Source of the DNA: Trichoplax adhaerens | Taxonomy: Eukaryota > Animalia > Placozoa | Assembly (NCBI RefSeq): GCF_000150275.1 | Contig: NW_002060952.1 | Span: 1,974,260 to 2,038,259 of the forward strand | Direction of reading: 5' to 3' | DNA length: 64,000 nt | In this document: piece after piece, positions 1 to 64,000 of the stretch | Layout of the letters: the number at the start of each line of letters is the position of its first letter | Position numbering within the stretch: the first letter of the stretch is position 1 | The notes under the pieces: generated by a model | Seen by the model: the letters and a program-made list of their open reading frames with translations, nothing else | Told to the model about the DNA's origin: nothing | Database searches by the model: none | Translations under genes and position numbers: made by a program

Positions 1-2817
1 GAATCGACGGCAATAAATTCTTCACTCTCATCATCGTCACTTGATAAGGCGTCACAACTTGATAATATTTTGGTTAACGATAAAGGTGTTGACAACGGAG
101 AATCTTTCTTTTGCTCAGCTAGAGTAAAAATTAAAGCATTTTTTTTCTAAGAAATCAGCGTTTGTACACTGCTGAAGTTCTCTTTTTAATATATTTCCTC
201 AAGTCACCTTTACCGGTATGTTGGACTGATGATAGTATTTTGGATTGATTTTCAGTATCTGCCGACTATAGCAAATGAAATAAAGCATGAATTTCTTTAC
301 GAATATGTAGGGTGTTGTTATTTAAATTGTACGTGATCATGTTATTGTAAGATTCTTCGTAGAAGATGACTATCGTAAATGAGAATGGAAGTGCAAGCTT
401 TGCTGACTGCATTACTGTACGTAGATGTCCTAATAATATCGATAGTGACCATCAGCTGTCTCGACTACATACCATTACGCTCTGGCCAGATTGGCGAGAC
501 AAAACGTCTTCACTAGGGCTTAATTCGAATTTATGGGAGTAACTGAAATCTCCTTCTAGGTCCGTAGTCTTTCGCTTTTCAAATTTATTATCATCTGTAT
601 GGACTGACTTCATATTTAGTGAATTACTCGATCTCTTTACGCCGGACCGATTGCCGCTATTGCTTCTAAAATCATCCATCATCACGTTAGTATTGATATT
701 GTCGCCCCTATAATTATAATTAGATGACCTTTCTCTACTTTGCATTTTCTTGCTACTTTTTTCATCATCGTAGTATCTTCGCTGTTCAGGCCTTCTATTT
801 CTGCTAAATCTTTCACTTTCAGCTGGCATCACTCTGGGACTACCAGATCCACTACGTTGATATAAATTTGCTTTATTCCTTCCGTAATTTTCACTTTCCC
901 CTCGTTTCAGTCCTCGCGAATCTAAATAATCTTTACGGTCTTTGCTTCTATTTGTACTATCAATAAACTGTAAATTTTCTGCACCAACACGGTATCTGTT
1001 GTTGATATGATAACTTGACGCTGTTTCCCCTTCATAATGTTTTATTTGGGAGTTACCTTCACGTCCGTACCTTGCTTCTTCATATTTATACGATTGAACA
1101 CTGTCTGTTTTAGCGCGCCGTTTCAGTGGTCGGTCATCACCTGAATATGATGATAAACGCGTAGTCTTTGAAGATGAAATAACCTTCTGTTGTTCTCTAC
1201 CCGGCTTTTCCATGCGCTTGCTACCAGAAGTATGTTTCAGGTTTCTTTCTACCGTATCTTTACTGCTACTAGTTTCTAGGGAATGACAATGAGTAAAAGA
1301 ATCTTTTAAGCTTCAAAGAATTACTATATTGGAAGCCACTAACTAATATATCAGTTACCGATTTTATACAGTTCATTATCGAATTCATCCGCAACTTCAT
1401 CGTCGCCACCAAGAATATCTTCCAGAACGTTTATCTCGCCTGGTTTTCCTTTACATAAAACATAGACTACTTCAATACTCTATTTATGGCTACTATTGAT
1501 GAAATATTAACCAGCAATGATGGATAGCATATCATTACGAGCTATAAACTAGTCCCACACTACAGTAGCTGCAATAAATGTCTTCTTATTACGTAACGAG
1601 CAAGCATCGACCATACGCGTACGGCAATTTAGAATAGGTACTATTTAATACTGATTCTGTCCAATCTTCTACCTAGCCATTCCAATATTACATATAGATA
1701 TCTATAGCATACAGTAGATATTAATATAAATTTACAGTAGCAATCATGATGCTGCTAGTTGAGAGCACTATCGAGATGTGATTAGGAAGAGTTTCTGAAG
1801 GCGGTAGGACAACATCAAGTTCCCCACAACAGTATGATACCGTACTCGAACTCATTAAGACTAAAGTTGCCGTAGATCACGACAACTACTACTTGATATT
1901 AGTCTTAGTCGCCCTTTATTATACAGTAAATATCCAAACATGGCGCCGCCAAAATGTGTCAGCAATTGAAACATTTTACCTTCGAAGTTGATAGGTCCGC
2001 ATTTATACATTATTACAGACAGTACAGTATCGTAGTTTATCTGTTGTTCAATGAGCTAACTTGTGCAATATATCTATTCAACACTTTTGAATAGCGAAAA
2101 GTAAAATAATGGCAGCGCTTAGGTGCTAGTATCAAGAGAAGGAAAATTCTATTCGTTTCTTTCATGGAACAAGTACTGATCTAGGCAAACTAAGGCGAAA
2201 AAAAATCATCTCCAAACTGATTACCTTTCTATAACACTAGAACGGATAGAAAAAATCTGGTTGAGAACTCGCCATTTCATAGTTCATATCCATACTATCA
2301 TTTATCATAGCCGTAAGGTAGAGTACAGTATGGCACAGTCCAGTACTAAGCGTTGTTGTAGGCTTTGTAGGCAGTGATGAAGAAATGGTATAGCGCACAT
2401 AGAACAGCAGTTTGCTGTAGTCAAGGTCTAAGTACAGTGCAGGCGAAAACACTCCAGTGGCGCATAGTCTATTCTCTAGAGATTACTCTTTGAAGTGAAG
2501 TATGTACTGTACATGTTGGGTTCGCAACAAGAGAAATGTCTCAATTGGGTTGGACAATTCCTCAGTAAAAAAGTCATTGATAACCAAATGAAGATGATAA
2601 ACTAAGCTTGTATAGATAAATTGAAATAAAATGAACAGTAGAATCACTCAACCGCTAATGTAGCAACATTATTACAGCCCATAGAAACGATTTTGCAATC
2701 TGCTTACAAAATTAGCATCAATGATGAATCAATGTCTTGACCAATTGGTTACTTACCATCGTCATCATGAGAATTACTTTTAGCGACATCGTCGAGATTG
2801 TGAGGCCGTGAAGTCAT
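1..2817 (-). CDS. YTHDC1: YTH domain-containing protein 1-like (nuclear m6A reader), 5' exons only; gene continues off the left edge
   Basis: Phase-consistent GT-AG exons 2817-2757, 1448-1359, 1275-479, 265-208, 118-1. Exon 2 reads GEINVLEDILGGDDEVADEFDNELY, resembling the vertebrate YTHDC1 N-terminus as I recall it (GELNVLDDIL...DDELY). It is followed by an R/S/E-rich low-complexity region (ORF 452..1213). The YTH domain itself is not in the window. Confidence 0.7.
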
Positions 2818-3239
2818 ATCTTTCTCCTTGAATAGTAACGATTGACTAATCTAATATCTAATGCCGAGTTGATAATATACAAACACTAGATGAAAGACGA
2901 GGAAAAAAAACTGCGAAAAAGATTGATTTGGAATAAGGCAGCTAACAATAATGAACTGGTGTGTACGCTAACTCTTTATCCACGTTTCTTCGCTTGTAAC
3001 TTCAATACTAGTGACAACTTTGACATTTTACACGCTTACAACTAACGGCCAAATGGGACTGGTGGATAAATTATAAAATGATACACCAATAAACGCCAGC
3101 TTTGAAATTTCTCAGTGATTATGTATCTAGTATTTCCAATTTCTCTCTACTACCTTTCCTATGGAATACTTTATTCTAGACTTCTAGTGCATGCGATACT
3201 TCCAAGAGTTCAACTGAGAAGAATCGTGCGTTGACTGTC

Positions 3240-4200
3240 CTTTACAGTGCAATGTACTGTAGCTCATTTGATAGTACTGTACAGTACTGTACGTAACGTC
3301 CTACAGTACTGTATACCGTAATTTAATTCATTCGCGCAGCCGCTATCGCAGTTGCTCTTCGACTTGTTGTTGCCGTATGCAAAACAATACAGTTTATAGG
3401 ATAAGCATTCAAGGCTAAATAAATGCAGGCCAAAAATCGAACTGTTTAGCTCGATGGATGTTGCTTCTTAAAGGGTTACCCCGTAAGAGAAAAGCAATAC
3501 TATACTGTACAGTACTGTAAATACACGGTACCAGTGCTCGCTACCGCGAAGCTACAGTACAATCAATTTTTAAAATTTACAGTACTGTACACTGTAAAAA
3601 TAGTACTGTACTGTACTGTACTGTGCATCGCTTTCGGCGCGCGGGCACTTCTCATACTGTACAGTGTACAGTATGAGAACAGTCCCCAATGCAGTACTGT
3701 ACTGTACACTGTACACTGTACAATGGACTCCCATTTTATTGGAAATAAATTCAATCAATTGAAATTTAACAGCAGATCGTGCTAGTCTGCCTATAGGCTC
3801 TAGTACTTTCTTCACAACTTGAACTCGAGCGTTATAATGGGCCTTATTCACAATAATTATTGCAATACGTGATAATCAGATAAAGTTCTATTGGTCGACA
3901 GCGATAATAATAATGTAAAAGTTAAAAGTATCAGCGACAGCTCGATAACGAAGAAGGGAAATAGCAAGGTATTCTACCGATATTGCATGTACTATGCTGT
4001 ACTGTACAGTAAAAGTACTAGGGTGCGTATTACGACTACATTTGGATACGCTACCAGGAGCTGAAACCTCGCTATATAAAGTAGTTGGGCTCTTCCATTC
4101 TGACAGAATACGCATAAAAGTTTTCTGTTGAACGACGTACTGTAGTTTTAAGGTGCAGTATAGAGAGGTACATGCCTGTCAACTCTAGTACAGTGCTACA
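3240..4200. repeat. Cluster of (TACAG)n/(CTGTA)n pentamers and CAGTACTG palindromes
   Basis: Dense runs such as tagtactgtactgtactgtactgt (3601-3624) and cagtactgtactgtacactgtacactgta (~3692-3720), upstream of the YTHDC1-like start. Confidence 0.8.
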
Positions 4201-7200
4201 TTATTGTGTTGTCCATCTTTTGCACAGGTCTGTCTCTGTAGTATTGCCTATTACAACGAAAACTGGCCGGCATTACAGTTTGAGTTTTTGACTCAGATGG
4301 GGGACTCCTTGACCCACATTTAATTCACTAATTTGGAGAACCAATTTCAATGCAGCAATTACAGTTTTTATAGGCTATACAGTGCAACCACGGACTGATT
4401 GATCTTTCTGCCTACTTTACAAATCTAGTACTAGTATGTAATGTTAGATGTTCAATCCTTACTCACTGTCAGTTTCATCAACTGAATGCTGACGAAATAT
4501 TCTAATATGTCTACTGTACCTGTATTCCCACATAAATTAACTAGAACAGACTATGCTGTAGCCCAATGTATAATTTTTTCGTTAGCTGCATGTAAACATT
4601 CCAACATCTTCATGAATTTCTTTGCGTACATAAAAAAGAGTAATAACGTATATAAAGTCATACTATTAATCGTCAATCAGCAGCCAACATGCATTTGTTT
4701 ACATATTACTATTATTATTACTTATTACTTTATTTAAACTATCCAGGCTCATAAGTGTACTTTGTGTAATGCATGAGGTCATATCGGTAGGTCCAGACTA
4801 GGCAGGATAACGATCAACACGATATACAGATGATTCAGGATAAGATTTATTGCAAAAACACACGACAGGATCGAGATCGATATTCCGAGATAGCTATGTA
4901 ACATCTACAAGTGTTACAGCAAAAGCAATACTATTTAACAGTCTTACACTTAAGCCATCGTACTGCAGTACGTATACTCTGCAACTACTTTACACTCTGC
5001 AGTGCTTCACATATAATTATCATAATCCTCATCTATTTTACATGATCAGTGTTACTGCACAATTAAAGTGCACATATCACACTTTGCCAATCATATTTCA
5101 TTGTAAACATATATATATATACTGGCATGCATTCTCGCTTTATAGATCTCTATATCAATGATCATGATCAGACAACCGATTTGTAACGGATAGTGTTTCT
5201 TACTTTATGTTGGGATCTATTACTAACTGTAAAGTTACGACTTTCAGATTTAAAATTTGCAAAAAAGTCAGATATCGCACAAGAATAATATGCACGTAGA
5301 GCACAATTTTATGGTAACATAGCTCTGCCAGATGAGGTAGATCGGATAGTAAGCAAGCGAATATACGGCAATTAAATTGAAGTTAAGATTGATAAGTTCA
5401 GGTTTGTTTGCCACTTGATGGTATTTATTTATAAAGCTGATTTTAACACTATAGATCATGGTCCACTAATTCCAAATTATCAACATTTTTATTTTGCAAT
5501 GAGTATAAACATAGCCCTTATTAGTAATAATAAAATATACGTATTGCACACTCCAAAGTCTTTTTGTGGTATGCTTTAACAACATCTTCTAGATGTAGTA
5601 TTAGTATCATCTGCGCGATCTCAAATCATAGTAATGATCATCATAAAATTAAATAAGCACCAAATTGTAATTCTTTATTTCAAATATGAGACTTTGACTT
5701 TAGTGAATAGTTTTATAATCTTCTCCCAGATAGGATACCAACACTAACTAAGCTATGTGTGACAATCACTTTCCTTCTCCCATTCATATTACAGGGTTTA
5801 GAATGAATGTCTACGCTCTGTTTCTTTGCATACCGCTATTACACATTGAGTAAAGATAACTTTACAATTCTTATTGCCCGCAATTCTGTAATCGTTTATA
5901 AGTATATAGCCTTACTCTCACATTTCCAAAGCAAATTTTTGCTTTTTTGAATAATTATCGATGGACGCCTATCGTAAGTCACTTTATGTCTTCAAAGATT
6001 CCATAGTGCTATTTAAAGCAGTATGCAAATGGTTTATGTAAGTATAGTAATTCATTCATGAAATATTAAAAATAACAAAATCAAACGTAATGATGCTCTT
6101 TAACCCCTTAGCTTAATCCTAAACATTAATGGAATCTGAACAATATTTTAAGCTAGCATAAGAGACCATTTACGTATATGTTGCCAGTGAAACTGATAAA
6201 ACTTTGAAATATATATAGTGTATACTGACTGTACAATGTACAGTACAACAGTGTTATATGTTAGTAAAATCAGCCAATATCAACATAACAAATCATCATA
6301 ACAATGCTTCTCCCGATAAATATCTCCATTTTAAACTTTGTAAAACGAACGATTTTTTACGAGTTCTATCCATTCAGTAACTAATTCTGTAACCTACTTA
6401 GAAAGCTAGAAGTTCATACAAACGATCTAATAAATTCAAATCTACCTTCAGTCCTCAACCGTTCTTTCAATACCTTTCTTCTAAAAAACTCTATTACAAA
6501 TCATGCTGCTATATAATTTCATTACTTAATCTTGTTATTGTAATCTTATGCGAATAATAAGCGGACACTAGAACTTCCTTTCTAATCAACAATGCGCTTT
6601 AATAATATTATTTACATTCCCTCTTAATAATAAACATAAGATAGTCGACGGCGCTACCATCGTCAGCGATTATTTGTATTAGTATTCCACGAATTATGAT
6701 GTGATAGCATACAGTAGTACGTTGCTGCCGTTTGCTTGAGCTATGATCACAATCAAAACAATTTATATAACTTCATGAATCTTCATTTAGTTATGCTTTC
6801 AATGTACAAAGTAGAATATTATAGAACTTTATGTACTATGCTAGGATTTGGGCATCATTCTAGCGTAAAAGATACATGTTACTGTACAGTAAGCTACCGT
6901 AGGAGTGCATTCAATGTAATCGATTGCCCAAAAATCAATATCGTAGAACATACGCCTTCTTGTCTCAATTCGTAATACTAATGGCCAAATGTAAATAATT
7001 GAGTCTTGATCAAATTCATCAATAAATGTCATTAATTTGACTGTGCATAACATACGATATGAAGCAGTTAGAGCAAACATTCTAAGGTAGGCTACAGGTA
7101 TACTCTTAACGATTCGATTTATTCCATAATTCAGAGTTTACTATAAGAATAGTATAGAAAGATTACTTACAATCTTACTATTTATATTATCGCTTTTGAC

Positions 7201-7687
7201 CAAGCATAAATTTTCTAATTTCATGCAAGAAATGTTATGCAAGACATTTAATGTGAGTCCGATAAATTTATCAGCATGCTGTGACCCCAATCGTTCTAAA
7301 CTATAGCGATGCAATCAACGGCAATCTTCTCCGTACGCTTTTGTACCATATGTATACGCCCTCAAAGCATATGTATACTTTACAACAAGTTTACTTTTGA
7401 CCCAAAGATTGACCTATGGAATCAACATTGCGTGCATTTCACTCTTTGATCAAAATAGATGATCTTCAAATATAGTTTATTAAAGCGTGACCCCACGCAC
7501 AAAATTCCACGCCTACGCCTCTAGTCTAATAAATCGATTTAAGAAGCTAGAAGATTATAAATAAATACACGGCGCAGTTAAGAATTAATTCATTATAATT
7601 TCTTTCACCTACGTGCTAATCGCATCTACACCAAGCGCGAATAGTTTTAGTATTAACCAGAAGACACAACAAATCGATACCTTCAAG

Positions 7688-10600
7688 ATGTCTACAGACA
7701 GCGATAATCAAGTAGAAATCGCCAAAAAAAGAAAGTTTCGACCCAGAAAGGCGTTGAAGAAATCCAAGAAAGCATTAGCCGGTGAAAACCTTCTGTTAAC
7801 ACTGACTATCATTGGTGTCTTAGTTGGCGTTTTAATCGGTTTTCTAGTTCGAATGGCTCATCCGGGCGAAGTAGCCATAAAGCTAGTTAATTTTCCTGGA
7901 GATCTTCTTATCAGAATGTTAAAAATGTTGATTTTACCATTAATCGTCTCCAGTCTTATAGCTGGTTTAGCTTCCCTAGACGCGGGTGCATCAGGCAAAA
8001 TGGGCCGTCGAGCTATTCTTTACTACTTTGGAACGACAGTTTTAGCAGTAGTTTTAGGTCTAGTGCTTGTTGTAGTTATCCATCCTGGTAAAACTAAAGC
8101 AGGCTTATCCAGTGAAAAGCAAGAACATATCAACACCTTAGATGCCTTTCTTGATCTTATAAGGTTAGCTTTATTCTTTTTATGAATTTGAATTGATACT
8201 GTAAAGTTAGAAAGTAATAAAAAAAACGATTTAGAGTCAGTAACAAGTAATGCCTGTAATGGAACCAAACTTTTGTAGCCAAGTATACATCTGGCATCTC
8301 TAAAATAATATACAAATTGTGCTTGCCATTAACCATATCGTTACATAAATACTTATGATCTAGTAATGATGGCCTTACCTTATGATGAACAAGTAGGCTA
8401 AAGTATTTCTTGATGCTGAAAATTTGAGAATTGCTTATGCGCAATTTAAATTACCTCCCTATGCGTTACAAGTGTCATACTTTACAATACTGTCAGTAAT
8501 AACTGTTAGTATATCATATAATTCCGTATGCCATTATTAGTTCTCTCCTAGCAGAAGTTGAATAATGAATGTTACCCTTCTATGCAATCAATATAGTTAC
8601 CACTTAGTCGCGCATTTTATGAGCCGCAATATCATTATTCATTATTCAGATGATTAAAACGGATAACCTAGCAAATCTGCTACTAGACTTTTCTTCAAGA
8701 ACTACAATCCGAGATATCGCATCTTATAACGTGGTACGAGTATCGTAATCTGGGATAATTTTAGTATAGCCTGTCTGGCCTTCAATATTATGTTGAATGA
8801 TTAGATGCAATTAATTATCTCCATAAATTATCGTGATATTATGTTTGCTAATTTATGCAAAGTATTTATTAATATTCAGTCATAAAATCAGAAAATCAGG
8901 TTCAGATTTTATGTTTACTTTAAAAATCTAAGCTATTAAGTAACAGTTACGCGTACATTTTAAAATAAAATACGCGTATACATATAAGCACAGAATGCAG
9001 ATTACAATACACTGCTGTACTATCGTATTAAAACAAAATTAGCAGCTGTTAAACAGCTGCTACTTGTACGCTAACTGTTAAGCTATAACTTTGTATCGAT
9101 TTACCAGACTTAAATATCCTTAAAATTAGAAGCATTTCTAAGGCATACTATTTAGATTACATATAGAAAATGCCACATTAGAAGTTATTTTATGATATCA
9201 AGTAAATGTGTTAAAAGCAAGTGTTCCATATATCTTGCGTGTAGAGTATACTGTATTGATGAATTTGTAAGCAGCAGCCATGCAACGAACTCACAAAAAC
9301 ATTTATATTTACCGTAAACTACAGCCAAACCAATATATAATTCACTATATTTCTTAATTTCTTAAAATTTAGAAATATGTTCCCTTCAAACTTAATACAA
9401 GCGTGTTTTGAAACGGTAAGGAAAATTTTATGCATTTATACCCTTACTCTACTCGTACGTTGATAATTATAATTAAACCGAGTACAATATCAGGTTTTGT
9501 ACCTTTTATGATACTATCAATTTCAAATTTCTTTAAAGTCTTTTAACGCAGACGCTACACTTTCCTTATTAGTGACAGCATTAAATGCAGTTTTTTTATG
9601 TACTATGATTATTGAATAAACATTAAGCATTCTCACCCAATCATCCCTTTGTAGCAAAAAACTGTGTACAAGGAAGTTAGGCATCCGGTTGCTGTTATAA
9701 CACATGATAACATCACTAATGCAACGCAAAGGGTCACAGTTTTGCCAACAATGATTAGCGAGATTTCGATCAACTCCGATAGTTCAAATATTACTAAAAA
9801 CATAACCGTGGCTAAATTTGAGCACGTTGGTGAAGAACACTTTGTAGACGGTATGAATGTTCTGGGTTTGGTAGTATTTTCAATCGCGTTTGGTATTACT
9901 ATGAGCAATATTGGAGAAGGAGGAGAACCCATAAAGCGGTTTTTCTTGTCCCTGAATGAAGTCGTTATGAAATTAGTAGGAATCGTTATGTGGTAAGAAA
10001 ACCTTACGAAAAAATTCAGTTTTGGTAATAAGTGCTAGGTGCCTATATTTTTAATAAAGTTTTGACTTTCCTACTCGATCAGGTATTCTCCTGTTGGTAT
10101 CATGTTTTTAATAGCGGGACAAATAATTAAGATGGATGATTTTGGTAAAGTTATGGGCTCTCTTGGCTTATATATGGTCACTGTTATACTGGGATTGTTA
10201 ATACATTCGATGGTTACACTACCTGCAATTTACTTTGCTGTCGTTCGTAAAAATCCCTTCATATACATGAAAGGTGTCCTACAGGCTTTAGTAACTGCAT
10301 TTGGTACTGCTTCCAGGTATAGTTTAAAATAAAATTCGCCAATCCTGTTAACTTTTTATTTTTGTAATTCATATTATTTCTGTGACAGTTCAGCGACGCT
10401 TCCAGTGACCTTCAGATGCTTAGAAAACAATCTAAACGTTGACAAACGAGTTACACGATTTGTACTTCCAATTGGTGCCACAGTTAATATGGATGGTACA
10501 GCCCTTTATGAAGCTGTTGCTTCAGTATTTATTGCTCAAGTAAATGGAATTACCCTTAATTTTGGACAACTCATAACAGTGAGGTAAGACAGAACTATAA

Positions 10601-11039
10601 GTATGACATTGGCATCAATGAATAATCAGATAATAAATAAATTTTAATTTTCCAAATTTTTCTGATTTATCCATTAAATTTGCTATTATGTTACAGTTTA
10701 ACGGCTACTCTAGCTGCAATTGGTGCTGCTGGTATACCACAAGCTGGAACAGTCACTATATTACTAGTTTTAACAGCGGTAGGCCTGCCAGCAGAAGATG
10801 TTTCACTGATTATGGCAATCGATTGGTTTCTTGATCGAATTCGCACAGCCGTAAACGTTCTTGGTGATGCCTATGGCACTGGTATCGTTTATCACTTATC
10901 AAAATCAGAATTGGCGGATGCAGATGCACGTGAAGAGGCGAAAGCTATAGAAGAAGGTAATTTTACAGAACAAAAAGAAACTGAGGATATAGCGTTGGAG
11001 ACAAAAAAAGCCTCGAATTCTAGCGAAAGCCAACTATAA
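7688..11039 (+). CDS. SLC1 family excitatory amino acid (Glu/Asp) transporter, paralog A, 6 exons
   Basis: Exons 7688-8163, 9373-9415, 9655-9992, 10083-10316, 10389-10583, 10697-11039. Motifs [84 protein letters not shown]. Confidence 0.95.
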
Positions 11040-13584
11040 TTATATGTTCAGTTATTCTCACTTTAACATGGGATCCACTAACTGAACGTAAGCCTACCAT
11101 GTAATTTTGTAGTTTATCTTCATACGTACTGTTTGTCATAAGTTTGTGATGTTTAGCTACATAAACATTTACCATAAATATTAGAGTATCCTCATAAGCT
11201 ACCTTTATCTTGTATGCTTCTTCGATTGTTATTTGCTTTGCGTGTTGAGATATTTGTTACATTCAATTCCAAATACAGCAACTGCCTTTATTGGCTCGAG
11301 CTATCTTAAAATTTTATTTGCACGTACGTATTTCAGAGAAACACCGTCTGGTAAGTTTATATTGCATCCACCATTTTCTTAAATATACGATAATCGTACA
11401 GCAAATCCCCAGACAATTTTGTATACAGTATTAAAGGAGAAGTACATCGACTGTTTATGAAGCTTCGAGAAGGCGACACGCAGAGCGGCCGCCTGTTAGG
11501 TTTTATTATTGTATGTGTGTATTAATTAATATACTCGTATGCTCCCATTACAAATGCCATAATTTTCGATATGTATTACGCAGCTACCTTATGAAAGTAA
11601 TAGTACTTAATGTATTGTGACTATTGTAGTAGCTCAAATACAATACATTCTTGTATCTAATTCTACCAGGAGCATACTGATATATAATAAATTTAGTAGT
11701 CAGCTTATTGCATTAATAACACATTTCAATCATTCATCAACTTGTAATAATTGCTTTAATTTCTAGCAGATATTTATACCAGCTATGTATCGTACTAAAT
11801 TTCACTTTTAAGTGTGAAGTCAAGTCTAATAAATCAAACTATTAAATTCAAGTAGTAATGCGTAAAGTTTCTAACGATATTCAAGCCGATATTTACGAAG
11901 ACAATGTAGTATTGCTTTCTTCATTTCATGAAATTGATACAGTAAGATGGCTACACTCCATACATAAGAGCCCATGCGAATAGTTTCATAACTTAACTGA
12001 GTCCTCACCGTAAATAATTCTATATCTAGGACTACACGTAAAATAGACATTATGCATGGTTAAATTCTGTACGCAATTATCGTTAATTTTGCATAAAACT
12101 TTCCGTCTTGCTCAGAATCTTCATAATTTGGTAAATACCTGTTACTAATCAGCTGCAGTCATGCGATTTGAAGCGCTTAAGAAACTAACAGGGAAGTTGA
12201 TGCCATTTAGTAGCATATACATTATTTATGATGTGACATTTAAAGTAATATGCGAATAAATCTACACCAAATCTGTTCTAGATTGAGAATTAATAAATTT
12301 TGAATATCCCAATAACTACCAGTAACTTCGATAATGACTTGGTTAGCTTAGTTGTGTAAGGCGTAATTCATGTATCTGGCATTGCAGCTAACAGTAAATT
12401 AAATTCAGAGCTATTCCAAAAACTATATCTCATCAATTTCAAGTCTGTCATGATAAAATCCCCCAAGTGAATTAAATTATCAATGGATAAAGTCTGCACT
12501 TAATAGTAAATTTATTAAATTCTTTTCATCAGTACAGTGAAGGATCGATCCATATGTATTAGACGTTACTACTATAAAAATGATATATCCAGAGTCCTAA
12601 TATACACCTATGATGCGACTCTAATTATAATATTAACTTATTAAAATTATAATTATTATATGGTACTACCACGTATTTATACGAACCGGTAGCTCTAGGT
12701 TGTATCGAACATTTACCGTAAGAGCGCCAGCATTTATCTATCTTGATACACATACGCGTATGCAAGATTTCTGTGTATGTTATATATTAGGGATAGAAGA
12801 ATTATTAGGCTTATCCCGTAAGCAAACGTAAGCAAACCAATCGAGTATAAGCTATACAGTATAAGAATAATATTGTAGAGCCTTATAATCGAATTGCAGG
12901 GTAATCGAAGTACGAATATACAGTATAAATATGCACAGATACATGGACATAAGCAACTTGTACCTTGATAGTTAAAAATCAACACACGTATATATTGAAA
13001 AATACCCGAGCGTTATCCCAAGAGAACAATATCATAGCAATTGCCGTAACATGAAAAAGGCATCGCAAATGAGCTTCATACCTATTTACACACATAATAT
13101 CGCTTATACTGTATGTATTACAGAAATATAAAGGGACGTATTATCGCAAGGCAAGGTACCCTGTTTGGTTAATACCTTATTATCAGACGTTTTTGCAGCA
13201 TGTGCATATCATATCAGCAATCAACAATTTACTATTTTTTACTTGCAATAGCTACATCATGTCTTTTCAATTTCGAGTGCATCCATGTCATTTGACTGCA
13301 AGTATATGAAGTTATAATACGGAATCCGTGTGTAATTTCAAGTAGCACCCGTTCAAGTACTGCCTTTCAACAAGTAATCTGTAGCTGCAAACAGTATAAA
13401 GCAAATAAAATAGATAGAACATAAACAGGAAATATTAACGAATGACTGTCCACTCTTCCTAGCAGATCTCTCTTTTTAAAAATACTATATTTACTATTTT
13501 CGAAAAATTTGGTCTACATGCATACGATAAGGTGCAACCATGATAACCTGCGTAAATGCTCACCCAGAGATGTTAAATAGGTTT

Positions 13585-14796
13585 TTACATTGTGAATCCT
13601 AGTCCCTGCATGATTTTCCGGTAATCTAAGCGCTCACGAATTAGACGGATTTCCTGCCCATTCACTAAAACCTCAGCTGCATAAGGGCGCAAGTTATACA
13701 AGGAACTCATTGAAGCGCAGTACGCACCAGCAGTTAAGATTGCTAACAGATCTCCCTCTTGTGGTAAAGCAATTTCGAGATTCTCACCAAATGTATCTGA
13801 AGATTCGCAAATATTTCCTACAACCGTGACTCTGCGCAAGGGTGCATCCGGATTGGAAATATTAATAATATGATGATAAGAGCCATACAAGGCAGGTCTA
13901 ATAATGTGGTTCATCCCCGAATCGGTGCCAATAAAAATTATTTCTCCGTTTTTCTTAATATTAGTCACCTTAACCAATAAGCAAGTTGATTCCGCTACTA
14001 AAAACTTTCCAGGTTCCACTATCATATTGATTTCTCTCCCATTAGATAAGGTAAATTCCTTTACGTACTTCTCAACACAATTAAAGAATTGCTTTATGCG
14101 GACTGGTTTAGAGTCAGGTTCATACATTACTCCAAAGCCCCCGCCAAGATCTATAAATTTTAAACTTTTAAAATTTGCAGCTATTTTAAAAATTTCATAC
14201 ACTGCACTCTCAAATACTTCAGCTGCATAGAAGCCGGAGCCTATGTGACAATGTACCCCAATTAATTGAAGGTGATATTTTCGTATAATTTGCTTGGCTT
14301 GCTCGATCTCCTCCAATAAGATACCAAATTTAGATTCTTTACCACCTGTTATCACCATTTTGGTCTCACCATCGCCGATACCGGGATTGAACCTAATCGA
14401 TACTTCTGCTCCATTGAATACAGCCCCAAAACGTTCTAATTCGGAAATGGACCCTATATTCGGTATGACACCTTCCGCGTGTACCTCTGCTAGTTCTCGA
14501 TCATCAGAATTATTACCAGTAAAGATAATTTGTTGGCTTTTAAAGCCACACTGTTTAGCTAGTTTTATCTCAAAGGGTGCTACTGCATCGATACCGTCAA
14601 TGCCTGCTGCCTTGAGCTCTCTAATGATATGAGGATTGTAATTTGCTTTCAAAGCATAATAGACCTTGGTATTTTTACCGGTTGCATCTTTAAGAATTTG
14701 CACTTTACGATGCAGAATACCGGAGTCTGTCACGAACACTGGCGTGCCATGCTTTTCAGTCACTCTTTGAGAAATTTCAAGACTAGGTTTATACAT
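13585..14796 (-). CDS. lysA: Diaminopimelate decarboxylase (fold-type III PLP enzyme), bacterial-type, intronless, 403 aa
   Basis: Single uninterrupted ORF with YALKAN (PLP lysine), ESKFG, HCHIGSG, DLGGGFG, EPGKFLVAES, GMNHIIRPALYGSYH, VVGNICESSD and AGAYCASMSSLYNLRP. RPALY and CESxD are typical of LysA rather than ornithine decarboxylase. Confidence 0.92.
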   Translation of the reverse strand: MYKPSLEISQRVTEKHGTPVFVTDSGILHRKVQILKDATGKNTKVYYALKANYNPHIIRELKAAGIDGIDAVAPFEIKLAKQCGFKSQQIIFTGNNSDDRELAEVHAEGVIPNIGSISELERFGAVFNGAEVSIRFNPGIGDGETKMVITGGKESKFGILLEEIEQAKQIIRKYHLQLIGVHCHIGSGFYAAEVFESAVYEIFKIAANFKSLKFIDLGGGFGVMYEPDSKPVRIKQFFNCVEKYVKEFTLSNGREINMIVEPGKFLVAESTCLLVKVTNIKKNGEIIFIGTDSGMNHIIRPALYGSYHHIINISNPDAPLRRVTVVGNICESSDTFGENLEIALPQEGDLLAILTAGAYCASMSSLYNLRPYAAEVLVNGQEIRLIRERLDYRKIMQGLGFTM

Positions 14797-14912
14797 GATT
14801 CACTAATCATGGCCAGTGTCCTTTAATAAAATATAAGCTCTTAATTATTCCTAATCGAAGGCTAAGAAGTACATTATTATTGTTAAACTACAGTATTACT
14901 TTAAAATACTAT

Positions 14913-14962
14913 ATTATTATTGTTATTATTATCATCATTATTATTATTATTATTATTTATTA
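14913..14962. repeat. (ATT)n microsatellite
   Basis: attattattgttattattatcatcattattattattattattatttattac immediately upstream of lysA; it produces the spurious poly-Ile ORF 14880..15107. Confidence 0.85.
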
Positions 14963-15219
14963 CCTCTACGACTATGGTACCATCAGCTGCACTTCAGCGC
15001 TTCTCTTTTATTTCCTTATTTCTGTTTTTAGTCATTTTAGCAGTCATCCTGTATTCAATATGCTGTCTTGTTGCTGCAAAGTAAAAAGCCGTGTTTACAG
15101 CTGGTAGAGTAGCAGATCAATGCGATAATTATTATTATTATTTTATTGTAGGCATGAGTTTCAGTTAAAGTTGTGGAATGATTGAAATCATCGGCGTTAA
15201 CGGAGTTTGAGCGAGCGGC

Positions 15220-18200
15220 TTTGTACTGTACAGTATAGTACAGTATAAAAGAATTTTCTCTTTGTTTTTATGATTAGTATCATAATACGGTACAGTACTC
15301 ATGGACTACTACAGTACAGTACAGTACTGTACTGTACAGTGTACTGTACAGTAGATCAATTGATGCAGTACAGTACTGTATCATTCCCGCGCAAAAAATA
15401 ACAATAGAATAAATAAACGGTAGCGCGTTGTGAACAGTTTAGGAGAAATGGCGTGGTAGAGAAATGTTCTGTAGTTATGGTGCAAAATTCAAGATGACGA
15501 CATTATTATTATTTTTAAATTACAGTACGTACAGTTATGGACCACTAGAAGAAAATCATTTGTACGGTATGACACCATGGGCCTCTAGAACAGCAGAGAG
15601 ATCCATTGTGACATGCACTGTACTGTAATAAAAGATGTATTTTTTTTTTTTCCTTCTGGAGGGTAAGGAAACTGTACTGTACTTATAGGAGGCATTTTAC
15701 TGTGCCGTACTTAAAGCTAGTTTAAAGTACTGGCATACGGGTATTTTTACTGGCCGTTCCAATTTGAACGGCAGATTCACTAGTTTAGGAGAATAGAAAG
15801 ATGTTATTCGAATAGTTAGGAAGAATGGTAGATGAAACTACAGAGATAAAAACTATTGTAAACTTTTAATGGACGAAAGTAAAGTTTATACAGTAGATGT
15901 ACTGTACACTCAGTGCTGTATTAATATTGTACCAGGACTACAGTAATTGTGTTTGGCAGCCCCTTACATCATCGTAACGCTCAACGGTTGCACATAAGTA
16001 CACTACCAATCAAAACTGGAGACTTGAGCCTTGGTATAAAAATCAACAATCCGGGTGTACGGTAGACGAATGTACACTTGTACAGTACTGTATCTATCTA
16101 TCTTGCTTTGTTCGATCTAAAGTGTACAAAGTACAAAGTGCAATCATACCATGCAATAGTACAATGGCCATAGTACATAAGATCACGCCCTAGCCATAAA
16201 TGATAATAACAGACGTTCCCGAAATGCAGTGTTTGCTAGACCACACTGTTTACTATTTTTTGGAAAGCGTGCTGCACAGTACCAATGGACATGTACTGTA
16301 CACTATACTGTACTGTACAGTACTGTACCTTCTTCCAGTTCTACAAAGCAGTGTAAGTATAAACTCGAATAAAATAACCTTTTATATCAATATTTGCATA
16401 ATACACGTGATATCCCATAGGCCGCATGATCTGCGGCATGCAGCTACTGCATTGCCTGCAATCGCAATCCAGCCATGATGCTTTACAAATCCTCAGTTTG
16501 TAATGAGAGTCGTCGATTTTAACGTCAATGCTATTGCATGTAATAAAGTACAGTATTATTTCTATTGCAGCTTACTTTATAACTTGAAACTATTGTTAAA
16601 TATTATTATTACAGTAATAAACTTACAACTTCTAGTTTACAGTATACCACGTAACTATACGCAGCTAGATCTCAAAGTGCAGACTCGCCTCCCTCCTAAA
16701 CCGAATCCACTTAGTCCTGGCGCCACTATCTTACTTTACTTATGATTACCGGGCCTCTCATTATTATAAAACCTACTTTCCTAAGTACAGTACATTACAG
16801 TATAACAATATTGGGCAGAGCTCACCGACGACAAGGACTGTACACTCAGTGTACAGTACAGTGTGTATCATAACATTTTGTCACTCACGTTTTACAAACC
16901 CTTGGTTGTACTATACTGTTACTGTCAGCGACAAACCGTACTGACTGACGGTACTTTGCGGTGTACTGTACTAAAAATCTTCGTACCCGAACACTAACCC
17001 GAACTCCTGTACAGTATTCTGTAGTACAGTACTGTACTGTACAGGAGACCATACGAAAATTATACCAAATTTATCTAATAAGGACTTGAAATTATAATGT
17101 CATTTACTGTAGTTTTAAACGGTGGGAAAGACTTATGAGACACCCTTTAGTACTGTACTGTATACTGTACTGTAGTACTGTAGTACAGATGTGTCATGAT
17201 CATAGAGTTAATCCCTTTCTCAGACAGACCGACTAGGCTCCATGTTCAGTTTTAGCGTCACTAAAACTGACCTGAAATGTGTGCGGTAGCGCTGGGCATC
17301 CAAAGTTTTTTTTTGCTATTAAATTTGAAAAGTTATCTGACCAGAAGTTAATAATACAAAAAGTAATTAATTTAGATTCTCACGGTTAATAAATTAGGCT
17401 ATTGAATTTAAATTGTTATTGGATTATTATACCGTATTACCTATTTATTGTACAGTATGTAACATTCTAATTCATGGTAATGAAGTAACTAAGTTTGGCG
17501 CTACCAGCATTTCAGGTGAGCCTACTGTAGTGACGCTAAAAAAAACTGCAACAACAGTAGAATCCGTCTGTCCGAGAAAGTGACGCGTCTGTACAGACAG
17601 TCCTATGTACAGTACAGTACAGTACTGTCGCAGCCATAGAGTTCAACAACGGACGCAGACATGTGCTCAATATCAGTACAGTACTGTACAGTACAGGGAA
17701 CAAGTAAACTCATTATTTGCTGTAATCAACAGATTGTACGCTACTACTGAAGATGCAATTGCAATAATTGCGATACGTATCTAATGCACTTGATCCGAAG
17801 GAAGTTGCAAAACACTATCGGCTACCGGCGAGATTTATGAAAGTGGCACATAGTCTTGACACTATACTGTACTGTAATTTGCCGTTAAAACTTCAGAAAA
17901 TGTGTGGGTAGTACAGTACAATACTGTACAGTGTACAGTACAGTACTGTAATCTGCCCTTCAAACTTTTCAGAAATGCTTGGACTGCGTGGAAGATAGTG
18001 GAGCATATGGATTGGATTGGATTTGATTGGTCATTGGGATTGATACCGCAGTTTGTACTGAACGGTTATTATTGCTGTACTTGTACAGTACAGTATACTG
18101 ACCGTCCTTAGTATCGTACGGTGTACAGTACATACAGTACAGTACACTGTACTGTATGCTTGCCAGCAAACAAAAGAAAATCAAAACATAAAGTACTGTA

Positions 18201-18310
18201 CACTGTACTATACACAAGTAGCAATTATAAACATTAACCGCCGTACTCACTAATTGGAATAAATAAATAAACAAAGCAAAGCATAGTACAGTACAGTACA
18301 GTACAAAGGT
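15220..18310. repeat. Extended cluster of (TACAG)n/(CTGTA)n pentamers and TACAGTACTGTA palindromes in the divergent lysA / EAAT-B intergenic region
   Basis: e.g. acagtacagtacagtactgtactgtacagtgtactgtacagta (~15310-15355), with further runs near 16290-16330, 17020-17045, 17150-17190, 17605-17700, 17910-17950 and 18120-18305. Confidence 0.85.
17212..17583. mobile_element. Non-autonomous foldback/MITE-like element (~370 bp) with long imperfect terminal inverted repeats
   Basis: Left tccctttctcagacagaccga versus the reverse complement of the right end tcactttctcggacagacgga. Internal arms also pair: cagttttagcgtcacta / tagtgacgctaaaaaaaactg and cctgaaatg..ggtagcgc / gcgctaccagcatttcagg. The core is AT-rich and no clear target-site duplication is visible. 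Confidence 0.7.
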
Positions 18311-18536
18311 TGAAACGGTATAAAGGAAGCTGCGTGCCGCATTTAGAGTCAGTGCAACTTCCTCGTGGATCATTGACGTTTACACTTCACAGTTTGCTGC
18401 TGTTTCATTTCAGGAGAGAGTGGTCTCTTTGCTAACAAAACAGCGTTGCCGCGAAAATTTCCCTGCATTGATTTCGATACGACTGAACAGTTTTTCCTTC
18501 GTAGTGGATACCTGAATCGCTTTCTACGATACCAAA

Positions 18537-21500
18537 ATGCCTTCATCAGAAGTTGATCAAGTAGCCGATAATGCTATCGTTAAAAAACCAAGAAAATTTC
18601 GACCTAAGAAGGTCATGAAAACCTCCAAAAGAGTTTTGGGAGGAGACAATCTTTTATTGAGTTTAACCATTCTTGGTGTCTTCCTTGGCGTTTTAATTGG
18701 CTTCCTTGTTCGTACGGCACATCCAAGCCAAACTGCAATCAAATTGATTAATTTCCCTGGTGATATTTTAATGAGAATGCTTAAAATGTTGATTCTACCT
18801 TTGATTGTTTCCAGCTTAATTGCTGGTCTGGCTTCACTGGATGCTGGCTCTTCCGGTAAAATGGGTCGCCGTGCTATCTTTTACTACTTTGGTACGACCA
18901 TCTTAGCTGTCATCTTGGGTCTGGTACTTGTCGTTGTTATTCATCCTGGCAAAACGAAGGAAGGTTTATCCAGCAACAGGCAACAACACGTCAATACTTT
19001 AGATGCTTTCCTGGATTTGATTAGGTAAAAACATGTATTGATTATTTTTCTCAATGTGTATTGCATTGGGACAGCATGCTGTTCAATCAACATAGTTCAT
19101 AGGCGTTTCATCTCTTATACTATCTATACTCGTACGCAGTACTGTAATCATAGTTTCCCTTCGCTCCAGCTTTACAGAAAACATGAATATTCCAATGTTA
19201 TCATATCGTTTTAATTTAACTTCAACCGAGGGAGATTACAGTAGAAATCAACTGTAGTAAATTACCTGATTGAATAAATGCACGGTACAATTATGATACA
19301 CACTGTATCATAAGGAGGTGGAAAGAAAATTGTATGAAGGGTGGTGATTTCTTTTTACTCCATAATTACGAAACCCTCCGGTCTCATCTGCAGGATATCA
19401 ATTATAATTACCGATGTTGCACAATACAGTACGTAAATTTCCTTATCGCACCTTTATCGCCCTTCACCCCATTCAATGGCCCTTCGCTCTTTCGCATTTT
19501 GTGCAAGGTTTACGTTTTAAATAATAATTCCGCTTTAGTATTTGTTAGCCGACACTTTTTAATTATACATTATGTGATTTCGTTGCAATGTAGTGTACAT
19601 GTTGTATTTTTCGTTTGGTGTTAATGAAATAATGTTCGGAATGCACAGGCATAGCGGGAATTACAGGGTGGGCTGTATAGCTTTGTATAAAAATGCGCTA
19701 TCAATTAACTGAACTGTGTCCGTACGATATGCTATTTTATCCATTCTTGTTTTGATAAAAATTCCGCTAAATTGCTAATTTAGGTAGCATACGATAGCGC
19801 GATGTACTGTAAATACAGTAATGTTGTGTCGGAAACGACTATGGGGTAAGTACTGTACTGTACTGTACTGTACAACTCACGGGTGATCATTGCAGGTATT
19901 TGTCGTGAGCTTTCGATGTTTATTTAACAGAACCACGGTGATAAGGCTCATGGATAAGTGAATATTTAGATGTTGTTCTAAAAGTTTGTTTCCCATGAAG
20001 CTGAGTCAAAGAAGTACTGCTATACCATTAACTGTGCCTCCTCCGCAGCACAGTAAAGAATCTATTTGTAAAAATGCTTTAATTGTTCTGTCTATTCGAT
20101 AGAAAAGTCAACTCCCCCCACATACCCTTGAAAGTCGTTCGAGCGGAATTACATACGAGTAGAATGAAATATTTGTTAGATGTACTGTTCTATTCTGCAA
20201 AGCGCCGAAACTAGGAAAAGTGAGTTTAAACAGTGTTAACTGATACCATTTCTACATCGAAATTTACACGGAAGAAAATATTTCTTATAAGCATTTTAAG
20301 AACTATTTTATCGTCTTTATTGTTCAATCGTAAGCGTAATGGCCATGACAACAATCGAAATTAATTGAAATATTTAATGTTCTCAATTCGTTCACTTACT
20401 CTGTCATGCACCCTTATAACGCATCTCTATAAAACGTAAAGTTTGACAGTATCGTAACATTTACGAGCTTAAATCTATAATTTAATTTTCCAATTTGGAG
20501 GGAGTCTCTTTGGTGTTAGCCATTGACTTAAGCCTAAATCATTGGATATACGCATATAATAGGTGCACTACTCGAAAAGGAAAATTATCTCTCTTTCACA
20601 TATTACACACAACCAGCAGTAGTCAATTTAGTTCAATGTTACACAGCGATACTCTCATACTTGTACAACAGAGAGGGAACAAAATATAGCTGCTAATTTA
20701 TAGACAACCTTTTGAAGTTCAATGCTCTACTGCATTTATTAACCTTTGAAATAAAGTAGACGAGCGCATCTCGTCTTCTTTCCAACATTGCAGCGTTGCC
20801 AAATGATTGTTATTGTTTAAACGCCTACGCATAGCATCTGTACGCTGTTATCATTATCCAATACGAAGAATCACGCAACTCTTTGTGCCAGCCATTACTT
20901 CACCTGCTGATCCACACTGTGCAATAATATGAAATTGACAGTACAGTTATTTTCAAAATATTTCTCTTACAAGTACCTAATAATGTCAACGCTGCTATAA
21001 ACTTATATCTATATACTACTTGATACCATATGGTGGTCAGCATTGCGATCATACAATGTTGTACTATAGTACAGATATTTGGCCTCTGTGTAGAAAAGAA
21101 TTTTGAATTCTTGTTACAGTTTAAAAACGAAAACTAATTTCGAACTACGGACTTCACCAAATCTCGAATAATTTGTTTGATATTGCCGCCATTTATTTCA
21201 ATTTTTAAACATCCCCTGGTTGTTATTTTACTTGATCAAAAAAGTTCGATAGACTACTTACTAACACCTACACATGCTACAATATGGACGTACTATGCCG
21301 TACTAGGCACAGTCAATGACCAATTCACTATTGTATAGTTTTGATTTCACGTTATTAGAAAGTCTACTGTAGTAATAGAAAACAAAAGCGTAACAATATA
21401 TGCATGCATCTTTTATTTTAAATTAATAGTACTGCACTTACAGACGGTTGATAGGGGCACAAAAGATGGTATACCCTTATGTCTAGCAGTATTTTGCTTT

Positions 21501-24500
21501 GTTTACTACTGGAATTGTTTGATCTAATTAACAGCATTGTACGTTTAAAATTCGTTAATTCGTTATCGTTAAAATCAAGTTAAAAATGCTTCAAGATTCC
21601 TCTTCAAATGACAAAACAGTTTACCACGTTGAACACTAGTAGTAAATTGTAACCTTATTAATTTTTAAAGACTGCTACATAATATACCGCTTCAATTGTA
21701 ATATGCGTAGGTATCATCGTAAGTTTACTGTACTGTACATACCTAAAGTGGAAGATTTCATTTCTCTGCAAGGAATATTTTGTAGTGACCATAAGAGAAA
21801 TGGAAACTTAGCAGAAAAGCAGCGGTAGATTTTACTTCCGTATGATACCCTAAAATCTCTTAATGTTGTCGATTTTCCTATGCATACATACACGATACTT
21901 CAGTACATTGGCCTCCTTATCATGACTGAATATTCTCTCGTACATGACGAACATTGAAATATTTTTCTATAAAAGAAATTGCCCGCTATACGTAAATAAG
22001 TTTCCGTTTCTACCGCATTTTTAACTTGACATATTATAATTATATTTCAAGAGACGGCAATGGCTACAAATAAGTACGTTCTAGTTTGACGACGACATTC
22101 TTGATAATCTAATATCAATAATGACTTGATAGCTTTGCAAAGAAGTGATCAAAGCAATGAGCAAAATTTGGAAAGGCATTTATAACCTACATAAACTGTA
22201 GCTTTGTCAATATTAGAATATATTGTATTATAGACTTAAAGTATAGTGTACAGTAGCATTTGTATTACAAGTATATCGGCAACTAACGATTATATTTACC
22301 ATCGCATGTGCTTACTTATAAGGTAGCTATTGTCAGTGTTTGCTTGGACGACGTTGTACTGTATGTTCAATTATGATTGAATTGTTAAACTTTTATGACA
22401 TCATTGATTAGTTATGGGCTAGCACTATCCTAATATAAACAATTTACATTCCCACGACCGATTGATCAGCCGTCGTACACGCCTCCTTTTACATTCAATC
22501 GATCTTTATTATTTTAAACAATAGCGGTAAGTAGCAATGAACACAAACGGCGCGGACAACTCATTCTGTCTACTGTATTCATAAATTTACGAAACTGTCC
22601 TCAGGTAATTAACTACGGCAAATTTCACTGTATTGTTTATTATTGTTTCAACAACGTACATTCACTACTCGCGCCGTAAGACATCGGATAAACGATGCTA
22701 TAATACATTAGCATATGAGCATTATATTATCATGTTATCCATGAAAAACATCGATGAAGGGCCCATCCTATCTCTTTACCGGGAGGATCTTTTTATTGTT
22801 GACTAAAAACTGACAGTTGAAAGGAGGGAACAAAGTGTGTACAGAAATCTTACATATACCAAGTATCTATTTATTTACCTTTAAATTTTCTTATGCTCAG
22901 GATAAAGAAATAAAGAAACTTGTTAGTGTTAGTTTTTATCAGTTTATAGTGAAATCAATGTGCACTATGCAACTTGAAATGAACCCTGTTCGATGGCATC
23001 ACAGTGCCAGAGTAATCCGTATAAAAATTACTATGCCATATTATGGAAGCAGGATCAGACATGAGAATAATAACGGTCCATTTAGAATCTACAGCTAATA
23101 GTACAGCATGATCAATTGATCATTTACGTAAATATGACATTGTTACTTATGAAACTCTGTTATCATTTGCTATTTGGCTAATAATTAATTAATACATATG
23201 GGTAATGCCAACAACGTATCACATTGTACAATATGATACTCTTTGGATTTGTATACGTTTACCTTCAGGCGAAATGCAATACACATTGTATCTTCGAAAT
23301 AGAGTTGTCCCTCGTTTGCTGAAAGTATCTTATGTATTCAACGTATTACGATTTCAGCAATTTCTTAACATCATCATAACTAAAGTGATGATTCGTTATA
23401 CTATAGGTAATTGTACAGTACATCAGTTGTGATACTTCTGCTGGTGCAACTTATAAAAATACTACCATTCGACAGCAAGTCTTCAATAGCGCACGACCTT
23501 GAGATAGTAATTAGTAAAATCAACTTTGCATACAACCTTATGCTGGAAAAATGAAATCAATAATATATAATTATGAAAATTATACCTGTAACATCATCTC
23601 TAACAATTTAGTGAATAATTGTAGATGTAATCAATAAATATCATCAACGCGATAGATTACAGTAATTAATATTTTCATAATGGTACATTATTCGCTTTAT
23701 ATAAATCTCCAAGTGCTAGTAACAACTGTAAATTTAGGTGATTGATTAAATGTCAATATTTCACTATACTAGGGATACATATTCGCATTATATGATTAAT
23801 GCATAACAAACAATTATTAGAAGGACTACTTCTGTTAGTCTACACTCTTTCCCTATCTCGGCCGATATATATTAGAAATCTACCACAATCTGCTATTAGG
23901 AACAATTGTTTTATTATTATAAGGCCACATTCTAAAGTAATATCTATCGTTGATTATATTATTTATCTACGCTGATCACAACTTCTGTTATTATTGTAAT
24001 AATAACCGACTGTTTTGTTGATTTATTTTAACTTAGAAACATGTTCCCGCAAAATTTGGTACAAGCTTGCTTCCAACAGGTATTTCAAATTTAAATATGA
24101 TAGTGTAGCTATCGTATCACATAATTTTCAAGTAAACAAAGGCTACAAGCATCTATAATACTTATAAATACGAAATAATTGGTAAAAGTAGTTACACAAC
24201 GACTGCGTAGATCTAGTTCCACAGTTATCGTGCGCTGCATTAGATAGTTTAAAATCAGTTGTGATGATGCTTCCATTGTTGTATTTATGTGTAATAAATT
24301 CAATATGAATTAATCAAAGTTTCTATAATTCACCAATATTATTTATATACTACGGAAATAAAAACAACTTTTATTTAAATTTACCTTATAAGTGTATCTT
24401 TTTCGAACACAGAGAAGTATATAAAATTTGGCATCGCTATTAATAACGCGCATACTTATGAATTATTGTATAGATACACGACATATTCCTGTATATAGTA

Positions 24501-26007
24501 ATTGTCACGATCAGAATATTGCTGCAAAGAAAAGTCATTTAAGGCGGCTTTTACCTCTTAACCTAACTTTACGTGATTTAAATTTATTTAGCAAAAAACC
24601 ATTTTCAAGACCGTACGGGTAGCTGAAAAAGTGGTGATACATAACGCTACAACAAATACAACAATTACTTATACCGTTATGCCAACTATGATTAGCGAAA
24701 TACCCGTTACTGGTACTCCAAACATCTCTAATGTCACTTTGCCAAAATTCACCAATATTGGATCAATCCAGTACGTAAGCGGTATGAATGTATTGGGATT
24801 GGTGGTTTTCTCAATTGCCTTCGGCATTACAATGAGCCGCATCGGAGAAGCTGGTAAACCAATTCAAAATTTCTTCTTGTCATTAAATGAAGTTGTTATG
24901 CGATTAGTCGGATTGGTAATGTGGTAAGTAAAACTTAAATAATTCTCATAATTTAATATTTACTATATCCCAGCAATAATTACTAAAGAAAATGAAATCT
25001 TTAAAAATTTCACTCCATAGGTATTCTCCTATTGGTATTATGTTCTTAATCGCCGGTAAAATTATTGAAATGGATGACTTCGGAAAGGTTATGGGCTCTC
25101 TTGGTTTGTATATGGCGACAGTATTAATTGGTTTATTTATCCACTCTTTGGTTACACTGCCACTCATCTACTTCATATTCGTCCGCAAGAACCCTTTTGT
25201 CTTCACTAAAGGTGTTTTGCAAGCGTTAGTAACAGCTTTCGGTACTGCATCAAGGTATGCATTTTATTCGCGCCTACATTTATCGTTACTCATAAGTCTA
25301 CAATATGTACATATATATGTATACTAATTATTGTAATATCTATTAGTTCGGCAACCCTACCAGTAACATTTAAATGTTTGGAAGATAATTTGCATATCGA
25401 CAAGCGTGTAACTCGCTTTGTTCTGCCTATTGGAGCTACTATTAATATGGATGGCACCGCATTATACGAAGCCGTAGCCTCGGTATTCATTGCTCAAGTA
25501 AATGGTATCGCTCTCAACTTTGGTCAACTTATTACCGTCAGGTAAATATTTAATTTAGCACTTGTCTCGCTATTTACACTAATAAGTAATGACGAAGCTG
25601 TGTTATGTTGTGAGAACCTCCAAATCCCTTACTTTTATTTACATCATTGTTAAAGCTTAACCGCTACGCTGGCTTCAATTGGCGCTGCTGGTATTCCCCA
25701 GGCTGGCCTGGTCACCATGTTGCTGGTACTAACTGCGGTTGGTTTACCAACTGAAGATATAACCTTGATTTATGCTATTGACTGGTTCCTCGATCGCGTT
25801 CGTACGGCTATTAATGTTCTTGGTGATGCTTATGGAACTGGTATTGTGCATAAGCTATCAATAGCTGAATTAGATGATGCTGATGCTCGTGAACAAGCTA
25901 GGAAATTGGAAGAAGGTGAATTCGAAGATGATAAAAAAGATGAAAATGGCTACGAGCGCTCTGTTCGTGCTAGTGGAAATGAAAATCGTTTAGAAAGTCA
26001 ATTGTAA
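18537..26007 (+). CDS. SLC1 family excitatory amino acid (Glu/Asp) transporter, paralog B, 6 exons
   Basis: Exons 18537-19024, 24037-24079, 24592-24923, 25021-25254, 25347-25541, 25656-26007, with the same intron positions and phases as paralog A. Motifs [51 protein letters not shown]. Confidence 0.95.
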
Positions 26008-26620
26008 ACTGTGGGTATCGCAAAGTATTTATTACGATCTGTTTTCGGCAGAACTGAATACTATTGCTTCTAACTGCTGTACATTAAATAACTCTTTACG
26101 ATATTGTATGTTATTCATATTAACTAGTTTGTTCTATATATTCATTTTAGATTATTGTAGTGCAAACTTGAGTCCACTTCGCTAAAAAGTTTCTTTGTGT
26201 TGTTTAATTGTTACGCTTGACGCAGTTTTTACTTTCAGTAATTGCCTTATTCGAGGCATTTTGCGTTTATTATTTGAACTTTTGCCTAAAAGTAAGAACT
26301 AATGTCGTGTTTGTCGTAGCAGCCCAGACTAGCTTTAAAATGTAAAATTTTGATTTAGGTTTAGCATAGTAACAGTATGAGGTTACATATCCTGCGTGAA
26401 TATTATATGTAGCGTCTATGACTACGCTAGCATTATAATTGTTGTTGAGTTGACGTCGCAAATCATCGATAATGAAGGTCTCTTGGCTACTTCAATATTT
26501 ACTGGGCACAATAGGGTAGATAATTTAATTTGTTACCATTATGTGCTATTAACTGCGATCATCTTCGAATTCAACAATACTATATATGCCTATGCCCTAT
26601 TTTAACATACGGCTCTACAG

Positions 26621-29600
26621 GATTTGAGTCCTATCACTGTAACAGATGTCAAAAATTCACAAGCAACACCATTCGTATGAAAAATAACAACGCTACTTTC
26701 GCCTTAACTTTATGTACCTTAAAGGAATAAGTAATATTTTGGCCCCGGCTTGTATGAATTAATAATATTTGCAGGTAATCTTAGTGTATTTATTAATTAA
26801 ACTGGTGATATTAATAATTTAACGCCTTAACTGTGTTCGTATTTATTGTAAACTTTTAACTGCTAAATTAAATAGTTTAATTTAAATTCCTGATTTTAAT
26901 CCATTAAATTTATAGCTACTTGTTCAGTTTAATTGATATATTGTTGACGCGCTGTATATCATGTACTATTGGATAAATATATTAACAGAGATTTTGATAG
27001 CAAATAAATAAAGAACTGGGCTTAAGTTTGAAAAGATTTCGATGATTCTCTGTCAAATTACAAGAACTTGATGTCATAGTAAAACTATATGGCTCAATTT
27101 AGAGAATTGTTCAATTCTTAAACCTTCTATTGTATACTGTTACATATCCGTACATTAAAGAGATTATCAAAATTTACATATTAATCATGAATAATGAAAT
27201 TACTAATTAATTATCGGTCGAAAAGAGTTAGCTTTCAACAATGTGCTTACAAGAGTTTATTAAGAAACTCGGTGCTCAATAGAACTCGTTTGCACTGATT
27301 ATCTAGGGAAAGCAATATCAATATTCTCTTTAAGTGTAATCAGTACTCTCTTAACAAAAACCTTCGTGGCGATATACACACTTGACAATCTATTAAATTC
27401 TGATTATGCATGAACAGTATCCATACAAAATGCGTGGAATCCAAAAGTTTTTACTAGACTTCACCAGGATAGAGACTACTGAAGGACAACTAATACAAAA
27501 GGGGGACATGAAGGTGCTACTCTGCGATCATAATTGATAAACCATTGCAAATATTACTTTTGCAATCATACTCAAACTAGGGGAGTGGAACTAGGCAGAA
27601 TTTCGTAGCACAAAGAAAATCTACAAATTCGTAAATAGTACTCAGGCACACAGTAACAGCAAACTTGTAACGAATATATAATACTGAACTATCTTTTAAA
27701 GATGCGTACTATAAGTATCTTATGCTTTACTATTACGGAAATTAGTCTAAATTTTTTTAGGAAAGCATAAACAATTACTCTAGAATAGCACTAATGACTA
27801 GAGGCTACCATATGTAACTATTTGTTCATAATTCAACCCTTACTCAGCCCAATAGCAGGTAAAAAAGTATTGCAAGAATGTAGATTATAACTATTTAATA
27901 TACAGGTCAATACTTGTTAACCTTACTTATGAAGTTCTTATAATTATAGTAGATGATTAATTACAGGGTGCTCGGTAAACAATATTGAACCACATTACAA
28001 TTGCAGTACAGTATGAACTTGTTATTTATCGAAAATTTTAGAAAATACTTAGGTACAGTATAAATCCGCGCTCGAATAATCTGATGGATAACTTAAAGCA
28101 CTGGATAAACGAGTACAAACGAGATTTTTTAATTCCGCCCTTTATGATAAGAAAATATATAATTACAATTGTAAGGTATTTCAAATTTTCATATTGTCAT
28201 AGAAAGATATCACAGCTGTTTATGGGCATGAATACTAAATTAATTAAGATTTGTATCACGAGACTGGCATTAATATCGGTACGAGCGTTGCTATAAACAT
28301 GAGGCCACCTAAGTATAAATATCCGAGATAAGTTATTAATCAGTATTATGTAATAAAATATACAGAAGTTCAAAGGTATTGAAATTCTAGCAATATGTTT
28401 CCAACTGTATTGATAAAGCGCGAATAAACTGTATGCTATTGACAAAAACGAAACTGTCAACATTATCCACCATTGTATATCACGTTGAAAGTATGATAAC
28501 AATTGCATTCTCATAGTATTGTTAAACTATCATCGATAGTGACCGATAATTTACAGCAATGAATTAACTAATTTGGAAAAATGTTTTTATTATTTATCGA
28601 CTAGTAGGATTTCTATTTTTTTCAATGATATGCAGCAAAGGTAGTAGTTAGGGTCATGATGGTAGACAGAATAATAAATTTTACTATTTTATATTCATGT
28701 ATATGAACGAAAAATGCTCTTTGCAGAATGTTAGTGGTACTTGTGTAAACCAAACTGAAAATCATTTTCAGACAAATAGTATTGATGAGATTTTCAGCCT
28801 TCGTTATAAAGTTATATATACTAGTGATCATATACAACTAATATCATTAATAGCTTATCCATATTACGTATAGTCAAGAGCCACAGCATAATCAGACATA
28901 CTGCAAGTTTATAATTGAAAGTCAATTGATTCGTAAAACAAAGCTCTCAATTTTATTTATTTTCTTTTCATGCTAAAGAAACTGAAAGAATTTTACAGTA
29001 ATATCAATTAAACAATTTCAAAATGAAAATTTCATTATACTAATCAATCTAAAGGAACTTTTAACCATTCAGTCGTATTATTTATATATGAAATATAGTA
29101 TATGCTCTAGAATGATATCAAATCCAGACAATGATATTGGATTAAAGGCTAAAGATCTATGTTAAAGAAAACTGCCTTTAGGCTTTCGCTTTCCTATTAA
29201 TTTGACTTTTCCCCAAATGAAAAGAGTATTATTCACTACCAAGTACTCTCTAATAATATATTTATCAGATATGCCATGGAATTAGCTTTTAGTGGGAAAT
29301 ATTGCATCAAGTTTATGTATCACAGCAGACTCACGCAATTGCTGTGGAAGAAAAAAGAATGAAATTCCAAGCTTTAACAACTGTCGTGCATAAATAATGG
29401 AATCAATATGTTCTTTTATCCTTATACATTCATTATTTACAGTAGTAGATAATATCGTTCTATTCTAACAATACAATTAAATCAAGTTTGAAGAGCTGTT
29501 TACTAAAAATTATCACTATACAACCAGGAAAAGCAAACTTAAGGTTAAAAATTGATAAAAAAGCTATAATAAATAAATCCAGTAGGTCCAATTTGGAAAT

Positions 29601-32600
29601 TTAATATAAATCTTGCAGTAAATGCTACTTACTGGACTGCGAATAATGTATTACAAAGTTAAATTCGGGAAATATTGTCAAAATTAATAAAAAAGAATAG
29701 ATTGGCATCTTATTTACGATCATATAGATTTTAATAATATTACAGTAATTTAAAATAAAAATCCTCCGCTTTCTATACAATTGATATTTCAATTCAGCGT
29801 GCAAAAACAATATTGTTTTTAACTGCATATTTGTTAAGCCAAGATATTCTCATCCTTAAATTCAGCAAACAGTAATGAAAGTAACTAATTTCTTCTTTCA
29901 ACGTGAAGTGGATTTCGATTATGAAATATAAAGTTAAGTTTAAAATTGAGAACCAAGAACAATATAACATATATATAGAACAATAATAAAAAAATATACT
30001 GGAATAAGTATACATTAGGTCAAGAAACAATGCTAATCTAAAATATTTTATGATCCCTAAATACCTGTTCCTATCATAAATAATCTATCAGCTAAAAAAA
30101 GTATGAGTGAAAATATTAATTATTCTTAATTTTTTCAATAATTTAATCAAATACTTCAATCACTTCCCTAAATTAGTTATAAAAACAGTGGAGTTGTGAA
30201 CTAGAGAAAAATTGAAATATTAAACTAAAGGTTTGCCGTCATTTATTAGGAAAGAATTTTCGGCGTGGTATTAAAATCATAAAATTCTTCTATAAGTTAT
30301 GTGCGAATTTTATCGAATACAGTTTGCCTGTAGACCAATGTAAATTAAGTTCCTATACCATCCTTATTCCAACCTATGCTAAATTACCTCCTATTACAAG
30401 AATTTATCGACGTTATTAGTTTATAATCAAGGTTATTTTACTGACGAGTAATGCGGAGTGTACAAATTCAAGTAACAAATTGTGTTTAGCCACTCATGTT
30501 TATTTGGAGACGATTATGCGAGAGTAGTAAATTGGATGATTCTGCTTTAATGAAATCTCTTTATACAACCTAACTCTAACCCTTTATACGATGATTATTT
30601 AAATTACACATGATGCTAAGGGCTAAATTCACTTTATCTCCTGTTATACAGAATAATTATGATACGTTATACTTATATACCTTTAATTGCTATCTAAACG
30701 TCAAATTTTCTTTTATCTCATATTGGATATATCTAAAATATTATCTATTCCTTAATATTACAATATTAAATCATCTCTAAACTTTAGATTTAATGATTGA
30801 GAACTTGTCAACTAGAACAGAACACCCTCCTACATTACAGTAACATGCAGCATTTGATTTTGAAAAAGGAAGGTTAGGGTAATTGCTTACTTGATTACTA
30901 TTAAGCAAGTCTCAGTAATTTTCATGCTGTTTAGAAATTGCTCATGTTCAGCACTAATTGTGATCCTTGTCCATCATTTCTTTCTATAACTGACTCATTT
31001 CGGGTAAGTATAAACCCTGGGTATGAGAATAATATAGAATTTAATTTTTAACGGTAAAAGTTAATCGCCAACTACTGCACGATATAATTATTGCTTTTTT
31101 AGGAAATTGTATCAGAATACGATAAGTTTATGAGCTCACATTATCTGGTTAAGAATAAGGATATTCAAAATGCACCTGCTTATCAAAATAAAAACAGGCT
31201 CTAGCAGAAAGATAATAAGACTGAAATGAAAGGCGATCAATTTCCATATAATCCCCTGTCTAAAGCTCAGTTTACGAAATCAATTTAGCAAATAAGATAA
31301 CGTAATCTACTTTGTAAAGAAAATTGTAAAACTAAATAGTCATTATGACTAGATAAAGTATCGAGTTGTTCAAATATGTTAGGGTAAGACAAGCTGTAAT
31401 GATTGAGTAGAATAGCTACTGTAAGATCGTAAGAATAACAGTCGATAAAATTATATTAAAACACTAGTGCTAATAACCTTATGGAGGCTGATCTAAACAT
31501 ATGGGTAGACAAGTTATAAATCATCGACAACTTTCGACTTAAGAATAATAAATAAGATTACAATAATAGTTTGGTAAGTTAGGCCTATAGCAAATACAAT
31601 CAGCAATGCGAAATTGTTGCCAAAGTACTATATCAATATTACCAGATGTATGAAAACTAAAGACAATCGAATATAAAATCTGTTACAAAATATTAACGTA
31701 GTATGAAAGTAAGCAGCATACTAACTACTTAGAATTAAACAGCACTTCGTTTAAAGAGGCACGATTAGTAGAATAATATAATAATTAGGTATAATATGAA
31801 GAAAACTGTAGCTATTTAAGATCAGTGAGTAATTAAGCTAATAATCTTGATGAAAATAATTCGATGTTTATAATTTCTTTCTATTAGTAATCATACAGAA
31901 AAATATTGATCTTAATGTTTACTCCATCTTTTAGAAATAAAGTCATGAAATTGTAACCTCATCAATTCTAAGACCATCACTCTAATATTTGTATTACTAT
32001 TCAGATGCAATCAATCCATTATCCATTAGCTCTGCTTTAAGAGTTATGTATGGTATTAATTTGTGGGAAATACTGGAATAGATGAGATTACAACTAAATC
32101 TTTTTCTGTATCTCAGCCTATTTTACAACAATTAAAATCAATTCTTTTCTTACAAAAGCAAGATTGCGATCTTTGACTTGATTATATAAGCTTTTCAATA
32201 TAATTCAATATGTTAATAAGAAAGAAATCCTGAGGATTAATAAATGTGATACAGGTAATAGTTTAATTTTCTTTGTATAATGCAAACAGTTATCGGATTC
32301 TGAGAAGCATGATATAATTTCAGCTTAAGCCAGCTATTCGTTCAGATTAAAATACGAGAATTAATTGCCTAAGGATGACGAAATGTTAAAATATCCTGAA
32401 AGATGCCGATTAAATAAAATTAAGTAGATACAATATGTGACGAACAACGCCTTCGCAAATTTAAAGCTTAAATTATGACTCTCAAGTGGACTTTAGCTTA
32501 CTCCTTCATAGCCTAACATGTGTACCAGTTGCACAATATGTAATATTCTATGTTATAGCGCTCAAAAATTAATCCTGTGTAAATTTTATGTCAAATAGAT

Positions 32601-35600
32601 ATTATAACGCGTGTTTACTAGGCAAGCATCAATAATTTGCTGGTGGCCACTGTCAATTATCAAGGAACGTATAAAAGTCTAGTCCACAATTTTAATTAAT
32701 TAGAAAGCAATAATGGATTAGCATATTCTTTATAAAATAATTTTTCTGTTTACTATTTTAGAGTAACAACTGCATAAGAGAATAATGATATTTATCGAAT
32801 TGTAAAGAATTTATTCCATCTGTACCACCGCTAATGAGTATAACTAATGTATTGCTGTACCACTATTGATGGCTATAAATGGCATGTTGCCTAGTAAGAA
32901 TAAATCTAATCGTTAATCTATTTTTACTTGACTTCATAGCTTAACGTTGAGTCATTACTTAAAAGGGCTTATGCATAAAAATAGATTAAAAATAATCTCC
33001 CGCTAGTATTTTATAGTTTTAAAATTGAAATAGCAGTAAGAGTAAAATTAATTAAGCTTCAAATCTACGACTAAAGTAAGCATATATATCGGAGGCGTAC
33101 ATTTTTGTCAACAATGCTTAAGATGTAAACTCTCAACGCATTAATTTAAAACTATTTCATCATCATTGCCATAAATTATGTAATCAATGTCAAGATTACA
33201 TGGATTTTACCTTATTTTTTTCATGATAAATAAACTAATTCGAATATACACATACTGTCAAATAAAATTACGTTTTATTTATCTGGCTAAATATATAAAA
33301 GTAAATATAATGAGTAATCTGGGTGGGTTAGGAATGTTTTAGTAATAGCTATTAGCAATATTAAACCGTGTTGTTCATATGTATTTATTACCTAACAAAG
33401 TCTCTTTGTTTTTCTTTAAATTTTTTAATATCATGTCGGAAAGTGTCATTAATTTTAAAGTAGTCCTGTCAGATTTCTTAACTAGGGAAAAAATAATTTT
33501 ACAGGCCAGCATTGGTGAATAATACATCAAAAGTTGTTAGCATTTAGTTCAATCTAAAGATGCAATATAGTATTAAAATCATGTTAAGGAGCTAACGTAT
33601 CAAAAATTGTTGCTGCTCACATCTATATGATTAAACTTAATGTACGTGGCAATGATATCCAGCTATAGTATGCATTTCAAAAGTATTAAACATGGCCATG
33701 TTATCCGATGCATATTTGAGAAATTACTCTAAATTAATTGCACAATAATATTATTTTCTTTATTTAATTCGAACTTAAATTAAACTAAGCAAGTAACCAT
33801 AAACAGAGAAATATCTATGCAAATATTGCATAAAAATAAGCTTTTGAAGAAATTATGATGAAATTTATGCCTGTAATTATGGAATTGAATGAAGATCACT
33901 AAGCCAATGCTTTTAAGTTTAGTTAGAAACGGCAACATATCAATAGTTTACATTAATACGAACATTATTATGAATATTATTCGAATGATCTAATTTGACA
34001 AATATTTCGTCAGATAGTAATCAATAGCATGCCATTAAGTAAATTTTAACGCCTACTTGAATTAATAGAAATAGCTATTCGTAAACCAAATAGCTAACAA
34101 TCAAGTCATGAAATATTCGCTTAGGTATGATTAGTTGATATAAAAAAATTTACTGAAAGTAGTATTGATCCATATAAATGGGGATTGGGATAGTTATTCC
34201 ACCCACTATTACTTTTCCTTGGCGCCATATTTTAATCAAGTAATCATTCAGGAAGGACTTTAACTATTCAATTGAACTACTGCTCAAGATAAAAAGTAGC
34301 CTACAGTTTCAGGGATATTATCGGCAGCTGTTTAATAAGATACTGAGTATGTCGGAAAAGTATGGCATTGAATTCATATAAGTCAATAAATAGGATAGTT
34401 ATAATTATACGAAATATTATGGTTTGTATAAAAATTTCATTTTAAATGATAGCTAACAGCTGTCTGACAATAAGTGCAACAGATTGCATAAGGCTGGTGA
34501 TTCATCTGAAATATGATAGCAGAAGTTATTAAATAACAATGCTCTTATATACCCCTTCAGTAAGCAACTTAATCTCAACGTTAAATTACTTCGATATTTC
34601 ATTTCGAATTTATTGCAGCGAGAACATATTATAAGTAGCTAATAGTGTATCTAGAATTAGATCATAACGGTAAGAGATAATATGCCCGCGCCGGCATCTA
34701 TTGAGTGAGTAGGCCAGTTTGCAAGGTTAGCAACGAATGATAAAGTGTAACTAAAGCTATCCAATAACAGCGCGTAGTTTGTACATATAATATGATGATA
34801 ACTATTTAGATTATTTAGTGTCTACACATGATGTACTATATTTATGAAAGTAATGGAAGACAGAGGACTATGAAATAAATTTAAATACATACGCGTACGT
34901 AATATTTTAAGATATAATTAGTTTTGAACAACTGCGGAATAATACTACTATTAGATGACTGTTGTTGACAAGATCTTGTTTCATATCCTCCTAAAATATT
35001 ACTCAACATCCATTAGTGCAATCATTGATTGTCAGACGATATAAATAAAAGCTAAATTTAGTAACTCCTAGTGCCATGCTTTGAAATTTACTTTCATACA
35101 AGGCTTAATAAATGATAATAAAATTTAAATATATACATAAGATAGCAGCCCATTCTAATACTGAAAGAAGTAGTTATGATCAGAACTACGGTATCCATCT
35201 TCTGCTCTCATACCAACTCAACACTCTTTCTTGTATAAGGAGTCATTAAATTTTTTAAATAGTTTGGAAGATATCAACTCACTGCAAAGCTCGATATAAC
35301 ACGAAAATTCAGTCATGATCTAATTAATCATTTTCTGATAGAAATTAATGTTGTAAAAATGAATAGGAAACACTAATGTGTGCCGTTAAGTCATAATATA
35401 AGTAAATAAATAGCGAAAGAATTTCAATATCACTAATACCTATTATATTAGAAATAATTCCTGATACTAAGCACAGCATTTATTATTCAAATACATCGTA
35501 CGTTAATAAAATAAATAGTACCAGCAAAATCTTCTTACCAGTCACTTAATTATACACTGAGGTTCTTTTCATGGATTAAAGCAAATTCCTCTGTTACCAC

Positions 35601-35625
35601 ACCATACTTTCATTCTGAAAATAAA
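26621..35625 (+). other. Putative chain of small coding exons of an unidentified gene
   Basis: AG..GT-bounded open segments with compatible phases: 26621-26674, 27458-27513, 27761-27813, 28053-28170, 28727-28810; also 30935-31003 + 31103-31147 and 35542-35625. No recognisable homology, and a full model could not be closed. Confidence 0.3.
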
Positions 35626-37376
35626 GTATGTATCTTAACCATAAAAGAGGCCGATATAAAGTAGAAAAATTATCCATTCCATAGCTTGCTTTATAGTATG
35701 CCGTCTTGCCTAATTGATTTCATTACAATGTCAAGCAGTTTTTAATTGAAAATTTTATCAGTGTGTAAAATCCATTAAGTAACCAAAGTTTTTCATTTAT
35801 CATAATCAGGCCTAATATGCTTAATTAGTCTAACGTGGTATCATACTGCTTAGATTAAGAGATTTTTAGGCAATCTTTAATTGCGGTAATAAAATTTACC
35901 TTTCTTGTTAAGATCTGCTAAATATTAGAAGGTTTATATTCACGGTGTTCCAGTCTTATGTATATCCTTGTATGTGCAATCATACATATTTAATTATATA
36001 GAAACAGAAACTCGTCACTTTTCATTGCGTGATGAATAAAGACTATACAGTGCAATCGATGTATGATATACATTCACTATCCTTAGTTTAAGCTGATAGC
36101 TCAGATTGATTTATAAAACAAAATATACAGAGTTCAGATAACAACATGACTTTAACGCTAAAGATTAATATATTTCAGTTAGTTATGAACACAACCCTAA
36201 TATTTATCAAGTAATTTAGATTATGAAAGCAGTTCTATTACAGATTACTCACAAAATAAGTAAAATTATGCAAGTAAACTTATATGTGCAACATCAATTA
36301 AAACTTTTACTAACACAATTACGACTACATACTTAATTTATACTTTGCTATGTGTATTCAGGTATGATACTAAAATTAATACTATTCACAATTGTCACGT
36401 TCTGTAATAGTTACATAATTAGTATGTTACCTTCTTTCTATATATGGTTAAATATCACGATGTTATCACGTCAGGCGTATATAGATGTAGTTATGGTACT
36501 ATATTAAGGTTATCTATATATGTATTCTCATGTTGCCATACTTGGCATGATAGTCTATTTGTAATGACTAAACTAGGGAAACCTTTCTGTTAGTGATGAT
36601 CTTGTGATCTACGTCAGTAGATCAAAGGTCACAATAAAGAAAGTATATAAACTCTTCATTTTAACAATAAAGTTAGTTCTTCAACTTAATTACTGGGTCT
36701 CCTTGCTGAGTTGCAGATCTAGTACTTGTTACAAAATTTGGAAGTTGTAACAACAATACTCTAAGGAAAACTAGTATTTCTTGTAATTTAATTATATTAT
36801 TTGATAACTTAATGTATCAAATTAACATGCGAGTTCATTTTGATCACAAAATTACGATCCAAAAGTTATCTTTGATCATTGATTTATAGGGATTAAATTT
36901 TAATCTTTATTGTCATTTCTTTGTCTCATTGCAATTATTCATGGTGCCTTAATAAATTAAGAGAAGTAACATTGATCAGTCATTGCTATAAAAATATTTG
37001 GGTAGAAAAGGGTAATAATCACTCGAAAGGTTTGTTGTAGTGGGGTAGACGATCGGTAATTTTTTTGGATAGCATGTAAAATGATGATCATGATATCTAG
37101 ACGACCATAAAAATAGCCGTAAATAAAACAGCATTATTAATTTAACAGTTGTAATTGACGGCCAATAATTGGCTTACAATGATAACAGTAAAGATAAATC
37201 ATGAAATACACTACTCGTTCTTAAACAAGCAAACTTCACCCACACTTTGGAATAGAACATACAAAAATATCATGTAGATAAGCAAGAAATGCATGTCCAT
37301 TTTTTCATAATTGGCTTAAAAATATGCAAATGTGGGAGCAATACATTATCTCCACATGGTTATCATGTACGTGCTA

Positions 37377-40339
37377 TTACAACTTGGCCCGGATATCAGC
37401 ATGAAGAGGCTTCAATTCCCTCAGCTTAGCCAACAAGTAAGATTTGCCTTTTGCAACAAAATGGCCTCGGAAAAATTCCTGTAATATATTATAGATAAGG
37501 TAATAATGTGATCAGTTTGTTTCAATTTCTATTCCTAACTCTATTCATCTTTAATCGTAGTAGGGTTAATGTAACGGAAAAGAGTTAATGGTAGTGTTGT
37601 AACCATTTATATGCAAACATTGGTTAAGTATTAGCGTTATAAATGATGATGTATTAAGTAAGATTATCCTCAATCATAGAGCAGCGACTAATAAATACTA
37701 CTGCTATGAGATCATTTGTAACGGAAATATAATACAATCATACTGAGAGTAGATTTTGCCTGTTTTAATATATTAGCAATGAATAGATATTAGTAATGCA
37801 GTATCTTCTTAGTAATTAAGGTAAAAATGCGAATATACTTGTAATTAACAAAACATATCTATAAATAGCATAAATCTAGTAACCAAGGCAAATAACAGAT
37901 TATTGCAGACAGTAACAGTAAGTGGAAAGGATGAAGATATATTGCAAACTAGGTATTCTTAGAATCTGGTTCAATGTCGCATGGCAATACTAATGTTTAC
38001 TTTAATAATGCCTCGTAATATTTATTACTGAAGGTAGATGAAATTTCATATTTCATTTAAAACTGAAAAACAGAACCATATAAGGGAATCACTATGACGA
38101 CAATATTAATGTAGCTGTGTTACTATTATGAAAAGCCAATATTGAAATTTCCTTTTAGTATCAATCATAATTGTATTGGTTCTCTATCGTTTCAAAAGTA
38201 TTTAGTATCATAGTAAGATCAAAAAGTCATATCAACGCTATATTTAAGGTGCAATAGAAATCAATCAAAACTAGGCTAGGAATTCATAACAATAAATCAA
38301 ATTACTTAAATTACATCCATCTATCAACTAACCACAGGTGGGTTTTGTAGTCCAGTCATTATGTTCTCAAAGTTATCGTCCGAGCCGAAAAACATTAAAT
38401 CGCAGGGTTCTAATTTAAGTAATCAAAAGTTTGATATTTAGCATTATATCACTGTAATTTTAAATTTGCGGATACAAAGCGAATAATTTACTATTACCAG
38501 CACAGAAATTTCAGCCCGACATATAACGGAAACCATTAAATTTTTTAATAAAATACAGACATGAAAGCTCAATCGCGAAAATTTCGGGCACTCAAAATGA
38601 GTTTGTGATAAACTTATTCCTCGATAATATAAGTTAATAATAAAGATATACGTATATCTTACATGAGACATATAATAATTTAATATTAGTGATTTCATTA
38701 CCATTGCCTAAAGCTAGATCATACTATCTTAATTAAGACTACATTCCAGTCTTTTACGATACAGTAAATGCAATTTAAAATATATCCGTACAGAAATTTT
38801 CTATTGCTACAGTAATTTCCGTGGAATACATAGTAAATACTATCTTGGCTTAGAGTGACAGAAAAATTTCTATTCTGGGGCTGTTAATAACGGCTAAAAG
38901 GTATCTTGTATCTGACTAACACCGTATTAAAAGGTAATTTTATGCGGTAAAGTATTACAATAATCTTTTTACGTTCGCACTAAATTAGAAAAGTTTTTAA
39001 TTTGAATACGATTATAGAAATCTCTATCGCTAAGATGATCTATTTTAGAATATATTTAGAAAACGTCCTAATTAAGGTATTTATTGGAAATCTCTGATAC
39101 TAGACTGATCTATGTACAATCAACATCACTGGATGTTAGCTCCAATTTTCAGAATATTTCCTATTTCGGGATACTACTAACGGCTTAAATATGTATGCTG
39201 ATTATTTATTTTTGAAAGGGTATTTCGTAAGTAGATTAACCTGATTTATCAGTTTGTCGAACAGTTCCTGATCCATTTTTCAAATCCAAAACCCAAAAAG
39301 CATATTGAGATTGTGCGGTTGGACGATTATAGACACCGTGATTGAAGACTTTAAATAGAAATACGGCCTGGACCTTACTAACAATTGCTTCACCGTGTGT
39401 CTAATAACGAATGATTCAATGGATATGATCAGTTTCTTGATAGACAAAGTATTACTAATAAGTTTACTGAACTTTTACTGTATTCATTCCTTTTTAATTT
39501 AAATTTAAATCTATTATTTATTCCATCAATCAATAGCTAATAAATTTCTGATCATAACGCTGTCTATTTTCAAGTTACTGCTAAATTCTTCGATAGATAT
39601 CGGAATAAGCTTATCAACAAACAAACGCAGATGTTAACCAGGATACTATACTTTCGTTACACGTCTACTTTAAAACTTATACAACAGCACTAATTAAAGT
39701 ATTTAAGTTAATTTACGACAAAAGCCTGAGTAGAAGCTCACTAGCTATACAGCTTTACATTCAATAGTGTAAACCGGATTTAATTCCAGGATACAGCAAC
39801 TATCATTTTCAGTTGTATTTAAAACAGAAACCTCTACAGTTCCTATTAAGATACAAGCAGTACCACATTTTACTTTTAAATGTGGCCATTTTATCGAAAT
39901 ATTACAATAATCAGGCAAGATTAATAGAATATATACGCTTAAGAGATAATGTGGCAAGCTGTTTGAGCTAACTAATCCGTTTAATACCTTTATGTCATAT
40001 ATATTAGTGCAATAATTACAGCAATTTTATCTTATTGTAGAACAGCTAAAAATATATAAATTGACTCGGTAATAATAATTACAATTAGGATGTATATGTG
40101 ATTCACTTCCTAGTTAAGCTCTACTGCTAATCTTAAAGCAAAAAATCTTCTACTCTCTAAATTTGTGCACTTATACTATCAGTAATATAGAAACGTTATA
40201 CTGTGATCAATTGGGTTGGAGCAGCTTTCAAATGGATACTGACCGGTAATAGTCTTGCTAATTCTTCGAAAATAACCTTAGCTTTGGTACCCTCGCCCTT
40301 GAAAGTAGGCACTTCAACATCATTAGCCATTTCACCCAT
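37377..40339 (-). CDS. Stand-alone SCP2 (sterol carrier protein 2) domain protein, module B, ~144 aa, C-terminal PTS1 (AKL)
   Basis: Exons 40339(acceptor at 40369)-40244 MGEMANDVEVPTFKGEGTKAKVIFEELARLLP; 39400-39241 THGEAIVSKVQAVFLFKV...FWVLDLKNGSGTVRQTDKS; 38409-38333 EPCDLMFFGSDDNFENIMTGLQNPPV; 37478-37377 EFFRGHFVAKGKSYLLAKLRELKPLHADIRAKL*. Intron phases 0,1,0 match the SCP2 domain of SCPx. Not captured by the ORF track. Confidence 0.85.
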
Positions 40340-42577
40340 TTTGCTTGTTTTTTTGAAATTAGCTTTAACCTGAAAAGATACAATAAGAATTTATGTTAAT
40401 TCGAGTTGGTCACAATACAATGATCTTGAATTGTTTATTGCGTCGCTAGATTAATTATATATATCACGGTCATATAGTAATACTCCAAAAATATGATAGT
40501 AAGTAAATAAAACATATACAGTAAAGTAGCTATAGGGTTTTAATAGCGATGAAGGATTTTGCTATCATTTAAGATCATCAGTTGGATACAGTAGAAATAG
40601 GAAAAGTAATATAAAATTAAAATTTTGATTAGGGGTTAAATGAATTGGTAGATCATTTAACGATTTCTAAATTGCAGAACGGAACTCATTTAAAATCGTA
40701 TCATATTTAACGTAAAAAAAAATAAGTCCTGGATCCAATATAAGAAAAGATAAATTTTCGACCTTTAAATATAGTATAAAGTCTATAAATGCTGTACTTA
40801 ATATATAAAATAGCTGTTATCGATCGCGAGAGAATGATGTACTACCAATGGCGCTCTGGCTGGCAACAGGTCTAAGTCGTTCAAATTCGATAGAGTATAG
40901 TCAAATGGATCCTTGACAATTTTGACGGTGATTACAGCTTAATTATTGCATTATTAAATCATTGCCAGCTAATTAAGGCCAAACTAAAATCTAAATTTAG
41001 TACTTCCACGATGGCACTGGAATCTTAGAATGTAATTTTGGTAGTTTGTGACGCCTGAAGATTGCCACTATTAGTCATCTGCTCAAGGAAAGAGCTACGG
41101 CTAAATTAGACAAAATTGTCCTATGCTGTCAGAGTTTGAAATTAAATTCAATGTTTCTACGGTAATACGCAAGATTCAATCTCAATCGATTTACTGATGC
41201 GGCAATTTTAATACAAAATTTTCATTTTCATTCAATAAACGATAAAGAAGAAATTATTTTTATTTGGCTAATTGCATGAAAGAATGTAGATTTAGCCATC
41301 CATTTTATTCCTATATTACATGGACTGCATCGCAAAATGGAATCCCATTACTATGCTATAAATTTATACATGACAGCAGCTTATCTCTATCCATTTTACG
41401 TTAAAATTAATCTATAAATGAGTAGAATCTACCTGGTATAAGAAAAAAATAGATTACGGAAAGGCGAAACTTCAGCGACACTTGTAGAAACTATCCGAGG
41501 AAAGTGCAAAGCTTGCTTGCTAGCCGGACAAAGTGAGCAAAAATGCACCGAATAATTGGTATATAATAAGTTGAAAATTACATGCAAATACACTAGCTAG
41601 GCTAAGGTTTAATCTAGTTGTTGATTTAATGGCATGCAGGGTATCAAAGGTGAATGATTGATCATAATTCACACAACCTATATAACTAGGAATAGACTTT
41701 GAACTTTTAGGACAATACATTCGTATTTTGCAGTAGACTAACTCTAATAGATGATGATACCACAAAAAGTTCACATTAGAGTTAAAGTTGTTTTATTACT
41801 ATCGGAGCGTCGCGACACGTTGGATAATAGGACCAAGATTGCTGATGATATATTACTATAGCTTATTTTCTCTATTTCTTAACATTAATTTTAACGAAGG
41901 GAAATTATGGAAAATAAGAATATGAATATCGAGTAGAATGTATAAAAATGCCGCCTATTACAGAAAGCAAATTGCTGTTTCCCGCAATAGCATTTGGAAA
42001 AAATGTTACTTTATGTCATTTCAATTCGCGTTCTTTAATTATCTATGGGACGAATCTTGGTTTTATTGCTATGGAAATTTGATTATTTTAGTTCTATTAT
42101 AGATCATAATGATGATTATGTTAGCTCCAAAGCTTTTCATGGTCCAAGTCTTGCTCAATCACAGTAGGGGATTACAGAGGGATATATGAAAGGTATAGCA
42201 TTTTCCTTTGAGCTAATCACGTATTCGACTTTCATCATAATTCGATTATTTCAACAACACCCTGTTGAAATTAACCTTTGAACTAGCTATAACCTCTTTT
42301 TAATCAAATTTTTCTAATTTGTCAACTACGATGTCTCAACAATTTACGGAGTTTCCACACAGTAAGCCAGCTCGTGACTAAAAATAAAATTTTATTAATA
42401 TATTATAAGAATATTAAGATATTTTAAAATACAAGCAGAACGAGACATGATACTTTATTTTGTCTGGGGTATAATTTTGATTTAATTTATTAATTAATTC
42501 ATTAATATCTGCCTTAAAATATTTGAATAAAGACTTTGTCCATAAATTCATCATCCAATGAATTCTTCGACATTCTA

Positions 42578-42730
42578 TACAGAAAAAGGGAAAATAACTC
42601 TAGCATGTAATAAATCCGAATTTGTTTCTCGAAAGTATTAATTAACTAATGAATTCTTAAACGGTACTGAAAAAGGGAAATAAATCTAGGACATAGTAAA
42701 TCTAGATTTGTTATTGTAAAAGTAGCATCG
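42578..42730. repeat. Diverged two-copy direct repeat (~88 bp period)
   Basis: acagaaaaagggaaaataactctagcatgtaataaatccgaatttgtt versus actgaaaaagggaaataaatctaggacatagtaaatctagatttgtt. Confidence 0.6.
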
Positions 42731-44621
42731 TAAATCAGGCTTTTTCTTGACTAGATTAATTAAATCAAGCCATGATAGAATAAATTATGTGCCGTTGGTA
42801 TACGATACAGGTTATTGGCGTATTATTTTGGCACTTACTTACTTACCTATAAATACCATCTCTAAGTTATTCTCAAATCAATCAATGTCGTGAGAATTTT
42901 GCAATTAGAGGATCATCTATGATTCAGTAAAGATGAGAATACAGGTAAACTCCCTTAATTAATAGCCATATTATGTTGAACAATTTCTTTATCCATAAGT
43001 TACAAATGAACTTGGAAAACTGCAACTCCAGTAGAATAACAAAGATTTGATTAAATAAGATTACAGTAACGAGTATGCACCTGTCATGACATTTGCGTTT
43101 CAAAATATTATCACAACTAGACTGAATTCAGTGCTATTACTACCTCGTATTTTTCACAAATATTAACAGGTTAAATGAAAACAAGTAGAATAGCAATAGT
43201 AAAGGCTTTCTTTGTTGAATAAGTATTCGTGACAAATTATTGAGAACTAATAACAATATTAGTATCTACCTGATTCTGATGTACATAAAAATCTTATAGA
43301 AATAGCCAAAAAGGTGTTAAGGTAATTTTAGGGCTATTCAATCGTAAAAGAAAATTTAATCCATTATTTACCCTATAAACTACAATATCTAAATTTTAAT
43401 CAAAAGGCCTTATAAGATACTGCAGACTGGAGCAACGATATACGTAATGAATACTATTAAATACTTATATTACATCTCTTCTCCTATTTTGAATCTACTT
43501 ATTCGAATTGGTGCATTGAATAGTGAATACAATGTATACAGATTAATTTAAGGTATCTAACATTCTACCTGGGATTAGCGCCTGTATAGTACAGCCGAAA
43601 CAAGCTAAATATTAGTAGAGATGGTAAAAAATTTCTATTTTAAACTCAGCTATTATCTTAAGTAACATCTTTTAATTTGAATTTAATATACATCACTGTA
43701 TAATAATTAATAATATAATTGATGTATTACAGCCAAGCAAGCAAGTTTGTAAGGATACCTTCATTCCAAATATTTTGTAGCCGCAATTAAGATATTCTAA
43801 AACTTAATGTACTTCATTTCACCAATATAACGGTACAGCAATAAGCGTCTAAATCTTTTACCTGATGGATCTAACAATTTGTAAATAAGGTTGAAATTCT
43901 CATTTAATGTTTACACTAATCATTGTCTTAGTTAATCTAGAGAATGTTGACAGAAATAGATGATGTTAGATTAAGCACTTCTGTCATAATTACTCTATCG
44001 AATATAAATCTATTGTAATTAATTAGTTTAAACTGAATGAGAGTGAAATGGTATGAGCAATCCAAGATATTCCTATCAGAAATAGATATCGCATCTACAT
44101 AACCATAGGTTAACTATAGGTATAGGTAATTTAGTGAATTGAAATAATTAGGAATGATAGTTCTAATGCCAGAATAAATTGCCTAAGTGTGACACTCGTA
44201 TAGGGTTCACTAATGTTAACATGCTACAGATAAATTTACAAACATTGTCTATCTTTAAATTTAAGGTGCAGTAGTGCAATGCTATTTTGATATCGATTAG
44301 AATGTAAATGTGCAAATTTACTATACAGCATATTATTTATTAAGCAACAATAATTGGATATCAATTTTAGAATCTCAGAGATAGGTGTTACTTTTTTATT
44401 ATTATCAATTTCTTTACAATTATAGAAAAGTTCATCATGATCAGTAAAGTAGTATTATCGATGATTAATCATTATTTTAAGTAGATAATGTTTAAAAATT
44501 GTTGACACTAACAATATAATAATCAAAGACTAGCCAATAGAAATTTATAATGCATAGATAGTACAGATAGCAGTTTAAATACGAGATACTAGTTATCTAT
44601 TTAGCGCTGTCAGAAAATGGC

Positions 44622-47586
44622 CTAGAGTTTGGATTTAATTTTTAACTTAATAATAACACCGAAAAAATCGGTTAAGAATCCACTTAGAAATGAGGGCATA
44701 TTGAATCGATTATTAATCAATACCCGCAATAAACGACGAAAGACACTTTCGTCACCAGTAATATTCCATGATGATTTCAATATGGATTTCTAGATATAAC
44801 CAGATGAGAAATAATGAAAATATCAATATTTCATAATGACATTTATTAGCATTTGATCATACTCGTATTATATAACTATAACGAACAGAAAAATGCCTGT
44901 CTAGAGTGATAAAACTAAAAAAAGGCCATAAATATTTCAGTAATTGATAATTGAAATAAATAATGGACACAAATATATACTCATATTATCTTAGAGGCTC
45001 GATAAGTATTATTGTAGACATAGAATCTGCTACTCTTTCTTGATGCATAATGAGATATTGATATGACACTCACAGGATCTAGTTGTAAAATAGATAGCCC
45101 TACAGCAGACCTTGAAATAAGCTACACACTTTTGTAGACCCAAGCACAAATTTAAAATTAGTGAATCGTATAACTGCGATATTAATTGTAGAAAGTTGAT
45201 AGTATAGGTGATGAAGATAGCTAACTATTGAAACTGCATCTTATATGAAGAAAGTCTTATTCATTGATTAATCTAATGCACAATCTAAAATACGAGCATC
45301 CGTATAATAAGATAAAGTAGAAGTCTTAATGGAAAGATTTCGTTAAGTTCTAATATTTAACTTATAGTAGGTTATCTAGCCGCAAATTAAATTATTGCTA
45401 TGAAGATATGCTGCCTATAGCAATGTTTATTCAGACGGTATAGTAGGCCTATTTCACATTTTAATTGTACCGATATTTTACCGTTAAAACTACCCTTGGC
45501 GTAATTTCTATCGTTAAATTCTGGGCTAAATGCATCGCTAACATGCACTTATTATAGCGAAATTCTTTATAGCAAAGTCGTTTAATGGAATAGATTATAT
45601 TAGTGTTGGAATACTTTTATAGCCTTTAGCCATTTACTCTAAGCACAATTTCTAATTTAATTTTTACTCTTCTATCCACAGCTTGTGACTGTCTCATACT
45701 TTTACTGTCAAGACCTATAAATGCTTGCCCTTAAGTATTTAAATAATTACCTTTACTCTATAAAACATTGAGGTAGTAAGTGAAGAAATTTACTCTATCA
45801 CCTGATGTATTTTGGCAACTATAAGTATATTTACAGTATTTTCTTTCTTAGAATATAGATATCGTAATAATTTTCTTTTTACCGCCTTCTAATCCAATTC
45901 ATTAAGGCGATCTCGCACTTGAGGAATTCAATAGTGGTGTAAGCAATTTAATTTATTGTCAACACAGTTTGTACTATGACTAATTCTATCATGACATGAT
46001 AGTTTGATAGCCTTTATAAACATCTTTCATTCAGCATTAGTGCCATTGAACGATCTAACGGAGTTAGAACACTTGTTCACTAAACTTACCAATCGATCTC
46101 TCCACTGGCCTGATTGTATCTTTTCTGGTTTTTTCGAAGTAAACGTAATAGTGCAATCAGCATTCTCATCTATAGGACGAATAACAGCAAGAATAAAATT
46201 CTAAAAATATAGGCACTGATAATCTAGAGTCATAAAATTAGATAAAAAGTATTTTGTAATCCAGCTACAATTTCGGGTATTAAGCAGAAATTAAAGTTAT
46301 CATTATAAAAGCTTATCATAAAATAATAAGAAGCAGCATACGCTACAGCTATAAAGAAAATGATCAATTTTAAGTATATATAGGATATCATAATGCTTGA
46401 AATCAAATAATATCGAGAAAATCAGAACGAAATTTAACAGTCTACCGTAATTTTAAACATAGTCAGTGTATGCATATTTGTTTAAAAGCTATAGTAAAAA
46501 TTAAGTGAGATACTTTAATTCAATAAAGTAGCTACCATAAGTCCATGTTGCGATTAGCGAGAAGAGATTGAAAAATAAATTATCAACCTAATATTATGAA
46601 ATCACTAAAACACATGAAGTTATTACAACTCTAATCCAGTTTGTATGCTAAAGTACGACATTACTACGGTATGTAAAATTGGACCCAGAAAGAGATTATA
46701 ACCCAATATGTGGAATCCCAGAAGTGAAGAAAACTGTTAAGAATGGCGATAATATCCAAAACTGTGGTAGGGTCTTCCACCTATCTAGAAACTATAAATG
46801 TTTTAAGAATTGGAACTAAAGATAAAACTGAATATAATTTCTGCCCGAAACTGTTGTATTTAAAGATCGAGGTGTTTTACATATATCTAGTACATCTATC
46901 TTGGGAATAGATTAGAATGCAATTGAAAGTAATATAGAACTAAAGTAGATTACAAAAATGTGCCGTAGATTGTAATAAAAGTCGAAAATGAAAATGCTGA
47001 TTGATTGAGACCTTATAAAAGAAATTTAGATTGAAACAAATAATGGATATCAAGTATGACGAAATATTGCATTTTATTCACACCTTTACCATCCCTAAAT
47101 TCGCCTTGCTTCAAATCCAGTACCCAGGAATACTTAAGTTGTTGATCAACAGTAGATATTACCTGGAAGCATATTACCCCATCAACAGCTTTAACCAGAT
47201 TTTCTTTTTGCTATAAATTACATTCAAGACTGTTTAGTAGTATACAACAAACGGATATTAAATTCTTTCATTTCATTCTCCGCAGCAAGTTAAAATGAAA
47301 ATTAAATTTTGTTCAAAAAAAAGTCCATTAATAGATCATATTACACATGCAGTAAAATCAAGGACTACTAGTAAAATGCTATAACATAATCAGTCTTTTG
47401 GTATAGAATTATATTACAATACAATAGAATATATTCGACGATATAGCACATACACTATTGACAATTTGCTGCAGTTCTGATGTTAATGACTGATCTGGTG
47501 GAGCTTGATCTAGTGGAGCTTGGTCTGCTGAAATCTGATCTGAAGTAGTGCATAATTCCAATCGTGGATAGTTGGCTGATTTTAAG
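44622..47586 (-). CDS. Divergent SCP2-domain module A, 4 exons, C-terminal PTS1 (SKL); 5' end unresolved
   Basis: Exons 47586-47454 LKSANYPRLELCTTSDQ...ELQQIVNS; 47210-47084 QKENLVKAVDGVICFQV...YSWVLDLKQGEFRDGK; 46169-46090 DENADCTITFTSKKPEKIQSGQWRDRL; 44789-44622 KSILKSSWNITGDESVFRRLLRVL...IKLKIKSKL*. Intron phases 0,1,0 as in SCPx. No ATG in the first exon. Confidence 0.8.
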
Positions 47587-47787
47587 CTGAATACTCTAAA
47601 ATATGGCGTGATCAAAGGCAATGGACTATTAATCCTTCCAATAAAAATATCTATTCTATCTATTCAATTTATTATGAACCTTAGTTGATCTTTTTCTCTA
47701 TCATCCAACAAATACAATGAAATAGAAGGATCTCTTGTTAAATTATCCATAATCCTTAAACGGGAATGAATAATTGTCAGAACGGTA

Positions 47788-47965
47788 CTTAGTGTTTTGG
47801 ATACATAGAATGGAGAGAGTCCGTTGAATTATATTTATATTACGATATTAATTGGTTAACAAAATAAATGTGGCTGAACAATCGTCAAGATTAAGTGTCT
47901 TTGGTACCTAGAATGGAGATAGTCCGTTAAATTATATTTTAATATTGCGATATTAGTTTGTTAAT
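47788..47965. repeat. Diverged two-copy direct repeat (~102 bp period)
   Basis: agtgttttggatacatagaatggagagagtccgttgaattatatt versus agtgtctttggtacctagaatggagatagtccgttaaattatatt. Confidence 0.7.
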
Positions 47966-50164
47966 GATGTAATTAGAGTAGCTAGATGGAGTTAACATCA
48001 GCTTAGTATTGCAAACTCGTGTATGATATTGTCGTAGAAAATGTTTAGACGTACAGGATACCGCGCGGACTCTACTGTATAGTCTACAGCTTGCTTATGT
48101 AATAAAATCATTATTACCCTGCTAGCCCTAATTTTAGTAGCCATGGGCTAGTAAATAGACATTATTTATTTCTATCCCGTGACGGACTTTAATTTATTAG
48201 TATATGGTAATGGTATAGAATCTCATATACGCTTTGTAGTAGACAGAGCGTATACATTGGATGTTATTGCACAAACAACAAGTTATTAGCTAATAAATGC
48301 TGACAAAACTTATCAGGACTACTGGCGCGACAGAATTCCACATTCAAAGGTATAATTAATCTATAAACGATTTTACATTCGATCATATCATTGGATGTAA
48401 AATGTGTTTATGTATATGAAAGGTAAGCCAACGAATCAGTGCCAGCTGGATGTGGAGTTCAATTACGTGTGGCAAGGTGACCAAAAAATCATCTTATGCA
48501 ATAAATATAATACATAACTAGCTCTAATTACTATGAAAATTCGTTTATTAATATTTATGAAACCTTTTGTAGCTGCAGGGTGGTCTGAAAAGATCAATAA
48601 ACAAAAGTAAAAAATCACGTAAGAAAGCACGTATGAATTAATGAGATAGACATTTAATTTATCTGCCGTTGCGGACTCGCATTTACCAGTCGAAATTATA
48701 TTGTGTGTTAACCCACAACTACTGTAATTACATGAAGTCATGACACTAGTCGATAATAAATCAATGAAATACTAATGAAAGATATACGAAAAGATATTCG
48801 TCATGAACCATAAATAATATAGCTGGTTCGGTATGATGACTTTAATTTTTGATTAGCCCAATCGAACTGGTACGTGGTTTAGCAACATCACTGATTTTAT
48901 ATCATCATGTAACCCAAATTCTGATCAGTCAAACAAATCTATTGACTGTTACTTATTTAATCACTGGTACTTATAAGGGTGTCTTGAGGGTCTCGATATC
49001 GGAAATTGGATGTACTACAATTTTTTAATATTTAAATGTTTGTTAGCGTAAAAAAAAACGCTACTTTAATCGATGAATGCTTGTTGATCATGTTATTAAG
49101 ACCGCCGAGCGAGCATTAGAAGCAATTATTTGCAAAGTAAACTATTTAAATTGTACAGTAAGCCTATTAGCTGCTACTTATACAGTACAGGCATTAGTTG
49201 AAATAACTATTCAGCCAGTGGAGTGAGATTGAAACTGGAATTGTACGTTTATCGGGGTAACAAGTCAGTTGCTCAATAATTATATAATTAATACACATAG
49301 AAGCTATGCTTAAAGATATTTATGTGACTAATTCAGTAGTTGATCTTCCAATATTATTAAATGTCTGCATTACATGAGCCCTCAAACTGCAGAAAATTGG
49401 GGACCGTCCATATTCTAACCGATAGAATCTTAGCAAACGCAAATTTAAAACTAGTCTATCATTAAGTAAAAACGGTGGCAGTTTCAGCAATCTACTCGAC
49501 ATGCAATCAAACCATTTAAAACTAATTTACCATACAACATCTCATAAACTCTTTTATAATCTTGAGAAACCTATCATGTAAGCCTAGCGATGATTAATCG
49601 ACCTTGTCAATCAAACCGTAAGATACTTATTAAAGATTAACTTTCTCATCACATAGATAAATACGCAATAAATTTATATGACAGAGTCCTAGAACTACGA
49701 AGTATACAGCTTATCTATTTCAATTTAAAATATGCGCTCCAATACAATGTTAATAAAGTCAATTTACCCCAGCTGTAGATGACTAAAAGCCATACATAGC
49801 GCATCAAAAATTTAAAACACACTGATGTCATCTTACATTAGTCACTACGCAATTAGGCGTTTTTTATTCAAATCTACTTTTCAATAAAGTCTCCCGATAT
49901 AAAAGTCTAAAATAACCAGCAGACCCAAATACTAAAGTACAATCAGATAATTTAGCAATTAATATACTATCACGCCGTATTAGAGTCGCCTTAAGGTCTT
50001 TCTGATTAGCTATTATCTTGGCTTGCATACATGTGCATACTTATATAATTAATTATTCCTGTAATCTGTAATCCATAGCATATGCGTTTTAACATACATT
50101 GATTATTTACCGCTAAACCGCAATACGAAATGAACATGATTGCAAATACATTTACAGTAAAATC

Positions 50165-53100
50165 TTATAGATTCGCTTTAGGACCTCCCTGCGGTAAAAC
50201 AAGTCGCAATTTCAAAGCAACAGCCATATTGCCTGATATCTTCAACTTTCCTCCCATGAAAGCCTAGATATGAATGAAATCATGACAGCATTAATTCAGA
50301 ATAATAGCTTTCTCTAAGTTAATACTTAAGACATGATATATCACCTAAACCTTACCATTTGAGGATTGAGTTTTCCAGTACTTAATTGCACGAAATCTTT
50401 ATCGGCCATTGTAATAGTGCAATCAGTTTTACCTAACGAAAAGGAAGACAATATAAGCATGAATCTACTTATTTTCAAAAATGACATACACAGTCTTAAT
50501 TATATTAGTTTTACCTTCTTGTCCCTCGGTCAAGGAACCGCTTCCATCTTTGAGATTAAGTGTCCAAAACTTTGTGCCTTTCGATTTAATGTCAGTTATC
50601 TTGAAGCGAAACACTGCTTTAACTTTATTTACCATAGACGGTCCATTCTATACCAATATATTGGTATTGATCGGACTTAGTATGTTTTACATAAAAGTGT
50701 TCATCAATAAACTAACAATGCAATCGACGATATACCTTATCAACATTTTCTTTGATACGTTCAAATACGGTTTCAGAATTAATCGAATTTGCAGCAGTTG
50801 CCACAGTCGCGAGCCTAATGGGAAAAAATTGGTTATTAATAAATATTCCGCGTTTACCTTTATAAATCCTTTACAGTAATATTTCAGACACAGAAGAAAG
50901 CAATTCTTTATGGTATCAATATAGTTCATACTGTGGGCTTTCATGAAAGCCACGTTGATAAAGTCCAACAACAACGGCTCCGCCCAATCCAATGTTATGC
51001 TGTAGAGCAGTTTTAGCATTAGGAACTTGTCTTTTACCAGCCATATTACGTAACTGCCAACAGAGCTCAGCGCATTGTGCAAGTCCTATGCAACCACATA
51101 ATATAACGGTTGAAATAAATACAAACTAATTCATTTAAAAACAACGTTCACGAATGATAAAATATCATTTTTACCGCTAGCCCCTAGTGGATGACCCTTT
51201 GATATTAAACCACCACTTGGATTGATGACATATTTACCACCATAAGTATTATTACCAGATTCAACGAGATTAGCTCCTTCACCTGACAATAGAGTTAATT
51301 ACAAGCAATTAGCATTACTGTATTCATCAAAATTAAAAAAATAGCTGTTATTAGTCCAACCTTCCGCACATAATCCAAGAGCTTCATATGAAATCAATTC
51401 ATTAGCAGAGAAGCAATCATGTAACTCCACAACATCAACATCTGTTGGCTTGATACCTGTTTTATATTATATTAAAAATATTACTGCAAACAGTTGTGAT
51501 TGCAATAAAATATGGTAGAATAGTCCGAGAATAAGATAGTTACCAGTAGCCGAATAGACGGAGTCAGCAGCGGCCTTTGTCATATCATAACCAACCTACC
51601 GTAGTAACAATATTTAATAAGGGAATTTAGCAAGTACAGTCTTTCGTAGTTTAAACATTCTACAAATGTTTAAGCTATTGGCCATAAATAACTACAATAA
51701 TATAGCAACTGCTGTAATATACTATACTATAAATATTCCATAAAAGAAATGTAAGGTACCATTTTGATGCAGCTCTTTTCCTTAAATGTAGAACTAAAAT
51801 CAGTTCTCATTTCCATTCCAACTATTTTTACGGCTTTATTCTGCAAATTATATTTTTGGACCATTTTTTCACTGCATAAAATAGCAGCAGCGCTACCGTC
51901 GGACGTTGGGCTTAAATCAAAACGACAGAGTTCGATGGATAAGATCGACATGATGAAGCACTGATGCTTAATTTCAATTACGACAGTTAAAATATTTTCA
52001 TTTCCTCACCAACACTGCAGTAATGTTAATGGAAACTGAATCATTCTAGACTTCATAACTTCATCCACAGAGTAAACCGTTTTCATCTGCGAGTAACTAC
52101 GATGGTGAAATATAATTACTTTACACAATATTACATAGAAATAAGTATCAGCCACAGTCTCAACAATCCATCTAATAGACTTACGGGTTATTAGCAGAGT
52201 GACGGTGATTTTTTTCCGCAATTTTTCCAAAAACATCAGCTTTAGTCCCTAAAATGATAATGTATAATCAACCTTAGAATGTAACAATAAGAAATAGTAT
52301 TCTACCTATGACTCATTTAATTGTATCAATTACCGTATTTTTCCATGTGTTCACAAGCAGCTGCAGCAAACATTTGCGGAGCTAATGGCGCAGCTTGGAT
52401 TCCGTAACAATCTGATAACACTTCAGCATGCTTATCCAGCGGATTTGTACGATCGTTAAACTAAAATTGGATACGATATTAATATCGAGTGTAATACCAT
52501 AATTAATTTTACTATCTACAATCATGTATATAGATCGTTCTGAATACCATTTTGGAACCATTTGATACAGTATTATGCGATTACAGATTTTTAATATCAC
52601 CCTTACGTGAGAGACTAGAGATCCTCTTTGCATTTTCTCAAAGCCCAGAGCAAGGGCACAATCACAGTTACCTGCAATTCAAAATATCCCATCATAATTT
52701 GTGCTTATAGTTGTGAAGACAATAATCTTGATCAGATTAGTTCACCTCCTTCAATCAGCTGTTTAGCGAGAAATAGAGCCGTCGATCCTGTCGCACAATT
52801 ATTATTGACATTGTATATAGGAATACCGGTTAAACCAAGATTATAAACTGCTCGCTGACCACAGGTAGAATCTCCTAATAATAAATAATAATATTGCAAA
52901 ATTTCAAAACGTTCTCATTTTATGTTATCAAGAAGTTATTGCGAATTTACGTTAATAATATACACGGCGACACTTTACTACGTATGCTCTTCAGTATTGC
53001 AATTACCCGGAATTTCGGGTAATTATCTGGGTATATCAAAACCCCGGATGCAGTTATGACTCTTTACGAATAGCCGGAAGAAGTTCATTTTTAATAGCAA

Positions 53101-54656
53101 TTATTAACAATTGCTTCAATTTTCGCAATCGAATGTACGCTATGTTCTATCACGAATATGTTAGAATTGAACTTGCACTTAACTAGGTAAAGTGTAATTT
53201 ACCGTAAACATAGCCAACAACAGCTTGTTGAATATCTTTATACGTTAAGCCAGCATCGGCTAGGGCGGCTTCACCTACGAGTATAGCAATTAATTTAGTA
53301 TCAGGAAGAAAAAGATATGATCCGTGATTGTACAAAAGTTGGGTAAGCCCAAGTTTTCCTGAAAAAGGATCCAGCAGCAGTACAGTGTTTCGAATATTAT
53401 TAGAAATAAAGCTACTGACTAACCAGCTTCTTTAGCCATATCAGGGTAATCATGAGTAGAAGAAGCAGACGGCTTGAGAAACTTTATACGAATAGATAAA
53501 AGTGAAATGTCAATTTATCAATTCATTTCTCTTCAGGAGATTAAATCATTGATAACACTGTTAACAGTAATCAATTTACTCAATTCTAGAGATGAAATTT
53601 GGCAATATCAATACAATTAAGACAGTGTCTAATGCTGTTAGATACTAAAGTAGACTTGATGCTGTTCATAGTAGCCGATTTACTCAATTTTAGAGAAGAA
53701 ATTAATATCAAAATTTAGCATTCAGGCATGATACTACTATTACCATTACTCGTATACTGTTGATAAAAAGTCTACCGATGGGGAGTGCAAGACATCAATG
53801 CAACCTGGAAGCATAAATAGTATTAAGACAGTGTCCATTTGCTAATAGAGTATTTCATCTTACATTAGAAGTTGCTGGAGTAGTCCAGAACTCTACCATT
53901 GCTATTTAACGTTGCGACGTTATTACTATTTACCATTGTTGATAAAAGTCTACTGATGGGGAGTGCAACCGATGACTGCAACTTGGCAGCATCAATACTA
54001 TTAAGACAGTGTCCACTGTTGTTTACTAATAAGGTATTCAACTTCGCTTAGAAGTTGCTCGAGTAGTCCGCAACTCTACAATCACTCTTTATCGTTTGTA
54101 ACGCTACTCCCTATTTTGCCATACTGTATAGTCAAAAACTCAGTCCTACTATTACCAGGAAATTTTACCTTAAAGCTAAGTAAGAGGAAGACTAAAAGTT
54201 TCAAGAAGAACATCTACGATAGGACGAAAAGACTCTCCTTGAACAAGATAGTACTAAGTACTATCCTCTACACATTCTAGTCTGAAGTATCATCGATTTA
54301 AGCTATACAACTGGATCGATTGGATGATTACTACTATCCAATAAGTTTTTGCTTCAGAGCACCCTTGGCGTGCAATGTTGTTGTTTACGATGGAAATAAT
54401 CATGCCATTATTGGCCATTGCCTATTGCAGTTTAAGCCTGATTTTATCAAGAAAGAGCGTCATCTCCTTTTACAGATCCACGACTACTTGCATAGAAATA
54501 ACTGGATGGCCTATTTCAAGGCTCTATTAACTATGAACGGTAGTTTTAACAACCTATTACGTCTATCATGAGTAAAAGAAGTCATCTGGATCGCCTCCTT
54601 ACCTTAACCAATCCCACCCCGACAACGTAAACAGCGCGTCTCTTTGCAGGCTCCAT
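50165..54656 (-). CDS. SCP2: SCPx: peroxisomal 3-ketoacyl-CoA thiolase fused to an SCP2 domain, ~17 exons
   Basis: Starts [18 protein letters not shown]|FLKP...DYPDMAKEA. Contains [12 protein letters not shown] (catalytic Cys), [11 protein letters not shown] (SCP2-thiolase HDCF loop), [18 protein letters not shown] and [12 protein letters not shown]2 domain exons 50814-, 50648-, 50432- and 50263-50165 end [15 protein letters not shown]...PKANL*. Confidence 0.95.
53600..54127. repeat. Diverged tandem repeat, ~180-190 bp unit, two clear copies plus one partial, in SCPx intron 1
   Basis: ttgataaaa(a)gtctac(c/t)gatggggagtgcaa at ~53760 and ~53939; ttaagacagtgtc occurs three times (~53617, ~53823, ~54001); ttagaagttgct..agtagtcc occurs twice. 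Confidence 0.8.
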
Positions 54657-55221
54657 ACTATTGAATTTTGCTTCAATTTAGATCGTCTGTTAATATAGTA
54701 AAAGGGGTAGATATCGCAGCAATAGTTTCAACGTCGTTTTCCTCCAATAAATGATTCTAATGGTGGCCAAAAAGTCCAATTCGAGCCGTTTGATGGGCAC
54801 TTTAGTTATTCCAATGGTGGCAGGCAGCAGTGGGCCAGTAAGCTTTTCCCTTCTCGATCGTCTTCCTCTTTTTCTTATACGCTCGATAGGCTTGGAACGG
54901 GCTGCGAGTCTCTACCCTGTTTTCATTACTATCGTTATAAACATATCCCAGCACCGCTCGATCGGAACTCCTTGATCGTATTGCCTAGTAGCCAACAATT
55001 TCATCATCATCTAGTCAAATATATCGACAGTATTAATTGACGCAAGCACAAGAGTACTGGATGAATATTTGCACACCTTCACACTAAACTGTAGATTTTT
55101 CCCCCTTGTGATTTCTATTTCATACTTTATCATATTTTATGAAATACTGTTAGAGATACTAATTATACGTGCAACTTTAGAAGCATTTGCAGCCCATGGA
55201 ATAGCACGCAAGAAACGATAT

Positions 55222-56021
55222 CATGCAAATTCTTGAGATGCAACAACTCTTGCATCTGCTAGCCAGACTATACTGCACTAACGTGTAGCTCTAGAGTATG
55301 AAATCTAGTTATTTACTACTGCTTTTTGTCGTCCAAGACATGGAGACCATGGTGATATATCTGACGACTATCTCCTATGCAATAGTCGACTCAGAATCGC
55401 TTCCTTGTTCACAAGCAGAATATGCAAATTCTTGAAATGCAACAACAATTGCAAGAAGCTAGCCAGACTATAACGGCACTGATGTTTAGCTCTAGATTAT
55501 GAAATCTAGTTATTTGCTACTGCATTTTGTCATCCAAGGCATGGAGACCATGATGGTATATCTGACGACTGTCTGCTATGCAATATTCGTCTCACAATTG
55601 CTTCGTTGTTCACAAACAGAACATGCAAATTCTTGAGATGCAACAACCATTGCAGAAGCTAGCCAGAGTATACTGCACTAACGTTTAGCTCTAGATTACG
55701 AAATCTAGTTATTTGCTACTGCATTTTGTCGTCCGTGACATGGAGACCATGATGATATATATCTGACAACTGTCTCCTATGCAATATTCGATTCAGAACT
55801 GCTTCGTTGTTCACGAGCAGAACATGCAAATTCTTGAAATGCAACAACTCTTGCACAAGCTAACCAGACTGTACTTCACTGACGTTTAGCTCTAGATTAA
55901 GAAATCTAGTTATTCGCTACTGCATTTTGTTGTCCATGACATGGAGACCATGATGATATATCTTACGACTGCCTCCTATGCAATATTCGTCTCACAATTG
56001 CTTCGTTGTTCACAAGCAGAA
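55222..56021. repeat. Tandem repeat array, 4 copies of a ~200-bp unit
   Basis: Units begin (c/t)atgcaaattcttga at 55222, 55421, 55622 and 55823. Shared blocks include agctctagattatgaaatctagttatt, catggagaccatg and ttgttcacaagcagaa. Confidence 0.95.
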
Positions 56022-56443
56022 CCGAGATCCCCACTGTTGGACTCAACAGCTTCTAACCTACAATAGTAAGAGGGTCTTTCTTTAGTTTGATCGTCGACTA
56101 CACAAGCAGAATGAATATTAAATCGGATAGTCTGTAGCACAATTTTAAACTTTGATGTGTTTTCCACCGATCAGTATAGGTACTCAAACATGACTCTTTG
56201 TTACACGTCAATGACCACCATACTGCCGTTGTAAGGATTTAGAATGATTTCCAAATATTAAATAATGGCAGTTTGGTGGGTGACTACGCTATGATGTACC
56301 CAAACGGTCATGAAACGACTGGACTAATCAACTTATTTCCATGTCGATCTGATCAACAAACTAAACACCTATCATGAATGGAACCCATAACCTTCTACTG
56401 TATGGACATGTTATTCACACATGCGTAGTCTTTCTCGAACCTC

Positions 56444-56457
56444 GTCTCCATAGTAAC
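56444..56457 (+). promoter_or_regulatory. RFX X-box motif upstream of the ciliary dynein gene
   Basis: GTCTCCATAGTAAC fits the X-box consensus GTHNYYATRRNAAC and lies ~135 bp upstream of the WDR63 ATG. Confidence 0.7.
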
Positions 56458-56590
56458 ACAGGAGAGGGGTAGATTGTCAACGATCATTCTACTATATACG
56501 AAATTGGCTTGAATTTCTTGTTTTTAATGTACCAGGTTAAGAATTCATACAGCTACAGCAATTAATTGCAGTCGAATAAGCCTATCCATC

Positions 56591-59500
56591 ATGCCTGAAA
56601 AAGTTAAGGAAGAAAATAAATCACCGCCGGTTGAAAATGGCGATAACGACGCCGTAGAAGTAGTACCTCCACCAGAATGGATGATTCCATTATTTCTAAC
56701 TTCATCGTCGCAAGCTATCTTTGAATGCAAAGTCGATGAAGAAGTAACAGTCGAAAACCCAAATAAGTTCATCTCCAAAGAGAAGATATTGGAAGATATG
56801 AAAAATCGTTTAGCTATTTCTGATTTTCATCTTGTAAAAGATACTATTGAGGTAATACAATAATATTGTCGTAAAAGATTGTCATCAATTTTCAAGCCAA
56901 GCCTGATGATACAACACCCACAAGTAATGAAATCAGTGTTGTAGGCAATTAATAGCCTTCATTGCATCGCTTACATCTATGTTTCATTCGTACATTACTT
57001 TAAATCTATATAAAGTAATAAAGTTTACCCGACTATTCTTAATAGCAACGACTTTATATCTTTTCCGTTTGATATGAACTGATATTTTACTAATATTTCT
57101 TCCATCTAGGAATATGAAGGAGAAGAAGTATTAATAGTATACGATCCAGATTTCAAATATGGACAGAATTTTTTCCTTTGTAAAACCGAAGAAGCTAAAG
57201 AAAATTTTCTCAATGTAAAGATTGTTTTAGTCTCAATCTATAAAATGCTATAAAGTCAAACTGTAACTATTGAACCCTCAAATACTGCTAAATATCCTTC
57301 TCTGCAGGCTGCAAACAACGAATTGGAAAATGATGCCGAGGAGGCAACCCCTTACGAACCTCGTAGACTGCGAACGCCTCGCCCGTGGTCAAGCTATGGT
57401 AGCGAATTAGAGATCGAAGAAGGGAATATTTGCCAAAGTCGGACCAGGGTGAGCAATCGGTCGTAAATTATAATTTGTTGTATAATATTGTAAAAATTCT
57501 TTTAGCCTCTGTCGTTTATAGTGTAATACATCATAATTTCAGAAAAACTTCTGCCTATCCCGTGCACGCGCAAATTTTGGAAGTCCTCTTAATTTCACAG
57601 ATCGTAACGTTACTGACGTTAAAGATGGCTATATTGAATGCTTACCTTATGACGATAAGACCCATAAGGTCAAAAAACTAGAACATGATGCCGGTATACA
57701 GGTAATATCGCGATATAATAGCCCAAGTTAACATTTTAGACAAGCAAATTTTTCTAATTTGACTGTAAATAGCTCACATGCAACTGAATCCATGTATTTA
57801 TTCAATGCTTTAATACTTAGGCTGTGCCAATTGTCGACGACAGCTACAGTCAAACTATATGGTAATATTGAAGGCCACTAATTACTATAGCATAGTTTTA
57901 TCTATTAATCTAAATAGTACTTAGTTAACGCTAGACCTAACACGTTCAATTATCTTAATAAAGGCCAAAGCCGAGAAATGCCAATACTCAATATGTACCT
58001 CGGGAATTAGCTCCAGATGAAATTGAAGACATTCTAGATTCAGCAAAATTTAAAAAAACAATTGTAGAAGCTATGCCAAGGTAATTTTGAGTCATAAACT
58101 GGCTTTCTCGCAATAAGTTCACAAAAATATATCTGACCACTTTAAAAACTGAATAATTACTAAAAGTTAACAATTCTTTTTATAGGCTCGAACTCGCACT
58201 ACAGCAAAATCAAATTATGAATATCTTCTATGATGATTATGCTGCTTTAACATCATCTGATGGTACTATCGTTAGTCAAAGCAACACAAATTTTAAGGTA
58301 TGGAAAATCGTAGATATTCGTCTGATAGGACGAATATAAGTTGCATAAATATTACAGCGACTGTTGGTAAATTGTTTTATAATAAATACTTGAATGAATA
58401 AGGATCAGGAGTATAAGTGTCAATATCTTAATTTACTATACCTTTGTCATTTTATTTCATAACCGAAAAATCCGCATAAGCTTTCTTGCCCAATTTAAAT
58501 TAACTATCATATAATTACTAAAAATGAATAAGTAATAATTTTAGCTTTAGCGTATGTTACTGAGAGATTAAAATTTAATGTGGCTAACTGTTTACACATT
58601 CGTACTCTTAATCTAGGAATTTCAATCCTTTACCGACTTACAATTTAGTAAAGATAAACATATTACCTGCATTGATTGGCATCCTACTATAAAAGGTAGT
58701 TACGATTAGTGTTCAATCTTAATACTCTTTCACGTAATAAACAAATGTTATCAATTAGGTATTGTTGCTGTTTCCTGCGCTGAAAAATTATCATATTACG
58801 AACGGATTGAGCAATTTTCACGCTGTTTAATGACATCATCATTGATATTAATATGGAGTTTTGCAGATCCTATTCACCCTCAGGTTCATATAAGGATGTA
58901 TTAAAATAATGGAGACGGCTTGCTTTCTGTCATAGCAACTGAATTATGTTCCATTTCAGATTTTGATCTATGATTAATTATCATTGTACTAGTTAATGCT
59001 GGAAGCACCAGATGATATATTTTGCTTCAAATTTAATCCGAGTGATCCAAATCTTGTTGCTGGTGGTTGTATTAACGGCCAGGTAACTAATAAATGCAAA
59101 TATTAAAATTTAAATTGATTGATAATCGTTGTACCAGCAAAATGGTAATACGTAGATTATGTATTAATAACTAAATTCCGTAATATCAGGTGGTAATATG
59201 GGATATTACTGCGCACTCTGATCGATTGCAGCGTCGTGGATATCGTGGTAAAGCCAATGCTAAGAAAAACAGGAATACCATGAATTATTTGGTACATATT
59301 TGCATTTGAAATTTAATTATTAGAGTAGAGGCTTAATTAGGTCCTACTGAATTTATTTCTAAATTGAAAGGATTAATCTTCCTAAATTGACCTAAAAGAG
59401 TAAAACTAGTCATTCTACTTCATGTTTATTCAGCCTGGATTTGATGATCAAGAACAATCGGAACATGCTCCTATCATCAAATATTGTGCAGTTTCTTCGA

Positions 59501-62500
59501 TCGAAGCTAGTCATCGAGCAGCAATTACTGATTTGCAGTGGATACCTGAGCAAATTGAAATCGGTCGTCAAGGTATCGTTATCGAGAATAAATCACAACA
59601 ATGCAACCAACTAATTACATGCTCACCTGACAAGTAAGAAAAATGCTAGCAATGACTATGATCATTTCTATGTATCTTTATAAATTGCTTTTCAATATTC
59701 TTAAAATATAACTTTCATTATCATTGTTATCCGTATAGCTCTGTCTTGTTCTGGGATACAAGATCAAATAAACCGACAGCCAAAGACAAGGAAGATATAT
59801 CACTGACCGCGGTTACGATGCGATTTAAATACCTTGATTTAAATTGGAAACCTATATTGAAGGTTCATTATAATATCAGGATATGCCATAAATAGTAGTA
59901 TAATGAGCATTAGATTTAAACTGCAGTGGATCATGACATCTTAAATACTATTCAGGTGTCATTAGCAAAATCGGAATCCATGAATGAACTGGGGCCTACT
60001 TGCTTTAGTATTTCCTCTCGACATCTTCGAAAGAGTAAGTTGTAATTGATTCCTTTAGTATAAAAGCTAATAAGTTTAATTATGATTAGTTAATAGATTA
60101 AATTCTGTAACTGAATACTATAATCGTAATTTCTGTACTTTTCTAACCTGCTCAGGTAAATCGCACCAACAAACTGCCCTACCTCCAGCTCCTAGCCCGC
60201 AGCGATTAGTCTCAGAGTATAGCAGTGCATCATTTCATTCACCTTCTCCGACAGCCACAAGCCGTGTAAGACCTCTAACATTGGATGGCGTTAACAGCAA
60301 ATTCTTTATTGGTACCGAAGTAAGAGTTTTATTACAGTCTATCAACATATAGTAGATTGCAGTAGATTCTTTGTCTACTTTGAATATGTGATTGAGCTTA
60401 CTATCAGTATAGTAACTCGAGTAAACTAGGATTGATCATTAAAATCGTCATAACTTATTAACTTATTATCAACTTAGGATGGACGATTAGTTTATATCGA
60501 TTGGAAGATGGATAAAGATCCTGATACGGGAAAATTAACTAGTAAGAATGAGCTGATCTCGCTCATACATTCTCTATAAACTGTTTTATTATGTGTTACA
60601 TTTCAACTAAGCTCCAATAAACAAGCTAATTCTTGGGTCTTGAAATTTTTTAGCTGCTAAGCCGGATTATTACCTTAATGCACATGATAGCTACATTAAT
60701 GTTGTTCAGCAATCGCCATTCTTCGATGGTATATATCTTTCCGTTGGACCATGGCATTTTGCCATTTGGAAGGAAGGAATTACGGTAAAATGACATTGCA
60801 ACGAATATTTGTAAAAATCTGTAATTATAGAAATTCTAATGAAAGGCAGAGCCATTTCATTGATTAATCTGGATTTATTTCATAGACTGGACCATTGCTC
60901 ATTTCATCATCCTCGACGAAACGACTTACTTATGGCCACTGGAGCCCTACGCGTCCAAGTAGGTTTTCTATTCCAACATTAATTGTAACTCACGCCTTAA
61001 ATATGATGCACCATGCAGTAGTATTTCTTTTAAACTATCCATTTAACACAATATTATAAAGTCTTGCTGAAATCTTTCTAGTCATGTAAACAGCTTCGTA
61101 CTCATTATATCAGAGTATGATATTTAAACAAAATACAGTATGTACGTTTCATAGGTTGAAATAGCTTATTACTCGTAACAGCGAAATTTCATAAAAAATC
61201 TGAAAAAACCGTTTAATATCCATTTAGTTGAATAATGTAGACTACGAGTCATTAAATGCGATCACATCACGAAAGCTGATTTTGTCCGATATATCGATTA
61301 TACTACTAATATGATATCCAATCTTTAAAAGTTTGCAAAGCTTCTTTAATTTTTACGCGAAGAATATTAATCTGAAACTTTCAAATATCGAAATACTCAA
61401 TTTATTGTAAATCAAAGAACCCACACTACTGCCATTTAAAATTTGGCTTAATAATTACTCGTAGTTTAAACCTATGCGTCTAAACATTGAGACTGAATAA
61501 TTTGTAGTTAGTAAAAGAGCTGATGTAAAGTCAGATAAATATTGGAATTTAGTATTAATTTAAATTGAATTTATCTTCCTAGGTGTTATTTTTATTGGTA
61601 AAGTTGATGGAATGATTGATGTTTGGGATTTATTGGATAGGTTAGACATAGCTATGAAAGTAATTGCATAACATGTGGCTACTAGTGATAAAACACTGAA
61701 AAATGTTCTATCATCGATTTTACTCGAGTAATAATGATGTCAATTTTAATGTGTAGATCGCATGAGCCTTCACTAGTTCAAGATATTTCGTCGGCATCAA
61801 TCACCTACATCTACGCACATCAATTATCTTGTAAGTCTTCCTCTCTTATCCATTAGTAGATTATCGTATTCATAATACCAGATTTAAACATGAAAGAAAT
61901 TAGATTCTATTTCCAGGATTGAATAAAAATCTTAGCACTGAAGTTCTATCATCTTTAAATTGAATATAGCTCGGCAGCAACTTTTAGCAGCGGGCGATAA
62001 AGAAGGAACCCTCAGAATTATGGAAGTACCATGGAATCTCCATCATCCATCCAGTAATGAGGTTAGTAGATATCTTGTAACTTTTTCTCTTTTTCTCTCT
62101 TTATTCTAGTCATAGTTGTAGTTGAGATCAACTCTATCGTCTATCAGTATCGTATCTTATTGTATATTTAGCATTAAATTGTACTAGCGAGGTCATATTA
62201 ATTTTTCAATTACGGTTTGCCAGCGACTAACTATGGAAAATTTCCTGGATCGTGAAATAAAGAGATTAGAATATTCGCTTGATAGACAGGGAATTTTACT
62301 GGAAGAAAAACGCCAGCGTGAATCTGAAAAATCCAAAACAATAACGGTAAAATTCCATATTAAATTTCATATAACAAGTGATATGACTAAAAGTTAATCA
62401 AAGAATGTTCCCGTAGCTATGGACTAATAATGTAAAATATTAATGCATAACAGATGACTCACGCCAACCAGGAAAGTGATTATGAATGGGAACAGAAAGC

Positions 62501-62778
62501 TCAGAGGGTAAGTTAGTGATGACCGAGAGATCATACAGTAGACCTCTCTATTTTATTATTTAATTAATTCGTAATGGCATTTAATGTTCACGCCAAATTC
62601 GACTCAAAATAAGTTAAAAATAGCGCTAATCACAGGCTAACTCGACTTCGTTACTATTTATCCATTGCAAATCAATTCTGCAATCTATTGGCAAATATTT
62701 CAGGAGTATGAAGAATATCTCACTGAAGAAAAGCATTTCTTGGAGGATTTAGGTATCGAACTAAACGATAATGAATAA
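56591..62778 (+). CDS. WDR63: WD repeat-containing protein 63 / dynein axonemal intermediate chain 3 (IC140-like), multi-exon
   Basis: Exons encode PLFLTSSSQAIFEC, LIVYDPDFKYGQNFFLC, PRPWSSYGSELEI, EFQSFTDLQFSKDKHITCIDWHP, IWSFADPIHPQLMLEAPDDIFCFKFNPSDPNLVAGGCINGQVVIWDI, CAVSSIEASHRAAITDLQWIP and WSPTRPSVIFIG; stop TAA at 62776-62778. Confidence 0.9.
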
Positions 62779-63482
62779 GGACAAAAATAGTGCACCACGA
62801 CTATTACCGAAATACTAGCATGGAGTATGGCATGTAATTTAGATGAATTAAATCAAGTAATTTTTATGTACAGTTAGCTGCTTTAAGCATAAAGTGGCTC
62901 CAAACCTAGACTTCAATTTGCTAACAGTAATATAACATTATTGTACTAATTCATTTTACATATGATCTAAGTGAAACGTTGCAATACCGCAAATATTTAT
63001 ACTGTAGTTGTTATTAGTGATATCGAAGAGTAATTTTTACTCTAATTCCTAATTGTACCATCGATTTTTAAGACTCACTGCATAGATTATATCATTATAA
63101 GCATTGTAAGAGCTATAAATTATCGTAGCCCTTCTCTAACAGCGAAAACTAGATAATCTCTTTAATGTGAGTGTGATTAGTTTGTTTGTACATTATTCAA
63201 ATTTTTTTATAAAACGGTTCTCTATTAATTAATCCTGAAATCATGGAACAGTCAATAAATCGGATATTACTACGAAACATAGACAATCTATCAAACTACT
63301 TGAAGAGATATGCAAGTAACTATAGCTGAGTACGGTATGAACTATCAGTTTTCAAATTATGTGGCAATGCATTCATATTTGGAATATGACAGATATTAAA
63401 TCTTGAAATCAATGCATTCAAAATCATGTGTGATATTCGATTACGAACTGAATACAATGATCTAATCTCGAGAATGTACTCA

Positions 63483-63620
63483 CCATCTATGGTACAATTG
63501 TTACCATTGCACTTAGCCGCTATATTATTTACAAAGCAATTTAGTAGATTTGATATCCATCTCATCGTTAGATATTGAAGGCGATCTAATCGTCTATTTT
63601 TGAAGAATATTGAGGATAAC
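63483..63620 (-). other. Possible internal exon of a gene entering from the right edge
   Basis: ttgcag acceptor, open frame LSSIFFKNRRLDRLQYLTMRWISNLLNCFVNNIAAKCNGNNCTID, donor gtgagt; no homology recognised. Confidence 0.25.
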
Positions 63621-64000
63621 CTGCAAATCTTTAGCTTGATGTTATATTAATATGTGAACTAATATAAACTAGGTGCAACAGACTACCTGACCAGTAGCCT
63701 TTCCGTGATAATTACAGTTTATTAGGAATCCTGTACGAATTAATGATCTTTAATTAGCACAATTATTAACATTAAACTACTCTATCGCAGTATTGCAGTT
63801 ATTTATTAACAAACACGTGTATGCGAAAACTTTGATAGAAGTAAGTTTTAAACCATACAAGGTGGAAATAAGATTATGTTAAGAGAATGAATGTAATATT
63901 GATATCGATATATCCTACATAGCCAAGGCTGAGATAAAATTTAAAATTTGTGCCTCCTCCTACATCAACTTAACAGGCTGTTACATCTTAAATAGATATG

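Follow-up and report, generated by a model that had tools for sequence, protein, structure and literature searches.

According to textbook teaching, animals cannot synthesise lysine. The whitefly Bemisia tabaci has acquired dapB, dapF and lysA horizontally and similar genes are present in other sap feeders (PMC8659303; PMC4607527). The whitefly genes rescue E. coli auxotrophs, and whiteflies in which lysA is silenced have less lysine, lower fecundity and lower symbiont titres (Bao et al., 2021; PMC8659303). In the placozoan Trichoplax adhaerens, Driscoll et al. (2013; PMC3641634) reported 12 transfer candidates which include dapF and murA; lysA is not among them. For Trichoplax sp. H2, one sentence in Kamm et al. 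(2019; Sci Rep 9:17561, PMC6879607) states that bacterial dapF and lysA are present in the nuclear genome and that lysA may contribute to lysine synthesis. The existence of the transferred lysA is already known and the value of the present work therefore lies in the details, i.e. in where the gene came from and how old it is, how its transcript is built and how far it duplicates symbiont genes. New compared to Kamm et al. (2019) are the T. adhaerens copy, a donor that is not the symbiont, the different origin of dapF, a transcript with a probable 5' intron and the host-like composition.

The lysA locus of T. adhaerens shares several traits with these systems. As in the whitefly, bacterial enzymes for terminal steps of the diaminopimelate (DAP) route to lysine are encoded in the nucleus of an animal that houses intracellular bacteria including Rickettsiales. 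However, Portiera and Rickettsia depend on the whitefly genes to complete the pathway; in Trichoplax, lysA and dapF are retained by both symbionts. Furthermore, the whitefly is a sap feeder on a lysine-poor diet while Trichoplax, a marine non-bilaterian, grazes on bacteria and algae and digests them, and its lysA is known here from sequence and RNA. The dapF and murA transfers of Driscoll et al. (2013) reside in the same host genome and likewise are intronless bacterial envelope or lysine-pathway genes on large eukaryotic scaffolds that stem from the same broad donor order. In contrast to dapF, which has relatives of 75-87% identity, lysA has none above 62% and no remnants of donor neighbour genes. 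Compared with Rickettsiales-like alphaproteobacterial LysA (TIGR01048; solved: 2p3e, 1knw and 2yxx), the Trichoplax protein agrees in length, domains, start and catalytic residues, but its gene sits in an animal chromosome, has host composition, a probably spliced leader and a long 3' UTR, and is not part of an operon.

Chromosomal location and integration of lysA

The window analysed here is a stretch of 64,000 nucleotides of T. adhaerens DNA. Within it, lysA is located about 2 Mb into the large scaffold C1405, between two genes for SLC1/EAAT transporters and in opposite orientation to both (Table 1). The exon ORFs of these neighbours encode transporter motifs, e.g. AGIPQAG. The transcript of the first one extends to about position 11825 (RNA contigs end at 11823-11830), and the second gene extends past 24796 as its H2 gene model overruns the end of the examined locus. 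Two types of repeats are found nearby: an (AAT)n run spans approximately 14905-14967, and repeats of the TACAG type occupy approximately 15230-15360. A sequence-only reading of this DNA had described host DNA with intron-containing EAAT genes and repeats on both sides of lysA and had noted the lack of bacterial operon neighbours. Both statements hold. When all ORFs from 14 donor-type loci were compared with positions 11000-18600 by tblastn with lysA masked, no remnant of donor-type neighbour genes was detected in the flanks and the matches were noise alone (best E 0.004, at most 23.5 bits).

Table 1. Features of the lysA locus (positions in the window)
Feature	Position	Strand	Description and evidence
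First SLC1/EAAT transporter gene	7689..11041 (approx.)	plus	Several exons; PF00375 gene model in the collinear H2 contig; exon ORFs
3' UTR of lysA	12490..13584	minus	About 1.0-1.1 kb; coverage by RNA contigs reaches from the CDS to 12558 in X19 and to 12655 in X20; 12490 estimated
lysA CDS	13585..14796	minus	ORF, 403 codons plus stop, intron-free; meso-diaminopimelate decarboxylase, PLP-dependent, assigned by protein families (see text)
5' leader part of the coding exon	14797..14820	minus	24 bases; in-frame stops TAG and TGA; out-of-frame upstream ATG
Probable spliceosomal 5'-leader intron	14821..14963	minus	143 bases, AT-rich, contains (AAT)n; AG/GTAATA donor, TTATTAAAG/G acceptor
Non-coding 5' exon, minimum extent	14964..15225	minus	X20 record 20 (14968-15225), X19 record 15 (15001-15091)
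Second SLC1/EAAT paralogue	18523..24796 (approx.)	plus	Several exons; PF00375 gene model; exon ORFs

The sequence-only reading had named the two junctions, the read depth and the gene order in related species as points at which horizontal transfer could be checked, and all of them speak for integration. Contig NOWV01000058.1 from the independent assembly of Trichoplax sp. H2 is collinear with window positions 3603-24808 at 99.04% identity, carries the same two SDF neighbours around lysA and has both junctions in common with the T. adhaerens assembly. A DNA contig of 6235 bases from a third data set (run X4) covers 10800-15298 and bridges both junctions. In run X1, word depth is 82.6 for the gene and 83.4 for the flank. 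Hence we conclude that lysA is physically integrated in the host chromosome.

The H2 protein is annotated at NCBI as RDD42246.1 and differs from the protein encoded in the window by one residue (R100Q). No LysA labelled T. adhaerens was found in the protein collection. The T. adhaerens protein set apparently lacks the gene, and expression atlases that rely on this annotation thus probably do not include it.

LysA is most likely a meso-diaminopimelate decarboxylase

The complete LysA reading frame with its catalytic motifs, which had been proposed from the nucleotides, was recovered at exactly the same position and is borne out by family models. The 403-residue protein scored 368.2 bits with TIGR01048, the lysA equivalog model (cut-off 297.9). 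This is the sole family above its own cut-off, while the models for ODC, ADC, carboxynorspermidine and D-Orn/D-Lys decarboxylases stayed far under theirs. Pfam assigned PF02784 to residues 29-268 (2.7e-49) and PF00278 to residues 216-357 (6.3e-21). These are the two domains of the Orn/DAP/Arg decarboxylase family of fold-type III PLP decarboxylases, and the two-domain LysA layout, with a PLP-binding barrel at the N-terminus and a sheet domain at the C-terminus, is present. In a PDB search, the top matches were bacterial DAP decarboxylases (2p3e, 5.6e-64; 1knw, 3.8e-63), followed by plant LysA (about 1e-54; 187 vs 220 bits), D-Orn/Lys decarboxylases (1e-23) and ODC (about 1e-13 to 1e-14). A vertical eukaryotic or an ODC-type origin was rejected on the scores of the family models and the PDB search.

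All 100 invariant columns of an alignment of 20 LysA sequences, the H2 orthologue among them, are kept in Trichoplax LysA, including K50, H184, GGGFG 218-222, E261, R300, Y304, C330-E331 and Y359. In TmDAPDC, the PLP-binding lysine and the residues in contact with PLP are K46, D65, H179, S182, E246 and Y343, and the substrate DAP is selected at the distal site by R249, R285 and E315, the counterpart in ODC and ADC being Asp (PMC8277567). Mapped by motif and spacing, not by superposition of structures, the counterparts at the PLP site are K50 (YALKAN), D70, H184 and S187 (HCHIGS), E261 (EPGK) and Y359 (GAY). All are invariant in the alignment except D70, which is D or E. At the distal site, R300 and E331 (in NICES) are present, and R249 of the motif EPGR is replaced by K264, a conservative change. 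As K264 is common to all 20 members of the clade, free-living-type MAGs and the symbiont included, it does not reflect decay specific to the host. Given that the PLP-binding residues and, apart from the change to K264, the DAP-binding residues are retained, the protein most likely decarboxylates free meso-DAP to L-lysine and would do so as a homodimer. LysA starts at the position typical of bacterial LysA and a signal or targeting extension is absent, and it is therefore probably cytosolic.

Trichoplax lysA stems from a donor other than the present symbiont

Phylogenetic analysis placed Trichoplax LysA inside bacterial LysA. In a careful maximum likelihood tree calculated for a subset of 38 rows, in which plant and algal LysA were not included and the topology of which agrees with that of a quick tree, the protein was sister to 11 alphaproteobacterial MAG LysA sequences (support 98/96) and the LysA of the symbiont fell within the Midichloriaceae (100/100). 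The nearest MAG proteins are 59-62% identical (about 61%), and the stem that separates the Trichoplax protein from its bacterial sister group has a length of 0.44 changes per site. No eukaryotic sequences besides Trichoplax occurred among the best 120 protein matches. The protein collection, which apparently is without proteins from placozoan read sets, yielded no match of intermediate identity (62% to 99%). Taken together, two assemblies, the bridging DNA contig, equal depth, a spliced transcript, the nesting within bacteria and the host-like composition make horizontal transfer of a bacterial lysA into the animal chromosome, as first suspected from the intron-free frame in an animal locus, well supported.

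The position in the tree points to a relative of uncultured Rickettsiales-like alphaproteobacteria, whose genomes measure about 1 Mb, as the donor. An origin from the present Midichloriaceae symbiont was rejected: host and symbiont LysA share only 52-54% identity and belong to separate clades, and a union of host LysA with the Midichloriaceae was rejected by an AU test (p = 0.009) of a grouping chosen after inspection of the quick tree.

The gene is transcribed into a eukaryotic type of mRNA

Evidence on RNA came from assembled contigs of two metatranscriptome runs with random-primed RNA, X19 and X20. Contigs extend over 12558-14822 while the spacer at 11946-12518 is bare. A single piece (X20 record 18) links 12655-14019. 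The only AATAAA on the minus strand of the scanned 3' region is located at 12516-12511, near the end of RNA coverage.

RNA contigs from both runs cease matching at 14822, whereas DNA contigs continue through this position. Record 20 of X20 connects 14776-14822 with 14968-15225, and the letter count is consistent with a junction 14964 to 14820 with canonical GT..AG ends. The intron stretch is retained in the H2 DNA assembly. Supported by one low-depth RNA contig and the same break point in the second run, the leader intron is probably real. The sequence-only reading had called the gene intronless. This is correct for the coding sequence, but with the 143-base intron at 14821-14963 the gene as a whole probably is not.

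The upstream ATG in the leader part of the coding exon opens a uORF of 16 codons that overlaps the lysA start codon. The non-coding 5' exon contributes five more upstream ATGs, which brings the whole leader to six, and none of its frames continues into LysA. The overlapping uORF and the six upstream ATGs could result in poor translation. Exons 1 and 2 were joined in silico to list these upstream ATGs. An N-terminal extension through the spliced leader is precluded by the in-frame stops immediately 5' of the lysA ATG. We conclude that lysA is transcribed and that its transcript has features of a eukaryotic mRNA.

Base composition and selective constraint

GC and GC3 of lysA are 0.394 and 0.347, compared to 0.394 and 0.329 for the EAAT exons of the host and 0.257 and 0.118 for the symbiont lysA. 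The gene is fully ameliorated to a host-like composition, which implies that it has long been resident in the host. The coding sequence is the only part that is still recognisably bacterial.

Between H1 and H2, lysA differs by one substitution in 1212 bases, while 7.3 would be expected from the flanks (Poisson P = 0.006). This sole substitution is non-synonymous (R100Q) and with a single change dN/dS is uninformative. Across the runs, at least 10 SNP sites occur among the differences listed and are split into 5 synonymous and 5 non-synonymous ones; for these ten sites pN/pS is about 0.28 (binomial P 0.048 for the synonymous excess). These data provide weak evidence for purifying selection in the host lineage.

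A second nuclear gene, dapF, and the DAP pathway of the symbionts

The search for further dap genes that had been suggested along with the transfer revealed an intact nuclear dapF on scaffold C1412, separate from the lysA scaffold, which the sequence-only reading had missed. The closest bacterial relatives of this dapF are 75-87% identical. In the genomes that contain the nearest relatives of LysA, DapF is only 31-34% identical to the nuclear DapF. As the relatives of nuclear dapF differ from the donor group of LysA, the two consecutive steps stem from two separate acquisitions. About 2-3 kb separate dapF and lysA in the nearest MAG genomes (if the contigs of both searches are the same), whereas the Trichoplax genes reside on different scaffolds and differ in origin. 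Judged from these sequences, nuclear dapF and lysA would furnish the two terminal reactions of the DAP pathway, each from its own donor, and the transfer of dapF looks much younger than that of lysA. We tentatively propose, as a scenario somewhat short of an even chance, that placozoans assembled a two-step end of lysine synthesis by two independent transfers, an old one of lysA from an unsampled Rickettsiales-like donor and then a much younger one of dapF. Searches of the nuclear part of the assembly for dapA, dapB, dapD and dapE came up empty, which would make the host reliant on an outside source of DAP.

The same assembly contains a contig (C701) with the lysA of the Midichloriaceae symbiont itself, 96% identical to the LysA of the H2 symbiont. 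Other small symbiont contigs carry dapA and dapF (C290) or dapB and dapA (C885). Published tables list LysA as well as DapF for both H2 symbionts; the published metaproteome tables examined are confined to proteins of the symbionts. As both symbionts retain lysA, the host copy fills no gap in them. The sequence-only reading had envisaged a pathway split between the host and a microbe lacking lysA. Transfer of lysA and the assignment of the enzyme stand, while the premise of a lysA-less symbiont fails and the split pathway itself is an inferred one.

Proposed role of the host enzyme and alternative explanations

According to these findings, the horizontally acquired bacterial lysA, which came from a Rickettsiales-like donor, is a resident and expressed nuclear gene of T. 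adhaerens and Trichoplax sp. H2, and we consider it likely that it serves to make lysine from meso-DAP. The gene is transcribed from host DNA; in its mRNA a non-coding 5' exon is probably spliced to the coding exon, and the 3' UTR is about 1 kb long. Cytosolic LysA homodimers would convert free meso-DAP to L-lysine and CO2, and the separately gained nuclear DapF would supply the preceding step. LL- and meso-DAP that is leaked by the intracellular symbionts or freed from digested bacterial walls would be the likely substrates from which the host would obtain lysine. Presence and integration of the gene, its bacterial ancestry, its transcription and the conservation of residues are shown by the data above; we infer the enzyme activity, the cytosolic location and the source of DAP, as well as a role in host lysine supply or a nutritional benefit.

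The gene could also be real and transcribed and have its role in the management of bacteria, an explanation to which we assign a rather low probability. Free DAP would then be removed with DapF equilibrating the isomers and lysine as a by-product, either limiting a peptidoglycan precursor of the symbionts or clearing DAP from digested bacteria. Such a role agrees with the complete terminal steps of both symbionts, which leave no gap to fill, and with the absence of the earlier DAP pathway genes from the host. However, LysA has no signal or targeting extension, whereas the Midichloriaceae symbiont reportedly resides in the ER lumen of fibre cells. The idea that host dapF and murA could restrict symbiont growth has been put forward before (Driscoll et al., 2013; PMC3641634), but in the tested parallel, the whitefly, the host lysA raises lysine and supports the symbionts (PMC8659303).

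Even less probable is a neutral passenger, that is, an old insertion that stays open and is transcribed at background level without giving rise to a useful protein. The leader rich in uORFs would fit such a passenger; H1 and H2 have diverged too little for dN/dS to be estimated properly, and their lone substitution is the non-synonymous R100Q. On the other hand, despite a stem branch of 0.44 changes per site all columns invariant in the family are kept and the frame of 403 codons is open. The fully ameliorated composition implies long residence, substitutions are rarer than in the flanks (P = 0.006) and pN/pS amounts to about 0.28. In addition, a probable intron and a long 3' UTR were acquired, and the adjacent step, dapF, was gained by a second, independent acquisition. 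Contamination or a chimeric assembly, with bacterial reads misjoined into a host scaffold, retains practically no probability even though the assembly does hold the small symbiont contigs C701, C290 and C885: it is ruled out by junctions shared between assemblies of two different lineages, the bridging short-read contig from a third study and the equal depth of gene and flank, and is also at odds with an identity of merely 52-54% to the symbiont copy, the host-like composition and the spliced RNA contig.

Implications for placozoan biology

If the two enzymes work, Trichoplax would offer a tractable case of a host enzyme that is redundant with those of its symbionts. The selective reason would then have to be sought elsewhere, e.g. 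in the salvage of cell-wall DAP from food or in symbiont control. Annotation of lysA would let existing single-cell data show the cell type in which it is expressed. A working pair of DapF and LysA would also mean that bacterial gene capture for amino acid supply is not confined to sap-feeding insects, in a host that belongs to one of the earliest-branching animal lineages. Should the tentative scenario of two independent transfers be true, a non-bilaterian animal would be able to make the 'essential' amino acid lysine from bacterial LL- or meso-DAP of symbionts or digested prey. This would be convergent with whiteflies and mealybugs, yet in a host whose symbionts need no complementation.

Integration of lysA in the animal chromosome

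On five lines of evidence, lysA is really within the animal's DNA. The window belongs to scaffold C1405 of the T. adhaerens assembly (105.6 Mb in total), about 2 Mb into it, and its stretch 3603-24808 is collinear, at 99.04% identity, with contig NOWV01000058.1 of Trichoplax sp. H2 (GCA_003344405.1). The gene arrangement is the same in H2, namely two SDF/EAAT genes with lysA between them on the other strand. EAAT exons are plainly visible in the window's own sequence, in line with the host flanks that the sequence-only reading had described on both sides of lysA. Junctions and read depth agree: a DNA contig of 6235 bases from a separate study's run is unbroken across 10800-15298, and in another run gene contig and flank have equal word depth (82.6 and 83.4). 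Mis-assembled symbiont reads are ruled out as the source of the nuclear gene, since the symbiont's own lysA stands on C701, a 2.2-kb contig of the same assembly, and its product is merely 54% identical to the nuclear copy.

The flanking genes are tandem SLC1/EAAT paralogues whose first exons are very similar and share a PRKFRPKK stretch and a second one of 23 residues. Compared with the H2 contig, the window is most divergent at 16603-17602, within the spacer separating lysA from the second EAAT gene (23 substitutions and 30 gap columns per 1 kb; elsewhere about 6 substitutions per kb). TACAG/TACTG-type blocks interrupt the DNA contigs in every short-read run, and there summed contig depth reaches about 29,650 (run X1) and 18,144 (run X4) with hundreds of false joints; this very high depth marks the motif as spread genome-wide.

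Features in the window and in the T. adhaerens assembly (G000)
Feature	Location	Strand	Remarks
lysA CDS	window 13585-14796	minus	uninterrupted ORF, 403 codons
SLC1/EAAT paralogue, first	window 7689-11041	plus	lysA between the two, opposite strand
SLC1/EAAT paralogue, second	window 18523-24796+	plus	
TACAG/TACTG-type microsatellite blocks	window 15230-15360 and about 16300-16330		
Nuclear dapF	G000:C1412:3473059-3473871 (L004:1483-2295)		intact ORF, 270 aa
Symbiont lysA	G000:C701:3-920 (L002)		96% identical to LysA of 'Rickettsiales endosymbiont of Trichoplax sp. H2'
Symbiont dapB, then dapA	G000:C885 (L007/L008)		
Symbiont end of dapA, then dapF	G000:C290 (L003)		

Identity of the encoded enzyme

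The complete LysA ORF of 403 amino acids seen in the sequence-only reading was confirmed by the ORF itself, its domains, profile score, structure matches and conserved residues. The Orn/DAP/Arg decarboxylase family's two domains are both present, and the NCBIfam LysA equivalog TIGR01048 matches with 368.2 bits (cut-off 297.9), all sister families staying far under their own cut-offs. The closest solved structures are bacterial DAP decarboxylases (2p3e at 5.6e-64, 1knw at 3.8e-63), with plant LysA, D-ornithine/D-lysine decarboxylases and ornithine decarboxylases well behind. In an alignment of 20 sequences including the nearest relatives, Trichoplax LysA keeps 100 of 100 invariant columns. The residues described for Thermotoga DAPDC (K46, H179, S182, E246, R285, E315 and Y343; PMC8277567) map by motif to K50, H184, S187, E261, R300, E331 and Y359, so that the catalytic motifs noted earlier are indeed kept. 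The sole departure, K264 in place of the distal-site R249, is common to every bacterial member of the clade. The window's LysA and the H2 protein RDD42246.1 ('Diaminopimelate decarboxylase [Trichoplax sp. H2]') are identical save for one residue, R100Q. At the level of sequence, assignment as a DAP decarboxylase is secure.

Transcript structure and constraint

The gene is transcribed. Assembled contigs, which form the transcript evidence in every run, cover 12558-14822 in two random-primed metatranscriptome runs (X19, X20). The RNA signal is not carried-over DNA, because these runs have no contigs in the neighbouring spacer 11946-12518 and almost none in 15384-15765. A single RNA contig joins 12655 to 14019, giving a 3' UTR of at least 930 bases; the only AATAAA on the lysA strand lies at 12516-12511. 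Both runs lose their match at 14822, while DNA contigs continue past it, and one X20 contig (record 20) resumes after 14822 at 14968-15225. Placed on the sequence, the splice junction runs from 14964 to 14820 and removes 143 bases, with donor AG|GTAATA and acceptor TTATTAAAG|G. The gene described as lacking introns is intronless in its CDS and has probably gained an intron in its 5' leader. None of the six upstream ATGs in the leader reaches LysA in frame without a stop, which leaves no N-terminal extension. Since the start also aligns with that of bacterial LysA proteins, the enzyme is predicted to be cytosolic.

Constraint on the CDS is suggestive, not strong. T. adhaerens and H2 differ by 1 substitution where 7.3 are predicted from the flanks (Poisson P = 0.006). 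Ten variable sites across four runs comprise 5 synonymous and 5 non-synonymous changes (266 and 943 sites, respectively; pN/pS about 0.28, binomial P = 0.048); each of the five replacements is at a variable column.

Donor and age of the transfer

The proposed horizontal transfer of a bacterial lysA is real, as integration, tree and transcription attest, and the gene is expressed. The best non-Trichoplax matches, 59-62% identical, belong to MAGs of 'Rickettsiales bacterium' and of uncultured alphaproteobacteria whose genomes measure about 0.9-1.3 Mb, and Midichloriaceae LysA, including those of the Trichoplax symbiont and Aquarickettsia, are 50-54% identical. A careful ML tree of 38 rows pairs the two Trichoplax sequences, which have a stem of 0.44 changes per site, with a sister clade formed by 11 of these MAG sequences (98/96), and the symbiont LysA falls within the Midichloriaceae (100/100); a quick tree of 67 rows agrees. 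The log-likelihood falls by 18 units when Trichoplax and Midichloriaceae are forced together (AU p = 0.009, for a group picked after the quick tree was seen). The flanks hold no trace of donor-type neighbour genes, in line with the earlier remark that bacterial operon genes are missing nearby. In GC and GC3, lysA (0.394 and 0.347) matches the adjacent EAAT exons (0.394 and 0.329) and is far from symbiont lysA (0.257 and 0.118). Taken together, tree, AU test, lack of donor neighbours and host-like composition point to a transfer that is old and whose donor belonged to another lineage than the present symbiont.

The rest of the DAP pathway

Apart from lysA, the only DAP-pathway gene found in the assembly's nuclear part was dapF. 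A search of the assembly placed dapA and dapB on small symbiont contigs only, did not find dapD and gave only weak M20-peptidase matches to the dapE model. Nuclear DapF is 100% identical to TRIADDRAFT_54386 of T. adhaerens, and its bacterial relatives (75-87% identical) share a conserved gene order of M20 peptidase, small ORF, dapF, radical-SAM gene and gpsA. With symbiont DapF on C290 it shares only 30% identity. Because DapF in the genomes holding the nearest LysA relatives is merely 31-34% identical to it, these two consecutive host enzymes trace back to separate donors, and their acquisitions were probably also apart in time. In the MAGs nearest in LysA (loci L012 and L013; genomes G002 and G003), dapF apparently lies about 2-3 kb from lysA, assuming that contig numbering matches; despite this closeness, Trichoplax dapF does not come from that lineage.

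The sequence-only reading had envisaged a symbiont without lysA, and this did not stand. Contigs C701, C290 and C885 are small Midichloriaceae symbiont contigs within the T. adhaerens assembly, the first carrying lysA. Grellia pegs 289-291 have the same order as C885/C290, dapB-dapA-dapF (PMC6784892 supplement), published transcriptome tables credit Grellia as well as Ruthmannia with a DAP decarboxylase and a DAP epimerase, and the H2 'Panama' symbiont was described as lysine-capable (Kamm et al. 2019, PMC6879607). As the T. adhaerens symbiont contig and both H2 symbionts have their own enzymes, host LysA is redundant with them.

Proposed role and relation to known systems

LysA, as a cytosolic homodimeric PLP enzyme, most likely converts free meso-DAP to L-lysine, and nuclear DapF would supply it starting from LL-DAP. 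LL-DAP is a biosynthetic intermediate and not a Gram-negative wall component; because the host kept DapF, LL-DAP would be part of the available pool. Being unable to make DAP itself, the host must obtain this substrate from bacteria. DAP may leak from intracellular symbionts or be released on digestion of bacterial walls; Trichoplax feeds by grazing biofilms and possesses a lysozyme that cleaves peptidoglycan (PMC12855814). Redundancy with the symbionts' enzymes leaves room for a role in symbiont control or for neutral persistence as rival readings; lysine formation as the physiological role is inferred. Functionally, the whitefly offers the closest parallel: E. coli auxotrophs are rescued by the dapB, dapF and lysA that it gained horizontally, and when its lysA is silenced, lysine, fecundity and symbiont titres all fall (PMC8659303).

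The finding as such is already known, the lysA transfer having been published by Kamm et al. 2019 (PMC6879607), who place bacterial dapF and lysA in the nuclear genome of H2. No LysA labelled T. adhaerens occurred among the protein-collection matches or among the members of the H2 protein's 90% cluster; DapF, unlike LysA, has a T. adhaerens record. The gene thus seems to be missing from the 2008 gene set, and atlases that use this annotation probably lack it too. Lack of a protein model may be why Driscoll et al. 2013 (PMC3641634) give dapF and murA and not lysA. New here are the T. adhaerens copy with its spliced leader and ameliorated composition, a non-symbiont donor, independent donors of dapF and lysA, and redundancy with both symbionts.
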